Source: Sandaracinaceae bacterium (GTDB lineage: Bacteria > Myxococcota_A > Polyangia > Polyangiales > Sandaracinaceae). Taken from it: 64,000 nucleotides of DNA. Below are positions 1 to 64,000 of this stretch, piece by piece (the stretch's first letter is position 1; the number at the start of each line of letters is the position of its first letter). The notes beneath the pieces are model-generated. The model was not told the origin of the DNA and did not search any database. It saw nothing but the letters and a program-made list of their open reading frames with translations. The position numbers were made by a program, and so were the translations under genes. The DNA lies in the NCBI GenBank assembly GCA_044220955.1, contig JBGAQA010000019.1, forward strand, positions 1 through 64,000, in the 5' to 3' direction.

Positions 1-96
1 GCCCTCGCCCTCGCCCTCGCCGTCGCTCTCGCTCTCGCTCTCGCCCTCGCCCTCGCTCTCGCCTTCACCCTCGACCTCGCCCTCGCCCTCGCCCTC
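1..96. repeat. Degenerate hexamer microsatellite (CTCGCC/CTCGCT/CTCGAC), possibly cut by the window start
   Basis: Tandem ctcgcc/ctcgct/ctcgac units read directly. Confidence 0.9.
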
Positions 97-120
97 CCCC
101 GCGCGCTACACCCTCCCCCG

Positions 121-798
121 ATGCACACCATCACCCTCTCCGGCCGCGGCCCGAACACCATGTCGCTCGCGATGCTCGAGTCGGTCGATCGCGCGCTCGA
201 CGACGCGAAGGACGAGCCGCTGCTGCTCACCGGCGCCGGCAGTGCGTTCTCGGCGGGCCTCGACCTCGACGCGCTCGCGACGCTCGACGCGCGCGGCGTG
301 CGCGACCTCCTCGTGGCGATGGAGCGCGTGACGCACCGCCTGTTCCTGCACCCGGCGCCGACCGTCGCGCTCGTGAACGGGCACGCGGTCGCGGGCGGCT
401 GCCTCGTCGCGCAGTGCTGCGACGTGCGGATCGCGCCGCGCGATCCGAAGCTGCGCATCGGCATGACCGGCGTCGCGATCGGCCTGACCTACCCGCCCTT
501 CGTGCTCGACGTGTTCGGCGCGCGCCTCTCGCCGCCCCACGTCGAGAGGATCCTGCTCTCGGCCGCGCGCTTCGCCGTGGACGAGGCGCTGGCGCTCGGT
601 CTGCTCGACGAGATCGCGGACGACGCGAAGGGACGCGCCGAGGCGGTGCTCGCCGAGCGCGCCGCGCTCCCGGCCGCGAGCTACGCCGCGACCAAGCTGT
701 CGATCCGCAAGCCGCGGATCGACGCGAGCGCGGACGCGCGTGCCCGCTTCGTCGACGAGGTGATCCCGCGCTGGACCTCGGCGCTGATCGGTCGCTGA
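121..798 (+). CDS. Enoyl-CoA hydratase/isomerase (crotonase) family protein
   Basis: Motifs FSAGLDL and PTVALVNGHAVAGGC; 225 aa. Confidence 0.9.
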   Translation: MHTITLSGRGPNTMSLAMLESVDRALDDAKDEPLLLTGAGSAFSAGLDLDALATLDARGVRDLLVAMERVTHRLFLHPAPTVALVNGHAVAGGCLVAQCCDVRIAPRDPKLRIGMTGVAIGLTYPPFVLDVFGARLSPPHVERILLSAARFAVDEALALGLLDEIADDAKGRAEAVLAERAALPAASYAATKLSIRKPRIDASADARARFVDEVIPRWTSALIGR

Positions 799-809
799 CG
801 ACCCGCTAT

Positions 810-970
810 CGCTCTCGCTCTCGCCCTCGCCCTCGCCCTCGCCCTCGCCCTCGACCTCGCCCTCGCCCTCGACCTCGCCCTCGCCCTCGACCTCGCTCTC
901 GCTCTCGGTCTCGACCTCGCCCTCGCCCTCGACCTCGCTCTCGCTCTCGCTCTCGCCCTCGACCTCGCCC
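810..970. repeat. Degenerate hexamer microsatellite (CTCGCC/CTCGAC/CTCGCT), about 26 units
   Basis: Continuous 6-bp periodic tract just after the crotonase stop. Confidence 0.95.
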
Positions 971-1023
971 TTGCTCACTGAATTCGCAGGTCGCTGGTGT
1001 CTCACGGACGTTGGCACGAAGGG

Positions 1024-1082
1024 CTCTCGCTCTCGCTCTCGCTCTCGCCCTCGCCCTCGCCCTCGCTCTCGACCTCGCCCTC
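1024..1082. repeat. Hexamer microsatellite (CTCGCT/CTCGCC)
   Basis: Same unit family; separated from the previous tract by about 50 bp of unique sequence. Confidence 0.9.
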
Positions 1083-1207
1083 CTCGTCGGCGCCGAGACT
1101 TGCGTGTGGCGCTCGCCGATGCGCGCGCTCTCGTCGAGCACCCGATCGCGGCTCGTCGCGCCGACGACGCGCGCCTCGATCGCGCGCGTGCGCTCTCCGT
1201 CGCCGCG

Positions 1208-1894
1208 CTACTGGACGCCGCCGAGCACCATGTCCGCGAACGGGCTCGGCGGCGGCGCGACGCCCAGGCGCTGGTCGAGCGCGGAGAGGCCGACCACCGA
1301 CCCCGACGCATCCGCGCAGGGGTCGGCGCTGCCGCTGCCGAGCAGCATCAGGTGGCCCTCCGCCGGCACGTCGCCGCGCAGCGCGCACGCGGAAGTCTCC
1401 CGCTGCACGATCGCGTCGATGCGCGCCCGTGCGGCGCTCGTGTCGCGCCCCGACGCATCCAGACAGCGCAGCTCGGCGCGCGCGGCGGACCGCGCGCCCA
1501 GCGCAGGCGGGACGCCCACGGCCCGCGCAGTATGCGACGCTCCCGGAGGCACGCTGTCCGGCGGGGCGACACACGCCGCCGCGTCGCTCGCGTGCTCCTC
1601 GTGGTCGAGCCAGATCTCCACCAGCGCCAGCCGCGCCGTCGCGCGCAAGTCGGCGTCGAGCGCGGCGTCGTTCACGAGCGCGCGCAGAGCGACCGCAGCG
1701 TCGGCCTCACGGCCTGCGCGAGCGTCCGCTCGCGCGCCGGCGATGCGCGCGTCCTCGGGAGGCGTCACGACCGCGGCGGTCGCCGGGCTCGTCGCGGTGG
1801 CAACGGGGACGCTCGGCTCGGGCGACACGGCGGGTGTGCCACATGCCCCGATCGCTCCGCCGACGAGCAGAACACTCCACACGTTCGTCCGCAT
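1208..1894 (-). CDS. Hypothetical lipoprotein
   Basis: ATG at 1894 gives MRTNVWSVLLVGGAIGAC (lipobox-like), then a Pro/Ala linker and a helical region. Confidence 0.6.
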   Translation of the reverse strand: MRTNVWSVLLVGGAIGACGTPAVSPEPSVPVATATSPATAAVVTPPEDARIAGARADARAGREADAAVALRALVNDAALDADLRATARLALVEIWLDHEEHASDAAACVAPPDSVPPGASHTARAVGVPPALGARSAARAELRCLDASGRDTSAARARIDAIVQRETSACALRGDVPAEGHLMLLGSGSADPCADASGSVVGLSALDQRLGVAPPPSPFADMVLGGVQ

Positions 1895-1963
1895 GGAGGT
1901 CAGATAGCGCGGCGTGCGTGAGCACACCAGAGTCGACCGATGGCGAGCGTTCGCACGGCTCCG

Positions 1964-1998
<35 letters not shown>

Positions 1999-2109
1999 TC
2001 CTCGTTCGACGTCGACGCATCACGACCGTCGAACGGCTCATCCTGGTGCGCTCGCGAGCTCTGCGGGCGTCGGTGATCTCGGTGGCCGCGGGCCCCTACG
2101 AGACCGGTG

Positions 2110-2324
2110 ACGTCATCCCTCGCGCCGCTGGCCGCGATCATCGCTTCGAGGCGGCGCGGGTGCTGGAGCAGCTCCGCGTACGTCCCCAGATCGAGCAGGT
2201 CGAGACGGAGCGCGCGTGGAAGCACGCTCGTGACCCACGTCGACTTGCCGACCCCGCGGGGACCGAAGATGAAGAAGCTCTCGCGCGGCGGGAGCGGCAG
2301 CGTGCGTGCGAACGCAGTTGCCAT
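2110..2324 (-). pseudogene. N-terminal fragment of an AAA_14/DUF4143-type ATPase
   Basis: MATAFARTLPLPPRESFFIFGPRGVGKSTW contains a Walker A motif; protein-like sequence stops after about 70 aa with no Walker B. The 3' end is approximate. Confidence 0.65.
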
Positions 2325-2701
2325 ATCCACATGAAGAAGGGCAACTCGCTCACCCGCGCGCCGACGGGGCCGGAAACACGGGCGATGGACGCGCGCCGCG
2401 CACCTCGGCTCCGGGCCCTCGTCGCCCTGACGCCCTGCCGGTCCCGCGCGTACGCTCGTGAACGAGACCCGCGCCGCGCGAAGAGGCTGACTCCTACGAG
2501 CCGCGCGCGCGCAGCCATGCGGCCACCTCGCGCGCGAACGCCTCGAGTTCCGCGATCTCGCGGCCGAGCGAGAGAGAGAGATCACGTGCGCGGGTGAGAC
2601 GAACGACGGAGCCGCCTCCGCCCGCCAGCTCCGCGACGTGCCCGCGGATCTGCGCGAGCGGCCGCCTCGCGTGCGTCGGCGTTCGAGGCCATGATCGTGG
2701 C

Positions 2702-3400
2702 GTGAGGAGGGTGTGGCTGACGCTGGCAATCGTGCTCGTCGCGACGGCGGCGAGCGCGCAGCGCGTGGGCTTCCGGCACCTCGATCTCGGCGACGGCGTG
2801 TCCGTCGACGACGTGTGCCAGCCGAGCCGCCCGCGGCCGTGTGCCGGATGGCAGCCGGTCGGCTTCGTCTTCGGTGACGCCACGCCCTGGCTGCTGCAGG
2901 CCGACACGTTCGGCCGCGTGCGCGCGACGGGCGCCATCCTCGCGACGGCGTCGATCCGACCGGCCATCACGTACCCGAGCGCCGCGCCGATGCGCGCGCA
3001 CCGCGTGCTCCGCACCACCGACGGCGGCCTCCACTGGCGCGAGGTGCCGTGGCCGTGGACGCAGACCCCGCGCCTCTTCGCGTTCGATCGGCTGCGGCTC
3101 GACGGCGTGGCGACGGGCGAGAGCGGCTACGTGTGGACGACCGACGACGGCGGGGCGCACTGGGTCGATCACGGTGGCGATGCGGTCACGTGGGCCGCGG
3201 CCGCGATCGCCGACCGCGAGATCGTGCTCGCGGACGCGTCGGGACACGTCGTGCGCTCGCGCGACGGACTCGCGCGCGAGACCGTCGTCGACGATCGGTC
3301 GGCGACGATCGAGCAGCGCGACACCGAGATCGTCGTGCACGCGAGCGATGCCGACTACGTGGTGCGCCACGGCAGCCCGACGCGCAGGACGGCGCGATGA
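2702..3400 (+). CDS. Secreted protein with BNR/Asp-box-like repeats (paralog 1)
   Basis: Signal peptide VRRVWLTLAIVLVATAASAQ; repeats TTDGGLHW and TTDDGGAHW. Confidence 0.75.
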   Translation: MRRVWLTLAIVLVATAASAQRVGFRHLDLGDGVSVDDVCQPSRPRPCAGWQPVGFVFGDATPWLLQADTFGRVRATGAILATASIRPAITYPSAAPMRAHRVLRTTDGGLHWREVPWPWTQTPRLFAFDRLRLDGVATGESGYVWTTDDGGAHWVDHGGDAVTWAAAAIADREIVLADASGHVVRSRDGLARETVVDDRSATIEQRDTEIVVHASDADYVVRHGSPTRRTAR

Positions 3401-4074
3401 GCCGGGCGCCCATCGCGCTCGCGCTCGTCCTCGTCGCTGCGGCCGCGAGCGCCCAGCCCACGACGACCCGGACGATGCGGATCGACCTCGGCGGTGGGCT
3501 CGCCGTCGAGCGCACCTGCGCGCCGACCTGCTTCCGATGGTCGCCCTCGGGCTTCTCGTTCGGCGACGCGGAGCCCTGGCTCTTCTACGCGCGCTCGTTC
3601 GTGCGCGTGCCGGCCACCGGGACGGTGCTCGCGTCGCTGGCGGGACGCACCGGCTTGCGCGAGATGCGCCCGCGACGCGTCATCCTCACCGACGACGGCG
3701 GCATGCACTGGACGGACGTGCCCTGGAGCTGGCGCACGGCGCCGACGTCGTGGGCCTTCGACGCGCACGACCGACACGGCGTCGCGACCGACGGCGGCGC
3801 CCTGTGGACGACGAGCGATGCCGGCCACCGATGGAGCGAGCACGGAGGCACCGCTGCGGCGGGGATCGCCGCGATCGCCATCGCCGATCGCGAGATCGTG
3901 CTCATCGACGCGATCGGGACCGTGCAGCGCACGCGCGACGGCTTCACGCGCGAGACCGTGACCACCGACCCGACGGCGACGCTCGAGCAGCGCGAGACCG
4001 ACATCGTCGTCCACGGCGCCACCACCGACTGGGTGATCCGCCGCGGCGACGCGAGCCGCCGCGTCTCGCACTGA
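3397..4074 (+). CDS. Secreted protein with BNR/Asp-box-like repeats (paralog 2)
   Basis: ATGA overlap with the previous gene; signal peptide MSRAPIALALVLVAAAASAQ; repeats TDDGGMHW and TTSDAGHRW. Confidence 0.78.
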   Translation: MSRAPIALALVLVAAAASAQPTTTRTMRIDLGGGLAVERTCAPTCFRWSPSGFSFGDAEPWLFYARSFVRVPATGTVLASLAGRTGLREMRPRRVILTDDGGMHWTDVPWSWRTAPTSWAFDAHDRHGVATDGGALWTTSDAGHRWSEHGGTAAAGIAAIAIADREIVLIDAIGTVQRTRDGFTRETVTTDPTATLEQRETDIVVHGATTDWVIRRGDASRRVSH

Positions 4075-4081
4075 CGCCTCG

Positions 4082-4165
4082 TCAGCCCGCGCGGAACTGC
4101 TTCCCGAGGTCCTTCGTGAGGTTCTTCTGGTGCGCTCCCGGCGTGCCGCCGCCGATCGCGAGCAG
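4082..4165 (-). pseudogene. 3' remnant of an acyl-CoA dehydrogenase-like gene
   Basis: Reads LLAIGGGTPGAHQKNLTKDLGKQFRAG-stop; IxxGT is typical of ACAD C-termini. It has an upstream in-frame TAG and no start. Confidence 0.5.
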
Positions 4166-4291
4166 CTACGGCGGACGCAAGATGTGGCGACAGAGCATTT
4201 CGAGCCGAGCGCGACGCCTGGGAGAGACGGCCACGGTGGCGTCGAGGTCGAAGCCGCCGAGTCGCGCCTAGCGGCGCTCGCGCTCGGGGAG

Positions 4292-4420
4292 ACTCGACCT
4301 CGACCGCGACCCTCGACCTCGACCCTCGACCTCGACCCTCGACCTCGACCCTCGACCTCGACCCTCGACCTCGACCCTCGACCTCGCTCTCGCCCTCGCC
4401 CTCGCTCTCGACCTCTCGCT
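4292..4420. repeat. Tandem repeat: 13-bp unit CCTCGACCTCGAC x5 plus a partial copy (4311-4386), flanked by CTCGNN hexamers
   Basis: Read directly; a 13-bp period is not compatible with a repeating codon frame. Confidence 0.92.
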
Positions 4421-4442
4421 CCTCGCGACCTGCACGCGCCTG

Positions 4443-4482
4443 CCCCTCACCCCGACCCTCTCCCCGCTTCGCGGGGCGAGGG
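4443..4482. repeat. BoxC-like palindromic element CCCCTCACCCCGACCCTCTCCCCGCTTCGCGGGGCGAGGG
   Basis: Pyrimidine tail plus hairpin CCCTCTCCCCGC-TTC-GCGGGGCGAGGG with one mismatch, just beyond the 3' end of the minus-strand operon. Confidence 0.65.
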
Positions 4483-4490
4483 AGCCGAGC

Positions 4491-4958
4491 TCAGTCGATC
4501 CGGAACGTCGCGAGCGCGGTCTCGATCTCCCCCGTCGCCGGCTCGAACCGGTCGCGCCGTCCGCCGGCCTCCACGACGAAGATGCGGTCGTGCGTCACGA
4601 ACACGCTGACCCAGTACGTGTACGGACGGCCGCCGTCGTCGTGGCCGAAGCGCATCTGGTGGCCGGTCTCGCCGCTCGCGGCCGTGATGTCGGCCTCGCT
4701 CAGGAGCGCGTAGCCCTGGTCGCGGCGCAGGCGGTTCCGGATCGCCTCCACCCAGAAGTCGGCGCTGCCGTGCCGGTCGTTGTCGAGCGTGCGCACGCCC
4801 ATCACCACGCCGTCGGCGCTCGTCGCGCGCAGCGCGTACCCGCGCGCGTGCGTGGAGGCGTCGTCGAGCGAGACGAAGTCGCCCGGCTGCTGCACGGTGA
4901 AGCCGGCGCCGCAGCCGGTGAGGCACGAGACGAGCACGGCGATCGAGAGAGTGCGCAT
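4491..4958 (-). CDS. Hypothetical lipoprotein
   Basis: MRTLSIAVLVSCLTGC lipobox; start overlaps the upstream stop. Confidence 0.8.
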   Translation of the reverse strand: MRTLSIAVLVSCLTGCGAGFTVQQPGDFVSLDDASTHARGYALRATSADGVVMGVRTLDNDRHGSADFWVEAIRNRLRRDQGYALLSEADITAASGETGHQMRFGHDDGGRPYTYWVSVFVTHDRIFVVEAGGRRDRFEPATGEIETALATFRID

Positions 4959-5875
4959 CAGCGGAGCTCCATCAGGTTCGGAAGGCCCAGCGACTCGAGC
5001 CACGCGAAGGGCAGCTGGAAGACCTCCGGCTGATCGACCGTGTCGTGGGGCTGCGGGCGGAACATCACGGTGATCGTCGAGAGCGAGATGCGGTCGGCGA
5101 GGAAGCGCTGCCGCCCGCGCAGGCTCTCGAGCTCACCGGTGATCCGCTCGAGCTGCTGCTCGACGGCGAGCGCCTCGTCCACGTTCGCGGCGCTCGCGAG
5201 CAGCGCCGCGACGCGATCGCGCATCGCCTCGAGGTTCCGGATCCGGATCTCCACGTCGCGGAACTCCTCGCCGACGTCCTGCGCGTCGATCTGCCGGTGG
5301 AGCACGTCGTAGCCGCCGTCGATCTGGCCGACGAACGACATGAAGCGCGCCGCCGGCACGCGGACGACGATCGTGTCGTCGGTCTGGGAGAACACGATGC
5401 CGCCCATCGAGCGCGCGCTCTGTGCGATCGCCGCCTGGCTCGCCTCGACGTCGTAGACGCCGACGTGGAAGAGCGCCGTGTAGATCAAGAGCTCGCCCGA
5501 CGTGTCGACGGCGTCGGTCGCCGTCGCCTCGGGCGGCGTCGTCGACGTCTGCGCCTGCGCGTAGAGCTCGCGGTGGCGGGCGAAGTCCGCATCGGCCTCC
5601 TCGGCGTCGCGCACGACCTCGAGCCGTCGCGCGTCGAACGAGGTGCTCGGCGCCGCGCTCCCGGTGCCGGTGGAGATCGTCGTCGCCCCACCGGAGTCGT
5701 CCTCGAACCAGAACGAGGGCGCGCCACCGCCGGTGCTCACGCGCTGCGCCGACTCCTCGGTGACGACGGTGTCGCCCGCGGAAGTGGAGACCGACGCGAC
5801 GCGGTATGCAGGCGTGAGCCCGTACGCGCAGCCCGGCACGAGCAGCGCGGAGAGGACGAGCGCGCGGAGCATCAC
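4958..5875 (-). CDS. DUF4349-like lipoprotein
   Basis: Lipobox LVPGC; motifs VRVPAARF, DVGEEFRDVEIRIRNLE, a coiled coil, and RISLSTITV. Confidence 0.8.
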   Translation of the reverse strand: MMLRALVLSALLVPGCAYGLTPAYRVASVSTSAGDTVVTEESAQRVSTGGGAPSFWFEDDSGGATTISTGTGSAAPSTSFDARRLEVVRDAEEADADFARHRELYAQAQTSTTPPEATATDAVDTSGELLIYTALFHVGVYDVEASQAAIAQSARSMGGIVFSQTDDTIVVRVPAARFMSFVGQIDGGYDVLHRQIDAQDVGEEFRDVEIRIRNLEAMRDRVAALLASAANVDEALAVEQQLERITGELESLRGRQRFLADRISLSTITVMFRPQPHDTVDQPEVFQLPFAWLESLGLPNLMELR

Positions 5876-8313
5876 GATCCCTCCGCGAAGCGGCGCGCCT
5901 CGTCGGCCGAGACCTCGGGCGCGTCGGCCGCGACCTCGATCGAGCGGTCGCCCTCGAGCGTCACCACGACCGCGTCACCGAGCGCGAACGCCGCGCGCAG
6001 CTCCGGCCGCGCCGCGAGGATCGCGAAGTACGCCGCGCTCATCGAGCGCACGCGCAAGACGCGCCCGCCCTCGTGGAAGCGCTCGTCGACCCAGCGCCCG
6101 GCCGTGCGCGTGAACGTCCGGCCCATCACGACGCGCACGCTGCTCGCCTCCGCCTCGTCCGCGCGATCGGCGGAGCGCATCTCGCGCAGGCGCGCCGAGA
6201 GGCGACGGCCCGCCTCGCCCGTCGCGTCCGGAGGCGGAACCCGGACCACCGGCGGCGGCGGCGGCGCAGCGCTCGGCGTCCTCGCGCTCGCGCCCGAGCC
6301 GGTGGGGTACGAGGGCGACGAGGGTGCGTACCCGCCGCTGCTCCCGCTCGACGTGCTCGGCGGCGCCTCCTGCGCCTCCATGTCGAGGCCGAAGTCCGCG
6401 CCCGGGAAGCTCGCAAAGTCGCCCGCGGCGATCGTCTCCTCGGTCGCCGGCGCGTACGCCGGGGCCGTCGGCGAGGGAGCGTCCGCCGCCGTCGTGGTGC
6501 GCAGGGTGCCGTCGAACGCGACGACCGGCGGCTGCGCCGGCACGGCCATCGGCTCGTCCGGCGTGACGAGGTAGCTCGTGTACGGGGTCACGATGCCGAA
6601 GTGGCGCGCGAGCGTCACGACCTCCTCGCGCAGCTCGGCGCGCTCGCCGTGCAGGCGGATGTCGTCGAGGAGCGTGCCGACCTTCCGCACCGCCCAGACG
6701 CGCGGGAGGAACTCGTTGCGCGGCTCGCTCGTCGCGTACGCCACGTCGTAGCTCATCTCGCGCGTCGTCGTCTCGCCGCCGAAGCGCCCCTCGAGCACGA
6801 CGCGGCCCGGCCCGTCGCCGCGGTAGCGCCCGACGACGAGCAGCTGCTCGCCGCGGTAGAGGTGGCCGAGGTCGCGCGGGTAGACGTCGTACGCGTCGGC
6901 GCCCGGCATCGTGAGGCGCAGGTCCGTGAACACGGGGTAGCTGACGCGATCGAAGAACGCCGTCATGCGCCGCTGCAGCTCGGTGCCGTCGCGGAAGTAG
7001 TCCCCGACGCCGCCGTTCGCGTCCGCGAGGCCGTCGAGAAACGTGGTGTTCACGTCGTCGCCGACGCCGAAGACGAAGAGGCGCGCGCCCGCGCCGAGCG
7101 CGCTGACGTTGCGAGTGATGGTGGCCGGATCGGTCTGCCCGACCGTCGGCATGCCGTCGGTGAGGAACACCACCATGCGCGGCAGCGCGCCCGCGGGCGG
7201 GTGGGTCCGCAGCGCCTCGGTGAGCGCGGGCGCGATCGCCGTGCCGCCCGCCGCGACGAAGTGCGAGGCGAAGCGCTGCGCGCGCGCCACGTGCTCGGGC
7301 GTCGCGGCGACCGAGCGGCCCGTGTCGAAGAGCGTCTCGACGTCCGTCGAGAAGCGCACGACCTGGAAGTAGTCGGTCGGCCGGAGACGCCCCAGCATGT
7401 ACGCGAGCGCGGCCTGCGCGCGCTGCAGCTTGTCGCCGGCCATCGAGCCGGAGGTGTCCATCACGAAGATGACCTCCTCCGCGGCGACCTGCGCCTCGCC
7501 GAGCTCCGTGCGCGGCGAGATCATCGCGAGGAAGTAGCCGTCGTCGCCCGCGTCGCGATGCGTCAGCAGCGAGAGGCCGACCTCCTCGTCGGCCACCGTG
7601 TAGTAGAGATCGAAGTCCTGATCGAGCGAGGCGCGCATGCCGCCGAGCGACGCGATCGCGTGGTGGTCCCCGTCGCGCGTCACCGTGATCGGGTGGCTCG
7701 GCGAGTACACCGCCTGGATCGCCGTGCGCGACGCGAGGTCGGCCTGGATCGTCAGCGCCTCGAGCGTCGCGCCGTACGCGGCTCCGGCGCGGAGCGGATA
7801 GTGATAGCGGACGACGCTGCCCTGGTACTCGAGCGTCTGCGTGAAGCGGATCTCGATGCGCTGCTCGGCCCCCGGTGCGATGGGGTAGACGCGCGCGCGG
7901 AAGAGGTCGTCGCCGATGTACTCGACCAGTCCGGGGTCGCGCATGCGCGCCACGATCTGCTCGTACACCGAGCGCGCCGTGCTCGAGTCGAGCATCTCGC
8001 CCTCGACGCGCTGGCCGTTCACCCACATCGCGAAGCCGCTCACCGTCGCGCCCTCGGGCACCGGGAAGACGTACGTCGCTTCCAGCGTGGACGACGTGGA
8101 GTTGAGGAACGTCTGGGTGACGCTCGTCTCGGCGATCCGCTCACGCACGCTCACCGAGACGTGGTGACTGCGGATCGCCAGCGGCGGGATGTCCGTGGTC
8201 GTCGGGACCAGCCAGCCGAGCGCGTGGGCCGGGGCTGGCGCGGCGAGCGGTGCGAGGCAGGCGGCGAGCGCGGCAAGCGCGGTGAAGAGGGAGCGCGAGC
8301 GGAGTGAGCGCAT
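5872..8313 (-). CDS. Secreted VIT + VWA domain protein (inter-alpha-trypsin inhibitor-like)
   Basis: Signal peptide; VIT motifs TQTFLN, EATYVFPVP, RDPGLVE; MIDAS DTSGSM and LTDGMPT; C-terminal VTPYTSYLV. Confidence 0.9.
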   Translation of the reverse strand: MRSLRSRSLFTALAALAACLAPLAAPAPAHALGWLVPTTTDIPPLAIRSHHVSVSVRERIAETSVTQTFLNSTSSTLEATYVFPVPEGATVSGFAMWVNGQRVEGEMLDSSTARSVYEQIVARMRDPGLVEYIGDDLFRARVYPIAPGAEQRIEIRFTQTLEYQGSVVRYHYPLRAGAAYGATLEALTIQADLASRTAIQAVYSPSHPITVTRDGDHHAIASLGGMRASLDQDFDLYYTVADEEVGLSLLTHRDAGDDGYFLAMISPRTELGEAQVAAEEVIFVMDTSGSMAGDKLQRAQAALAYMLGRLRPTDYFQVVRFSTDVETLFDTGRSVAATPEHVARAQRFASHFVAAGGTAIAPALTEALRTHPPAGALPRMVVFLTDGMPTVGQTDPATITRNVSALGAGARLFVFGVGDDVNTTFLDGLADANGGVGDYFRDGTELQRRMTAFFDRVSYPVFTDLRLTMPGADAYDVYPRDLGHLYRGEQLLVVGRYRGDGPGRVVLEGRFGGETTTREMSYDVAYATSEPRNEFLPRVWAVRKVGTLLDDIRLHGERAELREEVVTLARHFGIVTPYTSYLVTPDEPMAVPAQPPVVAFDGTLRTTTAADAPSPTAPAYAPATEETIAAGDFASFPGADFGLDMEAQEAPPSTSSGSSGGYAPSSPSYPTGSGASARTPSAAPPPPPVVRVPPPDATGEAGRRLSARLREMRSADRADEAEASSVRVVMGRTFTRTAGRWVDERFHEGGRVLRVRSMSAAYFAILAARPELRAAFALGDAVVVTLEGDRSIEVAADAPEVSADEARRFAEGS

Positions 8314-8378
8314 GCGTCGGTCGGACGCGCGAACCTCGCCGCCGGTCTAGGGAGCCCGTGCGCCGGAGATCTGAAAAC

Positions 8379-8407
8379 TTGACGCGTGTACGGATGTCAC
8401 GTAACGC
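8379..8407 (+). promoter_or_regulatory. Putative sigma70-type promoter of lexA (TTGACG-N17-TAACGC)
   Basis: Near-consensus -35, 17-bp spacer and a weaker -10, about 70 bp before the ATG. Confidence 0.55.
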
Positions 8408-8416
8408 TCCCACTCA

Positions 8417-8434
8417 CCTGTTCATACGTACAGG
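8417..8434. promoter_or_regulatory. Putative LexA (SOS) box CCTGT-TCATACGT-ACAGG
   Basis: Palindrome between the putative -10 and the lexA start. Confidence 0.65.
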
Positions 8435-8478
8435 CGCCCACATCGGCAAACCCGCAGATCGCACGCACAGGGGAACTC

Positions 8479-9213
8479 ATGAACGGCCTCACGGATCGGC
8501 AGCGCATGGTGCTCGAGTACATCTGCGGCTCGATCGACGAGCGCGGCTACCCGCCGACGCTGCGAGAGATCGGCAACAAGCTCGGCATCCGCAGCACGAA
8601 CGGGGTGAACGATCACCTGCGGGCGCTCGAGCGGAAGGGCTACCTCACGCGCGAGGACATGAAGTCGCGCACGCTGCGGCCGACGGAAGCGACCCTGAAC
8701 CTCGTCGGGCACGGCTCGGCGAGCCGCGCCGTCGGGCTGAGGGGCATCAACGGCGGCAAGGCGAACGGGAGCGGCCACGCGCTCTCGCTCGGTGGGGCGG
8801 CGAACGACGCGGAGATGGTGGAGATCCCGATCCTCGGCCGCGTCGCGGCCGGCCCACTCGGCCTCACGAACGCGTTCGAGGCGCCCTCCGACACCGTGCG
8901 CATCGACCGCATGCTGCTCGGCCAGCGCGGCGGCGACGTGTTCGGGCTGCGGATCAAGGGCGACTCGATGATCGAGGCCGGCATCCACGACGGCGACTAC
9001 GTCTTCGTGCGCAAGGCGCCGACCGCGAACCGCGGCGCGATCGTGATCGCGATGGTCGGCGAGGAAGCCACTTGCAAGTACTTCTTCCCCGAGGCGAGCC
9101 ACGTGCGGCTCGAGCCGGCGAACACGGCGATGGCGCCGATCCTCGTGCCGCGCAGCGAGTGGCGCGAGACGAACATCCTCGGGATCGTCGTCGGGATCTA
9201 TCGCAGGCTCTGA
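8479..9213 (+). CDS. lexA: SOS repressor LexA
   Basis: Winged HTH (LTDRQ..GYPPTLREIG..HLRALERKGYL), cleavage site GRVAAG, catalytic GDSM and ATCK. Confidence 0.97.
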   Translation: MNGLTDRQRMVLEYICGSIDERGYPPTLREIGNKLGIRSTNGVNDHLRALERKGYLTREDMKSRTLRPTEATLNLVGHGSASRAVGLRGINGGKANGSGHALSLGGAANDAEMVEIPILGRVAAGPLGLTNAFEAPSDTVRIDRMLLGQRGGDVFGLRIKGDSMIEAGIHDGDYVFVRKAPTANRGAIVIAMVGEEATCKYFFPEASHVRLEPANTAMAPILVPRSEWRETNILGIVVGIYRRL

Positions 9214-9227
9214 GCTACCTTCGATCC

Positions 9228-10010
9228 ATGCGACGCCTCGCGTGGATCGTCGTGCTCGCCGGGTGCACCGCGCCCGTGCAGCACGCCCCCGCGCACGATG
9301 CCGACGTCGCGGACGCCCCGCCGCCGGACGGCTGGGCGGTGATCGGACACCCCGGGATCCTCCTCGGTGGCAGCGACGCCGGCGCCGGTGGCTGCGCGGC
9401 CCGCATCCTCGTCGTCTTCGACCGCTCGCTCAGCATGGAGTCGCCCTGGATCAGCGGCGGGACGAGCGCGCCCCGCTGGCAGCTCGCCGAGACCGCGCTC
9501 GCGAGCGCCGTCTCGCCACGCGCCTCGCAGCTGAGCGTCGGGGCGCTGCTGTTTCCGTCGAGCGATCCGGCGGCGAGCGCGTGCGCACCGGTCGACCCGA
9601 TCTCTCGGCAGATCCCGTTCGCGCCGGGCTCCGCGTTCCTCGCGGCGTGGGCCGCGACGTGGAGTCATCCGACGCTCTACGGCTCGACGCCGATCGACAC
9701 CGCGTTCGACGCGGCCGACGCCGCGCTCGCCGGAGCCGGCGCCGAGACGGCGGTCGTCCTGCTCACGGACGGCGAGCCCACGTGCAGCGGCGCCGTCGCC
9801 GCCGAGGCGCGCGCGGCCGCATGGCGCGCCCGGGGCATCCGTACGTTCGTGGTCGGTCTGCCTGGCTCGTCGGCCGGGGCTGCGTACCTCGCCGGCATCG
9901 CGAGCGCCGGCGGGACCGGCAGCGCCCTCGCGGTCGACGACCCCCGCGCGCTCGACGGCGCCCTGGCGACGATCGCGAGCGATCAGGTGCAGGGCCAGTG
10001 CGGCCCGTGA
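9228..10010 (+). CDS. VWA domain lipoprotein
   Basis: MRRLAWIVVLAGC lipobox; MIDAS VFDRSLSM, STP, LTDGEP. Confidence 0.85.
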   Translation: MRRLAWIVVLAGCTAPVQHAPAHDADVADAPPPDGWAVIGHPGILLGGSDAGAGGCAARILVVFDRSLSMESPWISGGTSAPRWQLAETALASAVSPRASQLSVGALLFPSSDPAASACAPVDPISRQIPFAPGSAFLAAWAATWSHPTLYGSTPIDTAFDAADAALAGAGAETAVVLLTDGEPTCSGAVAAEARAAAWRARGIRTFVVGLPGSSAGAAYLAGIASAGGTGSALAVDDPRALDGALATIASDQVQGQCGP

Positions 10011-10026
10011 GCGCGGCCACCGGTGA

Positions 10027-12189
10027 TCACGGGAACTGGACCTCGACCGGGAGCGACGCGGGCCCGCTCACGTCGTTCAGCTCTCCGTAGTAGTTGCCGC
10101 CCCAGCACCGCAGGGTGCCGTCGTCGAGGAGCGCGCACACGTGCGTCTGGGTGGCCACGACCTGCCGCGCGCCGCGGATGCCGGGGACGGGCGCGGCGCT
10201 CGCGCGGTCGGCGGTGGACCCGTCTCCGAGGATGTTGGTGCGACCCCAGCAGAGGACCCGCCCGTCGAGGGGATCGATGCCGCAGCCGCCGTCGAAGCAG
10301 ATCGAGAGGCCGACGAGCCCGTCTGCGCCCGCGACCCGACTCGGAGGCTGGCACAGGATGTCGTCGTGGGCCCAGTAGACCTCTCCGCTCACGAGCCGCG
10401 CGCAGGCGTCGGGGCCGTCCACCGCCAGCTCGGCGACCGGCCCGGGCATCACGGTCCACGGCACCGCGGTGGTCGTCGACGTCGCACCGCAGGGCCCGTC
10501 GGACGGTGGAAGCCCCCAGCTCACGATGTCGCCCGTCGCACGCAGCGCGAGCGCACCACCGCTCGCGACGCCGATCGAGACCGCGTCGTCGATCCCGACC
10601 ACTGGCACCGGCACCGACCGCGCGGTCGTCGTTCCGTCTCCCACCTCGCCGCGCTCGTTCGCGCCCCAGCAAGCGACCGCGCCGCCCGCGCGCAGGACGC
10701 ACACGTGCCTGTACCCGACGGCGACCGCCGTCGCGTCCGCGATGCCCACGACCTCGACGGGGCCGCCCTCGAGCGTCGTGCCGTCGCCCAGCGTCGGCGT
10801 CCGGATGGGCGGCGCGCTCGACGTGGACCGCCCGTCACCCCAGCAGCTCACGCGTCCGCCGGTGCGGACGCCGCAGGTCCAGAGCCAGTCGGGATCCGCC
10901 GCGACGAGATCGGCGAGCGGCACGTACTTCGGCGCTACTGGCCCATCGTAGTAGAGCGTTCCGTCCACCGCTCCGAAGTAGCCGTGGCCCGCGCACACCG
11001 CGCGACCCGACGCGCGCACCACGCACGAGATCCCGTAGCCCATCCCGATCGAGACCGCCGGATCGTCACAGACCCCGGCGTCACAGCCGCCCGCCCCGCA
11101 CGAGACGTCGCAGGCGCCGCAGCGGCGGGGGTCGTTCGCCAGGTTCGTCTCGCAGCCAGCGATCGCTGCGACGCAGTCGGTGTACCCGGCCGAGCACGCC
11201 CCGATCACGCAGGAGCCGGCGGTGCAGCTCACCGAGTCGGTGTGCACCGAGACCGCCTCGCACCAGGCCGTCGCGAGCGCACCGTCGGTCACGCCGTCGC
11301 AGTCGTCGTCGAGGCCGTCGCAGATCTCGTCTGCGCCCGGGTGCGCGGCGGCGTGGGCGTCGTCGCAGTCGTCGCCACCGCACACCGGCAGGGCGTGGCC
11401 GTCCCCGTCCGCATCCTCGATGGCACCGAGGCGTCCGTCGCAGTCGTCGTCGATCGCGTTGCACGTCTCGGTCATCCCCGGGTGTCGGTCGGCGTCCGCG
11501 TCGTCGCAGTCGTGCGGCCCGCGCCGGACCCATGCTCCGCTCGCGCAGGAGACCGGCGGAGGCGGCGTGGTGCCGCAGGCCGAGCTCGTGCGCGCGCTCG
11601 ACGGCGCGTAGCCATCGCGATCGCAGTCGGCGTAGACGGTGGAGTCGCCCCGGACGTCCGCGCGCGTGTCGTCGCAGTCGCCGGTGAGCCGCGCCCAGGA
11701 GCCTCCGCTGCAAGCGAGGGCCGGGAGCCGGGTCGGGCAGGCGTGGGTCGCGGGCGTGCCGCGCGGGCCGAGGCCGTCGCCGTCGCAGTCGGGGAAGAAG
11801 TCGAGCTCGTCGACGGCGGCGTGCGAGTCGTCGTCGCAGTCCGTGCCGCCGCAGCTCGCCGCGGTGTGGCCGTCGTGATCGTGGTCTGCGCAGCGGCACG
11901 TCCCCGTGGCGCGCTCGCACGTGGAGTCCGGAGGGCAGAGCGGCGCGCCGTCCGGGCGGCACCGATCGAGCGCGTCGACGGTGGGCGCGTCGAGGCGGAG
12001 CGCGTCCGCGGCCGGAGCGAGAGCGTCCCCGGGCGGAGCGTCGCGCACGCTTGCGTCGATCCTGCCTGCGTCGGTCCCGGCGTCGCCCGGCCCGACTTCG
12101 TCCGCGCACCCGCACGCGATCCACGCGAGGGCGACGCACGCACGGACCGAGGTACGCACCACGTCACGATCGACCGACGCCCGGAGCAC
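10027..12189 (-). CDS. Cys-rich lipoprotein with MopE-like putative metal-binding repeats and RCC1-like repeats
   Basis: DCDD..HPG..E.C..DDDCDG repeats; RCC1-type HVCVLRAGGAVACWGANERGEVGDG. Start uncertain. Confidence 0.85.
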   Translation of the reverse strand: MLRASVDRDVVRTSVRACVALAWIACGCADEVGPGDAGTDAGRIDASVRDAPPGDALAPAADALRLDAPTVDALDRCRPDGAPLCPPDSTCERATGTCRCADHDHDGHTAASCGGTDCDDDSHAAVDELDFFPDCDGDGLGPRGTPATHACPTRLPALACSGGSWARLTGDCDDTRADVRGDSTVYADCDRDGYAPSSARTSSACGTTPPPPVSCASGAWVRRGPHDCDDADADRHPGMTETCNAIDDDCDGRLGAIEDADGDGHALPVCGGDDCDDAHAAAHPGADEICDGLDDDCDGVTDGALATAWCEAVSVHTDSVSCTAGSCVIGACSAGYTDCVAAIAGCETNLANDPRRCGACDVSCGAGGCDAGVCDDPAVSIGMGYGISCVVRASGRAVCAGHGYFGAVDGTLYYDGPVAPKYVPLADLVAADPDWLWTCGVRTGGRVSCWGDGRSTSSAPPIRTPTLGDGTTLEGGPVEVVGIADATAVAVGYRHVCVLRAGGAVACWGANERGEVGDGTTTARSVPVPVVGIDDAVSIGVASGGALALRATGDIVSWGLPPSDGPCGATSTTTAVPWTVMPGPVAELAVDGPDACARLVSGEVYWAHDDILCQPPSRVAGADGLVGLSICFDGGCGIDPLDGRVLCWGRTNILGDGSTADRASAAPVPGIRGARQVVATQTHVCALLDDGTLRCWGGNYYGELNDVSGPASLPVEVQFP

Positions 12190-12219
12190 GTCAAGCGCGG
12201 GCGCGACCGGCCGCCGGCG

Positions 12220-12579
12220 CTACCTCGGCTTGCGCAGCGCGAGCGCGTGGTCCTTCTCGTCCGGATGCTCGTCGAGGAAGGCCTGGAACGACTCCTCGGT
12301 GATCTCGACCGCGACGTCGCCGTGGATCTTCGCCTGGCAGCCGAGCCGCGAGGTCGAGCGGACGTCGAACGCCTTGTCGAGGATGTCGAACTCCTCGTCC
12401 TCGATCTCGCTGGTGTTCGCGAAGCCCTCCACCACGTAGACGTGGCAGGTCGAGCACGCGCACACGGCGCCGCAGCGGTCGCCCTCGGGCGCGTGGATCT
12501 TCTTCGCGGCGGCGAGGATCGTGGTGCCGCTCTCGACGTCGACCTCCACGCCCTCCTTCAGGAAGCGAACGCGCGGCAT
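12220..12579 (-). CDS. fdx: ISC-type 2Fe-2S ferredoxin
   Basis: CGAVCACSTCHV...SRLGCQ; last gene of the isc operon. Confidence 0.93.
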   Translation of the reverse strand: MPRVRFLKEGVEVDVESGTTILAAAKKIHAPEGDRCGAVCACSTCHVYVVEGFANTSEIEDEEFDILDKAFDVRSTSRLGCQAKIHGDVAVEITEESFQAFLDEHPDEKDHALALRKPR

Positions 12580-14489
12580 CAGCCATCCTCGTGGGCGCGC
12601 TCGATGCCGCGCGCGTGCTCGGTGTCCTTCTCGATCTCGCCGACGCCCCTGCCCGCGAGCGCCCTCCGGATGCTCCGGTCCATCCTCAGGCCGGCGAAGT
12701 CGTGCGTCGCGGTGTCGAGCGCCTCGATGGCCGCGAGCAGGCGCCGCGGGTCCGTGCCGGCGTGGGCGCTGCGAACGGCGGCGATCGCGGCGTCCACGCG
12801 CGCTCGGTCGGGCGCGGCGAGCAGATCGCCGTCCTCGCGCAGCGCCTTCTCGGTGGCCATCAGCACGCGCTCGGCCTCGACGCGACGCTCCGCGAGCAGG
12901 CGCGCCTCCATGTCGGACTCGCCGTGGTCGTACGCGGAGAGCAGCATCTTCTCGATGTCCTCGTCCGAGAGGCCGTAGCTCGGCTTCACCTCGACTTCTT
13001 GCTCGATGCCCGTCGTGCGCTCGCGCGCCGTCACCTTGAGAAGTCCATCGGCGTCGACCGCGAAGCGGACCTCGAGGCGCGGCAAGCCGGCGGCCATCTT
13101 GGGGATGCCGCGCAGCGTGAAGCGCGCGAGCGAGCGACAGTCGGCGGCCAGCTCGCGCTCGCCCTGCACGACGTGCAGGTCGAAACCGGTCTGCCCGTCG
13201 GCGTAGGTCGTGAAGACCTGCGCGGCCTCGCACGGGATCGCGGTGTTGCGCGGGAGGATCCGCTCGACGACACCGCCCATCGACTCGACGCCGAGCGAGA
13301 GGGGGAGCACGTCGAGCAGGAGCACGTCGTCGTTGCGGCCCTCCCCGCTCAGCAGATCCGCCTGGATGGCCGCGCCGAGGGCGACGACGAGGTCGGGGTC
13401 GACGGAGGCGAGCGGGGGGCGGCCGAACGTCCGCTCGACGAAGGCCCGGACGGCGGGGACGCGCGTCGCGCCGCCGACGAGGATGACGCCGTCGAGCGGC
13501 AGCGACGCGGGTGCGCTGGGATCCATCCCGGCGTCTCGCAGCGCGCGGCGGCACGCCACGCCGGTGCGCTCGAGGAGCGGGGCGATCATCGCGTCGAGCT
13601 CCTCGCGGGTGAGCGTGAGCCGCGCCTCGCGGCCCGCGTGCCCGAGCTCCGTCTCGACCCGCGCGGCTTCGGTGAGCGCATGCTTGATCTGGCGCGCGGC
13701 GCCGAGCGCGTAGCGGATGGTCCCCGGATCCGGATCCGCGGCGCCGAGCGCGTCGAGCACCCGCAGGGCGATGGCGCGATCCATGTCGTCGCCGCCGAGC
13801 TGGCTGTCGCCGCCCGTCGAGCGCACCTGGAAGACCCCGTCGTCGAGGTCGAGGACCGTGACGTCGAAGGTGCCCCCGCCGAGGTCGTACACCACGAAGC
13901 GACCGTTCTTCTTCGCGCCGAGCCCGTACGCGAGCGCCGCGGCGGTCGGCTCGTTCAGCAGGCGCAGCACGGTGAGCCCGGCGAGCTTCGCCGCGTCCTT
14001 GGTCGCCTGTCGCTGCGCGTCGTCGAAGTACGCCGGGACGGTGATCACGGCGCCGCCGATCGGACCGAGCTCGTCCTGCGCGTTGTCGGCGAGCTCGCGC
14101 AGGATGGTCGCGCTCACCTCGACCGGGGTGACGACGCGGCCGCCTGCGACCTCGAGCCTCACGACCGGTCCTTCCGTGGTGGCGAAGCGGTACGAGCCGA
14201 GCCGCCGCGTCTCCGGGTCGTCCGCGCCGCGCCCCATCAAGCGCTTCACGCTCAGGATGGTGTCGTGAGGGTGCTCGACCGCCCGCTCGAGGGCGTGGCG
14301 CCCGACGGTGGTCGCGCCTTCCTTCGTGTAGTGCACGACCGAGGGCACCAGCGCGAGGTCGTCGCAGTCGCGGATCACCACGGGCTCGCCGGTCGGCGCG
14401 ACGTAGGCGACGACGCTGTTGGTCGTGCCGAGGTCGATCCCGATGGCCTTCGGCTTCGCGGCCGGATCATGTATCTGCAACAGGCCCAT
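12579..14489 (-). CDS. hscA: Fe-S assembly chaperone HscA (Hsp70)
   Basis: [33 protein letters not shown]; operon context. Confidence 0.96.
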
Positions 14490-15000
14490 GGACGTCTTCC
14501 TCGGCCAGCGCGACCTCGTCGAGGAAGCGGCGGTAGTAGCGCATCTTGCCGAGCTCGCCCTCGGCGCGATCGAGGTCGCCGTCGCGATCGAGCGCCTCGC
14601 CGAGGACGGCGCGCGAGCGCGCCTGCGCAGCGGCCACGCCGGACGCGAGGGCGCGAACGCGCTCGAGCGCGCCCTCGGCCCGCGCCTCCGCGAGCGCCTC
14701 GCGCAGCTCCATGACCTCCGTCAGGAACGCCGGGTCGGCCGGCATGCCGGCCTCGCGCGGTTCTCGTCCGCGCAGGCGCAGCAGCGCCATCGCGCGGCTG
14801 ACCTCGTCTCGGAGCACGCGGTAGGCCTCGTTCACCGTCACCGCGCGGGAGAGCGACGCCCGGCGCTCGGCGGGCGTGCCCTTCGAGTGCTTGTCGGGGT
14901 GGAGCGCGCGCTGGAGATCGCGCACCCTCGCCTCGAGCGCGGGCAGCTCGAGCGCGTACTGCGCGGGCAGCCCGAGCACGTCGAAGGGGCTCTCGATCAT
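14467..15000 (-). CDS. hscB: Co-chaperone HscB
   Basis: J-domain with [16 protein letters not shown]. Confidence 0.93.
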
Positions 15001-15008
15001 GGCCGGGC

Positions 15009-15392
15009 TCAGATCGCGAACGACTCCCCGCAGCCGCAGCCCTTCTTCTCGTTCGGGTTCCTGAACTTGAAGCCGTGGCTCATGAGCTTGACCTCGTAGT
15101 CGAGCACCGTGCCGCGCAGGTAGACGAGCGACTTCGGATCGACGACGACCTTGACCCCGTCGAACTCGAACACGTGGTCGCGCTCGCGGATCTTGTCGGC
15201 GAACTCGATGACGTAGGACGCGCCCGAGCAGCCGCCGCCGCGCACGCCGAGGCGGAGCGCAGCCGTCGGCGTCCCGCGCCGATCGATCGCCTTCTTCGCC
15301 ATCTCGACGGCCTTCGGCGTCAGCTCGATGCCGGGCGGCGTCGGGCTCGGGACCTCGGTCGGCTGGGTCTCGTGGCTCGTCACGGCGTCCAT
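15009..15392 (-). CDS. iscA: Fe-S assembly A-type carrier IscA
   Basis: GGGCSG and CGCGESF motifs. Confidence 0.95.
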   Translation of the reverse strand: MDAVTSHETQPTEVPSPTPPGIELTPKAVEMAKKAIDRRGTPTAALRLGVRGGGCSGASYVIEFADKIRERDHVFEFDGVKVVVDPKSLVYLRGTVLDYEVKLMSHGFKFRNPNEKKGCGCGESFAI

Positions 15393-15399
15393 CTCGGCC

Positions 15400-15810
15400 T
15401 CACGTCCCCGCGGCAGCCGCCTTCTTGGCTGCCTGCTTCTTGCGGTAGTCCTCGATCGCGCTCTTGATCGCGTCCTCGGCGAGGACCGAACAGTGGATCT
15501 TCACGGGCGGGAGGTTCAGCTCCTCCACGATCTGCGTGTTCTTGATGGTCATCGCCTGCTCGACCGTCTTGCCCTTGACCCACTCTGTCGCGAGCGAGCT
15601 GGACGCGATGGCGCTGCCGCAACCGAAGGTCTTGAACTTCGCGTCCTCGATCACGCCCGTCTCGGGGTTCACGCGCAGCTGCAGCTGCATCACGTCGCCG
15701 CAGGCGGGCGCGCCGACCAGACCGGTCCCCACCGTGGGATCCTCCTTGTCGAGGCGCCCCACGTTCCGCGGGTGCTCGTAGTGATCGATGACTTTGTCGG
15801 AGTAGGCCAT
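15400..15810 (-). CDS. iscU: Fe-S scaffold IscU
   Basis: MAYSDKVIDHY, GAPACGDVM, GCGSAIAS, LPPVKIHC. Confidence 0.98.
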   Translation of the reverse strand: MAYSDKVIDHYEHPRNVGRLDKEDPTVGTGLVGAPACGDVMQLQLRVNPETGVIEDAKFKTFGCGSAIASSSLATEWVKGKTVEQAMTIKNTQIVEELNLPPVKIHCSVLAEDAIKSAIEDYRKKQAAKKAAAAGT

Positions 15811-15828
15811 GACGTCCTTCTTCTGTGC

Positions 15829-17070
15829 TCAGTGGCTGGCCCACTGGATGGTCTTGTAGTCGACGCCGTCCTTGTGCATGTCGTAGAGCGGCGAGAGCTC
15901 GCGCAGCCGGCGCACCTCGCGGATCACGATCTCCGCGACGTAGTCGACCTCCTCGTCGGTGTTGAAGCGGCCGAGGCCGAAGCGGATCGACGAGTGCGCC
16001 AGCTCGCTGTCCACGCCGAGGGCGCGCAGGACGTAGCTCGGCTCGAGGCTCGCGCTCGTGCACGCGCTGCCCGAGCTGACCGCGACGTCCTTGATGCCCA
16101 TCATCATCGCCTCGCCCTCGACGAAGGCGAACGAGACGTTGAGGTTGCCGGGAAGGCGACCGCCACCTGGCACGTCGCCGTCGTCGGCGCCGTTGAGGAA
16201 GACCTCGTCGAGCGCCGCGAAGAGCTTGCCCCGCAGCCGCTCGCGCAGCCGATACGCGTGCGCGACGTCCTTCTCCATCTCCGTCGCGGCGATCGCCGCG
16301 GCCTTCCCCAGGCCGACGATCCCCGGCACGTTCAGCGTCCCCGAGCGCATGCCGGACTCGTGCCCGCCGCCGTCGATCTCGGGCGTGATCCGCACGCGCG
16401 GCCTCGTGCGCCGCACGTAGAGCGCGCCCACGCCCTTGGGCCCGTACATCTTGTGCGCCGAGATCGACGCGAGGTCGACGTTCATCTCGTCGACGAGGAA
16501 GCGCATCCGGCCGATGCCCTGCACCGCATCGCAGTGGAGCAGGACACCCTTCTCGCGTGTGACCTTCCCGATCTCGGCGATGGGGTGGACCGTGCCGATC
16601 TCGTTGTTGCCGAGCATCAGGGAGACGAGGATCGTCTTGTCCGTGATCGCCCGCCTCACGTCGTCGGGCGTCACGCGGCCCTTGGTGTCGACGTCGAGAT
16701 AGGTGACGGCGAAGCCCTCGCGCTCGAGGCGCTTGCAGGTGTCGAGCACGGCCTTGTGCTCGGTCTTCGCGGTGATGATGTGGTTGCCGCGGTCCTTGTA
16801 CTGGTGCGCGACGCCCTTGATCGCGAGGTTGTCGCTCTCGGTCGCGCCCGACGTGAAGACGATCTCCTTCTCGGAGTGCGCGCCGATGAGGTTCTTCAGG
16901 CGCTCGCGCGCCTCGTCGACCGCCTCCTCCGCGACCCAGCCGAAGTGGTGATTGCGGCTCGCCGCGTTGCCGAACTTCTGCGTGAAGTACGGCAGCATCG
17001 CGTCGAGCACGCGCGGATCGACCGGCGTGGTCGCGTGGTTGTCCATGTAGATCGGGAGCGAGAGCGTCAT
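15829..17070 (-). CDS. iscS: Cysteine desulfurase IscS
   Basis: [10 protein letters not shown] (PLP Lys), SSGSACTS, C-terminal LSPLYDM..IQW. Confidence 0.98.
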
Positions 17071-17627
17071 CGAGCGGCCTTTTCGGTGGCTTTCTCGGAA
17101 GGGGGAACGGTCACGCCGGCGACCATCAGCGGCGCGTCTTCGGGCTCACACTCGTGGCGGTCGCAGGCGGTACATGCGTGGACGGTGCGCACCGGCTCGC
17201 AGGTGTTGCACGTCTCGAGGTACTCGAGGCTCGCGCGCAGCTCGGTCTCGAGCGCGCGCAGACGCTCGATCTGCGTCCGCGTCTCCTTCAGCTTCTCGCG
17301 ATAGAGCTCGGCCAGGCGCGTCATCGCATCAGGAGCGCTCGAGCCGCCGTTCCAACCCGCGAGCAGCTCGCGAATCTCCGGGAGCGAGAGCCCCGCGTCC
17401 TGCAGGCGGGCGATCCACTCGACGCGCGTGACCGCGTCGCTGCGGTAGCGCCGGTAGCCGCCCTTGCTGCGATCGGCGGGCTCGAGCAAGCCCAGCTCCT
17501 CGTAGAGGTGCAGCGCCCGCACGGTCTTGCCGGTGCGCCGCGCCAGCTCGCCGACCAGCAGCGTCCCCTCGGCTCGCAGCAGCGAGCCCGTGGAGAGAGG
17601 AAACAAGCGCGTGCTGACGTCCGACAT
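17067..17627 (-). CDS. MerR-family transcriptional regulator with a Cys-rich C-terminus
   Basis: [36 protein letters not shown]; coiled coil; CNTC-x8-CTAC-x4-C; stop overlaps the iscS start. Confidence 0.92.
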
Positions 17628-17641
17628 CGTCTCGGCCCCGT

Positions 17642-17663
17642 ACCCTTACGCACGCGTGAGGGT
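17642..17663. promoter_or_regulatory. MerR-like operator palindrome ACCCTTACGC-AC-GCGTGAGGGT
   Basis: 9/10 inverted repeat 14 bp upstream of the regulator ATG; TTGCCC lies just upstream on the minus strand. Confidence 0.65.
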
Positions 17664-17789
17664 GAGGGCAAGTCGTTTTCTAGAACCGTCGCGGGCCTCG
17701 TCAACCGGTCCGCCGCCGCCCCGCCGCCACCCACGCCAGCGCTCGTCGATATCCCGTGCGAAATCGCGTGTCCCGGTCCGGTACGCATC

Positions 17790-20084
17790 GTGGTCGCGGC
17801 CCACGGAGTGCTCGCCGGGATTGCAGCTGGGATGCTCGCGGGGCTCGTGGCCGGCGGCTTCGCGGGGGGCGGCGCGCCCGTCCTGGCGCTGATCCCGCTC
17901 GCGGCGGGGACCCTCGTGTTCGTCGTCGGCGCTCGGGTCCGCCGGCCACGAGCGTGGGTCACCGTCGCGCTGATGTTCGCCGCGGCGGCGGGCGGCACGG
18001 CGCTCGCGCCCGCGACGGAGCACCCAGGGCGCGGGGGCACGCGCGTGATCGCCGGGACCATCGAGCGCTGCGACGCGGGCGGATGCACCGTCCGCGTGGA
18101 CGCCCTGGACGGCACGCCGGTGCGGACCCGCGCGCGGCTTCACGGGCTCACCGGCGCACCGGGCGACCGGGTGACGTCGACGGCGGACCTGCGCCCGCGC
18201 GCCCGCTTCCGGAACCCGAGCCCGCACCCGGACTGGCCGAGCGTCGAGCCGATCGCGTGGGCGGGCCGCGTGCACGAGAGCACCACCCTGCGCCAGCCCG
18301 CGAGCGCCGGGCGCCGCGCGATCGAGGCGCTGCGCGCGCGCATCCGCGCCGGGATCGAGCGCACGCTCGAGCCCCCGACGCGCGGCCTGGTGCTCGCGCT
18401 CGTGCTCGGAGACGAGGCCGACGTCGACGGCGCGTCCGCGGCGAGCGTGCGGGCGGCCGGGCTGACGCACGTGCTGGCCGTGTCCGGCATGCACGTGACG
18501 CTCGTCGTCGGCGCGCTGCTCCATGCACTGCTGCGCCTGCTGCGGCGGCCGGCGATCGCCGCGTACGTCGACCCGACCCGCATCGCGCACGGCCTCGCCG
18601 CACCGCTCGCGCTCGTCTACGCCGAGATCGCCGGGGGCTCGCCGTCCGCGTACCGGGCGGCGACGACGGCTGCCATCTCGTGGTGGCTGCGGGCCGCGGG
18701 CCGACGTCCCGACGCCATCGGGACCAGCGCCCTGGCCGCGCTCGTGTTCGTCGCGGTCGATCCGGCGAGCGCGCTGCGGCCGGCCTTCGTCCTCTCGATC
18801 GCCGCGACCGCGGCGGTCGTCGAGATGCCCGCCGAGCTGACGCTCGAGACGCTCGCGCGCGGGAGCACGCGCGCGTCCGTCGCGACGGCGCCACTCGTGC
18901 TCTGGTGCTTCGAGGGTGTGCCGCTCGTCGCGCTGGCGGCGAACGTGCTGCTGCTGCCGATCGTGGCGGCGCTGGTGCTCCCGCTCGCGACCCTGCACGC
19001 GCTGCTCGGCGCGATCGACCCGGACCTCGCCAGCCCGAGCGCGTTCGTGCTGGACGGGGTGTGCCGGGGGTTCGTCGGTGCGTGCGACGCGCTCGGAACG
19101 ATCGACGCCGGGCGTGGACTGCCGCCCCTCGACGTCGCGCAGGGGCTGGTCCTCACGGCCGCGGCGACGGCGCTGCTCGTCGTCCGCGGCGCGCGGCTGC
19201 GGCTCGCTACCGTCGCGATCGCCCTGGTCGCGCTGGCGGGAGCCGAGGCGAGCCTGCGGACGCGGGAGCTGCCACGGGGCGAGCTCCGGCTCACTTTCCT
19301 CGACGTCGGACAGGGCGACGCGGCCCTGGTGGATCTCCCCGACGGCTCGCTGATGGTGGTGGACGCCGGCGGCGCGTTCCAGGGCGGCGCCGACCCCGGA
19401 GCGCGCGTCCTCGTGCCGCTCTTGCGCGCGCGGCGGCGGGCGCGGATCGATCGGCTCGTCGTCACGCACCCGCACCCGGATCACTACGGCGGGGTCGCCG
19501 CGCTGGCCGCGCGCTTTCCGATCGACGAGGTCTGGGACAGCGGGCAGGCGCTCGAAGAGGACCCGACCGGCGCGTGGGCGCGCGCGCTCGGTGGCCTCGG
19601 GCGGCGTGCGCGCGTCGAAGATCCGCGCACGCTCTGCGACAGACCCGTCGTGCGGGGGGGCGCGCGCCTCGAGCTGCTCTGGCCGTGCCCCGCGTTCGAC
19701 CCCGGCTGGGACGCGAACGACAACTCGATCGTTCTGAGGATCACCTACGGCACGCGCTCGTTCTTGCTGATGGGGGACGCCGAGGCGCACGCCGAGTCGG
19801 CGCTGCTCGCGCGAGGCCTCCGCGGGCCCGTGGACGTGCTCAAGCTCGGGCACCATGGCTCGCACACCTCGAGCACGGACGCCTTCGTGGCCGCCGTGGC
19901 CCCGCGCCTGGCCATCGTGAGCGCGGGCGTCGGCAACCGCTTCGGCCACCCGCACGAGGACGTGATGGATCGGCTGGCGGCCCGGGGCATCGACGTCCTG
20001 CGCACCGATCTCGACGGCGGGATCGTGGTGCACACCGACGGGCACGCGCTCGGCGCCGAGGCGTGGAGCGGCGCGCGCCGATGA
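17790..20084 (+). CDS. comEC: DNA internalization competence protein ComEC/Rec2
   Basis: GLTHVLAVSGMHV; metallo-beta-lactamase domain FLDVGQGDA, THPHPDHYGG, HHGS, NRFGHPH. Start approximate. Confidence 0.93.
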   Translation: MVAAHGVLAGIAAGMLAGLVAGGFAGGGAPVLALIPLAAGTLVFVVGARVRRPRAWVTVALMFAAAAGGTALAPATEHPGRGGTRVIAGTIERCDAGGCTVRVDALDGTPVRTRARLHGLTGAPGDRVTSTADLRPRARFRNPSPHPDWPSVEPIAWAGRVHESTTLRQPASAGRRAIEALRARIRAGIERTLEPPTRGLVLALVLGDEADVDGASAASVRAAGLTHVLAVSGMHVTLVVGALLHALLRLLRRPAIAAYVDPTRIAHGLAAPLALVYAEIAGGSPSAYRAATTAAISWWLRAAGRRPDAIGTSALAALVFVAVDPASALRPAFVLSIAATAAVVEMPAELTLETLARGSTRASVATAPLVLWCFEGVPLVALAANVLLLPIVAALVLPLATLHALLGAIDPDLASPSAFVLDGVCRGFVGACDALGTIDAGRGLPPLDVAQGLVLTAAATALLVVRGARLRLATVAIALVALAGAEASLRTRELPRGELRLTFLDVGQGDAALVDLPDGSLMVVDAGGAFQGGADPGARVLVPLLRARRRARIDRLVVTHPHPDHYGGVAALAARFPIDEVWDSGQALEEDPTGAWARALGGLGRRARVEDPRTLCDRPVVRGGARLELLWPCPAFDPGWDANDNSIVLRITYGTRSFLLMGDAEAHAESALLARGLRGPVDVLKLGHHGSHTSSTDAFVAAVAPRLAIVSAGVGNRFGHPHEDVMDRLAARGIDVLRTDLDGGIVVHTDGHALGAEAWSGARR

Positions 20085-20087
20085 GCG

Positions 20088-21170
20088 TCACTCGAGCGCG
20101 CTCTTCTCCACCTGCGACTCGAGGTACGCCTTGATCTTGCCCTGCAGGCGCTTCTCGAGCTGGCGGACGCGCTCGCGTGACACGCCGAACTGCTCGCCGA
20201 GCTCCTGCAGCGTCTTGGGCTCCTCGCTCATCAGGCGCTCCTTGAAGATGACCTCTTCCTTGCCCTTCAGCGTCTTGCCGAACTCGTGGATCTTCTCGCT
20301 GAGCATCTCGCTGAGCTCGCCCTCGGCGAGCTGCACGTCCGCGCCGGCGTCGCCGCTCGGCATCGACTCGATGCGCGAGGTCGGCTTGCCTTCCGACTGC
20401 CCGATCGGCGCGTCGAGCGAGACCTCGCCGGTGGAGAGGCGGCGGTCCATGTGGACGACCTCCTCCGTGGGGACGTCGAGGTTCTTGGCGATCAGCTCCG
20501 GCGTCGGGTCGATCCCCATCGCGGAGAGGCGCGCCTTCTCCTTCTTGAGGTTGAAGAAGAGCTTCCGCTGCGCCTGGGTCGTGCCGACCTTCACCAGGCG
20601 CCAGTTGTTGAGGATGAAGCGCAGGATGTACGCGCGGATCCACCACGCCGCGTAGCTCGAGAGCTTCACGCCGCGGTACGGGTCGTACTTCTTCACGGCC
20701 TGCATCAGGCCGATGTTCCCCTCCTGGACGAGGTCGAGGATGTTCCGGTACGCGCGCTTGTAGTCGAACGCGATCTTCACCACGAGGCGCAGGTTCGAAG
20801 TGACGAGCTTCTTGGCAGCGTCGACGTCGCCGGTGCTCAGGTACTTCACCGCGAGCTCGTGCGTCTCTTCGGGCGTCAGCAGCGAGTAGCGCTGCACGTC
20901 ACGCATGTAGGCCTGCAGCGGATCGGTCGTCGCGAGCGGCCCGGGCGACCCGCGCGGCACGAGCGCCGCGACCTTCTCGGGGGCCAGCTCCGCCTCGAAC
21001 TCGAGCTCACCTTCGGCGGGGCCGGCCCCGACCACCTCGCCGTCGAGCGGCTCGTCGTCCGCGCTCCGCTCGCGCGGCACCTCGCTGGCGTCGACGACCT
21101 CGCCCTCGAGAGCGTCGTCGGGCTCGCGCGCGGGCTCGGCCGACCTCGGTGCTTTCTTCTTGCCAGCCAT
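20088..21170 (-). CDS. rpoH: RNA polymerase sigma factor, sigma32/RpoH type
   Basis: [19 protein letters not shown], RpoH box QRKLFFNL, region 4 [10 protein letters not shown]. Confidence 0.9.
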
Positions 21171-21243
21171 CGGGAGCGGGAATGTGGCCCCGCGGGCGGC
21201 CCGCCGCCACCCATCCGGAACGCGGCAGACGCTCCCCCGGACC

Positions 21244-22200
21244 TCAGGCCATCGGCTGGCGATGGAACGCCGCGTAGCGGCCCGTCACGTGGTACTCGAG
21301 CTGCCGCTCGATGTCGCTGAGCAGGCTGCTCGCGCCGAAGCGGAAGAGGAACGGGTCGAGCCAGTCGTTCCCGAGCTCGTCCTTCACCAGCGCGAGCCAG
21401 TCGAGCGACTGCTTGGCGGTCTTGATCCCGCCGGCCGGCTTGAAGCCGACCTTGAAGCCGGTGCGCTCCTCGTACTCGCGGATCGCGCGCATCATCACCA
21501 GCGAGAAGGGCAAGGTCGCGTTGATCGACTCCTTGCCGGTGCTCGTCTTGATGAAGTCGGCGCCCGCCATCATCGCGACCCAGCTCGCCTTGCCGACGTT
21601 CTTGAGCGTGCCGAGCTCACCGGTGGCGAGGATCGCCTTGAGGCGAGCGGCGCCGCACGCCTCGCGCATCGCCTTCACCTCGTCGTAGAGCCTCTGCCAG
21701 TCGTTCTCGAGCACGAGCCCGCGGTGGATGACGATGTCGATCTCCTTCGCGCCGGCGGCCACCGAGCGGCGGATCTCCTCGAGGCGCGTGTCGAGCGGCG
21801 TCAGACCCGCCGGAAACCCGGTGGAGACCGCGGCCACCGGGATGCCCGAGCCCCCGAGCTCGTTCACGGCGACGGGGACGAGCGCGTGATAGACGCAGAC
21901 GGCGCCCGTGTGGATCGGGAGCTTCGTCGCGCCGAGCGCCTCGAGCACCTCGTCCTTGACCGGACGCCGCGCCTTCGCGCACAGCCGCCTCACGTTGCCC
22001 TCGGTGTCGTCACCGCCGAGCGTGGTGAGATCGATGCAGGTGATCGCCTTCAGGAGCCACGCGAGCTGCCACTCCTTCTTGATCGAGCGGCGCGTGCCGA
22101 TCGTGGCGGCGCGGCGCTCGACGGCGCTGCGGTTGATGCGGACTTCCTCGACCCACTCGAGGTGCAGATCGGTGCCGACGTTTCGCGGGTGAGCGGTCAT
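21244..22200 (-). CDS. deoC: Deoxyribose-phosphate aldolase (long form)
   Basis: [37 protein letters not shown]. Confidence 0.95.
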
Positions 22201-22379
22201 CGGCGCGCATCATCGCGCGGCGCGCGCGCCACTGACAAGCTGTCGATCCGAGCGCGGCGGCGCCCCTCGTCGTCCGCCACGTTGGCGAGGTCGCACGCGC
22301 TTCCGCCGTGTTCCGGCGGGGACCCCTCCGCGCAGGCGAGATCACGCCCGCGGGCACGGCTCCTGCTGCGGGATCGCGC

Positions 22380-23267
22380 ATGACCCTCGCTCCGGGTTCT
22401 CTCCGCCTCGCCTGCGTCGCGGCCACGCTCACCCTCGCCGGCATCGCCGCCGGACGCGGGAGCGCGTGGCTCCTCGCCGGTGCCGTCCCACGTGTCCCCT
22501 CGCCTGCCCTCGCGCCCGCGACGCTGCCGCCCGAGCCGACGCCCGACGCCTGCGCGCTGCTCGCGCGCCCGTCGCTCTTCGGGTCCGCGCTCGGGATCGA
22601 CTGCGTCGGTCCTCCGGCGGGGCCGTCGGCCGCACCGCCCGACCGCGACGCCGCCGCTCCGCCCTGCCCGGCGACCCTGCGCCTCGTCGGCGCCGTGGTC
22701 CCGCGCGGCGCGGCGAGCGCGCCCTTCGCGGCGATCACGGACGGGACCGGCGCCTCGCTTCTCTATGCCGAGGGGATGCGCGTGGGGGAGCGCCGCGTGG
22801 TCGCGATCGCCCGCGACGAGGTCCGGCTCTCGGACGGCGCGCACGAGTGCCGACTCACGATGTTCCGGCGTGCGCCCGCGCCGGAGGGGTCGCTGGCGCG
22901 GCCCTCGACGCAGCCGCCCCCCGACGCCGAGGTCGTCCCGACGGGGCCGGACTCGTTCCGCGTCTCGCGTGCGCTCGTCGAGCGGCTCGTGTCGTCCGGC
23001 GAGCTCGTCACGACGCTGCGCGCGATCCCGCACACGACCGAGACGGGCGCCGTCGACGGCTTCCGGCTCTTCGGCATCCGGGCGGGCAGCGTCGCCGCGC
23101 GCCTCGGCATCGCCAACGGCGACGCGCTCACGCACGTCGACGACATCGCGCTCACGGACGCCGGGGCGGCGCTCGACGCCCTGACCGCGCTTCGCCAGAG
23201 CGCCCACGCGACGCTGCGCGTGATCCGCCGCGGGCAGCCCATCACGCTCCGCTACGTCCTCGACTGA
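22380..23267 (+). CDS. Type II secretion GspC-like protein with a C-terminal PDZ domain
   Basis: N-terminal hydrophobic segment; LRLVGAV HR-like domain; GFRLFGIRAGSVAARLGIANGD PDZ. Start uncertain. Confidence 0.75.
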   Translation: MTLAPGSLRLACVAATLTLAGIAAGRGSAWLLAGAVPRVPSPALAPATLPPEPTPDACALLARPSLFGSALGIDCVGPPAGPSAAPPDRDAAAPPCPATLRLVGAVVPRGAASAPFAAITDGTGASLLYAEGMRVGERRVVAIARDEVRLSDGAHECRLTMFRRAPAPEGSLARPSTQPPPDAEVVPTGPDSFRVSRALVERLVSSGELVTTLRAIPHTTETGAVDGFRLFGIRAGSVAARLGIANGDALTHVDDIALTDAGAALDALTALRQSAHATLRVIRRGQPITLRYVLD

Positions 23268-23328
23268 CCCGGCCGAGCGCCGGGCGCCGCGTTCCTGCGG
23301 CGGCGCGGTTGCGGTATCCTCGGGACCG

Positions 23329-24906
23329 ATGCGCGATCGGCCGTCTTCTTCGCGGGCAGCGGGTCCGGGCGGCCCGGACGTGACCGCGACGCGCCCCTTG
23401 GGCGGGGGCGGCGGTCTTCGCGTGCCCGACGCGCCCCCGCCGCCCCCCGCGCGCTCGCGCGGCGGGCTCGGTCCCGGAGACAGCGTCGCCGGCTACGAGC
23501 TCGTGCAGCGCGTGAAGTCAGGCGGCATGGGCTCGCTCTGGATCGGCCGGCGCAGCGGCGTCGGCGGCTTCGCCAAGCACGTCGCGATCAAGGTCATCCA
23601 CCCGCACCTCGGGGACAACGAGGACTTCGTGCGGATGTTCCTCGACGAGGCGCGCCTGACCGCGCGGATCGCCCATCCGAACGTGATCCAGGTCTTCGAC
23701 GTGGGTCTCGACGACGGCGTCTACTTCATGGTGATGGAGCTCGTCCCCGGATGCTCGCTCGCCGACGTCACGCGCGTCGTGGGCGAGCGGGGCCGGCGCC
23801 TGCGCCCCGAGCTCGCGATCGCGATCGTGCGCGAGCTGGCTCTCGGCCTGCACGCCGCCCACGAGCTGCGCGGCGAGACCGGCGTGCCGCTCGGGCTCGT
23901 CCATCGCGACGTGAGCCCGGACAACGTGCTCCTCGGCACGCACGGCGCGGTGAAGCTCATCGACTTCGGCATCGCGAAGGCGGCCGAGCGCCTGCACGAG
24001 ACGCGGCAGCCCACGCTCAAGGGCAAGCTCCGCTACCTCGCCCCCGAACAGCTCTCGGGCACGGTCGATCGCCGCACGGACGTGTTCGCGCTGGGGGTCG
24101 TCCTCTGGGAGCTGCTCGCCGGGCAGCGGCTCTACGAGGGCGCCTCCGACGCGGAGATCCTCGATCGGGTGCGCGACCCGGCTCTGCCGCCCCCGAGCTC
24201 GCTCGTGCCCGAGGCCGGCCCGGCGATGGATCGGCTCGTCGCGAGCCTCACGGCGGCCCACCCGGACGCGCGACCGGCGACGGCCGCGGACGCGGCGCGG
24301 CTCGTGCTGCAGGCGCTCCCGTCGTCGGGCGCGCTCGGTGCGCCGCCGATCGCGCAGCTGGCGCTCGCGACGGCGGCGACCGGTGCCGGGGTCGGGACGT
24401 CGCTCGAGCCGCCCATGCCCGCGCCTCCGATCGAGGCGCTGACCGCCGAGCGCGCGCCGCAGTCGGCGCTCACGACCGGCCGCATCGTGCTGCCGCGCGG
24501 CGCAGCGCACCCTCCCCCCTCGCGCGCACCGCTCGTGGTGGCCGCGATCGGGCTGACCGTGATCGTCGTGCTCGCGCTCGTGATCGCGTTCTACCCGCCG
24601 ACGACGCCGCCCGAGATGCGCGCGCACGCCTTGCCGGTGGTGACGTCGACGACCACACCCGGACGCCCGACGACCCCGACCGCCCCGCCGCCGGTCGCCG
24701 CCCACGCGCCGATCTTTCCGCTGCCGACACCGCCGGCGCACGTCGAGTCCGCGATCCCGGCGCCACCGCCGCGCGCCGCCGCCGAGCCGATGGAAGCGGC
24801 CCCGACGCGAGAGGCGAGCACGCCGGCCACCACACACCGCGCGCCGGCCCGCCGCGAGGGTCGCGCGACGGTGGTCGATGGGACTACGCTCGCGCACGAG
24901 CTGTGA
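23329..24906 (+). CDS. Membrane Ser/Thr protein kinase
   Basis: GGMG, VAIK, HRDVSPDNVL, DFG, YLAPEQ; TM helix and a Pro-rich tail. Confidence 0.93.
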   Translation: MRDRPSSSRAAGPGGPDVTATRPLGGGGGLRVPDAPPPPPARSRGGLGPGDSVAGYELVQRVKSGGMGSLWIGRRSGVGGFAKHVAIKVIHPHLGDNEDFVRMFLDEARLTARIAHPNVIQVFDVGLDDGVYFMVMELVPGCSLADVTRVVGERGRRLRPELAIAIVRELALGLHAAHELRGETGVPLGLVHRDVSPDNVLLGTHGAVKLIDFGIAKAAERLHETRQPTLKGKLRYLAPEQLSGTVDRRTDVFALGVVLWELLAGQRLYEGASDAEILDRVRDPALPPPSSLVPEAGPAMDRLVASLTAAHPDARPATAADAARLVLQALPSSGALGAPPIAQLALATAATGAGVGTSLEPPMPAPPIEALTAERAPQSALTTGRIVLPRGAAHPPPSRAPLVVAAIGLTVIVVLALVIAFYPPTTPPEMRAHALPVVTSTTTPGRPTTPTAPPPVAAHAPIFPLPTPPAHVESAIPAPPPRAAAEPMEAAPTREASTPATTHRAPARREGRATVVDGTTLAHEL

Positions 24907-25919
24907 CCGCCCGATCCGCCCTCGCCCTCGCCCTCGGACTCTCGTGCGTGGCCGCCTCCAGCGTCGGCTGCAGCTCGGGCGGCGGCGACCTGACCGAGCT
25001 CGTGGTGGTCGTGCGCGCGGACGTCGCGGTGCCGCGTCTGCGAGTGACGGTGGCAGGGCCCGACGGAGTCGTCGCCGTCGACGAGCAGCGCCTCGCCCCG
25101 AGCCTGCCGCTCTCGCTCGTCTTGCTGCGCGAGCGGGCCCCCTTCGGCCCGATCACCGTCCACGCGGAGGGCGGCGACGTCGTCTCCGACACGGTCACCG
25201 AGTTCAGCCCGGGCCAGCGGCGGCGCCTCGACGTCTGGCTCTCCGCCAGCTGTGCATGCACGGCCTGTGGGGCCTCGCAGACGTGCCGCGAGGGAAGCTG
25301 TCAGGATCGGCACGTCCCGGCGAGCGATCTGCCGCGCTGGACGCCCGGCACCGACGCGGGCGTCGCCGCCCCTCGCGACGCGGGCGGGCCGATCGACGTC
25401 GGCCCGCCGCCGGACGGCGGCCCCCCCTGCGGCTGCTCCGCCCAGCCCTGCTGCGGCGGCTCGTGCCGCGGCGGACTGAGCTGCCGCATGGATGTCTGCC
25501 GGGACTGCTCTTCCTCGAGCCCGACGCTCACGGGTACGACGGGCGCCTCCACGCGGCTCACCGCCGCGTCCGCGACGGGCGACACGATGTGGATCAGCAA
25601 GAGCGAAGGGGGAAGCATCACGCAGTCGCCCATCGCGCTCGCGGGCGGCCTGCGGGCGACGGGCACGGCGCCCTTCGTGCTCCTCACCGGGATGTCCGGC
25701 ACCGGCAGCGTGATCACGGTGCGCGGGCCCTCGGCGTCGACGGCGACCCTGATGCTCGAAGGGGCCGCCGTGTCGGGATCGTTCGTCGCGCCGACGCGGC
25801 CCGACGGCAGCGAGGGCTGGCTCGCGAGCGCGACGGCGTCCGGGCACACGCTGACGCTGACGGCGTGGGATGGCTCGTCCGGCACGCTCACGTTCACGCC
25901 GCTGGAGACGTGCCGGTGA
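24903..25919 (+). CDS. Cys-rich putative lipoprotein
   Basis: GTG overlaps the kinase stop; lipobox-like SVGC; TELVVVV domain followed by Cys-rich repeats. Confidence 0.75.
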   Translation: MTARSALALALGLSCVAASSVGCSSGGGDLTELVVVVRADVAVPRLRVTVAGPDGVVAVDEQRLAPSLPLSLVLLRERAPFGPITVHAEGGDVVSDTVTEFSPGQRRRLDVWLSASCACTACGASQTCREGSCQDRHVPASDLPRWTPGTDAGVAAPRDAGGPIDVGPPPDGGPPCGCSAQPCCGGSCRGGLSCRMDVCRDCSSSSPTLTGTTGASTRLTAASATGDTMWISKSEGGSITQSPIALAGGLRATGTAPFVLLTGMSGTGSVITVRGPSASTATLMLEGAAVSGSFVAPTRPDGSEGWLASATASGHTLTLTAWDGSSGTLTFTPLETCR

Positions 25920-26692
25920 GGCGGCTCGCCCTCGCCCTCGCGCTCGCGGCGCTCCTGTCCGGACCGCCCTCGGCCGCCGGGGCGCAGTCGAGCGACGACG
26001 ATCACGCGGCCGCGCTCGCGATGATGCAGGCGGGGGTGCTCGCCGCGCAGGACGGCGACTGGGAGTCGGCGCGCGTCGCCTTCTCGCGCGCGTACTCTCT
26101 CGTCGCCTCGACGCGCGTGCTGATGAACCTCGCCGGCGCGCAGCGCCACACGGGTCGGCTGCTCGAGGCCCGGGCGAGCTACGAGCAGTGGCTGCGCGAC
26201 GCGACCGAGCGCGACGCACCCTACCGGGCGACGGTCGAGCAGGCGCTCCTCGAGCTCGAGAGCGAGACGCCGCGCGTCCACGTGAGGGTCGAGGGCGCGA
26301 TCCCCGGCGACACGATCGAGCTGGACGGCGAGGCGATCGAGCCGGACGTCGACGCGCCCGCCAACCCGGGCCCACACACGGTCGCCCTGCGGCGCGCCGG
26401 GGAGACGGTCGCCAGCGAGCGGCTCGAGCTGGCGATCGGCGAGACGCGCGCCCTCGCGCTCACGGCGCCGGGCGCAGCGATCCCGGATCCCGGTCCGACG
26501 CCGCCGACGCGCTCGTCGCTCTTCACGACGCGCACGGAGGGAGACGGCTCGCCCTCGCCGTGGATCTGGGTGGGCGTGGGCGCGGGCGCGGCGGTCCTCG
26601 TCGGGGTGATCATCGGCGTCGCGGTCGCCGCCTCCCCGAGCGGCGGGCCGCCCGGTCCGGACATGGGCACCCTCGGCCCCTTCCGCCTCTGA
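25916..26692 (+). CDS. TPR + PEGA-like exported protein with a C-terminal TM helix
   Basis: Signal peptide; TPR AFSRAYSL..GRLLEARASYEQWL; NPGPHTV; WIWVGVG anchor. Confidence 0.8.
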   Translation: MRRLALALALAALLSGPPSAAGAQSSDDDHAAALAMMQAGVLAAQDGDWESARVAFSRAYSLVASTRVLMNLAGAQRHTGRLLEARASYEQWLRDATERDAPYRATVEQALLELESETPRVHVRVEGAIPGDTIELDGEAIEPDVDAPANPGPHTVALRRAGETVASERLELAIGETRALALTAPGAAIPDPGPTPPTRSSLFTTRTEGDGSPSPWIWVGVGAGAAVLVGVIIGVAVAASPSGGPPGPDMGTLGPFRL

Positions 26693-26738
26693 AGCTCCCA
26701 GGGCGCGCGCCAGGCCCCGAACCTGCTACGCCACCCCG

Positions 26739-28079
26739 GTGCAGCCGCAAGCGATCGAGGCGATGGAGCGCGCCCTGCGCGCCGGGACGCGCGACGAGGC
26801 GTGGGCGGCCATCGAGCCCTTGCACGCGCTCTTGCCGACCGAGCCCGACATCGCCGAGGCGTGGCTGACGCTCCTCACCGTCTCGCCGGGGCGGCCACGC
26901 GCGGCCGAGGACGCGCTGCTCGTGCTCGACCAGCACGCGCGTGACGAGGGTCTGGTGGCGCGTGCGCTCGCCGTCCTCATCGCGGTCGCGGATCTCGTGC
27001 CGTTCGACGAGCCCCGACGCCCCGGCGACGCCGCCGAGGTGGCGGTGCGCGCGGCCCGCGCCGCCCTCGCGCGCACGCCGGGCTCGCCGCCGCTCCTGGC
27101 CGCCCTCGGCAACTCCCTGGTGCGCCTCGGCCCAGGGCACGACGAGGAGGCGCTCGCCAGCCTCGAGCGGGCGATCGTCCTCGACCCGCGCGGAGAGTGG
27201 CTCTCGGACCTCGGCGTCCTGCACAAGCGCGCGCGCCGCTTCCGCGCGGCGCTCGCCGCGTTCGACAAGGCGCGCGCGAAGCTGGGGGATCTTCGTCCGC
27301 TGCTCTTCCACACCGCGCTCGCTGCCCTGGCGACGGGCCAGGACGCGACGGCGCGCGAGGCCCTCGAGAAGATCGGCTTCCGCGTGGAGGGTGCGGCGCG
27401 TCCCTTCGTGCCCGATCTGCCGCAGACGGAGATCCGCCTGCCGACGATCGGGACGGGGCGCGCGAGCTTCGCGGCCGTGCCCGACGAGGCGGCGGGGTTC
27501 GAGCGAGTGTGGATGCAGCCACTGTCTCCGGTCCACGGCGTCGTGCGCACGCCGACGCACCGCGAGGCCATCGCCGACTTCGGGGACGTCGTGCTGGTCG
27601 ATCCCGCGCCGGTCGCGCACCGGGTCGAGGCGGGAAAGCGCCGCCCGGTGCTCGGCGTGCTCGGCGTGCTGGCGAAGGGAGACGAGCGGCGCCTTCCGTT
27701 CCTCGGGCTCGAGCAGCAGCCCGGCGACGCCGCCGCGATCGGCGCAGCGCTGCCCGAGGGCTGCGTCTTCTACGAGCACGGGACCCGCATCGAGCGCATC
27801 TGCCCGCGCTGCGCGGCCGGCGAGACGCTCACCAAGCACGCGCACCTGCCACCCGAGGAGCACCGCGCGGTGTTCGGCAAGCTCGTCGTGCCCGCGAGCG
27901 TGCCGCTGGGGTCGGTCCGGACGGCCCTCGAGACGGCGCGCGCCGCACGCCCCGGCGTCATGCTCGCGATCCCCGGGCTCTACGAGGCGCTCCGGGACAC
28001 GGCGGCCGCGGGGAAGGCCCACAAGGCGTGGGGCGCGATCGAGCGCGGCGTCCTGGTCCGCGAGGTCGCCACCCGCTGA
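26739..28079 (+). CDS. TPR-containing hypothetical protein
   Basis: TPR-like helices (EEALASLERAIVLDP); C-terminal CPRC..H.H. Confidence 0.75.
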   Translation: MQPQAIEAMERALRAGTRDEAWAAIEPLHALLPTEPDIAEAWLTLLTVSPGRPRAAEDALLVLDQHARDEGLVARALAVLIAVADLVPFDEPRRPGDAAEVAVRAARAALARTPGSPPLLAALGNSLVRLGPGHDEEALASLERAIVLDPRGEWLSDLGVLHKRARRFRAALAAFDKARAKLGDLRPLLFHTALAALATGQDATAREALEKIGFRVEGAARPFVPDLPQTEIRLPTIGTGRASFAAVPDEAAGFERVWMQPLSPVHGVVRTPTHREAIADFGDVVLVDPAPVAHRVEAGKRRPVLGVLGVLAKGDERRLPFLGLEQQPGDAAAIGAALPEGCVFYEHGTRIERICPRCAAGETLTKHAHLPPEEHRAVFGKLVVPASVPLGSVRTALETARAARPGVMLAIPGLYEALRDTAAAGKAHKAWGAIERGVLVREVATR

Positions 28080-28154
28080 CGACGCCCGGACGCGGTGGCT
28101 CTGGTATCGTAGCCATTCGGGGACGCCGACCTCGCCTGTTTCTCGGAGACTCGC

Positions 28155-28784
28155 ATGCTTGCTCGACGTAGCGCGCTCGCCCTTCTCACCCTCGCCTTCC
28201 TCGGCCTGGCAGCGTTGCCTGCCCACGCGACCGTGATGGTCGAGATCCCGATGGAGCAGCTCATCGGGGACGCGCAGGTCATCGTCCACGCGACGGTCCT
28301 GCGGACCGGGACGCAGCTCGAGACCTTCGACGGGCACCTCGAGCCGCACACGATCGCGGAGCTCGCGGTGCTCGACGTCCTGAAGGGTGGGCCGGTACAG
28401 CGGATCACGATCGACGAGATCGGCGGCACGACGGCCGACGGCAGCGGCAGCTGGATCGACGGCACGCCGCGCTACCGGGACGGCGAGGAGGTCGTCGTGT
28501 TCCTGCGCCGCCTCCCGAGCGGCGCGTTCCGCACCGTCGGCATGGAGCAGGGTCGCTTCGACGTGATCCGCGAGGTCGACGTCCAGGCTCACGTGGCGCG
28601 CACGCTCGTCGAGCGCGACACGAGCACGATCGCGTTCGCCGCGTGGGTCGACGGAGAGATGCAGGTCCGCGACGGCGGCCGCTCGCCGGCCGTCGACTAC
28701 GACAGCTTCGTCGGCTTCGTCGCGTCCGTCCTCGAGCAGCTCGCCGTGCCCTCCGACCCGTCGTCGACGGGAGGTGGCCGATGA
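28155..28784 (+). CDS. Secreted protein coupled to the matrixin gene
   Basis: Signal peptide ending AHA; GTPRYRDGEEVVVFL..GMEQGRF. Confidence 0.8.
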   Translation: MLARRSALALLTLAFLGLAALPAHATVMVEIPMEQLIGDAQVIVHATVLRTGTQLETFDGHLEPHTIAELAVLDVLKGGPVQRITIDEIGGTTADGSGSWIDGTPRYRDGEEVVVFLRRLPSGAFRTVGMEQGRFDVIREVDVQAHVARTLVERDTSTIAFAAWVDGEMQVRDGGRSPAVDYDSFVGFVASVLEQLAVPSDPSSTGGGR

Positions 28785-30583
28785 CCCCGTCGCAGAGGCG
28801 TCGCTGGACGCTGACCCTCGCTGTCGCCTCGGCGCTGGTCGCGAGCCCTGCGACCGCGTGGAGCCCGATCGACTCGTCACAGCCGATCTGGAGCGGGGCC
28901 GTCCCGTACCAGATGAACGACGCGGGGTCCGCGGATCTCGGCGTCGACACCACCGAGTCCGTCGTCCAGCAGGCGTTCGGCGACTGGACGATGGTGTCGT
29001 GCACGAGCCTGCGCGCAACCTACGGCGGCCGCACCGCGAGCCGCCCCTCGACGGGCGACGGCCGCGCCATGGTCGGCTGGGTCGAGAGCGGCTGGCGCTA
29101 CGACACCAGCGCCATCGGCGTCACGCAGCCGCAGTGGACGTCGCGCACCACCATGGGCCACCCGACGATCGTCGAGGCCGACATGGAGCTCAACGGCGCG
29201 AACTACACCTGGATCACCGGCTCGGGCCGCGGGACCATGGTCAACGCGTACTCGATCGTCCTGCACGAGGGCGGCCACTACTACGGCCTGGGCCACTCCA
29301 CGAGCTCGAGCGCCACGATGTACTACGCGTACAGCGGCGGCATCGCCTCGCTCTCGAGCGACGACCAGACGGGCATCTGCACCCTCTATCCCGGCACGGG
29401 CGTGCCGCCGACGAGCTGCACGACGACGGGCTGTCCGACCGGACAGACCTGCAACACGGCGACCGGGACGTGCATGACGTCCTCGATGATGGGCACGGGC
29501 GGCCTCTGCTCGCCGTGCAGCTCGGCTGCGTCGTGCACGAACGGCTACTGCCTGCGCTACCCGGACGGGCTCGGGTACTGCGGGACGAACTGCTCGAGCG
29601 ACGCCGACTGCTCGGGCGGCTCGACGTGCTTCGCGGTGAGCGGCCTCGGCGGCCAGTGCGTGCAGGCCTCGGGCTCCTGCGCGGGGACGACGCCGAGCGG
29701 CTGCACCAACGACACCGACTGCGCGTCGGGCCAGCGCTGCAACGTCGCGACGGGCGCGTGCGAAGCAGGCTCGACGAGCGGCGGCGGCCTCGGCGCGCCA
29801 TGCACGACCCCGGACGAGTGCTCGTCCAACGTCTGCTTCGGCGGCGTCTGCTCGGCCACGTGCGACTGGCTCGACCCGACCTCGTGCGGCACCGGGTTCT
29901 ACTGCAACGGTCAGGCGACGGGCACGTGCACCGGGACCGGGCTCTGCGAGCCCGGCAGCGCCGGCTCGGGCGCGATCGGATCGGCCTGCAGCGCGAACAC
30001 CGACTGCGCGGGCCTCTTCTGCGCGGAGGGCGTGTGCACCTCGCCCTGCGTCCCGGGCGGCGCGACGACCTCGTGCCCCGTCGGCTACGCGTGCCAGGTC
30101 GGCAGCACGGCGAGCTGCGGGAGCTGCCAGATGACCGGCCAGATCGGCGACGCGTGCTCGATGGGCACCGACTGCGCCTCGCGCATCTGCGTGAACGGCG
30201 CTTGCTCGCAGACCTGCGACCCGGTGAGCGGCGGTGGCTGCCCGGACATGTTCAGCTGCCAGCCCCAGGGCGAGAGCGGCGCGTGCGTCGCGAGCTCGGG
30301 CGGCCTCGGCGCACCTTGCCACTCGATGGGCGACTGCCTGAGCGGCCAGTGCGCACAGTCGGGCTCGAGCACGTTCTGCACGCGCACCTGCGAGGCGACC
30401 GCGCCCTGCCCGCGCGGCTACTCCTGCGTCGCGACGGGCGACGGCACGACGCGGATCTGCCAGCCGCGCGACAGCGGCAGCTGCGGCTGCACGGTGGCCG
30501 GTGGCCGCGGCGGCGCGGCGGGCGCGCTCGCGGGCCTCTCGGTGCTCGCGCTCCTGATGGTCGGACGGCGACGCGCGCGCTGA
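28781..30583 (+). CDS. Matrixin-family (metzincin) metalloprotease with Cys-rich repeats and a MYXO-CTERM-type tail
   Basis: HEGGHYYGLGH, Met-turn ATMY, many Cys repeats, C-terminal GSCGCTVAG-TM-RRRAR. Confidence 0.92.
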   Translation: MTPSQRRRWTLTLAVASALVASPATAWSPIDSSQPIWSGAVPYQMNDAGSADLGVDTTESVVQQAFGDWTMVSCTSLRATYGGRTASRPSTGDGRAMVGWVESGWRYDTSAIGVTQPQWTSRTTMGHPTIVEADMELNGANYTWITGSGRGTMVNAYSIVLHEGGHYYGLGHSTSSSATMYYAYSGGIASLSSDDQTGICTLYPGTGVPPTSCTTTGCPTGQTCNTATGTCMTSSMMGTGGLCSPCSSAASCTNGYCLRYPDGLGYCGTNCSSDADCSGGSTCFAVSGLGGQCVQASGSCAGTTPSGCTNDTDCASGQRCNVATGACEAGSTSGGGLGAPCTTPDECSSNVCFGGVCSATCDWLDPTSCGTGFYCNGQATGTCTGTGLCEPGSAGSGAIGSACSANTDCAGLFCAEGVCTSPCVPGGATTSCPVGYACQVGSTASCGSCQMTGQIGDACSMGTDCASRICVNGACSQTCDPVSGGGCPDMFSCQPQGESGACVASSGGLGAPCHSMGDCLSGQCAQSGSSTFCTRTCEATAPCPRGYSCVATGDGTTRICQPRDSGSCGCTVAGGRGGAAGALAGLSVLALLMVGRRRAR

Positions 30584-30650
30584 GGCGCGCGGGCCTGCCT
30601 GCCCGGGGGTTGCCTCTCGCTCCCGTTCGCTCTACGTCGCACCCGGAGTC

Positions 30651-32414
30651 GTGAAGCCGGTGGTGTCGGATGAGCGGAGGGAGCGCCTCCTCGAGAAGGT
30701 GCGCCCGTACGCCGGACGCCTGGCGTGGGGCGCGCTGCTGCTCGTCTTGACGCAGGCCGCCGAGAAGGCCGCCCCGTGGCTCTTCCGCGTCGGGCTCGAC
30801 GCGCTGCACGATCGCGACGGCACCACGGTGCGCGACGCCGCGCTCGGCGTGATCGGGCTCTCGGCGCTCGCCTGGTTCGTGCGCACGCGATCCCGCATCC
30901 AGGTCTTCAACGTGGGTCGTGACGTCGAGTTCGACCTGCGCAACCAGGTCCTCGCGCGCGTTCACCTCCTCGGTCCGTCCTTCTTCAAGAAGACGAGCAC
31001 CGGCGACATCATGAGCCGCGCGACGAACGATCTCGCGCAGGTGCGCCTCTTGATCGGGTTCGGCGCGCTCAACGTGGTGAACTCGGCCCTCGCGTTCGTG
31101 AGCGCGATCGCGCTGATGTTCGTCGTCTCGCCGCGCCTCACCCTGATGGCGCTGGTCCCGTATCCCTTCCTCGCGTTCGCGGCGCGCCGCTTCGGCCGCG
31201 CGATGTTCGCCCGGAGCGGTGACGCGCAGGTGGCGATCGCCGCGCTCTCGGAGCGTGTCCAGGAGGACGTCGCCGGGACGCGCGCGCTGCGCTCGCTCGG
31301 CCTCGAGGATCGCCAGCGGACGCGCTTCGACCAGGTGAACGAGAACGCGATCGAGAAGAACCTGCGCCTCGTCTCGCTGCGCGCGCTGATGTGGCCCGTG
31401 ATGATGGGGCTCAGCTCGATCGGCACGCTCGTCGTGGTCTGGCAGGGAGGCGAGATGGTCCTCTCGGGGGCGCTGACCGTCGGCGAGTTCGCCGCGTTCA
31501 ACGCGTACCTCGCGCAGCTCGTCTGGCCGACGCTCGCGTTCGGATACCTGCTCGGGATCGTGCAGCGCGGTCGCGCGTCGTACGAGCGCGTGCGCGAGGT
31601 GCTGATCGCCGCGCCCGACGTCGCCGAGGACCCCGACGCGATCCCGGCCAAGAAGGTCGGCGCGCTCAAGGTGGTGGACCTCTCGTACGAGATCGACGGG
31701 CGCCGGGTGCTCGACCACGTGTCGTTCGACGTGCCGGCCGGGAGCTCTCTCGCGGTCGTCGGCGCGACCGGGAGCGGCAAGAGCACGCTGGCGGCGCTCC
31801 TGCCGCGCTTGCTCCAGACCCCGCGAGGCGCCGTGTATCTCGACGGCGACGACGTGACGCGCCTCTCCCTCTCGGACCTCCGGCGCACCGTCGGGTTCGC
31901 GCAGCAGGAGCCCTTCCTCTTCTCGACCACCGTGGCGGCCAACCTCGGCCTCGCGCAGGACGATCCCGCCGCTCCAGGCGCGCGTGCCGCCCTCGAGCAC
32001 GCCGCGTCCGAGGCGAGCGTGAAGGACGAGATCGAACAGCTCCCGGAGGCATGGTCGACGATCGTGGGCGAGCGCGGGGTGCAGCTCTCGGGCGGCCAGA
32101 AGCAGCGGGTGGCGCTCTCCCGAGCGCTGCTCGGCGCGCCACGCGTGCTCGTGCTCGACGACCCGCTCAGCGCCGTCGACTCGCGGACCGAGCGCGCCAT
32201 CCTCGAGGCCCTCGACCGCGCCGCCGCGGGCCGGACGATGGTGCTCGTCACGCACCGCATCGCTGCGGCGGCGCGCTGCGATCGCGTCCTGGTCCTGGAG
32301 GCGGGGCGCGTGGTCGAAGAGGGCACGCACGACGACCTCGTGAAGGGCAGAGGGCTCTACGCGCGGCTCGCGGCGCGGCAGCGCCTCGAGCAAGAGATCG
32401 CGGAGCTCGCGTGA
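30651..32414 (+). CDS. ABC exporter TMD-NBD, subunit A (MdlA/YheI-like)
   Basis: GATGSGKS, LSGGQKQR, Walker B LDDPLS with the catalytic Glu replaced by Asp. Confidence 0.93.
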   Translation: MKPVVSDERRERLLEKVRPYAGRLAWGALLLVLTQAAEKAAPWLFRVGLDALHDRDGTTVRDAALGVIGLSALAWFVRTRSRIQVFNVGRDVEFDLRNQVLARVHLLGPSFFKKTSTGDIMSRATNDLAQVRLLIGFGALNVVNSALAFVSAIALMFVVSPRLTLMALVPYPFLAFAARRFGRAMFARSGDAQVAIAALSERVQEDVAGTRALRSLGLEDRQRTRFDQVNENAIEKNLRLVSLRALMWPVMMGLSSIGTLVVVWQGGEMVLSGALTVGEFAAFNAYLAQLVWPTLAFGYLLGIVQRGRASYERVREVLIAAPDVAEDPDAIPAKKVGALKVVDLSYEIDGRRVLDHVSFDVPAGSSLAVVGATGSGKSTLAALLPRLLQTPRGAVYLDGDDVTRLSLSDLRRTVGFAQQEPFLFSTTVAANLGLAQDDPAAPGARAALEHAASEASVKDEIEQLPEAWSTIVGERGVQLSGGQKQRVALSRALLGAPRVLVLDDPLSAVDSRTERAILEALDRAAAGRTMVLVTHRIAAAARCDRVLVLEAGRVVEEGTHDDLVKGRGLYARLAARQRLEQEIAELA

Positions 32415-34306
32415 GCGATCCGCGCCGCGTCGCGAACGTCCGGCCTCCGAGCGGCGATGCCGTCGACGAGAAGACGTACGACCTGGTCTTGCTCGGGCGC
32501 CTCTGGCCCTTCGCGCGCACGCACGGGCGCCTCCTCCTCACGACGCTGCTCCTCGTCCCGGTCGTGACGGGCGCTTCGCTGACCCAGCCGCTGCTCATCC
32601 GCGAGGCCATCCACGCCTCGCTCGTCGAGCGATCGAGCGTCGCGCTCGGCCACGTCGTCCTTCTGTTCGCGCTGGCCATCGGCGTGGAGTTCACGGCGCG
32701 CTTCGCCCAGCAGTACACGCTCCAGCTCGCCGGGCAGCGCACGGTGGCGGCGATCCGGGCGGCGACGTACGCCCGCGTGCAGCGGCTACCGCTCGCCTAT
32801 CTCGACCGCACGCCCGTCGGGCGCGTGGTCACGCGCGTCACGAACGACTCCGACGCGCTGGGCGAGCTCTTCGCGTCGGGCGCGGTGCTCGCGATCTCGG
32901 ATCTCGTGATGCTGGCGGGGTGCATCGCGGCGATGTTCTACCTCGACGTCGGCATGACGCTGGTCGCGCTCTGCGCCATCCCGCCGCTCGCGTTCGCCGT
33001 CGACCGCATCCGCCGCCGCGCCCGCGAGGCGTTCCGCGCCATCCGGGCCAGCATCGCGCAGCTCAACGCCTACATGTCCGAGCAGGTGCAGGGCATCGCC
33101 ATCGTGCAGGCGTTCGGCCGGGAGGACGCTTGCCTCGCCGAGTACGAGCAGATCAACGCGCAGCACCGCGACGCGAACTTCCTCTCGATTCGCTACGACG
33201 CCCTGCTCTACTCGATCGTCGAGTCGATCGCCGCGGTCACGGTGGCCATCGTCCTCTGGTACGCCGCGGTGCACGTCGGTGGGCTCGGCGAGACGGAGTC
33301 CGCCCTCTACGTCGGCACGGTCGTCGCGTTCTACGACTACGTGCAGCGCTTCTTCGTGCCCATCCGCGAGCTCTCCACGAAGTACACGATCCTGCAGTCC
33401 TCGCTCTCGGCGGCCGAGCGGATCTTCGCCCTGCTCGACATGAAGGACGACGACGCGCCGGCGGGCCTCGAGGTCCCGAGGTACGCCCCGCCCGAGGACG
33501 ACGTCGCGATCGAGCTGCGGGCCGTCGACTTCGCGTACCGCACGGGCCACCCGGTGCTCCACGACGTGTCTCTGCGGGTCAAGCGCGGCGAGCGGATCGC
33601 CATCGTCGGGCCGACGGGCTCCGGCAAGACGACGATCACCGCGCTCGCGCTGCGGCTCTACGACGTGTCGAGAGGCCACGTCCTCGTCGACGGGCGCGAC
33701 GTGCGCGAGGTCGATCGCGGCGCGCTGCGGGGCAAGTTCGCGTGCGTGCCGCAGGACGTCTTCCTCCACAACGACACCATCCTGGCGAACGTGGCCGCGC
33801 TCGATCCGCGTCCCGATCTCGAGCGCGCGAAGGAGGCGGTGCGCAAGGTGGGTCTCGAGCCGATGCTCGCACCCCGCGGCGGCCTGGACGCGCGCGTGGA
33901 CGAGCGCGGAGCCAACCTGAGCGCCGGGGAGCGGCAGCTGGTCGCCTTCGCCCGGGCCATCTACCTGGATCGCCCGTTCCTCGTGCTCGACGAGGCCACC
34001 GCGCACGTGGACAGCGAGACCGAGGCGCGTCTCGGCACGGCGGCCGAGACGATGCTGGCCGGCCGGACGGCCATCGTCATCGCCCACCGGCTCTCCACCG
34101 TCCGGACCGTGGACCGCATCGTGGTGGTGCACCGGGGCCGCATCGTCGAGGAGGGCAGGCACGAGGAGCTGCTCGCGCTCGGGGGCCTCTACTCGCGCCT
34201 GTATCGGCTCCAGCTGGCCGACACGGCGGACCTCGCCCCGCCTGATCCGGCGGAGGGCGAAAATCCCCGTCCTCCCGCACCTCAAGGCGAATCTGCGGTA
34301 AGCTGA
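32411..34306 (+). CDS. ABC exporter TMD-NBD, subunit B (MdlB/YheH-like)
   Basis: GTG overlaps the previous stop; GPTGSGKT, LSAGERQ, LDEATA, IAHRLST. Confidence 0.93.
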   Translation: MSDPRRVANVRPPSGDAVDEKTYDLVLLGRLWPFARTHGRLLLTTLLLVPVVTGASLTQPLLIREAIHASLVERSSVALGHVVLLFALAIGVEFTARFAQQYTLQLAGQRTVAAIRAATYARVQRLPLAYLDRTPVGRVVTRVTNDSDALGELFASGAVLAISDLVMLAGCIAAMFYLDVGMTLVALCAIPPLAFAVDRIRRRAREAFRAIRASIAQLNAYMSEQVQGIAIVQAFGREDACLAEYEQINAQHRDANFLSIRYDALLYSIVESIAAVTVAIVLWYAAVHVGGLGETESALYVGTVVAFYDYVQRFFVPIRELSTKYTILQSSLSAAERIFALLDMKDDDAPAGLEVPRYAPPEDDVAIELRAVDFAYRTGHPVLHDVSLRVKRGERIAIVGPTGSGKTTITALALRLYDVSRGHVLVDGRDVREVDRGALRGKFACVPQDVFLHNDTILANVAALDPRPDLERAKEAVRKVGLEPMLAPRGGLDARVDERGANLSAGERQLVAFARAIYLDRPFLVLDEATAHVDSETEARLGTAAETMLAGRTAIVIAHRLSTVRTVDRIVVVHRGRIVEEGRHEELLALGGLYSRLYRLQLADTADLAPPDPAEGENPRPPAPQGESAVS

Positions 34307-34358
34307 GCGCTCCTACAGGTCGGGGGGCCGGATTCGCCGGGCACCGACTCGAGTCGGC

Positions 34359-38342
<3,984 letters not shown>

Positions 38343-38349
38343 GGCGGCG

Positions 38350-39033
38350 TCAGGGCGTCGGCGGGGTGGGATCCGCAGCGACCGGCGGCGCGGGGTCCGC
38401 AGGGGCGGCGGGAGCCGGATCGGCGGAGGGGGCCGGATCGGCGTGATGGGCGGGCGCGGGCGCAGCGTGAGCCGCTGGAGCCGGCGGTGCGGACGCGGGC
38501 GGCGTCAGGACGAAGTCGGGCAGTGCCGGCGCGGCGGCCTCGCCAGGAGGGGCCGGGAGCTCGACCGGGACATCGACGCCGGTCGTCGCCGCGCCCGGCA
38601 CGGGCGGGAGCCCCTCCGGGATGTGGAGCAAGGGTGTCGCCGGCGCGGGCGCCTCGTCCTCGGTCCCCTCGCCGTCGTGGTCGCCGCTCTCGTGATCGGC
38701 GCTCTCTGGATCGCCGCGGCCGTGCTCGTCGTCCGACTCGAGCGCCTCGTGCAGCTCGGCGCGGTTCTCGTCCTCGCGCTGATGCATCGCGTCTTCCAGC
38801 GCCGAGTCGCCGCTCGAGCTGAGCCAGGCGAGCGTGGCCGACAGGATCATGAAGAGCGCCGCGCTGACGGTCGTGAGCCGCGTCAGCAGGTTCCCGGCCC
38901 CGGAGCCGCCGAAGACCGTCTGGCTGCCGCCCCCGAGCGAGCCCATCCCGCCGCCGCGCCCCTGCTGGAGCAGCACGACCATGATCAGGAAGGAGCAGAC
39001 GAGGACGTAGACGACGGAGAGAAACGTGTACAT
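38350..39033 (-). CDS. secG: Preprotein translocase subunit SecG with a long C-terminal extension
   Basis: VLLQQGRGGGMG..GGGSQTVFG..NLLTRLT; directly downstream of tpiA. Confidence 0.92.
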   Translation of the reverse strand: MYTFLSVVYVLVCSFLIMVVLLQQGRGGGMGSLGGGSQTVFGGSGAGNLLTRLTTVSAALFMILSATLAWLSSSGDSALEDAMHQREDENRAELHEALESDDEHGRGDPESADHESGDHDGEGTEDEAPAPATPLLHIPEGLPPVPGAATTGVDVPVELPAPPGEAAAPALPDFVLTPPASAPPAPAAHAAPAPAHHADPAPSADPAPAAPADPAPPVAADPTPPTP

Positions 39034-39129
39034 GGCGGTCTTCCCGGAACGGGGGCCGGACCGTAGCAGGGTCGCCCGGGTTTTCCAGCAACCCCGGACG
39101 GGGCGCGTTCATGCCCGCCGGGACCTCGG

Positions 39130-39921
39130 TCAGGGTCGAACGGCCGCCCGGACGATGGCCGCGAAGCCCTTGGCGTCGAGCGAGGCTCCACCCACCAGCG
39201 CCCCGTCGATGTCCGGCTCGGCCATGAGGTCGGCCGCGTTGTCCGCCTTCACGCTGCCGCCGTACAGGATGCGCAACCCTGCCGCCGCCTTGTCGCCGAG
39301 CTTCTCTGCGATGCGCGCGCGGATGGCCACGTGCATCTGCTGGGCGTCCTCGGGCTGGGCGACCTTGCCCGTGCCGATCGCCCAGATCGGCTCGTACGCG
39401 ACGACGCAGCGGATCAGCGCGGTGGCGTCGATGCCCTCGAGCGATCCGTCGATCTGGCGCAGCACGACCTCGACCGCGCGCCCGGCCTCGCGATCCGCGA
39501 GCATCTCCCCCACGCAGACGATCGGGCGCAGGCCGCGCGCGAGGCACGCCTGGCGCTTCCGGCTCACGATGGCGTCCGTCTCGCCGTGGTACTGGCGCCG
39601 CTCGGAGTGGCCGACGATGCAGAGGGAGCAGCCCGCGTCGAGCAGCATCGCGGGCGCGATCTCGCCGGTGAAAGCCCCCTTCTCTTCCGCGCACGTGTCC
39701 TGCGCCGCGAGCGCGACGCTCGAGCCCGTGAGGACGCGGGCCACGGAGGCCAGCGCCGTGAACGGCGGGGCGACCGCGACCTCGACGCCCGGCGGGGTCG
39801 ACGCCTCCGGCGAGCGAAGCTCCGCGACGACGTCGCGCACGAGCGACTCCGAGAGCGCGATGGAGGCGGGATGGAGCTTCCAGTTGCCGCAGACGAGCGG
39901 CGTGCGATCGCGAGAGGTCAT
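39130..39921 (-). CDS. tpiA: Triosephosphate isomerase
   Basis: GNWK, GHSERR, AYEPIWAIGTG, LYGGSV, LVGGASL. Confidence 0.98.
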   Translation of the reverse strand: MTSRDRTPLVCGNWKLHPASIALSESLVRDVVAELRSPEASTPPGVEVAVAPPFTALASVARVLTGSSVALAAQDTCAEEKGAFTGEIAPAMLLDAGCSLCIVGHSERRQYHGETDAIVSRKRQACLARGLRPIVCVGEMLADREAGRAVEVVLRQIDGSLEGIDATALIRCVVAYEPIWAIGTGKVAQPEDAQQMHVAIRARIAEKLGDKAAAGLRILYGGSVKADNAADLMAEPDIDGALVGGASLDAKGFAAIVRAAVRP

Positions 39922-40046
39922 CGCCGCCAAGAGTGCCGGGCGCAGCCCTCGTGATCAACGCTCCCGGCGCCTGGCCGAGCCGGGGTCGAGTCGCGCCGAC
40001 ACCGCTCGGGGCGTCGCGACCGGCGGCGACCGACGCCTCGCGCGGG

Positions 40047-41260
40047 TCAGCCCGCGGGGCCCGATCGGAGCGCCTCGACGCCCGGGAGCCTGCGCCCCTC
40101 GATCAGCTCGAGCGACGCGCCGCCTCCCGTCGACACGTGGCCGAACGACGTCGCGAGCCCCGCCTCCTGCACGGCCGCGACGCTGTCGCCGCCGCCCACG
40201 ACCGTGAACGCGCCCTTGAGCTCGGCCAGCGCCTTCGCGACGCCGTTCGTACCGCCCGCGAACGCCGCCTTCTCGAAGAGCCCCATCGGACCGTTCCAGA
40301 ACACGCTGCGGGCGCCGCGAAAGCCGTCCGCGAAGTGCGCGACCGACGCCGGTCCGATGTCGAGCGCCATCATGTCCGCGGGGATCTCGCTCGCGAGCAC
40401 GACCCGTCCCTCGGTCGCGTCGAGCGATGCGGCGACGACGACGTCGTTGGGCAGGAGCACGCGCACCTTCCGGTCCTCGGCCTTCGCGAGGATCGTGCGC
40501 GCGAGCGGGAGCTTGTCCTCCTCGACGAGGCTCTTGCCCACGCTCTTGCCCTGCGCGGCGAGGAACGTGTTGGCCATGGCGCCCCCGATCGCCAGCACGT
40601 CCACCTTCGCGAGCAGCGCCTCGAGCACCGCGATCTTGTCCGAGACCTTCGCGCCGCCGAGCACCGCGACGTAAGGACGCGGCGGATCGCCGCGGAGCTT
40701 GCCGAGCGCGTCGAGCTCCGCGCGCATGAGCATCCCCGCGCCGCGGTCGCGCACGAGCTTCGGCAGCGCGGCGACCGACGCATGCGCGCGGTGCGCGGCG
40801 CCGAACGCGTCGTTCACGTAGACGTCGCAGAGCTTCGCGAGCTCGCGCGCGAAGCTCTCGTCGTTCTTCTCCTCCTCGGCGTGGAAGCGCAGGTTCTCGA
40901 GGCAGGCGATCTGCCCCTCACGCAGGTCGGTCACGACCTTCTTCGGCCCGTCGCCGACGCAGTCGTCCGCGAGCAGCACCTCGACGCTCATCAGCTCGGC
41001 GAGCCGGTGCGCCGCCGGCTCCATCGAGTACTTGGGCTCCGGCCCGCCCTTGGGGCGCCCGAGGTGCGACGCGATCACCACGCGCGCTCCCTGCTTCAGC
41101 GCGTGCTCCAGCGTGGGGATCGCGGCGCGGATGCGCGTGTCGTCCGCGACCTTTCCGCCCTCGAGCGGGACGTTGAAGTCCACCCGCACGAAGAGCCGCT
41201 TGCCCGCGAGCGGCAGCTCCTCGATCGAGAGGATTCCCTCGAGCATGGGGTTGGCGGACA

Positions 41261-41261
<1 letters not shown>
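40047..41261 (-). CDS. pgk: Phosphoglycerate kinase
   Basis: RVDFNVP, SHLGRP, LENLRF, WNGPMG, STGGGASLE. Confidence 0.98.
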
Positions 41262-42277
<1,016 letters not shown>

Positions 42278-42302
42278 GGAGCCTCCTACCGAGTGAGCGC
42301 GC

Positions 42303-42332
42303 GATCTAGCCGCGCCGAAAAGGCCCGGTCAA
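42303..42332 (-). promoter_or_regulatory. Putative sigma70 promoter of the gap operon (TTGACC-N18-TAGATC)
   Basis: Read on the minus strand upstream of the gap RBS. Confidence 0.5.
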
Positions 42333-42452
42333 GACGCGCGGGCGCCTTGGACTGCTTCGTACGCACCGCCTGGCTCGACGCGAGCCCGGCCCTGGCAGGC
42401 GCCGGACGCAGCGCATCTGGCCCCCGGCCGCCGGATCGGATACGCACGGCGG

Positions 42453-44192
42453 GTGAGCGGGAAGCCGGCCGAGCGGAGCAGCGCGGGGATCGACGGCCCC
42501 GCTTCGCCGGGCACGCGAGCCGGGCGCCCCGCGCTCGGGAGCGAGCGGACCGCGCTCTGGCTCACAGCAGTGACGCTCGGGGTCGCGACGCTGGCGCTCG
42601 CGTGGCCGCTGCTCACGTGCGCGTGGCTGCCCTTCACGGACTACCCGCAGCACCTCGGGACGATCGCGGCGATCCACGGGCAGGGCAACCCGGACATCGC
42701 GCGGTACTTCGTCGTCGACTACTTCCGCAGCCAGTACCTCGTCCTCTACGTGCTCGGCGACTGGCTCGCGTACCCGTTCGGCGTCGAGGGGGCCGGGCGC
42801 GCGACCGCGATCCTGTCGATCGCGACCCTGCCGCTCGCGCTCGCGCTCTACCTCCGCGAGCACGGGCGACCCGCGATCCTCGCCGCCGTCGCCGCCGGCA
42901 TCGCGATGCACGTGTACGTGTTCTGGGGGTTCCTGAACTACTCGGCCGGCATGGTGACGGGCCTGGTCGCGCTGGCCGCGATGACGCGCCTGCACCGCGC
43001 GCCGGACGGCAAGAGCGCGCTCCTGCTCGCCCTCGCGGCGCTCGGCTGCTTCTACTCGCACGCGCAGCTCTTCCTCTGGTTCGGCCTGGCGTGCGTCGTG
43101 CAGACGCTCTTCCTCGCGCCCGCCTCCGGCTGGAGGCACGCGTCCAAGGTCGCCGGCATCGGGGCGCTCGCCGCGCTGCCCTCGGTGCTCGCGGTCTACG
43201 CGTGGCTGCACTACTCGAACGTGGTCGAGCAGGGCGAGGCGGGGAGCCGCTCGGGCCTGGCCGCGCAGGTGAGCGACGCGCCGCCGAGCTTCTCGCCGAT
43301 CGACGAGCTGCTGCGCGACTGGCTCTCGCACTCGTTCTCGTCGTTCAACGACCACGCCGGCGAGCAGCTCGCGCTCGCGATGCTCTCGCTGGTCCTCGTG
43401 CTGGTCGCCCTGCGCGGCGCCCCCGCGCAGCGAGCCGCCGCGACGGCGCCGGAGCCCGCGCCGGCCGCAGCGTTCTCGTGGCGGCAGTTCTGGGCCTACC
43501 GGGCCCCCCTCGCGGCGCCGTACGCGTCGCACGCGCCGGAGGCGGTGGTCGCGCTGACCTTCGCGCTGTACCTCTTCGCGCCCTTCAGCTACCGCTACAT
43601 CGAGCCCATCAACCACCGCTTCTTGCCGATGGCGATCGCGCTCCTGCCCATCCTCGGGCCGCTGGCGCTGTCGGCGCGCGCTCGCTGGCTCGTCGCGGTG
43701 CTCTCGTGCGCCCTCTCGGTGCAGGTCGCCTCGATCCACGTCGCGCACTTCGCGGAGACCGACGAGGAGATGGGCGACCTCGGCGCCGTCCTCGAGCAGA
43801 CGCGGCCGGGCCACCGGCTGCTGGGGCTCGTCTACGATCGTCAGAGCGCCGTCGTGAGCTCCCCCATCTACCTGCACGCCCACCAGTACTACCAGGCGCG
43901 CGTCGGGGGCCTCGCGTGCTTCAGCTTCGTGGAGTTCCCGAAGTCGCCGGTGCTGTACCGCCCGGGGACCGAGCCGCCGCCCTTCCCGCCGCGCTTCGAG
44001 TGGATGCCAGAGAGCTACGACCACCACGTGTACGGGGACGCGTTCGACTACTGGCTCGTGCGCCACGCGGCGCACCGGGCCATGCCGCCGCCCTTCCACG
44101 CGCCTTCACCGACCGGCGCCCCGACGCCCGTCCTGGTCTTCGAGGCCGACCACTGGAGCCTCTACGCGCGACCCGACCTGGCGACGGAATGA
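42453..44192 (+). CDS. Polytopic membrane protein, possibly a GT-C-fold glycosyltransferase
   Basis: About 10 or more TM helices; first-loop PFTDYPQH; WGFLNY; soluble C-terminal domain. Function is inferred. Confidence 0.65.
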   Translation: MSGKPAERSSAGIDGPASPGTRAGRPALGSERTALWLTAVTLGVATLALAWPLLTCAWLPFTDYPQHLGTIAAIHGQGNPDIARYFVVDYFRSQYLVLYVLGDWLAYPFGVEGAGRATAILSIATLPLALALYLREHGRPAILAAVAAGIAMHVYVFWGFLNYSAGMVTGLVALAAMTRLHRAPDGKSALLLALAALGCFYSHAQLFLWFGLACVVQTLFLAPASGWRHASKVAGIGALAALPSVLAVYAWLHYSNVVEQGEAGSRSGLAAQVSDAPPSFSPIDELLRDWLSHSFSSFNDHAGEQLALAMLSLVLVLVALRGAPAQRAAATAPEPAPAAAFSWRQFWAYRAPLAAPYASHAPEAVVALTFALYLFAPFSYRYIEPINHRFLPMAIALLPILGPLALSARARWLVAVLSCALSVQVASIHVAHFAETDEEMGDLGAVLEQTRPGHRLLGLVYDRQSAVVSSPIYLHAHQYYQARVGGLACFSFVEFPKSPVLYRPGTEPPPFPPRFEWMPESYDHHVYGDAFDYWLVRHAAHRAMPPPFHAPSPTGAPTPVLVFEADHWSLYARPDLATE

Positions 44193-44217
44193 AAACGGCG
44201 GGCACGAGGCCCGCCGT
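44192..44217 (-). terminator. Rho-independent terminator for the small minus-strand gene
   Basis: Perfect 9-bp stem ACGGCGGGC/GCCCGCCGT, 5-nt loop, short T run on the minus strand. Confidence 0.7.
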
Positions 44218-44236
44218 CCCGACCTGGCGCGCGCGA

Positions 44237-44443
44237 TCACTCCGCGGCGACGTCCTCCGGAGCTCCCTCCGGAGCCACGCGGAGGTCGGTCGAGACCAGC
44301 GAGAGCATCTCGGTGGCGAACGCCAGGATGTCCGACCGGCTGTAGCCACTGCTCTTCAGCTCGCGGAACGTGGACTTCGCGAGGATGCGCAGCGCCCGAG
44401 GCTGGGACGGGGTGGACTCTGCTGCGCTACGGGAATCACTCAT
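44237..44443 (-). CDS. Small (68 aa) helical hypothetical protein
   Basis: AGGAGG RBS 7 nt before the ATG; MSDSRS..RILAKSTFRELKSSGYSRSDILAFATEMLSLV. Confidence 0.8.
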   Translation of the reverse strand: MSDSRSAAESTPSQPRALRILAKSTFRELKSSGYSRSDILAFATEMLSLVSTDLRVAPEGAPEDVAAE

Positions 44444-44473
44444 CGATGGGCCTCCTGGGGACCTGCCGGTAGG

Positions 44474-44490
44474 AGCAGTGTATGTGCCAG
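44474..44490 (-). promoter_or_regulatory. Sigma54 (-24/-12) promoter CTGGCACATACACTGCT
   Basis: TGGCAC-N5-CTGC with GG-N10-GC spacing, about 30 bp upstream of the ATG. Confidence 0.75.
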
Positions 44491-44734
44491 CGCCCGGCCG
44501 CTTCGATAAGCCACCTGGTTTCAGCCACTTGGGTCCATTCTCTGACCGGCCGACCGGCCGGTATTGCGATCTGTGCGCACGGGAATTCGCACCTGTGGCC
44601 TCGTGGCCGCGCAACCGGCTACGCACTTCTCCCCGGCGCGCAGGGCATGACGCGGCGATCACGCTCGACACCTGATCAGCAGAAATGCGTCGGCTCGCCG
44701 CTCCGGGGCCTCCGTGGCGAGTCTCCTGTCGTGA

Positions 44735-47700
44735 TCAGTCGTCGTGCGTCGTCTTGTCGACCTCGCCCGGCGCGTCGGTCGTCGGTGCCTCACCGTCGGG
44801 CGGCTCGGGGGTCTCGACCATGTCGCTGTGCGAGGTCGTCAGGCGCGCCTCGACGTAGCGGCGCATCTCGGTGAGCGCCGTGCCGTACTCCCCCTCGTTG
44901 TCGTAGGCGCGCGCGAGGAAGTAGTGCACCTCGGGGTGCGTCGCGCAGTAGTCCTCCTCGGTGCGCGTGAGATCCTCGAGCGTCTCGGCCGCCGCGCGGA
45001 ACTGGGAGAACGACCCCTCCGCGGCCTTGAACAGGAGGTAGCCGTAGAGGAAGCGCATCGAGGGTCCGCTGTGCAGCCGGAGCGGCGACGGGATCTCTTC
45101 CATCGCCGCGAGCGCCGCGCCGAACTGCCCGCGATCGACCGCCGCGCGCACCTCGTCGAAGCCGATGAGCAGCTGCTCGGCCGTGTCGTGATCCATCTCG
45201 GGCCCCGGGATCGGGGCTTCGATGCGGATCGGCGGCTCGTTCTCGTTGGTGAGCAGGTGCGTGAGCACCTCGAGCGCGACGGCCGTCTCGCGCGCCCGGC
45301 CGGCGTGCTGAGACTGCTCGATGAAGTCGGCCGCGAGCTCGTAGCGGCCGTGGCCGATGAGGGACATCGCGAGCTCGGCCAGGTTGCGGGCGCGCGTGTC
45401 CCCCTCGCCGAAGTTCTCGATCAGATCCTCGACGCGCCCGAAGGGCCACTCCGCCGAGTACACGGTCGTGAGATAGCCCTCGTAGCGCTCGAAGCCGATG
45501 AGGTCGCGCGGCGCGCCGAACTCGATGCGGGCGTTGTCGTCCGTGTTGATCGGGGCCGCGTAGCGCCGGCAGTCGTCCGCCTCGCACGTCCGGGTGTTCG
45601 TGCTCGCGAAGTCCGGCTCCCACGTGTCGCCGTGCCGCCGCTCCTCGATCTGCGTGTACGTCATCACCTCGTCGCGACTGGCGAGCAGCACGCGCGCGAA
45701 GACGTCGTAGGGCGTGTGCAGGTACGCACGCTCGAGCTGGTCGGGGACGCTCATCCGGCCCGGGACCGCCTCGAGCTGCCAGACGCGCTGCATGCGCTCG
45801 AGATCGAACGTGAGCGGCGCGTCCGAGCCGAGCACCACGGTGTCGCTCGAGCGATCGTCGGCCGCGAACACGGTGACGTAGCGATACACCTGCGCGAACG
45901 TGCGGAAGATGGTCTTGATGTTCTCGGGGCTCATCTCGTAGAGCTGCACCCACTGGCAGTAGATGCCGCCGGGCCGCAGGCGCCGCTTCGCGATCCGGAA
46001 GTGATCGATCGTGAAGAGGTCGGAGACGCCCGTGATCCACGGGTTCGAGGGCTCGGAGATGATGACGTCGTACGAGCGGTCGGTGCTCGCGAGGTAGTTG
46101 CGGCCGTCGTCGTTGATGACCGTGAGCCGGTCCATCTGCACGAAGGGGAAGTGGTCGAGCTGGTACTCGAGCAGGTTCACGTCCTCGAAGAAGCGCGCCG
46201 CCTCGGGGATCGATCGCTCGAGCTCGATGACGTCGACGGAGTGGACCGGGAACGAGAGCGTCGTGCCGACCGTGACGCCCGACCCGAAGCCGATGACGGC
46301 GACGTCGAGGTCGGTCGGCCCCTGCGGGTGCATCAGCATCGGGTACGCCGAGACCGTGATCTGCGTCGGCATGTCGTCGCCGTTGCTGGCGTCGACCTTG
46401 CCGTTGTTCTTGAGCGCGTAGTGGCGGCCCCAGCGCTCGACGGTGACCGTCGTGGACAGACCGTCGTGGTAGTAGACGAGGTCCGGCTGGCCCCAGCTCT
46501 GCGGGTCCAGCATGCCCTCGGCGAGCGAGACGCGGAACACGCCGAGCGTCATCTGCGTCTGGTTCCAGCGCAGGATCGAGTCCGGGCGCGCGGTCCCCAG
46601 CCAGAGCAGCGCGAGCAGCGCCGGGATCAGCGGCGAGAGCACGTAGACGGTGATCGCGTGCCACATCGGCAGCTCGCCCGCGCCCTTCGGCGGGGGCGTC
46701 GAGCGGTACGTCTTGGCGTCGTCGAGAAGGAGCCAGGTCACGCCCGTGACGAACGCGCCGAAGGCGATCGTGCCGAGCGTGGCGTTGAGGCGCGCCGAGG
46801 TGTCGATCGCCGAGAGCTGCGAGACGACGACCGCCGCGGCGATACCGAGCACGGGCACACCGATGCGGATCCCCTGGCTCACGCGCGGGCTCATCGCCCG
46901 CCCCTTCGCGCCGTCCTTGTCGGGCTCGGCCGCGCCCGCGATCAGCATGAAGAGGGCGAGCAGCATGTTCAAGACGATGCCCGCGTGCAGGGTCCGCTCC
47001 ATGCCGATGGCCGGCATCAGCACGAAGCCCGGCAGCCACGAGCCGACGATCGAGCCGAACGTGTTGCCCGTGTAGACGACGGACACGTCCTTCGCGATGC
47101 CCTGGCCGCCGGCGGTCCAGAGCCGGATCGTCAGGGGGAACATCGCGCCCATGCCGAGGGTCGCCGGCAGCGTGCAGAGGATCGCCGTGACGAGCATGAA
47201 GAACTGCACGGTGCCGACGTGGCTCGGCAGGTCGCCGACGCCGACGACGAGCTGCGCGAACGCGTACGGGACCTCGTCCTGCCAGATGTACGACACCACG
47301 GTCGCGAGGCCGATGTAGAGCTGCACGACCGCGAGGAGCAGCACCGGCGAGCGGCGCAGGAGCAGCATGGCCGCCGTGAAGACGGCGACCGCGGCGACGA
47401 GCGACGCCACGATCTTCGGGAAGTAGCCCGAGTGGAAGTACGCGAGGTTCAGGCCCGCCGCCGTCAGCGGGACCAGCACCATCACGAGGCCCGGCGCGGT
47501 GATGTCGGCCGTCGCGCCCGGCTCGAGCACCTCGGCCGCGGCCTGCAGGCGCTGCGCGTACATGTACGTGCCGAGCAGCAGCACGAGCGGCAGGAGCGAG
47601 ACCGCGAGCCAGGTGAAGACGCTCCCGGGGTGCGTGACGTCGTCGATGCCGAAGTCGACGGCCCAGGGCGTGTTGGCGAGGAGCGTGAGCGCGAAGGCGG

Positions 47701-48874
47701 TGACGGCGACGCCGATGAGCGGCCGCTGCGTATCCTTGCCGAGGAACGCGCTCATCGCGGCGGCGCCGGACGCGATGCCGATCAGGAAGGCCTCGAGCGT
47801 CAGCGCGAAGCCGTAGATCGAGCTGCCGTTGCACATGGCGAGCGCGCGCGACCACACGACCTCGGAGCAGAGCGCCGCCATGCCGGACGCCGCGAAGCAG
47901 ACGAAGGCCATTCGTCGCGCGATCGGCGGCACCCAGATGTCGCCGGTCGGCGCCTTGCTCGGGGCGGCAGCCTCGCCAGTCCCGGGATCGGCGAACGGGT
48001 TGGGCGCCGTCGTGTCGGGCGTCGCCTCCGCCTCGACGGCCTTGCGGGCGGCCTTCTTGCCGCTCTTCTTGGTCTTGGCGCGGGCGCTCTTGCTCTCGGG
48101 CTCTCCCTCGGGAGGGGGCGCGGCCTGCGCCTCGGCGACGGCGGCCGCCGCGCTCGCCACGTCCGTCGGCGCGTCCAGCACTTCCTTGCCCGGCAGCACC
48201 TCGAGCTTCACCCCGCTGCCCCACTTGCTGCCGATCAGCTGCTCGCGGAGGCCGAAGATCATCAGGGCGAGCGAGAGGTTCATCGAGCACGCGACGACGT
48301 TGGTGATCGAGAGCCCGACGTTCGGGAGCAGCAAGAACGCCGAGAGCACGGGGCCGGTGGCGGCGCCGAACGTGTTGAGCGCGTAGAGCACGCCCACGTT
48401 CCGGCTCGCGGTCTCGGAGTCGCTCTCGTGGCTCACGAAGTGCCGCGTCAAGAGCGGCAAGGTCGAGCCCATCAGCGTCGTGGGCACGATGAGGATCGGC
48501 ACGACGCAGAGGAAGCGCGCGATCATGAAGATGCTCGAGTCGGCGCCGTACGTCGTGCGCAGCCACGCGTTGACCGACGAGAGCCAGCCGTCCGACTGGA
48601 CCATGAAGGGGATCAGCAGGCCCCACACCGCCACGCCGAGCTCGGCGATCGCGTAGGTGAAGATCGGGTGCTTGATGCGGTTGGCGATCCGCCCGGAGAG
48701 CCAGGTCCCCAGGCCGAGGCCGGCCATGAACACCGTGAGCACCGTGCTGATCGCGACCGAAGTCGCGCCGAACACGTGGTGCAGCATGCGCGTCCAGATC
48801 GTCTGGAAGATCAGCGAGGAGGCCCCCGAGAGGAAGAACGCCAGGTAGGGGGCGAAGCGCATCAGCTTTTTCAC
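44735..48874 (-). CDS. Fused MFS-like membrane domain / spermidine synthase-like SAM-binding domain with TPR-like tail
   Basis: FFLSGASSLIFQTIWTR membrane repeats; NGKVDAS, IGFGSGVT, DGRNYL, ISEPSNPW. Start is GTG 48874 or ATG 48862. Confidence 0.9.
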   Translation of the reverse strand: MKKLMRFAPYLAFFLSGASSLIFQTIWTRMLHHVFGATSVAISTVLTVFMAGLGLGTWLSGRIANRIKHPIFTYAIAELGVAVWGLLIPFMVQSDGWLSSVNAWLRTTYGADSSIFMIARFLCVVPILIVPTTLMGSTLPLLTRHFVSHESDSETASRNVGVLYALNTFGAATGPVLSAFLLLPNVGLSITNVVACSMNLSLALMIFGLREQLIGSKWGSGVKLEVLPGKEVLDAPTDVASAAAAVAEAQAAPPPEGEPESKSARAKTKKSGKKAARKAVEAEATPDTTAPNPFADPGTGEAAAPSKAPTGDIWVPPIARRMAFVCFAASGMAALCSEVVWSRALAMCNGSSIYGFALTLEAFLIGIASGAAAMSAFLGKDTQRPLIGVAVTAFALTLLANTPWAVDFGIDDVTHPGSVFTWLAVSLLPLVLLLGTYMYAQRLQAAAEVLEPGATADITAPGLVMVLVPLTAAGLNLAYFHSGYFPKIVASLVAAVAVFTAAMLLLRRSPVLLLAVVQLYIGLATVVSYIWQDEVPYAFAQLVVGVGDLPSHVGTVQFFMLVTAILCTLPATLGMGAMFPLTIRLWTAGGQGIAKDVSVVYTGNTFGSIVGSWLPGFVLMPAIGMERTLHAGIVLNMLLALFMLIAGAAEPDKDGAKGRAMSPRVSQGIRIGVPVLGIAAAVVVSQLSAIDTSARLNATLGTIAFGAFVTGVTWLLLDDAKTYRSTPPPKGAGELPMWHAITVYVLSPLIPALLALLWLGTARPDSILRWNQTQMTLGVFRVSLAEGMLDPQSWGQPDLVYYHDGLSTTVTVERWGRHYALKNNGKVDASNGDDMPTQITVSAYPMLMHPQGPTDLDVAVIGFGSGVTVGTTLSFPVHSVDVIELERSIPEAARFFEDVNLLEYQLDHFPFVQMDRLTVINDDGRNYLASTDRSYDVIISEPSNPWITGVSDLFTIDHFRIAKRRLRPGGIYCQWVQLYEMSPENIKTIFRTFAQVYRYVTVFAADDRSSDTVVLGSDAPLTFDLERMQRVWQLEAVPGRMSVPDQLERAYLHTPYDVFARVLLASRDEVMTYTQIEERRHGDTWEPDFASTNTRTCEADDCRRYAAPINTDDNARIEFGAPRDLIGFERYEGYLTTVYSAEWPFGRVEDLIENFGEGDTRARNLAELAMSLIGHGRYELAADFIEQSQHAGRARETAVALEVLTHLLTNENEPPIRIEAPIPGPEMDHDTAEQLLIGFDEVRAAVDRGQFGAALAAMEEIPSPLRLHSGPSMRFLYGYLLFKAAEGSFSQFRAAAETLEDLTRTEEDYCATHPEVHYFLARAYDNEGEYGTALTEMRRYVEARLTTSHSDMVETPEPPDGEAPTTDAPGEVDKTTHDD

Positions 48875-49007
48875 GGTCTTCTCCGGGCCTGACGAAAAGG
48901 CGCGCGAGTATAGGAGGGAACGCGGAAATGTCGCGCGGCGCAGCGCGCGCTCGCCGCGTCCTGCCCTCGCGGAGCCGGCACGGCCGGGCCCGCGAGCACG
49001 CCGCGGA

Positions 49008-51599
49008 TCAGCGGCGCTCGCGCTCCGCGCGGACCACGAAGCGCTCGCCGCCACGCGTGAGCACGAGCAGCGCGGGCCCCGCCCCGATGAGTCCCGCCGG
49101 TCCCTCGTGGCCGTCGACCGAGACCAGCACGTCGCCGATGCGGACGCCCGCGCGCTCGGCCGACGATCCGCGGGCGACCGCCGTGACGGCCCCGAGTTCG
49201 TCCAGCGAGACGGCCACGGCGCGGACGCGGGCGCCGCTCGGGGCGACCGGCGCCGCATCTGCACGGCCCGGCAGGTGCGCGATCACCGCCACGTCGTCAC
49301 GGCCTCGCGCCACGCGGCGCGCGAGGTCGAGCGCACCCGCCGAGGGATGCGTGACGTGCAGCACGACGTCCCCCGCCGGCACCGCGGTGAGCGCGAAGTG
49401 GCCGTGCGCGTCGGTCATGACGGCGGGCAGCCCGTCGACGCGGATGGACGCGCCCTCGAGCACCGATCCGAGACGATCGACGACGTCGCCCTCGACCCGC
49501 TGCCCCGGATCGAGCGCGACCGGGTCGAGCTCCACCTCGCCGCCGCGAGCGAGGCGCACGAGCACGGATTCCTCTACCGTGACGTAGCCGCCGGCCTCGA
49601 CACGCATCGCGTACGCGCCCGGGCGCAAGCGCGGCAGTGCGAAGCGGCCCTCCGCCCCGGTGGTCGTCTCGCGAGTCAGCGGCGGCAGGGCGTCCGAGAC
49701 CAGCAAGATCTGCGCGCCCGCGAGCGGCTCGCCCGACCACGTGTCCGTCACGACCCCGACTGCCCGCACGGACGGCTGCACTTCGATCTCGACCTCGTCG
49801 AGCGAGGTGACGTCCACGCTGGTCCCCATCGCGAAGTCGCCCTGATCGACCGTGACACGGAGCGGCGGCGCGGGGACCGACGCGAGCGCGAAGGTCCCGT
49901 CCTCGGCCGAGAACGCGGTGCGCAGGATGGGCGTGCCGGGACGCAGCGCCTCGACCCGCAGCTGGGCGTTCTCCACCGGGAAACCGCGCGCGTCGACGAC
50001 GCGCCCCGAGAGGCGCAGGCCGGCCGGATCGAGCGTGAGCCGGGTCTCTCGCGTCGCGCCGCTCGCCACGGTCGCGCGCACCTCCGCCGGCGCCCGGTCG
50101 ACCGGCAGCGCGCGCACGAGGGTCTCGCCCGTGGCCGCGATCGAGAACGCGCCCTGCGCATCCGTGAACGCGATCGTCGGCCAGGGATCGCGCTCGCTCC
50201 GCGCCTCGATGCGCACGTCGGCGACCGCGTCGCCACGCTCGTCGACGACGACGCCGCGCAGCGTGCCGGCGGGCGCGAGCACGACCTCGATGCCGCCGGT
50301 CGTCTCCCCGCCGCTCACGCGCAGGCGCTCGCTCGCGCCGGTCGCGAAGCCCGCCTGCCGCGCGAGCACCTCGACCTGCCCGGGCGCGACGCCCTCGACG
50401 TGGAAGGTGCCGTCGAGGCCGGTGCGATAGCTCGCGAGGTGGACGGCCGACGGAAGCTCCGCGGGCAGCGACGCCGAGCTCGCGAGCGCCGCGATCGGGA
50501 TCGGCGGGACGTCCGCCGTGACCTCGAGGCGGCCGGGATCGGCGCTCGGGTCGGGCGAGCGCGAGGGCGCTTCCGAGACGGCGATCGGCTGACCGTCCTC
50601 GGTCTCGCCCCAGACCTCGATCTGCGCGCCGGCGATCGGCTGCCGGTCCTGATCGAGCACCCGCCCCTCGATCGCACCGGTCCGGCGCAGGCGAAGGGTG
50701 AGGTCGCTGCCACGCCACGTCTCGCCGACGAGCGATACGCGCCCCTCGGCGCGCGCCGTGACGATCGCGTCCACGCCCGCGCGGAGACCCTCCACGTGGA
50801 ACGCGCCCGTCGCGTCGCTGCGCACGATCCTCGGCGTCGACGACAGCGAGGACTCGGCGACGACGATCTCGGCGTTCGCGATCGGCTCGCCGGTCGCGTC
50901 GTCGACCACCGTGCCGCCGAGCGTACGCCCCGGCGCGAGCGCGAGCGTCAGCACCACGCGCGCCCCCTCCTCGACCACCAGCCCGCGGCGGGGCTCCGCG
51001 GAGGCCAGCGCTCCTCGCGCCTCGACCTCGTAGACACCCGGCGGAACGCTCTCGAACGCGAAGCGCCCGCCCGCGTCCGAGCGCGTGGTGCGCGCGGGCC
51101 AGATGCCGCTGCCGACGATGAGTACGTCCGCCACCGCCGCGGTCCCGTCGACGCCGAGGACCTGGCCGGCGACGCGCGCTGCGACGACGACCCGCAGCTC
51201 GAGCGGCGCGGAGAGCGGCAGCGAGCGGACGGCGCGAGCCTCCGAGAAGCCGGGGGCGCTCGCCGCGACCACCCATCGCTCGTCGGATGCGCCGGGCAGA
51301 GAGAAGGTGCCGTCCGCCGCGCAGTCGACCTCGACACGAGCGCCCGTGGGATCGGCCTCGCGCCACGCCGCGACATGGCCGGGCAGGCCAGCACCGTCGG
51401 GTCCGACGAGGCGGCCGGAGAGCGAGAGCGAGGGTGAGGGCGAGGGTGAGGTGGGGAGCGAGGGTGAGGGCGAGGGCCCCGGCGAGGGTGAGGTGGGGAG
51501 CGAGGGCGCGGGCGGCGCGCCTGGCAGGGCCACCACCAGGAGCAGCACGAGCCCGAGCGTGATCCTGCGCAGCGCGCTTGTGGCTCGGGTCGAATTCAC
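49008..51599 (-). CDS. Exported protein with carboxypeptidase-regulatory-like repeats and a C-terminal PDZ domain
   Basis: Repeated GRVxD..G.P..GA beta-sandwich units; SP linker; SSAERAGVRIGDVLVSVDG. Start approximate. Confidence 0.85.
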   Translation of the reverse strand: MNSTRATSALRRITLGLVLLLVVALPGAPPAPSLPTSPSPGPSPSPSLPTSPSPSPSLSLSGRLVGPDGAGLPGHVAAWREADPTGARVEVDCAADGTFSLPGASDERWVVAASAPGFSEARAVRSLPLSAPLELRVVVAARVAGQVLGVDGTAAVADVLIVGSGIWPARTTRSDAGGRFAFESVPPGVYEVEARGALASAEPRRGLVVEEGARVVLTLALAPGRTLGGTVVDDATGEPIANAEIVVAESSLSSTPRIVRSDATGAFHVEGLRAGVDAIVTARAEGRVSLVGETWRGSDLTLRLRRTGAIEGRVLDQDRQPIAGAQIEVWGETEDGQPIAVSEAPSRSPDPSADPGRLEVTADVPPIPIAALASSASLPAELPSAVHLASYRTGLDGTFHVEGVAPGQVEVLARQAGFATGASERLRVSGGETTGGIEVVLAPAGTLRGVVVDERGDAVADVRIEARSERDPWPTIAFTDAQGAFSIAATGETLVRALPVDRAPAEVRATVASGATRETRLTLDPAGLRLSGRVVDARGFPVENAQLRVEALRPGTPILRTAFSAEDGTFALASVPAPPLRVTVDQGDFAMGTSVDVTSLDEVEIEVQPSVRAVGVVTDTWSGEPLAGAQILLVSDALPPLTRETTTGAEGRFALPRLRPGAYAMRVEAGGYVTVEESVLVRLARGGEVELDPVALDPGQRVEGDVVDRLGSVLEGASIRVDGLPAVMTDAHGHFALTAVPAGDVVLHVTHPSAGALDLARRVARGRDDVAVIAHLPGRADAAPVAPSGARVRAVAVSLDELGAVTAVARGSSAERAGVRIGDVLVSVDGHEGPAGLIGAGPALLVLTRGGERFVVRAERERR

Positions 51600-51657
51600 G
51601 GCGTGACCAGGACGATTGTAACCGACCACGGTATTCCTGCCCTGAAGGAGGAGCTCC

Positions 51658-51686
51658 TTGCCCTGCCCGGGGGCCGATGCTAGGCA
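51658..51686 (+). promoter_or_regulatory. Possible sigma70 promoter of rpmB (TTGCCC-N17-TAGGCA)
   Basis: Correct spacing, 28 bp upstream of the ATG; weak consensus. Confidence 0.35.
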
Positions 51687-51714
51687 TGCGCCCCTTCGGA
51701 GCCAGGAAAGCGTC

Positions 51715-51927
51715 ATGTCCTACCGCTGCGCCGTGTGCGAAAAGGCTGCTCAGGCCGCCCACAACGTGAGCCACTCGAACCGCAAGTCGCGGAAGTGGCA
51801 GACGCCGAACCTGCAGCGCGTTCACGTGGTCCTCGGCGGTAGGCCGACCCACGCGCTCGTCTGCACGCGCTGCATCCGCAGCGGCAAGGTCGCCAAGGCC
51901 GGCGGCGCCGCGCACCACGCGGCTTGA
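51715..51927 (+). CDS. rpmB: 50S ribosomal protein L28 (zinc-ribbon C+ form)
   Basis: CAVC..NVSHSNRKSRKWQTPNLQ..VCTRCIRSGKV. Confidence 0.95.
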   Translation: MSYRCAVCEKAAQAAHNVSHSNRKSRKWQTPNLQRVHVVLGGRPTHALVCTRCIRSGKVAKAGGAAHHAA

Positions 51928-52931
51928 GGCCGGCGCGGGGTCGCCAGCCGAAGCGTCCCCGCGTGCTCGCGGAGGTGCCTCCCGGCTACGACCCGAACGC
52001 GGTCGTCCTGACCTTCGCGGTCCCGAACGAGCTCGACGGGCAGCGGCTCGACCGGTTCCTCTCCTGGCGGATCCCACGCCTCTCGCGCTCTCGCGCGGCC
52101 GAGATCGTCAGTGCCTGCTGCGTCTTGCCCGACGGGACGCGCCGAACGCCCGCGGAGCGCGCCTGGGCAGGCGAGACCGTCATGCTGGTGCGCGAGAAGT
52201 TCGTCGAGCCCGACGCCCCGCGCGCGTTCGGCATCCTCTTCTCGGACGAGGCCGTCGTGGTCGTCGACAAGCCCGCCGGCCTGCCGGTCCACCCGTCGGC
52301 GACCTACCACCACAACACCCTCACGAGCCTGCTCACCCGGCGCTTCGGCGCGAGCGCCCCGCAGATCGCCCACCGCCTCGACAAGGAGACGAGCGGCATC
52401 GTCGTCTGCGCCCTCCCGGGCCCCGACGAGGCGCGAGTCAAGCGCCAGTTCGAGCTGCGCGAGGTGCACAAGGAGTACCTGGCGATCGTGCGCGGCGCGA
52501 TGCCCGAGGACGCGGGCGTGATCGACCGGCCGATGCGGCGCGCGACCGCGGGCCTGCACAACATGATGGAGACCTGCGACGACGGCCTGCCGGCCACGAC
52601 GCGATACCGCGTCATCGAGCGCAAGACGAGCGCGACGCTCGTGCACCTCTTCCCCGAGACGGGGCGCCAGCACCAGCTCCGCGTGCACCTGTCCGCGATC
52701 GGACACCCCATCGTGGGCGACAAGCTCTACGGACCCGAGCGCGAGGCCGTGTTCCTCGAGATCATCGAGCGCGGAGGACTCGACGACGCGCTGCGGGCGC
52801 GCCTCGGTCACGCGCGGCACGCGCTCCACGCACATCGCGTCTCGCTGCGGCACCCACGCACGGACGCGCCGCTCGAGGTCAGCTCACCCCTGCCCGAGGA
52901 CCTGACCGCCCTCTGGGCGAGCCTGACCTGA
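51924..52931 (+). CDS. RluA/RluD-family pseudouridine synthase
   Basis: S4-like RLDRFL, DKPAGLPVHP, HRLDKETSG, TGRQHQLRVH, GHPIVGDKLYG. Start uncertain. Confidence 0.93.
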   Translation: MRPARGRQPKRPRVLAEVPPGYDPNAVVLTFAVPNELDGQRLDRFLSWRIPRLSRSRAAEIVSACCVLPDGTRRTPAERAWAGETVMLVREKFVEPDAPRAFGILFSDEAVVVVDKPAGLPVHPSATYHHNTLTSLLTRRFGASAPQIAHRLDKETSGIVVCALPGPDEARVKRQFELREVHKEYLAIVRGAMPEDAGVIDRPMRRATAGLHNMMETCDDGLPATTRYRVIERKTSATLVHLFPETGRQHQLRVHLSAIGHPIVGDKLYGPEREAVFLEIIERGGLDDALRARLGHARHALHAHRVSLRHPRTDAPLEVSSPLPEDLTALWASLT

Positions 52932-52969
52932 GTCGACCCGAGGACGAAGGACGCTCCGAGGCGAGGCGT

Positions 52970-53611
<642 letters not shown>

Positions 53612-53657
53612 CGTCGCCGTTATGCTGGTTGCGCGCGAAGAGCGCAACGTTCGCGCC

Positions 53658-54959
53658 TCAGTCGCAGGGGAAGTGTCGGAGGGCGGCGATCTCGCGGCGC
53701 AGCTCGCCGCGGGCATCGGGTTGCGCGATCGAGATGAGCAGATCCGCGCGCTGCCGGAGGTTCTTCCCGTGCAGGTTCACCGCGCCGTGCTCGGTCACCA
53801 CCCAGTGCACGTGGCCGCGCGTCGTCACCACGCCGGCGCCCGGCTTCAGGGTCGTGACGATGCGCGAGAACCTGCCCCCGCCCGCCATCGACGGGAGCGC
53901 GATGATGGGCTTACCCCCCTTCGAGATCGCGGCCCCCCGGATGAAGTCCATCTGGCCGCCGATGCCGGAGTAGATGCGGTGTCCTATCGAGTCCGCGCAG
54001 ACCTGCCCGCTCAGGTCGATCTCGAGCGCGGAGTTGATCGCGGTGACCTTCGGGTTCTTGCGGATCAGGGCCGTGTCGTTCGTGCGATCGCAGGGGTGGA
54101 GCTCGACCGTCGGGTTGTCGTCGACGAAGTCGAACACGCGCTTGGTCCCCGCGACGAAGCTCGTGACGGTGCGCTGCGGGTGGACTTGCTTGTGGTCGTT
54201 CGTGACGTTCCCGTTCTCGAGCAGCGGGAGCAGGCCGTCCGAGAACATCTCCGTGTGGATCCCGAGGTCGTGCTTGTTCCCGAGCCGCGCGAGCACGGCG
54301 TCGGGGATCGCTCCGATCCCCATCTGCAGCGTCGCGCCGTCCTCCACCAGATCCGCGACGATCGCCCCGATGCTGTGCTCGACCGGCGTCTGCTCCCCGG
54401 GAGGCATCTCGAAGAGCGGTCGATCGGTGCACGTGAACGCGGTGACGCGAGAGAGCGGGAACGCCGCGTTGCCGTGAGTGCGCGGCATCCGGTCGTTGAT
54501 CTCGGCGAGCACCACGCGCGCGTGGTCGGCGGCAGCGCGGGCCGTGTCGACGGAGACGCCGAGGCTGCACATGCCGTGCTTGTCCGGCGGCGAGAGCTGG
54601 AGCAGCGCCACGTCCAAGGGCACGGCGCCGCTCGCGAAGAGCTGCGGGATGTCGGACAGGAAGATCGGCACGAAGTCGGCTCGGCCCTCCTCGACCGCCT
54701 TGCGCAGCCCCGGCCCGGTGAACAGGGAGTTCGAGAAGAACCGCCTCTGCCTGGAGGGGTCCGCGAAGGAGGCGGGCCCCGAAGTGTGCAGATGGAAGAG
54801 CTCGACGCCCTCGAGATCCTCCCGCGCGCAGAGCGCCTCGACGAGCGGGCCTGGCGTCGCACAGCCTCCGTGCACGAAGACCTTCTGGCCCGACGCGACG
54901 TGGCGAACCACGTCGCCCGGAGAAACTGCCCGTGAACGCCACCCGCGATCGATCACCAT
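53658..54959 (-). CDS. Acetyl-CoA hydrolase / 4-hydroxybutyrate CoA-transferase family
   Basis: TLQMGIGAIP, IHTEMFSDG, SGIGGQMDF, VVTEHG. Confidence 0.93.
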   Translation of the reverse strand: MVIDRGWRSRAVSPGDVVRHVASGQKVFVHGGCATPGPLVEALCAREDLEGVELFHLHTSGPASFADPSRQRRFFSNSLFTGPGLRKAVEEGRADFVPIFLSDIPQLFASGAVPLDVALLQLSPPDKHGMCSLGVSVDTARAAADHARVVLAEINDRMPRTHGNAAFPLSRVTAFTCTDRPLFEMPPGEQTPVEHSIGAIVADLVEDGATLQMGIGAIPDAVLARLGNKHDLGIHTEMFSDGLLPLLENGNVTNDHKQVHPQRTVTSFVAGTKRVFDFVDDNPTVELHPCDRTNDTALIRKNPKVTAINSALEIDLSGQVCADSIGHRIYSGIGGQMDFIRGAAISKGGKPIIALPSMAGGGRFSRIVTTLKPGAGVVTTRGHVHWVVTEHGAVNLHGKNLRQRADLLISIAQPDARGELRREIAALRHFPCD

Positions 54960-55008
54960 GGGTGCATCCTACTCACGCCGCGCAGACGCTCCAGAGGCGC
55001 TCTGCCCC

Positions 55009-55890
55009 TCATGCGCTCGGGCGCGCCGCCGCGGCCCGCGCCACGAGCCCGTCGTCCTCCAGCTCGTCGGCCATCGCCCGGAGCCGCGCCGGATCGGCTC
55101 CGCGCCACGCGAGATCCCCCGCGCGCTCGGCGATCGGCACGTCCCTCCGGAGCGTCGCCAGCGTGCGGTAGAGGGCGGCGTCCGCCCGGCGGCCGGCGAG
55201 CGAGGCGGCGAGGGCCTCGGCGCCTCGCACCTTCACCGCCCAGGCCTTCGCGTCGTCGGGGATCGCCTCGAGCTTCTCGTACACGCCGAGCACCGCGCTC
55301 GCGCTCTTCTCGCCCCAGCGCGGGATCCCCGGGATGCCGTCCGCCGTGTCCCCCACCAGGGCCAGCCAGTCCGGCACCGACCCGGGCGCGATGCCGAGCT
55401 TCTCCTTGAGCCCCGGCTCGTCCAGCACGGTCTGCCGCATGCGGTCGAGCCGCACGATCTTCTGGCGGCGCAGGCACTGTGCGAGATCCTTGTCGGGCGA
55501 GCACAGCACGACCTGCTCGACCGCGGCGTCCTCGGCGTAGCGCACCGCCCCGGTCGCGAGGGCGTCGTCGGCCTCGAACTCGATCATCGGCCAGACGACC
55601 ACGCCGAGCGCCTCGCAGGCGCGCTCGACGATCGGGAACTGCGACTTCAGCGCGTCCTCGATCCCGTCGCCCGTCTTGTAGCCGGCGAAGAGGCGGTTGC
55701 GGAACGACTCGATGACCGTGTCGAACGCGATCGCCAGGTGCGTGCCGCCCTGGTTCGTCAAGAGGTGCAAGAGCGTGCGCAGCACGCCGCGCGTGGCGCC
55801 GACCTCCTGGCCCGATCGGGTTCGCGCGGGCGGCGCGCCGTAGTACGCGCGGAACAGCTCGTACGTCCCGTCGACGAGGTGAACTTTCAT
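55009..55890 (-). CDS. Standalone 5'-3' exonuclease / flap endonuclease
   Basis: LVDGTYELFRAY, YK, FEADD, DKDL, LVGDTADGIPGIP. Confidence 0.92.
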   Translation of the reverse strand: MKVHLVDGTYELFRAYYGAPPARTRSGQEVGATRGVLRTLLHLLTNQGGTHLAIAFDTVIESFRNRLFAGYKTGDGIEDALKSQFPIVERACEALGVVVWPMIEFEADDALATGAVRYAEDAAVEQVVLCSPDKDLAQCLRRQKIVRLDRMRQTVLDEPGLKEKLGIAPGSVPDWLALVGDTADGIPGIPRWGEKSASAVLGVYEKLEAIPDDAKAWAVKVRGAEALAASLAGRRADAALYRTLATLRRDVPIAERAGDLAWRGADPARLRAMADELEDDGLVARAAAARPSA

Positions 55891-55920
55891 CTGCTCGACC
55901 GTCCCGATGCCGATCTCGGC

Positions 55921-57168
55921 TCAGCTCCGGCGCGGCTCGCCGACGTGCGTCTTCTCGGAGTGGATGGGATCGTTCGGGTCGACGTCCTTCCTCGACGTGA
56001 TGCGCCCGCCGCCCGCCGTCTTCTGCTTGGGGTCGAAGATCTCCGTCTTGGCCGCGTGCACGGGCGGCGCCTCGGACTCCCCGTCGCCGCCCTCGACGCT
56101 CGAGCTCTTGGTGGGGCTGGGCGAGAAGCGCGAGAACGGCGCGTCCGGACCTAGCGCGCTCGCGATCAGGTTCTTGCCGAAGTCGCCCTGCACCGGCGCG
56201 GCGTCGATGACGTAGTCCTCCATCGCGCGCAGCTCCTTCTCGATGTCGTCGGTGAACGCGCGCTTCATGAACTGCGCGAGCTTGTTCCGGCGGTAGCTCG
56301 GGTTGAAGCCGCGCAGGAACGTCAGCAGCGCGTTGCGGAACTCGAGCGCGCTCTGGTAGCGAGCGGAGCGCGAGCGAGCCATCGCCTTCTCGATGATGGC
56401 CGCGAGCTCCGGAGGCACCTGCGGGTTGAGCTTCTGCGCAGGCACGGGCGCCGCCTCGCGCACCGTGAAGATCAGATCGATCTCGTTCGGCGCGACGAAG
56501 GGCGCCTCGCCCGTGCAGAGCTCGTAGAGCACGCTGCCCGCGGAGAACACGTCGCTGCGCCAGTCGAGCTTGCGGCCGAAGGCCTGCTCGGGCGACATGT
56601 ACTTCACCTTGCCCTTGATGATCCCCGTCTTGGTCTGGATGCGGTTGTGCGTGGCCTTGGCGATGCCGAAGTCGCAGAGCTTCACGACCCCGTCGTAGCC
56701 GAGCAGCACGTTCGACGGGCTGAAGTCGCGGTGCACGATCCGGAGCGGCTCGCCGCTCATGTCGCGGCAGACGTGCGCGTGGTGCAGGCCCTCGAGGCTG
56801 CGCGCGACGATGTAGACGATGTCGTCGAGCGGGAGCTTCACGCCGAGCTCCTTGGCGCGCTCCATCGTCGTGCGCAGATCCTTGCCGTCGACGTACTCCA
56901 TCGAGATGAGGAGCGACTCGTCGACCTCGGTCAGCTCGTAGACCTCGGCGATGTTGGGGTGTTTCAGGTAGCTGACCAGCTTGAACTCGTCGGTGAGCAT
57001 GTCGACGAACGAGCGGTCCTCGCGGAAGTGGGGGAGCAGGCGCTTGATGGCGACGTCGCGCTTGTGGCCGTCGTCCTCGAACGTGATCGCGCGAAAGAGC
57101 TCGGCCATGCCGCCGAACGCGATGCGGTACGTGAGGTGGTAGCGTCCGAGACGACGGGTGCGGCGCAC
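55921..57168 (-). CDS. Cytoplasmic Ser/Thr protein kinase
   Basis: GGMAEL, VAIK, HRDFSPSN, DFG, YMSPEQ; no TM helix. Confidence 0.94.
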   Translation of the reverse strand: MRRTRRLGRYHLTYRIAFGGMAELFRAITFEDDGHKRDVAIKRLLPHFREDRSFVDMLTDEFKLVSYLKHPNIAEVYELTEVDESLLISMEYVDGKDLRTTMERAKELGVKLPLDDIVYIVARSLEGLHHAHVCRDMSGEPLRIVHRDFSPSNVLLGYDGVVKLCDFGIAKATHNRIQTKTGIIKGKVKYMSPEQAFGRKLDWRSDVFSAGSVLYELCTGEAPFVAPNEIDLIFTVREAAPVPAQKLNPQVPPELAAIIEKAMARSRSARYQSALEFRNALLTFLRGFNPSYRRNKLAQFMKRAFTDDIEKELRAMEDYVIDAAPVQGDFGKNLIASALGPDAPFSRFSPSPTKSSSVEGGDGESEAPPVHAAKTEIFDPKQKTAGGGRITSRKDVDPNDPIHSEKTHVGEPRRS

Positions 57169-57228
57169 TGCGGCCAGTAGCGTAGGGCCAGCGGCCGGCC
57201 GATGGGAAGACGGCTTCGCGCGTGCGAG

Positions 57229-57756
57229 CTACTCCGATCCGAGCACGACCAGCCCTTCGAGCACGAGCTCGGAGACGATGCGCAGCGCGTCGAGCGGCGC
57301 GAGGTGGCCGGACTCGACGAGCTGCGCGACGCTCGTCACGCCGTCCATCGAGCCCATCAGCGCGCGGGCGCGGGCGTCGATGTACGGCAAGGGCGCGCCC
57401 TGCCGCGGCCTCACGGGGCGGGGGATGCGCTCGAGCGCCCCGATCCGCGCCTGGTAGAGCTTGCGCAGCTCGCGCGCCGCGATCTCCGAGGTCTGGCGCG
57501 CGTCGGCGTCGCCGGGGTCGGCGCGGAGCACCGCCTCGGCGGCGATGCGAGCCCCCTCGTAGTCGCTGCGCACCAGCATCTCCAGCATCGTGTCGAGCTG
57601 GTAGACCTTCGAGCTGGGTAGCTGCGGCGGCATCGTGGACGGGCTGCGTCGGTCGGCGCCCGGTCGCGCGGCGGGGGGCAGCGGCTCCGGGCTGGTCCAC
57701 GACTCGCGCACCGGCTCCCAGGGGCCCGTCTCGGACGCGTCCTTCGGCTCGCTCAC
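57229..57756 (-). CDS. Hypothetical protein (TPR-like helix plus C-terminal winged-helix-like segment)
   Basis: MDGVTSVAQLVESGHL..ALRIVSELVLEGLV. Confidence 0.65.
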   Translation of the reverse strand: MSEPKDASETGPWEPVRESWTSPEPLPPAARPGADRRSPSTMPPQLPSSKVYQLDTMLEMLVRSDYEGARIAAEAVLRADPGDADARQTSEIAARELRKLYQARIGALERIPRPVRPRQGAPLPYIDARARALMGSMDGVTSVAQLVESGHLAPLDALRIVSELVLEGLVVLGSE

Positions 57757-57770
57757 GCGTGACAGGGTAG

Positions 57771-58010
57771 CCGCGGTCGGCCGCGCGCTTCCAGCGAGGC
57801 GAGGTGGGCGCGGGGACGTACGGCGCGAACTGCCGCATGACGCCGGTCGAGGTCGAGACGGCCGCCGACGCGCTCACCTCGGACCGCGCGTGTGGCCTCC
57901 TGATGTGGCAGTCCGACGCGACGTACTTCGGCGACGCCGCGCACGTCGCCGCCTTCACGCGCGCCGCCGCGACGCTCGGCGCACGCACGCCCGACTGCCG
58001 CGTGCGCTGA
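57771..58010 (+). pseudogene. Short ORF or 3' gene remnant of unknown family
   Basis: Coding-like codon usage (..CRMTPVEVE..ACGLLMWQSDATYFG..); upstream in-frame TAG at 57768. Confidence 0.35.
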
Positions 58011-58029
58011 ACCGTGGCAGAGAGCGCGC

Positions 58030-58875
58030 ATGGCCGACGACACGAGGTTCATCCAGGCGAACGGTCTGCGCTTCGCGTTCGTCGAGTCAGGCCCTGCGGA
58101 CGGGCCGCTCGCGCTCTTCGTGCACGGCTTCCCCGACACGCCGAAGACCTGGGAGCACGCCCTGCCCGTCGCGGCCGAGCTGGGCTTCCACGCCGTCGCG
58201 CCCTTCACGCGCGGCTACGCGCCGACCGAGATCCCGAAGGAGGATGACTTCGGCTCGGACACGCTCGGCCGCGACGTGCTCGCCCTCGCCACCGCCCTCG
58301 GCGCGAAGGACTTCGTGCTCGTGGGGCACGACTGGGGCGCGAGCGCCGCGTACTCGGCGGCGGGCCTCGCGGGCGAGCGGATCCGTCTGCTCGTGACCGT
58401 GGGCCTGCCCCACCCGGCGAGCATCGCGGCGACCCCGAGCCTGATCTGGACCGTGCGGCACTTCTTCACGCTGCGACCGCGCGGCAAGGCGGCGCGGATG
58501 CGCGCGGACGGGATGAAGCTCCTCGACGAGCTCGTCCAGCGCTGGTCCCCGGCCTGGAAGGTGCCGCCCGGCGAGACGGACGCGGTGAAGCGCTCGCTCG
58601 GCGCCCCGGGCTCGCTCGAGGCCGCGCTCGGCTACTACCGCGCGATCTCGCCGGCCACGCCCGCGGGACAGAAGCGGCGCGTCACGTGCCCCTCGGTCGC
58701 GTTCGCGGGAACCGACGACAACGTGCCCGTGTCGGCGTACGAGCGAGCGCGTCGGCGGTTCACGGGCCGCTACGACGTCGTGACCATGCCCGGCGGCCAC
58801 TTCATGCACCGCGAGCACCCGGACGTGTTCGCGCGCGAGCTCGAGAAGGTGCTCGCGCCCTACGCCCCGGCCTGA
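58030..58875 (+). CDS. Alpha/beta hydrolase (epoxide hydrolase-like)
   Basis: HGFPD, RGY, GHDWGA, GHFMHREHP. Confidence 0.92.
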   Translation: MADDTRFIQANGLRFAFVESGPADGPLALFVHGFPDTPKTWEHALPVAAELGFHAVAPFTRGYAPTEIPKEDDFGSDTLGRDVLALATALGAKDFVLVGHDWGASAAYSAAGLAGERIRLLVTVGLPHPASIAATPSLIWTVRHFFTLRPRGKAARMRADGMKLLDELVQRWSPAWKVPPGETDAVKRSLGAPGSLEAALGYYRAISPATPAGQKRRVTCPSVAFAGTDDNVPVSAYERARRRFTGRYDVVTMPGGHFMHREHPDVFARELEKVLAPYAPA

Positions 58876-59654
58876 GCGAGCGACGCCCGCACCTCGGCCG
58901 CGCGAGGCCAAGGGCCGCGGTGCTCGCGATAGAGGTCTCGCACCCACGCGAGCGCGGGCCTTTCTCGCCAGGGCGCCACGAGCTCGGCGATGCCCGCCCG
59001 GTAGGGCGCGCTCGCGTAGACCGGGTGCTCGTCCGGCGTGGCGAGCGGCGCGAGCAGGGCCGCCGCCGTCACGTCCGCGATCGTCAGCCGCTCGCCGACG
59101 AGGTGGCGCCCGTCCGCGGTCCGCCGCTCGATCACGTCGAACGCCTGCTCGATCGCCGCCCGCGACGAGCGCACGCGCTCGGGGCGGGTGTCCAGGCGGC
59201 GGCGGAAGAGGGCCCGCGCGAGCGGGAACCCGGCGCGCACGGCCCGGCGCTGCATCGGTGTCGCGTCGATCGTCCACAGGCGCACGACCGCGTCCGCGTC
59301 CGGCAGCACGTGGTCGTAGGCGACGCGGATCACGTGGCTCCCGACCGCGTCGAACTCGTCCTCGAGCGCGAGCGCCTCGGCGCGAGCGGCCGGCTCCGAC
59401 GGCAGGAGCGAGAGCGGCCCGCGGTTCGTGTCGAGCCAGTGCACGATGCGCGTGCTGTCCTGCACCCGGCGCCCCGCCGCCTCGATGACGGGGACCGTCG
59501 TCGCGCCCCCGCTCCGTCGCGCCGCCACGACGTGGAACGGGGGCGTCCACGGGATCTCGACGAACGGGATCTTCTCGACCCCGAGCACCCAGCGGATCTT
59601 CTCGCTGAAGTGCGAGATGGAGAACGTGTAGAGGCGCAGCGGCTCGCTCGTCAC
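58860..59654 (-). CDS. Glutathione S-transferase family protein
   Basis: ISHFSEKIRW, TVPVI, QDSTRI, GERLTIAD. Confidence 0.88.
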   Translation of the reverse strand: MTSEPLRLYTFSISHFSEKIRWVLGVEKIPFVEIPWTPPFHVVAARRSGGATTVPVIEAAGRRVQDSTRIVHWLDTNRGPLSLLPSEPAARAEALALEDEFDAVGSHVIRVAYDHVLPDADAVVRLWTIDATPMQRRAVRAGFPLARALFRRRLDTRPERVRSSRAAIEQAFDVIERRTADGRHLVGERLTIADVTAAALLAPLATPDEHPVYASAPYRAGIAELVAPWRERPALAWVRDLYREHRGPWPRAAEVRASLAQAGA

Positions 59655-59670
59655 CCGCGCGAGCGTGGCA

Positions 59671-60891
59671 TCACGGATGGGCCGGCGCGAGCCCGACGTA
59701 GCGCGCCCGAGGCCGCAGCGAGAAGCCGGCAGCGCGCTGCTCACGGACGTGCGCGATCCAGCCTGCCGTGCGGCCGATGGCCATGAGCGCCGCGGCGCCC
59801 CCGCGCTCCATCCTCAGGGCCCCGGCGACGGCGACGAGCCCGACCTCGATCGACGGAGGCTCGCCGCCCGAGAGCGCCATCGCATCGACGAACGCGCGCG
59901 CTTTGCGCACCGCGATGCTGCGCGGCGCCAGTGCCTCGGCGGCCTCGAGCATGGGCGCGGTGCGAGGGTCGCCGGCGGCGTAGAGCGGGTGGCCGAACGC
60001 GGGCACCGGATCACCCCGCCTGCGCCGATCGCGCAGGATCCGCGCGGCGTCCTCGGGCCCGCGCGCCTCGTCGAAGAGGGCCTCGACCCGATCGCAGGCC
60101 TTGCCGTGGCCCGTGCCCGCGATCGCCGCCAGTCCGGCGACGACGCACGCCGTGAGCTCGGACCCCGCCCCCGCCGCGACGCGCGCCGCGAACGTGCTCG
60201 CGTTCAGCTCGTGCTCGGCCATCAGCACGAGGGCGACGTCGATCGCCCGCCGCGCCGCGGGGCCGCCGCGAACGCCGAAGGCGAGCGCGACGGAGTCCGC
60301 CACGGTCCGCGCCGCGAGCGAGCGCGCCACGCGAGCCTCCGAGCGGGGGTGCACGGCCGCGAAGGCCGCGATCCGCCGCACCAGGCGCGCCGCGGCCGCG
60401 TCGTCCTCGGCCTGGTCGTGGCCGGCCGTGGCGCACGAGAGGACGCCCGTCAGCGCGAGCAGTCGATCGACGGGGTGCGCCTCGCTCGCGACGACGCGCA
60501 CGGCGGACCGGACGTCGATCCCGGCGTCCACGGGGGGCATTCGCGCGCGCTCGTCCCACACGCTGCTCCAGAGCCAGCGCGCGACCGTCTCGAAGCGCGC
60601 GCCCGTTCGCGCGAGGGCCGCTGCGCTCTTGCCGCGGTAGTGCAGATCGCCGCCGACGACGCTCGAGAGGGCGGTGTCGAGCACCGGCTCACCCCAGCGG
60701 AGCGCCCCGGCGGCCACGGCGGCGTGTCCCGACCGGGCGGCGCTGCGCGCCCGCAGGCGCTCGAGATCCTGCCGGCGGTACGCCCGATCCCGGCCGTCCC
60801 TCGCCACCGATCGGACAAGCCCGCGGCTGGCGTACGCGTAGAGCGTCTGGCGCTTCACGCCGAGCAGCGCCGCGGCCTCGGCGGCGCTCAT
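59671..60891 (-). CDS. HTH-fused citrate synthase-like protein
   Basis: MSAAEAAALLGVKRQTLYAYASRG HTH; EHELNASTFAARV, AFGHPLY..GDPR, GRTAGWIAH. Alternative start at 60951. Confidence 0.88.
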   Translation of the reverse strand: MSAAEAAALLGVKRQTLYAYASRGLVRSVARDGRDRAYRRQDLERLRARSAARSGHAAVAAGALRWGEPVLDTALSSVVGGDLHYRGKSAAALARTGARFETVARWLWSSVWDERARMPPVDAGIDVRSAVRVVASEAHPVDRLLALTGVLSCATAGHDQAEDDAAAARLVRRIAAFAAVHPRSEARVARSLAARTVADSVALAFGVRGGPAARRAIDVALVLMAEHELNASTFAARVAAGAGSELTACVVAGLAAIAGTGHGKACDRVEALFDEARGPEDAARILRDRRRRGDPVPAFGHPLYAAGDPRTAPMLEAAEALAPRSIAVRKARAFVDAMALSGGEPPSIEVGLVAVAGALRMERGGAAALMAIGRTAGWIAHVREQRAAGFSLRPRARYVGLAPAHP

Positions 60892-60962
60892 CCATGCATC
60901 GTCGATTGCATCACGTTGATTGATGGATGCAGGTTGATCAATGTGTTCCATGCATCACGTTT
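60892..60962. promoter_or_regulatory. AT-rich divergent control region with direct and inverted repeats
   Basis: TGCATCACGTT at 60907 and 60951; ATTGAT-N12-ATCAAT at 60919-60942. Confidence 0.6.
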
Positions 60963-61011
60963 CCCACGTCGCTCCCGTCATCACAAGCACGGGAGAGAGG
61001 AGACGGCAGAC

Positions 61012-62130
61012 ATGACGACGACGACGACCGGGACATCGGGCGCGACACGCCCGACGGGAGGCCTCGAGGGCGTGGTGGCGGCCGACACGCGCCTCTCGCA
61101 CGTCGACGGGGACCGAGGAGAGCTGATCATCGCCGGGCATCGCGTGGAGGCGCTCGCCGGGGTGCGCACGTTCGAGGAGACGCTCGCGCTCCTGAGGACG
61201 GGGGCGGTTCCCGACGGGGCGAGCGCTGCGGCGATCGCCGGTGCGCTCGGGGAGGCGCGCGCTCGCGCGTTCGCCGCCCTCGACCCGCGAGACCCCGCCC
61301 TCCGGTACGCCGACGGGATGGACGCCCTGCGCGCGCTCGTGGCCCGCGTCACGGTCGCGCCCGGCCGCGACGCCACCCTCGACCTGGTCGCGGCCGTCGC
61401 CGTCGCGGCCGCGGCGTGGCAGCGCGCGCGGGCGGGCGCGGCGCTCGTCCCGCCGGACGCCTCCGCAGGCCACGCGGCCGACGTGCTCCGGATGGCGACG
61501 GGGGTCGTCCCGACGGACGCGGCCACCCGCGCGCTCGAGCGCTACCTCGTGACGGTCTCGGACCACGGCATGAACGCCTCCACGTTCGCGGCGCGCGTCG
61601 TCGCCTCGACGGGCTCGGACGAGGTGTCGGCCGTCGTCGCCGCGATCGGCGCCCTCAAGGGGCCGCTGCACGGCGGCGCGCCCGGCCCCGTGCTCGACAT
61701 GCTCGATGCGGTCCGCTCTCCCGATCGTGCGCGGGAGTTCCTCACCGGCGAGCTCGATGCGGGGCGCCGCATCATGGGGATGGGACATCGCATCTACCGC
61801 GTCCGGGATCCGCGTGCGGCCGTCCTCGAGGCTGGCATCGAGCAGCTGGAGCGCGCGGGCGTCGCGACCGGGAAGCTCGCGCTCGCGCGCGCGGTCGAGC
61901 GCGAGGCCGCGGCGCTGCTCGCGGCACGGCACCCCGATCGAGCGCTCCGCGCGAACGTCGAGTTCTACACCGCGGTGATCCTCGATGCGGTCGGCATCGC
62001 TCGCGCCGCCTTCACCCCGACGTTCGCCGTCGGTCGCGTGGCGGGCTGGTGCGCCCACGTGCAGGAGCAGCGCCAGACCGGGCGGCTCATCCGCCCGGCG
62101 TCGCGCTACGTGGGACCGATGCCCGGCTGA
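61012..62130 (+). CDS. Citrate synthase / methylcitrate synthase family protein
   Basis: GLEGVVAA, DHGMNASTF, GPLHGGA, GMGHRIY..DPRA, NVEFY; GAGGAG RBS. Confidence 0.93.
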   Translation: MTTTTTGTSGATRPTGGLEGVVAADTRLSHVDGDRGELIIAGHRVEALAGVRTFEETLALLRTGAVPDGASAAAIAGALGEARARAFAALDPRDPALRYADGMDALRALVARVTVAPGRDATLDLVAAVAVAAAAWQRARAGAALVPPDASAGHAADVLRMATGVVPTDAATRALERYLVTVSDHGMNASTFAARVVASTGSDEVSAVVAAIGALKGPLHGGAPGPVLDMLDAVRSPDRAREFLTGELDAGRRIMGMGHRIYRVRDPRAAVLEAGIEQLERAGVATGKLALARAVEREAAALLAARHPDRALRANVEFYTAVILDAVGIARAAFTPTFAVGRVAGWCAHVQEQRQTGRLIRPASRYVGPMPG

Positions 62131-62134
62131 GCGG

Positions 62135-62647
62135 CTACGCCTTTCGGACGTCGAGGTGGCCGATGTAGTTCCGCTTGCCGAGGTCTACGCCGTTCGCGCG
62201 CAGGATCTGGTAGGCCAGCGTCATGTGGAAGTAGAAGTTCGGCATCGCCAGCTGCCGGACGAAGTCCGTCGCGAGCATCACCGTACCGGGCGCGAACGCC
62301 AGCGGCACGAGCCGCGCCTCGGCGCCCTCGAAGTCCGCGGGCGAGAAGGTCTTCAGGTACTCGCGCACCTTCTGGATGCGCACGCGGACCTCCTCGAGCG
62401 TCTGCTCCGTGTCGGGGTGCTTCGGCGGCTCGCGCCCCGCGACCCGCGCCGCGGCCGCTTTGGCCTGGTCGCACGCCGCCGTGATCTGTCGCAGCAGGGG
62501 GTACTGGTCGGGCGCCATCCGAGCGCTCAGCAGGTTGGCGAAGTCGAAGTTCTTGGCCTTCGCGTGCGCGACGCCCGCATCGAGCCAGGCGTCGACGTTG
62601 TCGAGGTACTTGAGCGCGGGAGGGACGATCTCGTCGTAGAGGGACAT
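62135..62647 (-). CDS. DUF1993 (DinB-like) protein
   Basis: ARMAPDQYPL, PNFYFHMTLAYQILR..GVDLGKRNY. Confidence 0.9.
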   Translation of the reverse strand: MSLYDEIVPPALKYLDNVDAWLDAGVAHAKAKNFDFANLLSARMAPDQYPLLRQITAACDQAKAAAARVAGREPPKHPDTEQTLEEVRVRIQKVREYLKTFSPADFEGAEARLVPLAFAPGTVMLATDFVRQLAMPNFYFHMTLAYQILRANGVDLGKRNYIGHLDVRKA

Positions 62648-62721
62648 CGCCGCCCCGTACCCCCGCGCCCGCGGCCCCGTCAAGCGATCCCGCGGCGTGC
62701 GTCGTGGTATGCCCAGGCGCG

Positions 62722-64000
<1,279 letters not shown>

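Follow-up and report, generated by a model that had tools for sequence, protein, structure and literature searches.

The isc operon described here lies in a stretch of 64,000 nucleotides from a Sandaracinaceae bacterium (contig JBGAQA010000019.1; the whole stretch is called the window below) and it is headed by a gene of the MerR family, which raises the question of what such a protein may sense and how it may control Fe-S assembly. The first-pass annotation of this DNA had suggested an Fe-S or metal sensor giving feedback control of cluster biogenesis, and the comparative tests of our study support this suggestion. From the sequence comparisons, the regulator is probably a cysteine-liganded Fe-S feedback repressor of isc which stands in place of IscR or RisR, and a probability of about 0.56 is assigned to this reading. 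The features on which the argument is built are collected in Table 1.

Table 1. Genes and predicted regulatory features of the merR-isc region (positions in the window)
Feature	Position	Strand	Basis or remark
fdx, 2Fe-2S ferredoxin	12220..12579	-	last gene; fdx_isc is the closest model, below cut-off
hscA, chaperone	12579..14489	-	passes NCBIfam cut-off for the name
hscB, co-chaperone	14467..15000	-	passes NCBIfam cut-off for the name
iscA, A-type carrier	15009..15392	-	passes only the NCBIfam A-type-carrier subfamily model
iscU, scaffold	15400..15810	-	passes NCBIfam cut-off; single copy in genome
iscS, cysteine desulfurase	15829..17070	-	ATG overlaps merR stop (ATGA); passes NCBIfam cut-off for the name
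merR, MerR-family regulator gene	17067..17627	-	186 aa; Pfam matches, alignment, predicted structure
Codon of fifth cysteine, C160	17148-17150	-	variable position
Codons of C140-x2-C143-x8-C152-x2-C155	17163..17210	-	four near-invariant cysteines, alignment
Predicted operator, 24-bp imperfect palindrome	17641..17664	.	family consensus AACCCTYACGYRYRCGTRAGGGTT; roughly +6 to +29 of the inferred start
Predicted -10 hexamer, TAGAAA	17677..17682	-	16-bp spacer here
Predicted -35 hexamer of merR-isc promoter, TTGACG	17699..17704	-	family alignment

The genes follow the order merR-iscS-iscU-iscA-hscB-hscA-fdx on the minus strand. The iscS to fdx part was found to be intact, as annotated, with iscS, iscU, hscB and hscA passing their named models and iscA and fdx identified by weaker matches. 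The reported overlap of the merR stop and the iscS start is real in this genome, where TGA and ATG share ATGA (17070-17067), but only some relatives keep it and most of the rows listed have a short gap. Neither iscX nor a tRNA was found 3' of fdx and the window holds no tRNA, whereas the isc operon of Myxococcus xanthus ends in tRNA-Leu. Positions 10000-21000 gave no Rfam match and therefore no riboswitch or sRNA explanation. Upstream, comEC lies on the plus strand, divergent from merR and about 130 bp from the operator site, and the same divergent neighbour is seen in many relatives. A sludge metatranscriptome contained an exact 251-nt contig spanning the merR-iscS junction (17041-17291), while for the neighbouring 15 kb the listed pieces were of at most 35 nt; in the RNA data as a whole, 15 runs cover no more than small parts of the 64-kb stretch. 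This contig was not counted as evidence because such contigs tell neither which strand was transcribed nor whether the RNA was one transcript.

The first gene of the operon proved to be MerR-type, since its product scored above the gathering scores of the Pfam MerR (PF00376), MerR_1 (PF13411) and MerR-DNA-bind (PF09278) families. The protein is made up of a variable N-terminal tail, a winged HTH, a dimerisation helix, a C-terminal CxxC-x8-CxxC module and a PxLVAG tail. In the AlphaFold2 model helix 98-138 has high pLDDT and is followed by the Cys module, so the predicted monomer shows the long dimerisation helix and C-terminal effector module of the MerR superfamily. The Cys module itself was not resolved in two models, one of them a fragment (pLDDT about 50-55), and appears poorly ordered without a cofactor. 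The top Foldseek matches were all of the MerR family, the nearest folds being SoxR, CueR and CadR; in the profile search the nearest solved relatives were the mononuclear metal sensors MerR, CadR, PbrR and CueR, and the ESM Atlas gave generic MerR clusters only. None of the NCBIfam MerR subfamilies was reached. The best was SoxR (TIGR01950), at 61.1 bits against a cut-off of 116.9, and membership in SoxR was rejected on this score and on the different motif. No Rrf2 domain was found among the matches of the regulator, which sets it apart from IscR and RisR. Many members in the source databases carry the label 'copper efflux regulator', and many are mislabelled at present as copper-efflux or mercury regulators.

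The C-terminal CNTC-x8-CTAC-x4-C segment and two histidines (His150 and His158) noted earlier are present in the regulator. This segment does have five cysteines, but the description as a 5-Cys regulator does not extend to the family, which is a four-Cys one: C140, C143, C152 and C155 are kept in 118 of 120 close homologs, as compared to 92 for C160, 109 for H158 and 28 for H150, and in distant representatives conservation above 80% is seen only at the four cysteines. A 5-Cys or Cys/His ligand set was rejected on this alignment of close and distant homologs. The difference from the SoxR motif was borne out (C-x2-C-x-C-x5-C in E. coli SoxR versus C-x2-C-x8-C-x2-C here), although at about 30% identity C140 falls on the first SoxR cysteine. 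Membership in the CueR, ZntR, CadR or MerR subfamilies was also rejected, as their models remain below cut-off and only the first Cys column is common with E. coli CueR and ZntR. Pairs of CxxC are the usual form of zinc-knuckle or rubredoxin-type single-iron sites. This genome also encodes a paralog with the same four cysteines, which lies beside rpsU with no Fe-S gene and no operator; the motif is therefore not specific to Fe-S control.

Many families of Myxococcota conserve the gene order, the four cysteines and the palindrome as a set, and the proposed check of MerR-iscS adjacency and Cys conservation gave agreeing results in neighbourhoods and alignments. Of the 186 distinct loci whose downstream sequence is available, 179 have iscS directly after merR, and the remaining 7 are paralogs fetched on purpose; these counts cover kin genomes, and part of the loci were chosen by similarity to the window protein. 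In an even sample of the phylum the family is carried by 46 of 201 genomes, in 45 of them before iscS. In the tree the isc-linked copies fall on one side of a branch (54 rows, 96/97) and are grouped by family. No merR was present in genomes without ISC, both in the phylum sample and in Sandaracinaceae. Neither cluster look-ups nor a profile aimed at distant members returned organism names outside Myxococcota, and no relatives were found in viral contigs or, at E<=1e-20, in plasmids.

No Rrf2 gene is present in the window, as annotated, nor on the whole contig, and the three Rrf2-like matches of the genome are on other contigs. The suggested genome-wide search found no Cys-triad Rrf2 in this assembly, which is 88% complete; the single full Rrf2, considered as a candidate IscR, was rejected as it lacks the Cys triad and precedes a cysteine-synthase-like gene. 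For Myxococcota, the premise of IscR as the normal leader of isc operons goes too far: isc of M. xanthus is without IscR (PMC9973013), and of the 15 MerR-less isc loci fetched, 8 have no adjacent Rrf2. None of the 220 merR loci contains an Rrf2 gene, and the two types were never found together at any operon examined. Among 32 genomes of the window's own family, 20 have the MerR gene (19 of these with iscU) and 10 have sufB, with an overlap of 0; all 9 readable suf loci of this family start with Rrf2 and have no operator. In family f46, a lineage mostly without iscU, all 11 sufB genomes encode a member of the regulator family. Of the 10 suf leaders readable there, 8 have the operator, at 18-35 bits, and neither an Rrf2 nor a MerR gene lies less than 1.5 kb away. 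This suggests control in trans, all such cases being from this one family; in f46 the operator also precedes an ECF sigma gene. One genome with MerR at isc has a suf operon with its own Rrf2 and no operator (G197), and another has suf with neither (G237). Gene and operator are thus tied to isc or suf operons, as in a dedicated regulator of Fe-S biogenesis.

The palindrome was present in 147 of 151 isc-linked merR loci (two copies in 37) and in 0 of 344 control windows. Sites were counted only if re-scored by the matrix, as a loose 2-mismatch pattern gave about equal control and real matches in most genomes. A matrix trained without the window site recovered 17641-17664 as the only site of at least 10 bits in 7.5 million genome positions, hence no sign of a broad regulon is seen, unlike IscR. 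Each of two near-complete Sandaracinaceae genomes has one site, before merR, and five MerR-less genomes have none. The site persists in loci with a different upstream gene. Across the genomes scanned, the strongest sites precede isc, suf, a paralog or an ECF sigma gene, and none was seen before iron-uptake, metal-efflux, peroxide or thiol-repair genes. Since the palindrome is gained and lost together with merR, there is a strong case for taking it as the operator of the regulator.

The merR-isc promoter was predicted from the family alignment because a strict sigma-70 consensus scan of 12000-18200 called none. Among the 191 sites, a TTGAC was paired with the operator, 33-50 bp ahead of it, 114 times, as compared to 14 occurrences of TTGAC in 134,163 bases of coding DNA; in these pairings positions 24-25 after the -35 start are T in 72 and A in 97 of 114. 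The predicted spacer is 17 bp in 40 and 16 bp in 12 of 61 relatives. For the 191 sites, 114 pairings place the operator at or after the start; in 23 it extends from the -10 across the start, in 30 it lies in the spacer or overlaps the -10, and in only 1 does it take the register of MerR activators. The offsets spread from 2 to 47 bp. The window site is wholly downstream of the predicted -10. In E. coli soxS, for comparison, the dyad is inside a 19-bp spacer. The canonical MerR-activator layout, with the operator inside a 19-20 bp spacer (PMC11672702), was rejected on the single such register among 191 sites and the 16-17 bp spacer, and the near absence of the activator register makes repression likely. 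The operator and promoter (17641-17704) were absent from the first-pass annotation.

In the mechanism that we propose, the four-Cys MerR protein likely binds the palindrome just after the predicted promoter and likely represses the operon when loaded with a cluster. Binding would block RNA polymerase, because the site overlies, at many offsets, either the -10 box or the start of a promoter with a spacer of about 17 bp. The dimer may be loaded with [2Fe-2S] or [4Fe-4S] by the very ISC machinery it controls, which is the weakest step of the scheme; SoxR carries [2Fe-2S] on four cysteines that occupy the corresponding position of the MerR scaffold, according to the available part of PMC11672702. 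The loaded form would repress, and iron shortage or oxidative damage would give the apo-protein and derepression, as has been shown for RisR and IscR. Release that depends on the ligand has to be assumed here, because canonical MerR proteins remain bound to DNA whether the ligand is present or not (PMC11672702, available part). As ISC is the only scaffold system found in this genome, the regulator would be its main switch of Fe-S homeostasis.

The same operator and repression could also serve a protein whose four cysteines bind one metal ion, either Fe(II), reporting iron supply in a Fur-like way, or Zn(II), reporting zinc stress on Fe-S assembly. The resemblance of CxxC-x8-CxxC to rubredoxin and zinc-knuckle pairs, the mononuclear sensors among the nearest solved relatives and the paralog that has this motif away from any Fe-S gene speak for it. 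It is nevertheless unlikely, as no strong site was seen to precede a gene for iron uptake or metal efflux, the regulator and Cys-triad Rrf2 proteins replace one another at the same operons and the helix-5 cysteine of divalent-metal MerRs is missing. The two vicinal CxxC pairs, and their predicted poor order without cofactor, would also suit a thiol switch in which disulfides, or oxidative loss of a structural Zn, free the repressor and induce ISC to repair clusters; redox-sensing MerRs with Cys pairs such as NmlR do exist (PMC11672702, available part). In the genomes scanned no site was seen to precede a peroxide or thiol-repair gene, and a regulon limited to Fe-S assembly fits product feedback better, which makes this a rather improbable account.

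A SoxR-like activator, permanently bound and untwisting the promoter so that isc is on when the cluster is oxidised, would agree with the fold nearest to SoxR, CueR and CadR and with one locus (L142) in the canonical register. The single such register among 191 sites, the wide spread of offsets, the spacer shorter than the 19 bp of soxS and the window site lying past the -10 render it very unlikely. Lastly, merR may be a passenger which only regulates itself, or the palindrome may serve the divergent comEC found close by here and in many relatives, the link to isc being historical. This can hardly be the case, as the site is kept where the upstream gene differs, it precedes suf operons that are distant from merR, and merR is missing from genomes without ISC.

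If the Fe-S repressor reading is true, a large share of myxobacteria (Sandaracinaceae, Polyangiaceae and others), from which natural products dependent on Fe-S enzymes are obtained, uses another solution for Fe-S control. A cofactor-sensing MerR would then have a repressing role, and the Fe-S MerR types would not be limited to SoxR. The chances are about even for the wider proposal of a third scaffold of Fe-S control besides Rrf2 and SufR: a MerR fold with a CxxC-x8-CxxC cluster as on/off switch of DNA binding, repressing without promoter untwisting, which would be the main Fe-S regulator of most Polyangia, swap with Rrf2 at switches between ISC and SUF, and in one lineage run an isc remnant, suf and an ECF sigma factor from one operator. 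The claim lends itself to direct testing, with a small protein, an operator defined to the base and a cultured carrier, Sandaracinus amylolyticus (WP_236604908.1 / AKF07563.1).

In the literature searched, no MerR-family regulator heading an isc operon was described, and the reviews name Rrf2 proteins (IscR, RisR) and SufR as dedicated regulators of Fe-S biogenesis, with no MerR in that role. MliR, a MerR-like iron regulator of Bizionia, belongs to the MerR superfamily and is linked to iron homeostasis; it has no effector domain and no cysteines, and in the available part of its description (PMC9478572) no tie to an isc operon. The metal-sensing MerR, CueR, ZntR, CadR and PbrR are closest in solved sequences and folds, but differ in Cys layout, efflux-pump neighbours and activator promoter, and the regulator is below all their NCBIfam cut-offs. 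SoxR shares the winged HTH, the coiled coil and four cysteines right after the dimer helix, whereas its motif is CxxCxCxxxxxC, its operator lies in a 19-bp spacer and its targets are soxS or efflux instead of Fe-S assembly. SufR of cyanobacteria and actinobacteria is likewise a holo-repressor and autoregulator of an Fe-S operon on a non-Rrf2 scaffold, but in the available part of PMC8593673 it is of another DNA-binding family, with C-X12-C-X13-C-X14-C spacing, and is described for suf only. IscR of E. coli, a [2Fe-2S] Rrf2 protein, is also the first gene of its isc operon, with the feedback repression predicted here, but it has a Cys3His set and an Rrf2 domain in place of four Cys and no such domain. 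RisR of M. xanthus, an Rrf2 protein which when Fe-S-loaded represses isc and suf via a palindrome over the -10 or start (PMC9973013), is of the same phylum, likely does the same job and can act in trans on a second operon; it differs in its Rrf2 fold, its three cysteines, its GAC-N7-GTC operator and its location at suf.

The gene heading the isc operon of the window was found to encode a MerR-family regulator which is real and conserved, and its stop codon overlaps the iscS start as ATGA, as the first-pass annotation had read it. The product lies below every NCBIfam subfamily cut-off. Sandaracinaceae names are attached to its relatives, which places the host among the myxobacteria of this group. 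That annotation had a MerR regulator leading isc in place of IscR, and the same placement directly upstream of iscS was found across Myxococcota, the phylum covered by our survey. The 201 loci examined comprise 196 distinct ones, and at least 250 nt of downstream sequence is available for 186; in 179 of these 186 the next gene is iscS, and the other seven are non-isc paralogs fetched deliberately. Most loci come from two similarity rankings (the top 80 of 225 and the top 80 of 538) and hence lean to close kin. A less biased, even sample of the phylum has shown the family in 46 of 201 genomes (E<=1e-32), with merR ahead of iscS in 45 of the 46 (33 placed by fetched DNA, 3 from another locus set and 9 by coordinates). 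An Rrf2 profile had no match in 220 merR loci (1.87 Mb). The single-contig, 96% complete, 1.8-Mb Polyangiaceae genome G128 (L184) has kept merR, the operator and the whole isc operon.

Features of the window around the merR-isc operon
Feature	Position	Strand	Remark
Predicted -35, TTGACG	17704-17699	-	merR-isc promoter
Predicted -10, TAGAAA	17682-17677	-	16 bp after -35
Operator	17641-17664		palindrome before merR
merR	17067-17627	-	MerR-family regulator, 186 aa; Pfam MerR domains above cut-off
iscS	15829-17070	-	
iscU	15400-15810	-	
iscA	15009-15392	-	
hscB	14467-15000	-	
hscA	12579-14489	-	
fdx	12220-12579	-	
MopE-type + RCC1 repeat protein	10027-12189	-	720 aa, Cys/Asp-rich, directly after fdx; operon membership not seen in other loci
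lexA	8386-9213	+	above NCBIfam cut-off; 3 kb off operon end
comEC/rec2	~17790-20084	+	start uncertain; divergent from merR; same neighbour in many relatives
rpoH-like sigma gene	20088-21170	-	converges on comEC/rec2

The reported C-terminal end, CNTC-x8-CTAC-x4-C, is present in the translation. Among the best 120 of 1156 word-index hits, each of the four residues C140, C143, C152 and C155 is conserved in 118, H158 in 109, C160 in 92 and H150 in 28. When 1.84 billion representatives were searched with a profile, 199 clusters reached E<=1e-30, and in the best 150 of these Cys occupies the four columns in 129/129, 128/128, 122/124 and 121/124 rows. Since the four Cys are near-invariant and the His or Cys columns further on all stay below 80% conservation, they form the putative ligand set; of the five Cys and two nearby His noted earlier, the four Cys have stood, whereas C160 and H150 have not. 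AlphaFold2 has predicted a confident winged helix-turn-helix and a 40-residue helix; its pLDDT for the Cys module is close to 50, and stays there when 100 sequences are supplied. The nearest solved relatives are MerR, CadR, Mta, TipA, PbrR, CueR and SoxR. A 65-row tree was built from one locus in four of L104-L183, the complete set L184-L223, the window gene, its paralog and three E. coli proteins. A branch supported at 96/97 has the 54 isc-linked rows as one of its sides, and these group by family; the E. coli rows form long branches, so the deeper order is unsure. The paralog, with the same four Cys, lies divergent from rpsU (G000, the window's genome, C266:20420-20880, minus strand) with neither operator nor Fe-S neighbour around it, and therefore the CxxC-x8-CxxC motif alone is no proof of an Fe-S regulatory role. 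Weak matches of this type recur throughout the order, SUF-only genomes included.

The 24-bp palindrome AACCCTYACGYRYRCGTRAGGGTT is common to the upstream regions of merR loci and is very likely bound by the MerR protein. With a matrix trained on L002-L100, the window's own site left out, the 7.5-Mb genome has a single site of at least 10 bits, the one before merR. Of 151 isc-linked loci whose upstream DNA is long enough, part of which also trained the matrix, 147 have the operator (37 of them twice); none of 344 coding control windows has it. A one-mismatch pattern gave one site each in the genomes G007, G023 and G197, every time before merR; the one site in G172 is unrelated, and G217 and five genomes without the MerR family gave none. 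Operator variants with changed half-site spacing (18-bp and 25-bp forms) occur at L006, L037, L046, L068, L071, L077 and L078.

Moreover, merR, the four Cys, the operator and the Fe-S operons occur as a set, to the exclusion of Rrf2. The window genome (88% complete) has one iscU, SufB/D was not found in it, and its single full Rrf2 lacks the Cys triad and precedes a cysteine-synthase-like gene, which agrees with the first-pass reading of a MerR regulator in place of IscR. Counting genomes, which are kin, and not independent switches, the window's family has MerR in 20 of 32, 19 of them with iscU (19 of 31 and 18 without G259, flagged unpublished), and sufB in ten others; none of the 32 has both MerR and sufB, and two incomplete genomes have neither. 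All nine readable suf loci of this family have an Rrf2 gene first and lack the operator. In the phylum sample, none of the 15 same-order genomes without MerR has iscU and 14 have sufB; among the class's 24 genomes with MerR, sufB occurs in one. True iscU without MerR was found in 21 genomes; in the 15 such isc loci examined, a Cys-triad Rrf2 precedes iscS in seven, no regulator does in eight, and the operator is found in none. SUF-only Polyangiales (L251, L252, L256, L301-L309) have iscA beside rrf2-suf, divergent or upstream, and the first three have kept iscS there too. In G161 the Rrf2 gene sits at isc (L238), and the published RisR motif, GGAC-N7-GTCC, is present in the suf leader (L259); control in trans, opposite in direction to M. 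xanthus, is possible there.

In f46, another myxobacterial family, sufB is found in 11 of 28 genomes, all 11 encoding a MerR family member. Ten suf leaders were readable, all from this one family and with no share in matrix training. In eight of them the operator scores 18-35 bits and lies 108-256 bp ahead of the sufB match, a ninth scores 12.8 bits and the tenth has no site; within 1.5 kb there is neither an Rrf2 nor a MerR gene. In five of these genomes merR-iscS-iscA-(hscB)-hscA persists without iscU. G197 has MerR at isc, yet its suf is Rrf2-led and without operator, which counts against trans control of suf as a general rule. The f46 operator also stands ahead of a second family copy together with an ECF sigma gene, or of the sigma gene by itself. 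At L210-L214, L269 and L277 a sister clade of the regulator immediately precedes an ECF sigma-70 gene, often with an operator-like site, and in G139 the operator is ahead of the sigma gene with no merR at that place. The iscU-less operons (merR-iscS-iscA-(hscB)-hscA-like) of L190, L191, L194, L198 and L208 come from genomes with an operator-bearing suf operon, and an ISC/SUF hybrid pathway is possible in these. HscB at L208:5122-5757 has an N-terminal CxxC-x9-CxxC, absent from the window's HscB.

The promoter layout bears on the mode of action. The window operator starts 12 bp past the predicted -10 of a promoter which a strict consensus scan does not call. Among 191 operator sites, any of which can pair twice, 114 pairings have a TTGAC word 33-50 bp ahead of the operator, and positions 24-25 are T and A, the predicted -10 box at a 17-bp spacer; in 23 pairings the operator reaches from the -10 over the predicted start, in 30 it lies in the spacer or over the -10, and 30 sites have no TTGAC within 50 bp. 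Such many offsets round a normal promoter fit steric repression, and action by repression is judged highly probable. SoxR-like activation of isc would be an unlikely rival; canonical MerR activators require the operator inside a 19-20 bp spacer, according to the available text of PMC11672702, and the register of E. coli soxS was found in one pairing.

Under repression, a MerR dimer would bind the palindrome and block the promoter. More tentatively, the four Cys may carry an Fe-S cluster that ISC has built, with the loaded form as the repressor, and cluster loss might lift repression on the model of RisR (PMC9973013, available part). Given operator binding and repression, the cluster is probable, and for the three jointly we give a probability of roughly 0.56. 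Less probably, the Cys may instead bind a single Fe or Zn, for which the rpsU-side paralog leaves room, or act as a thiol switch; the company of Fe-S operons speaks for the cluster. That merR is a mere passenger is an improbable further rival.

In the available text of PMC9973013, the Rrf2-type RisR represses isc in M. xanthus, which lacks IscR there, and that of PMC8593673 lists IscR and SufR as dedicated Fe-S regulators; neither text mentions MerR. Among the MerR subtypes listed in the part of PMC11672702 available, SoxR is the sole Fe-S type, and a Cys-less MerR-like iron regulator is described in PMC9478572 (likewise in part). The full-text matches listed, which cover subscription papers thinly, hold no description of the four-Cys family, and as far as searched it is undescribed. 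The window's protein is not a member of SoxR, and has only the first Cys column in common with E. coli SoxR, CueR and ZntR. It appears to be a MerR-scaffold regulator whose predicted role is that of IscR and RisR, resembling them in its predicted repressor action while lying outside Rrf2.
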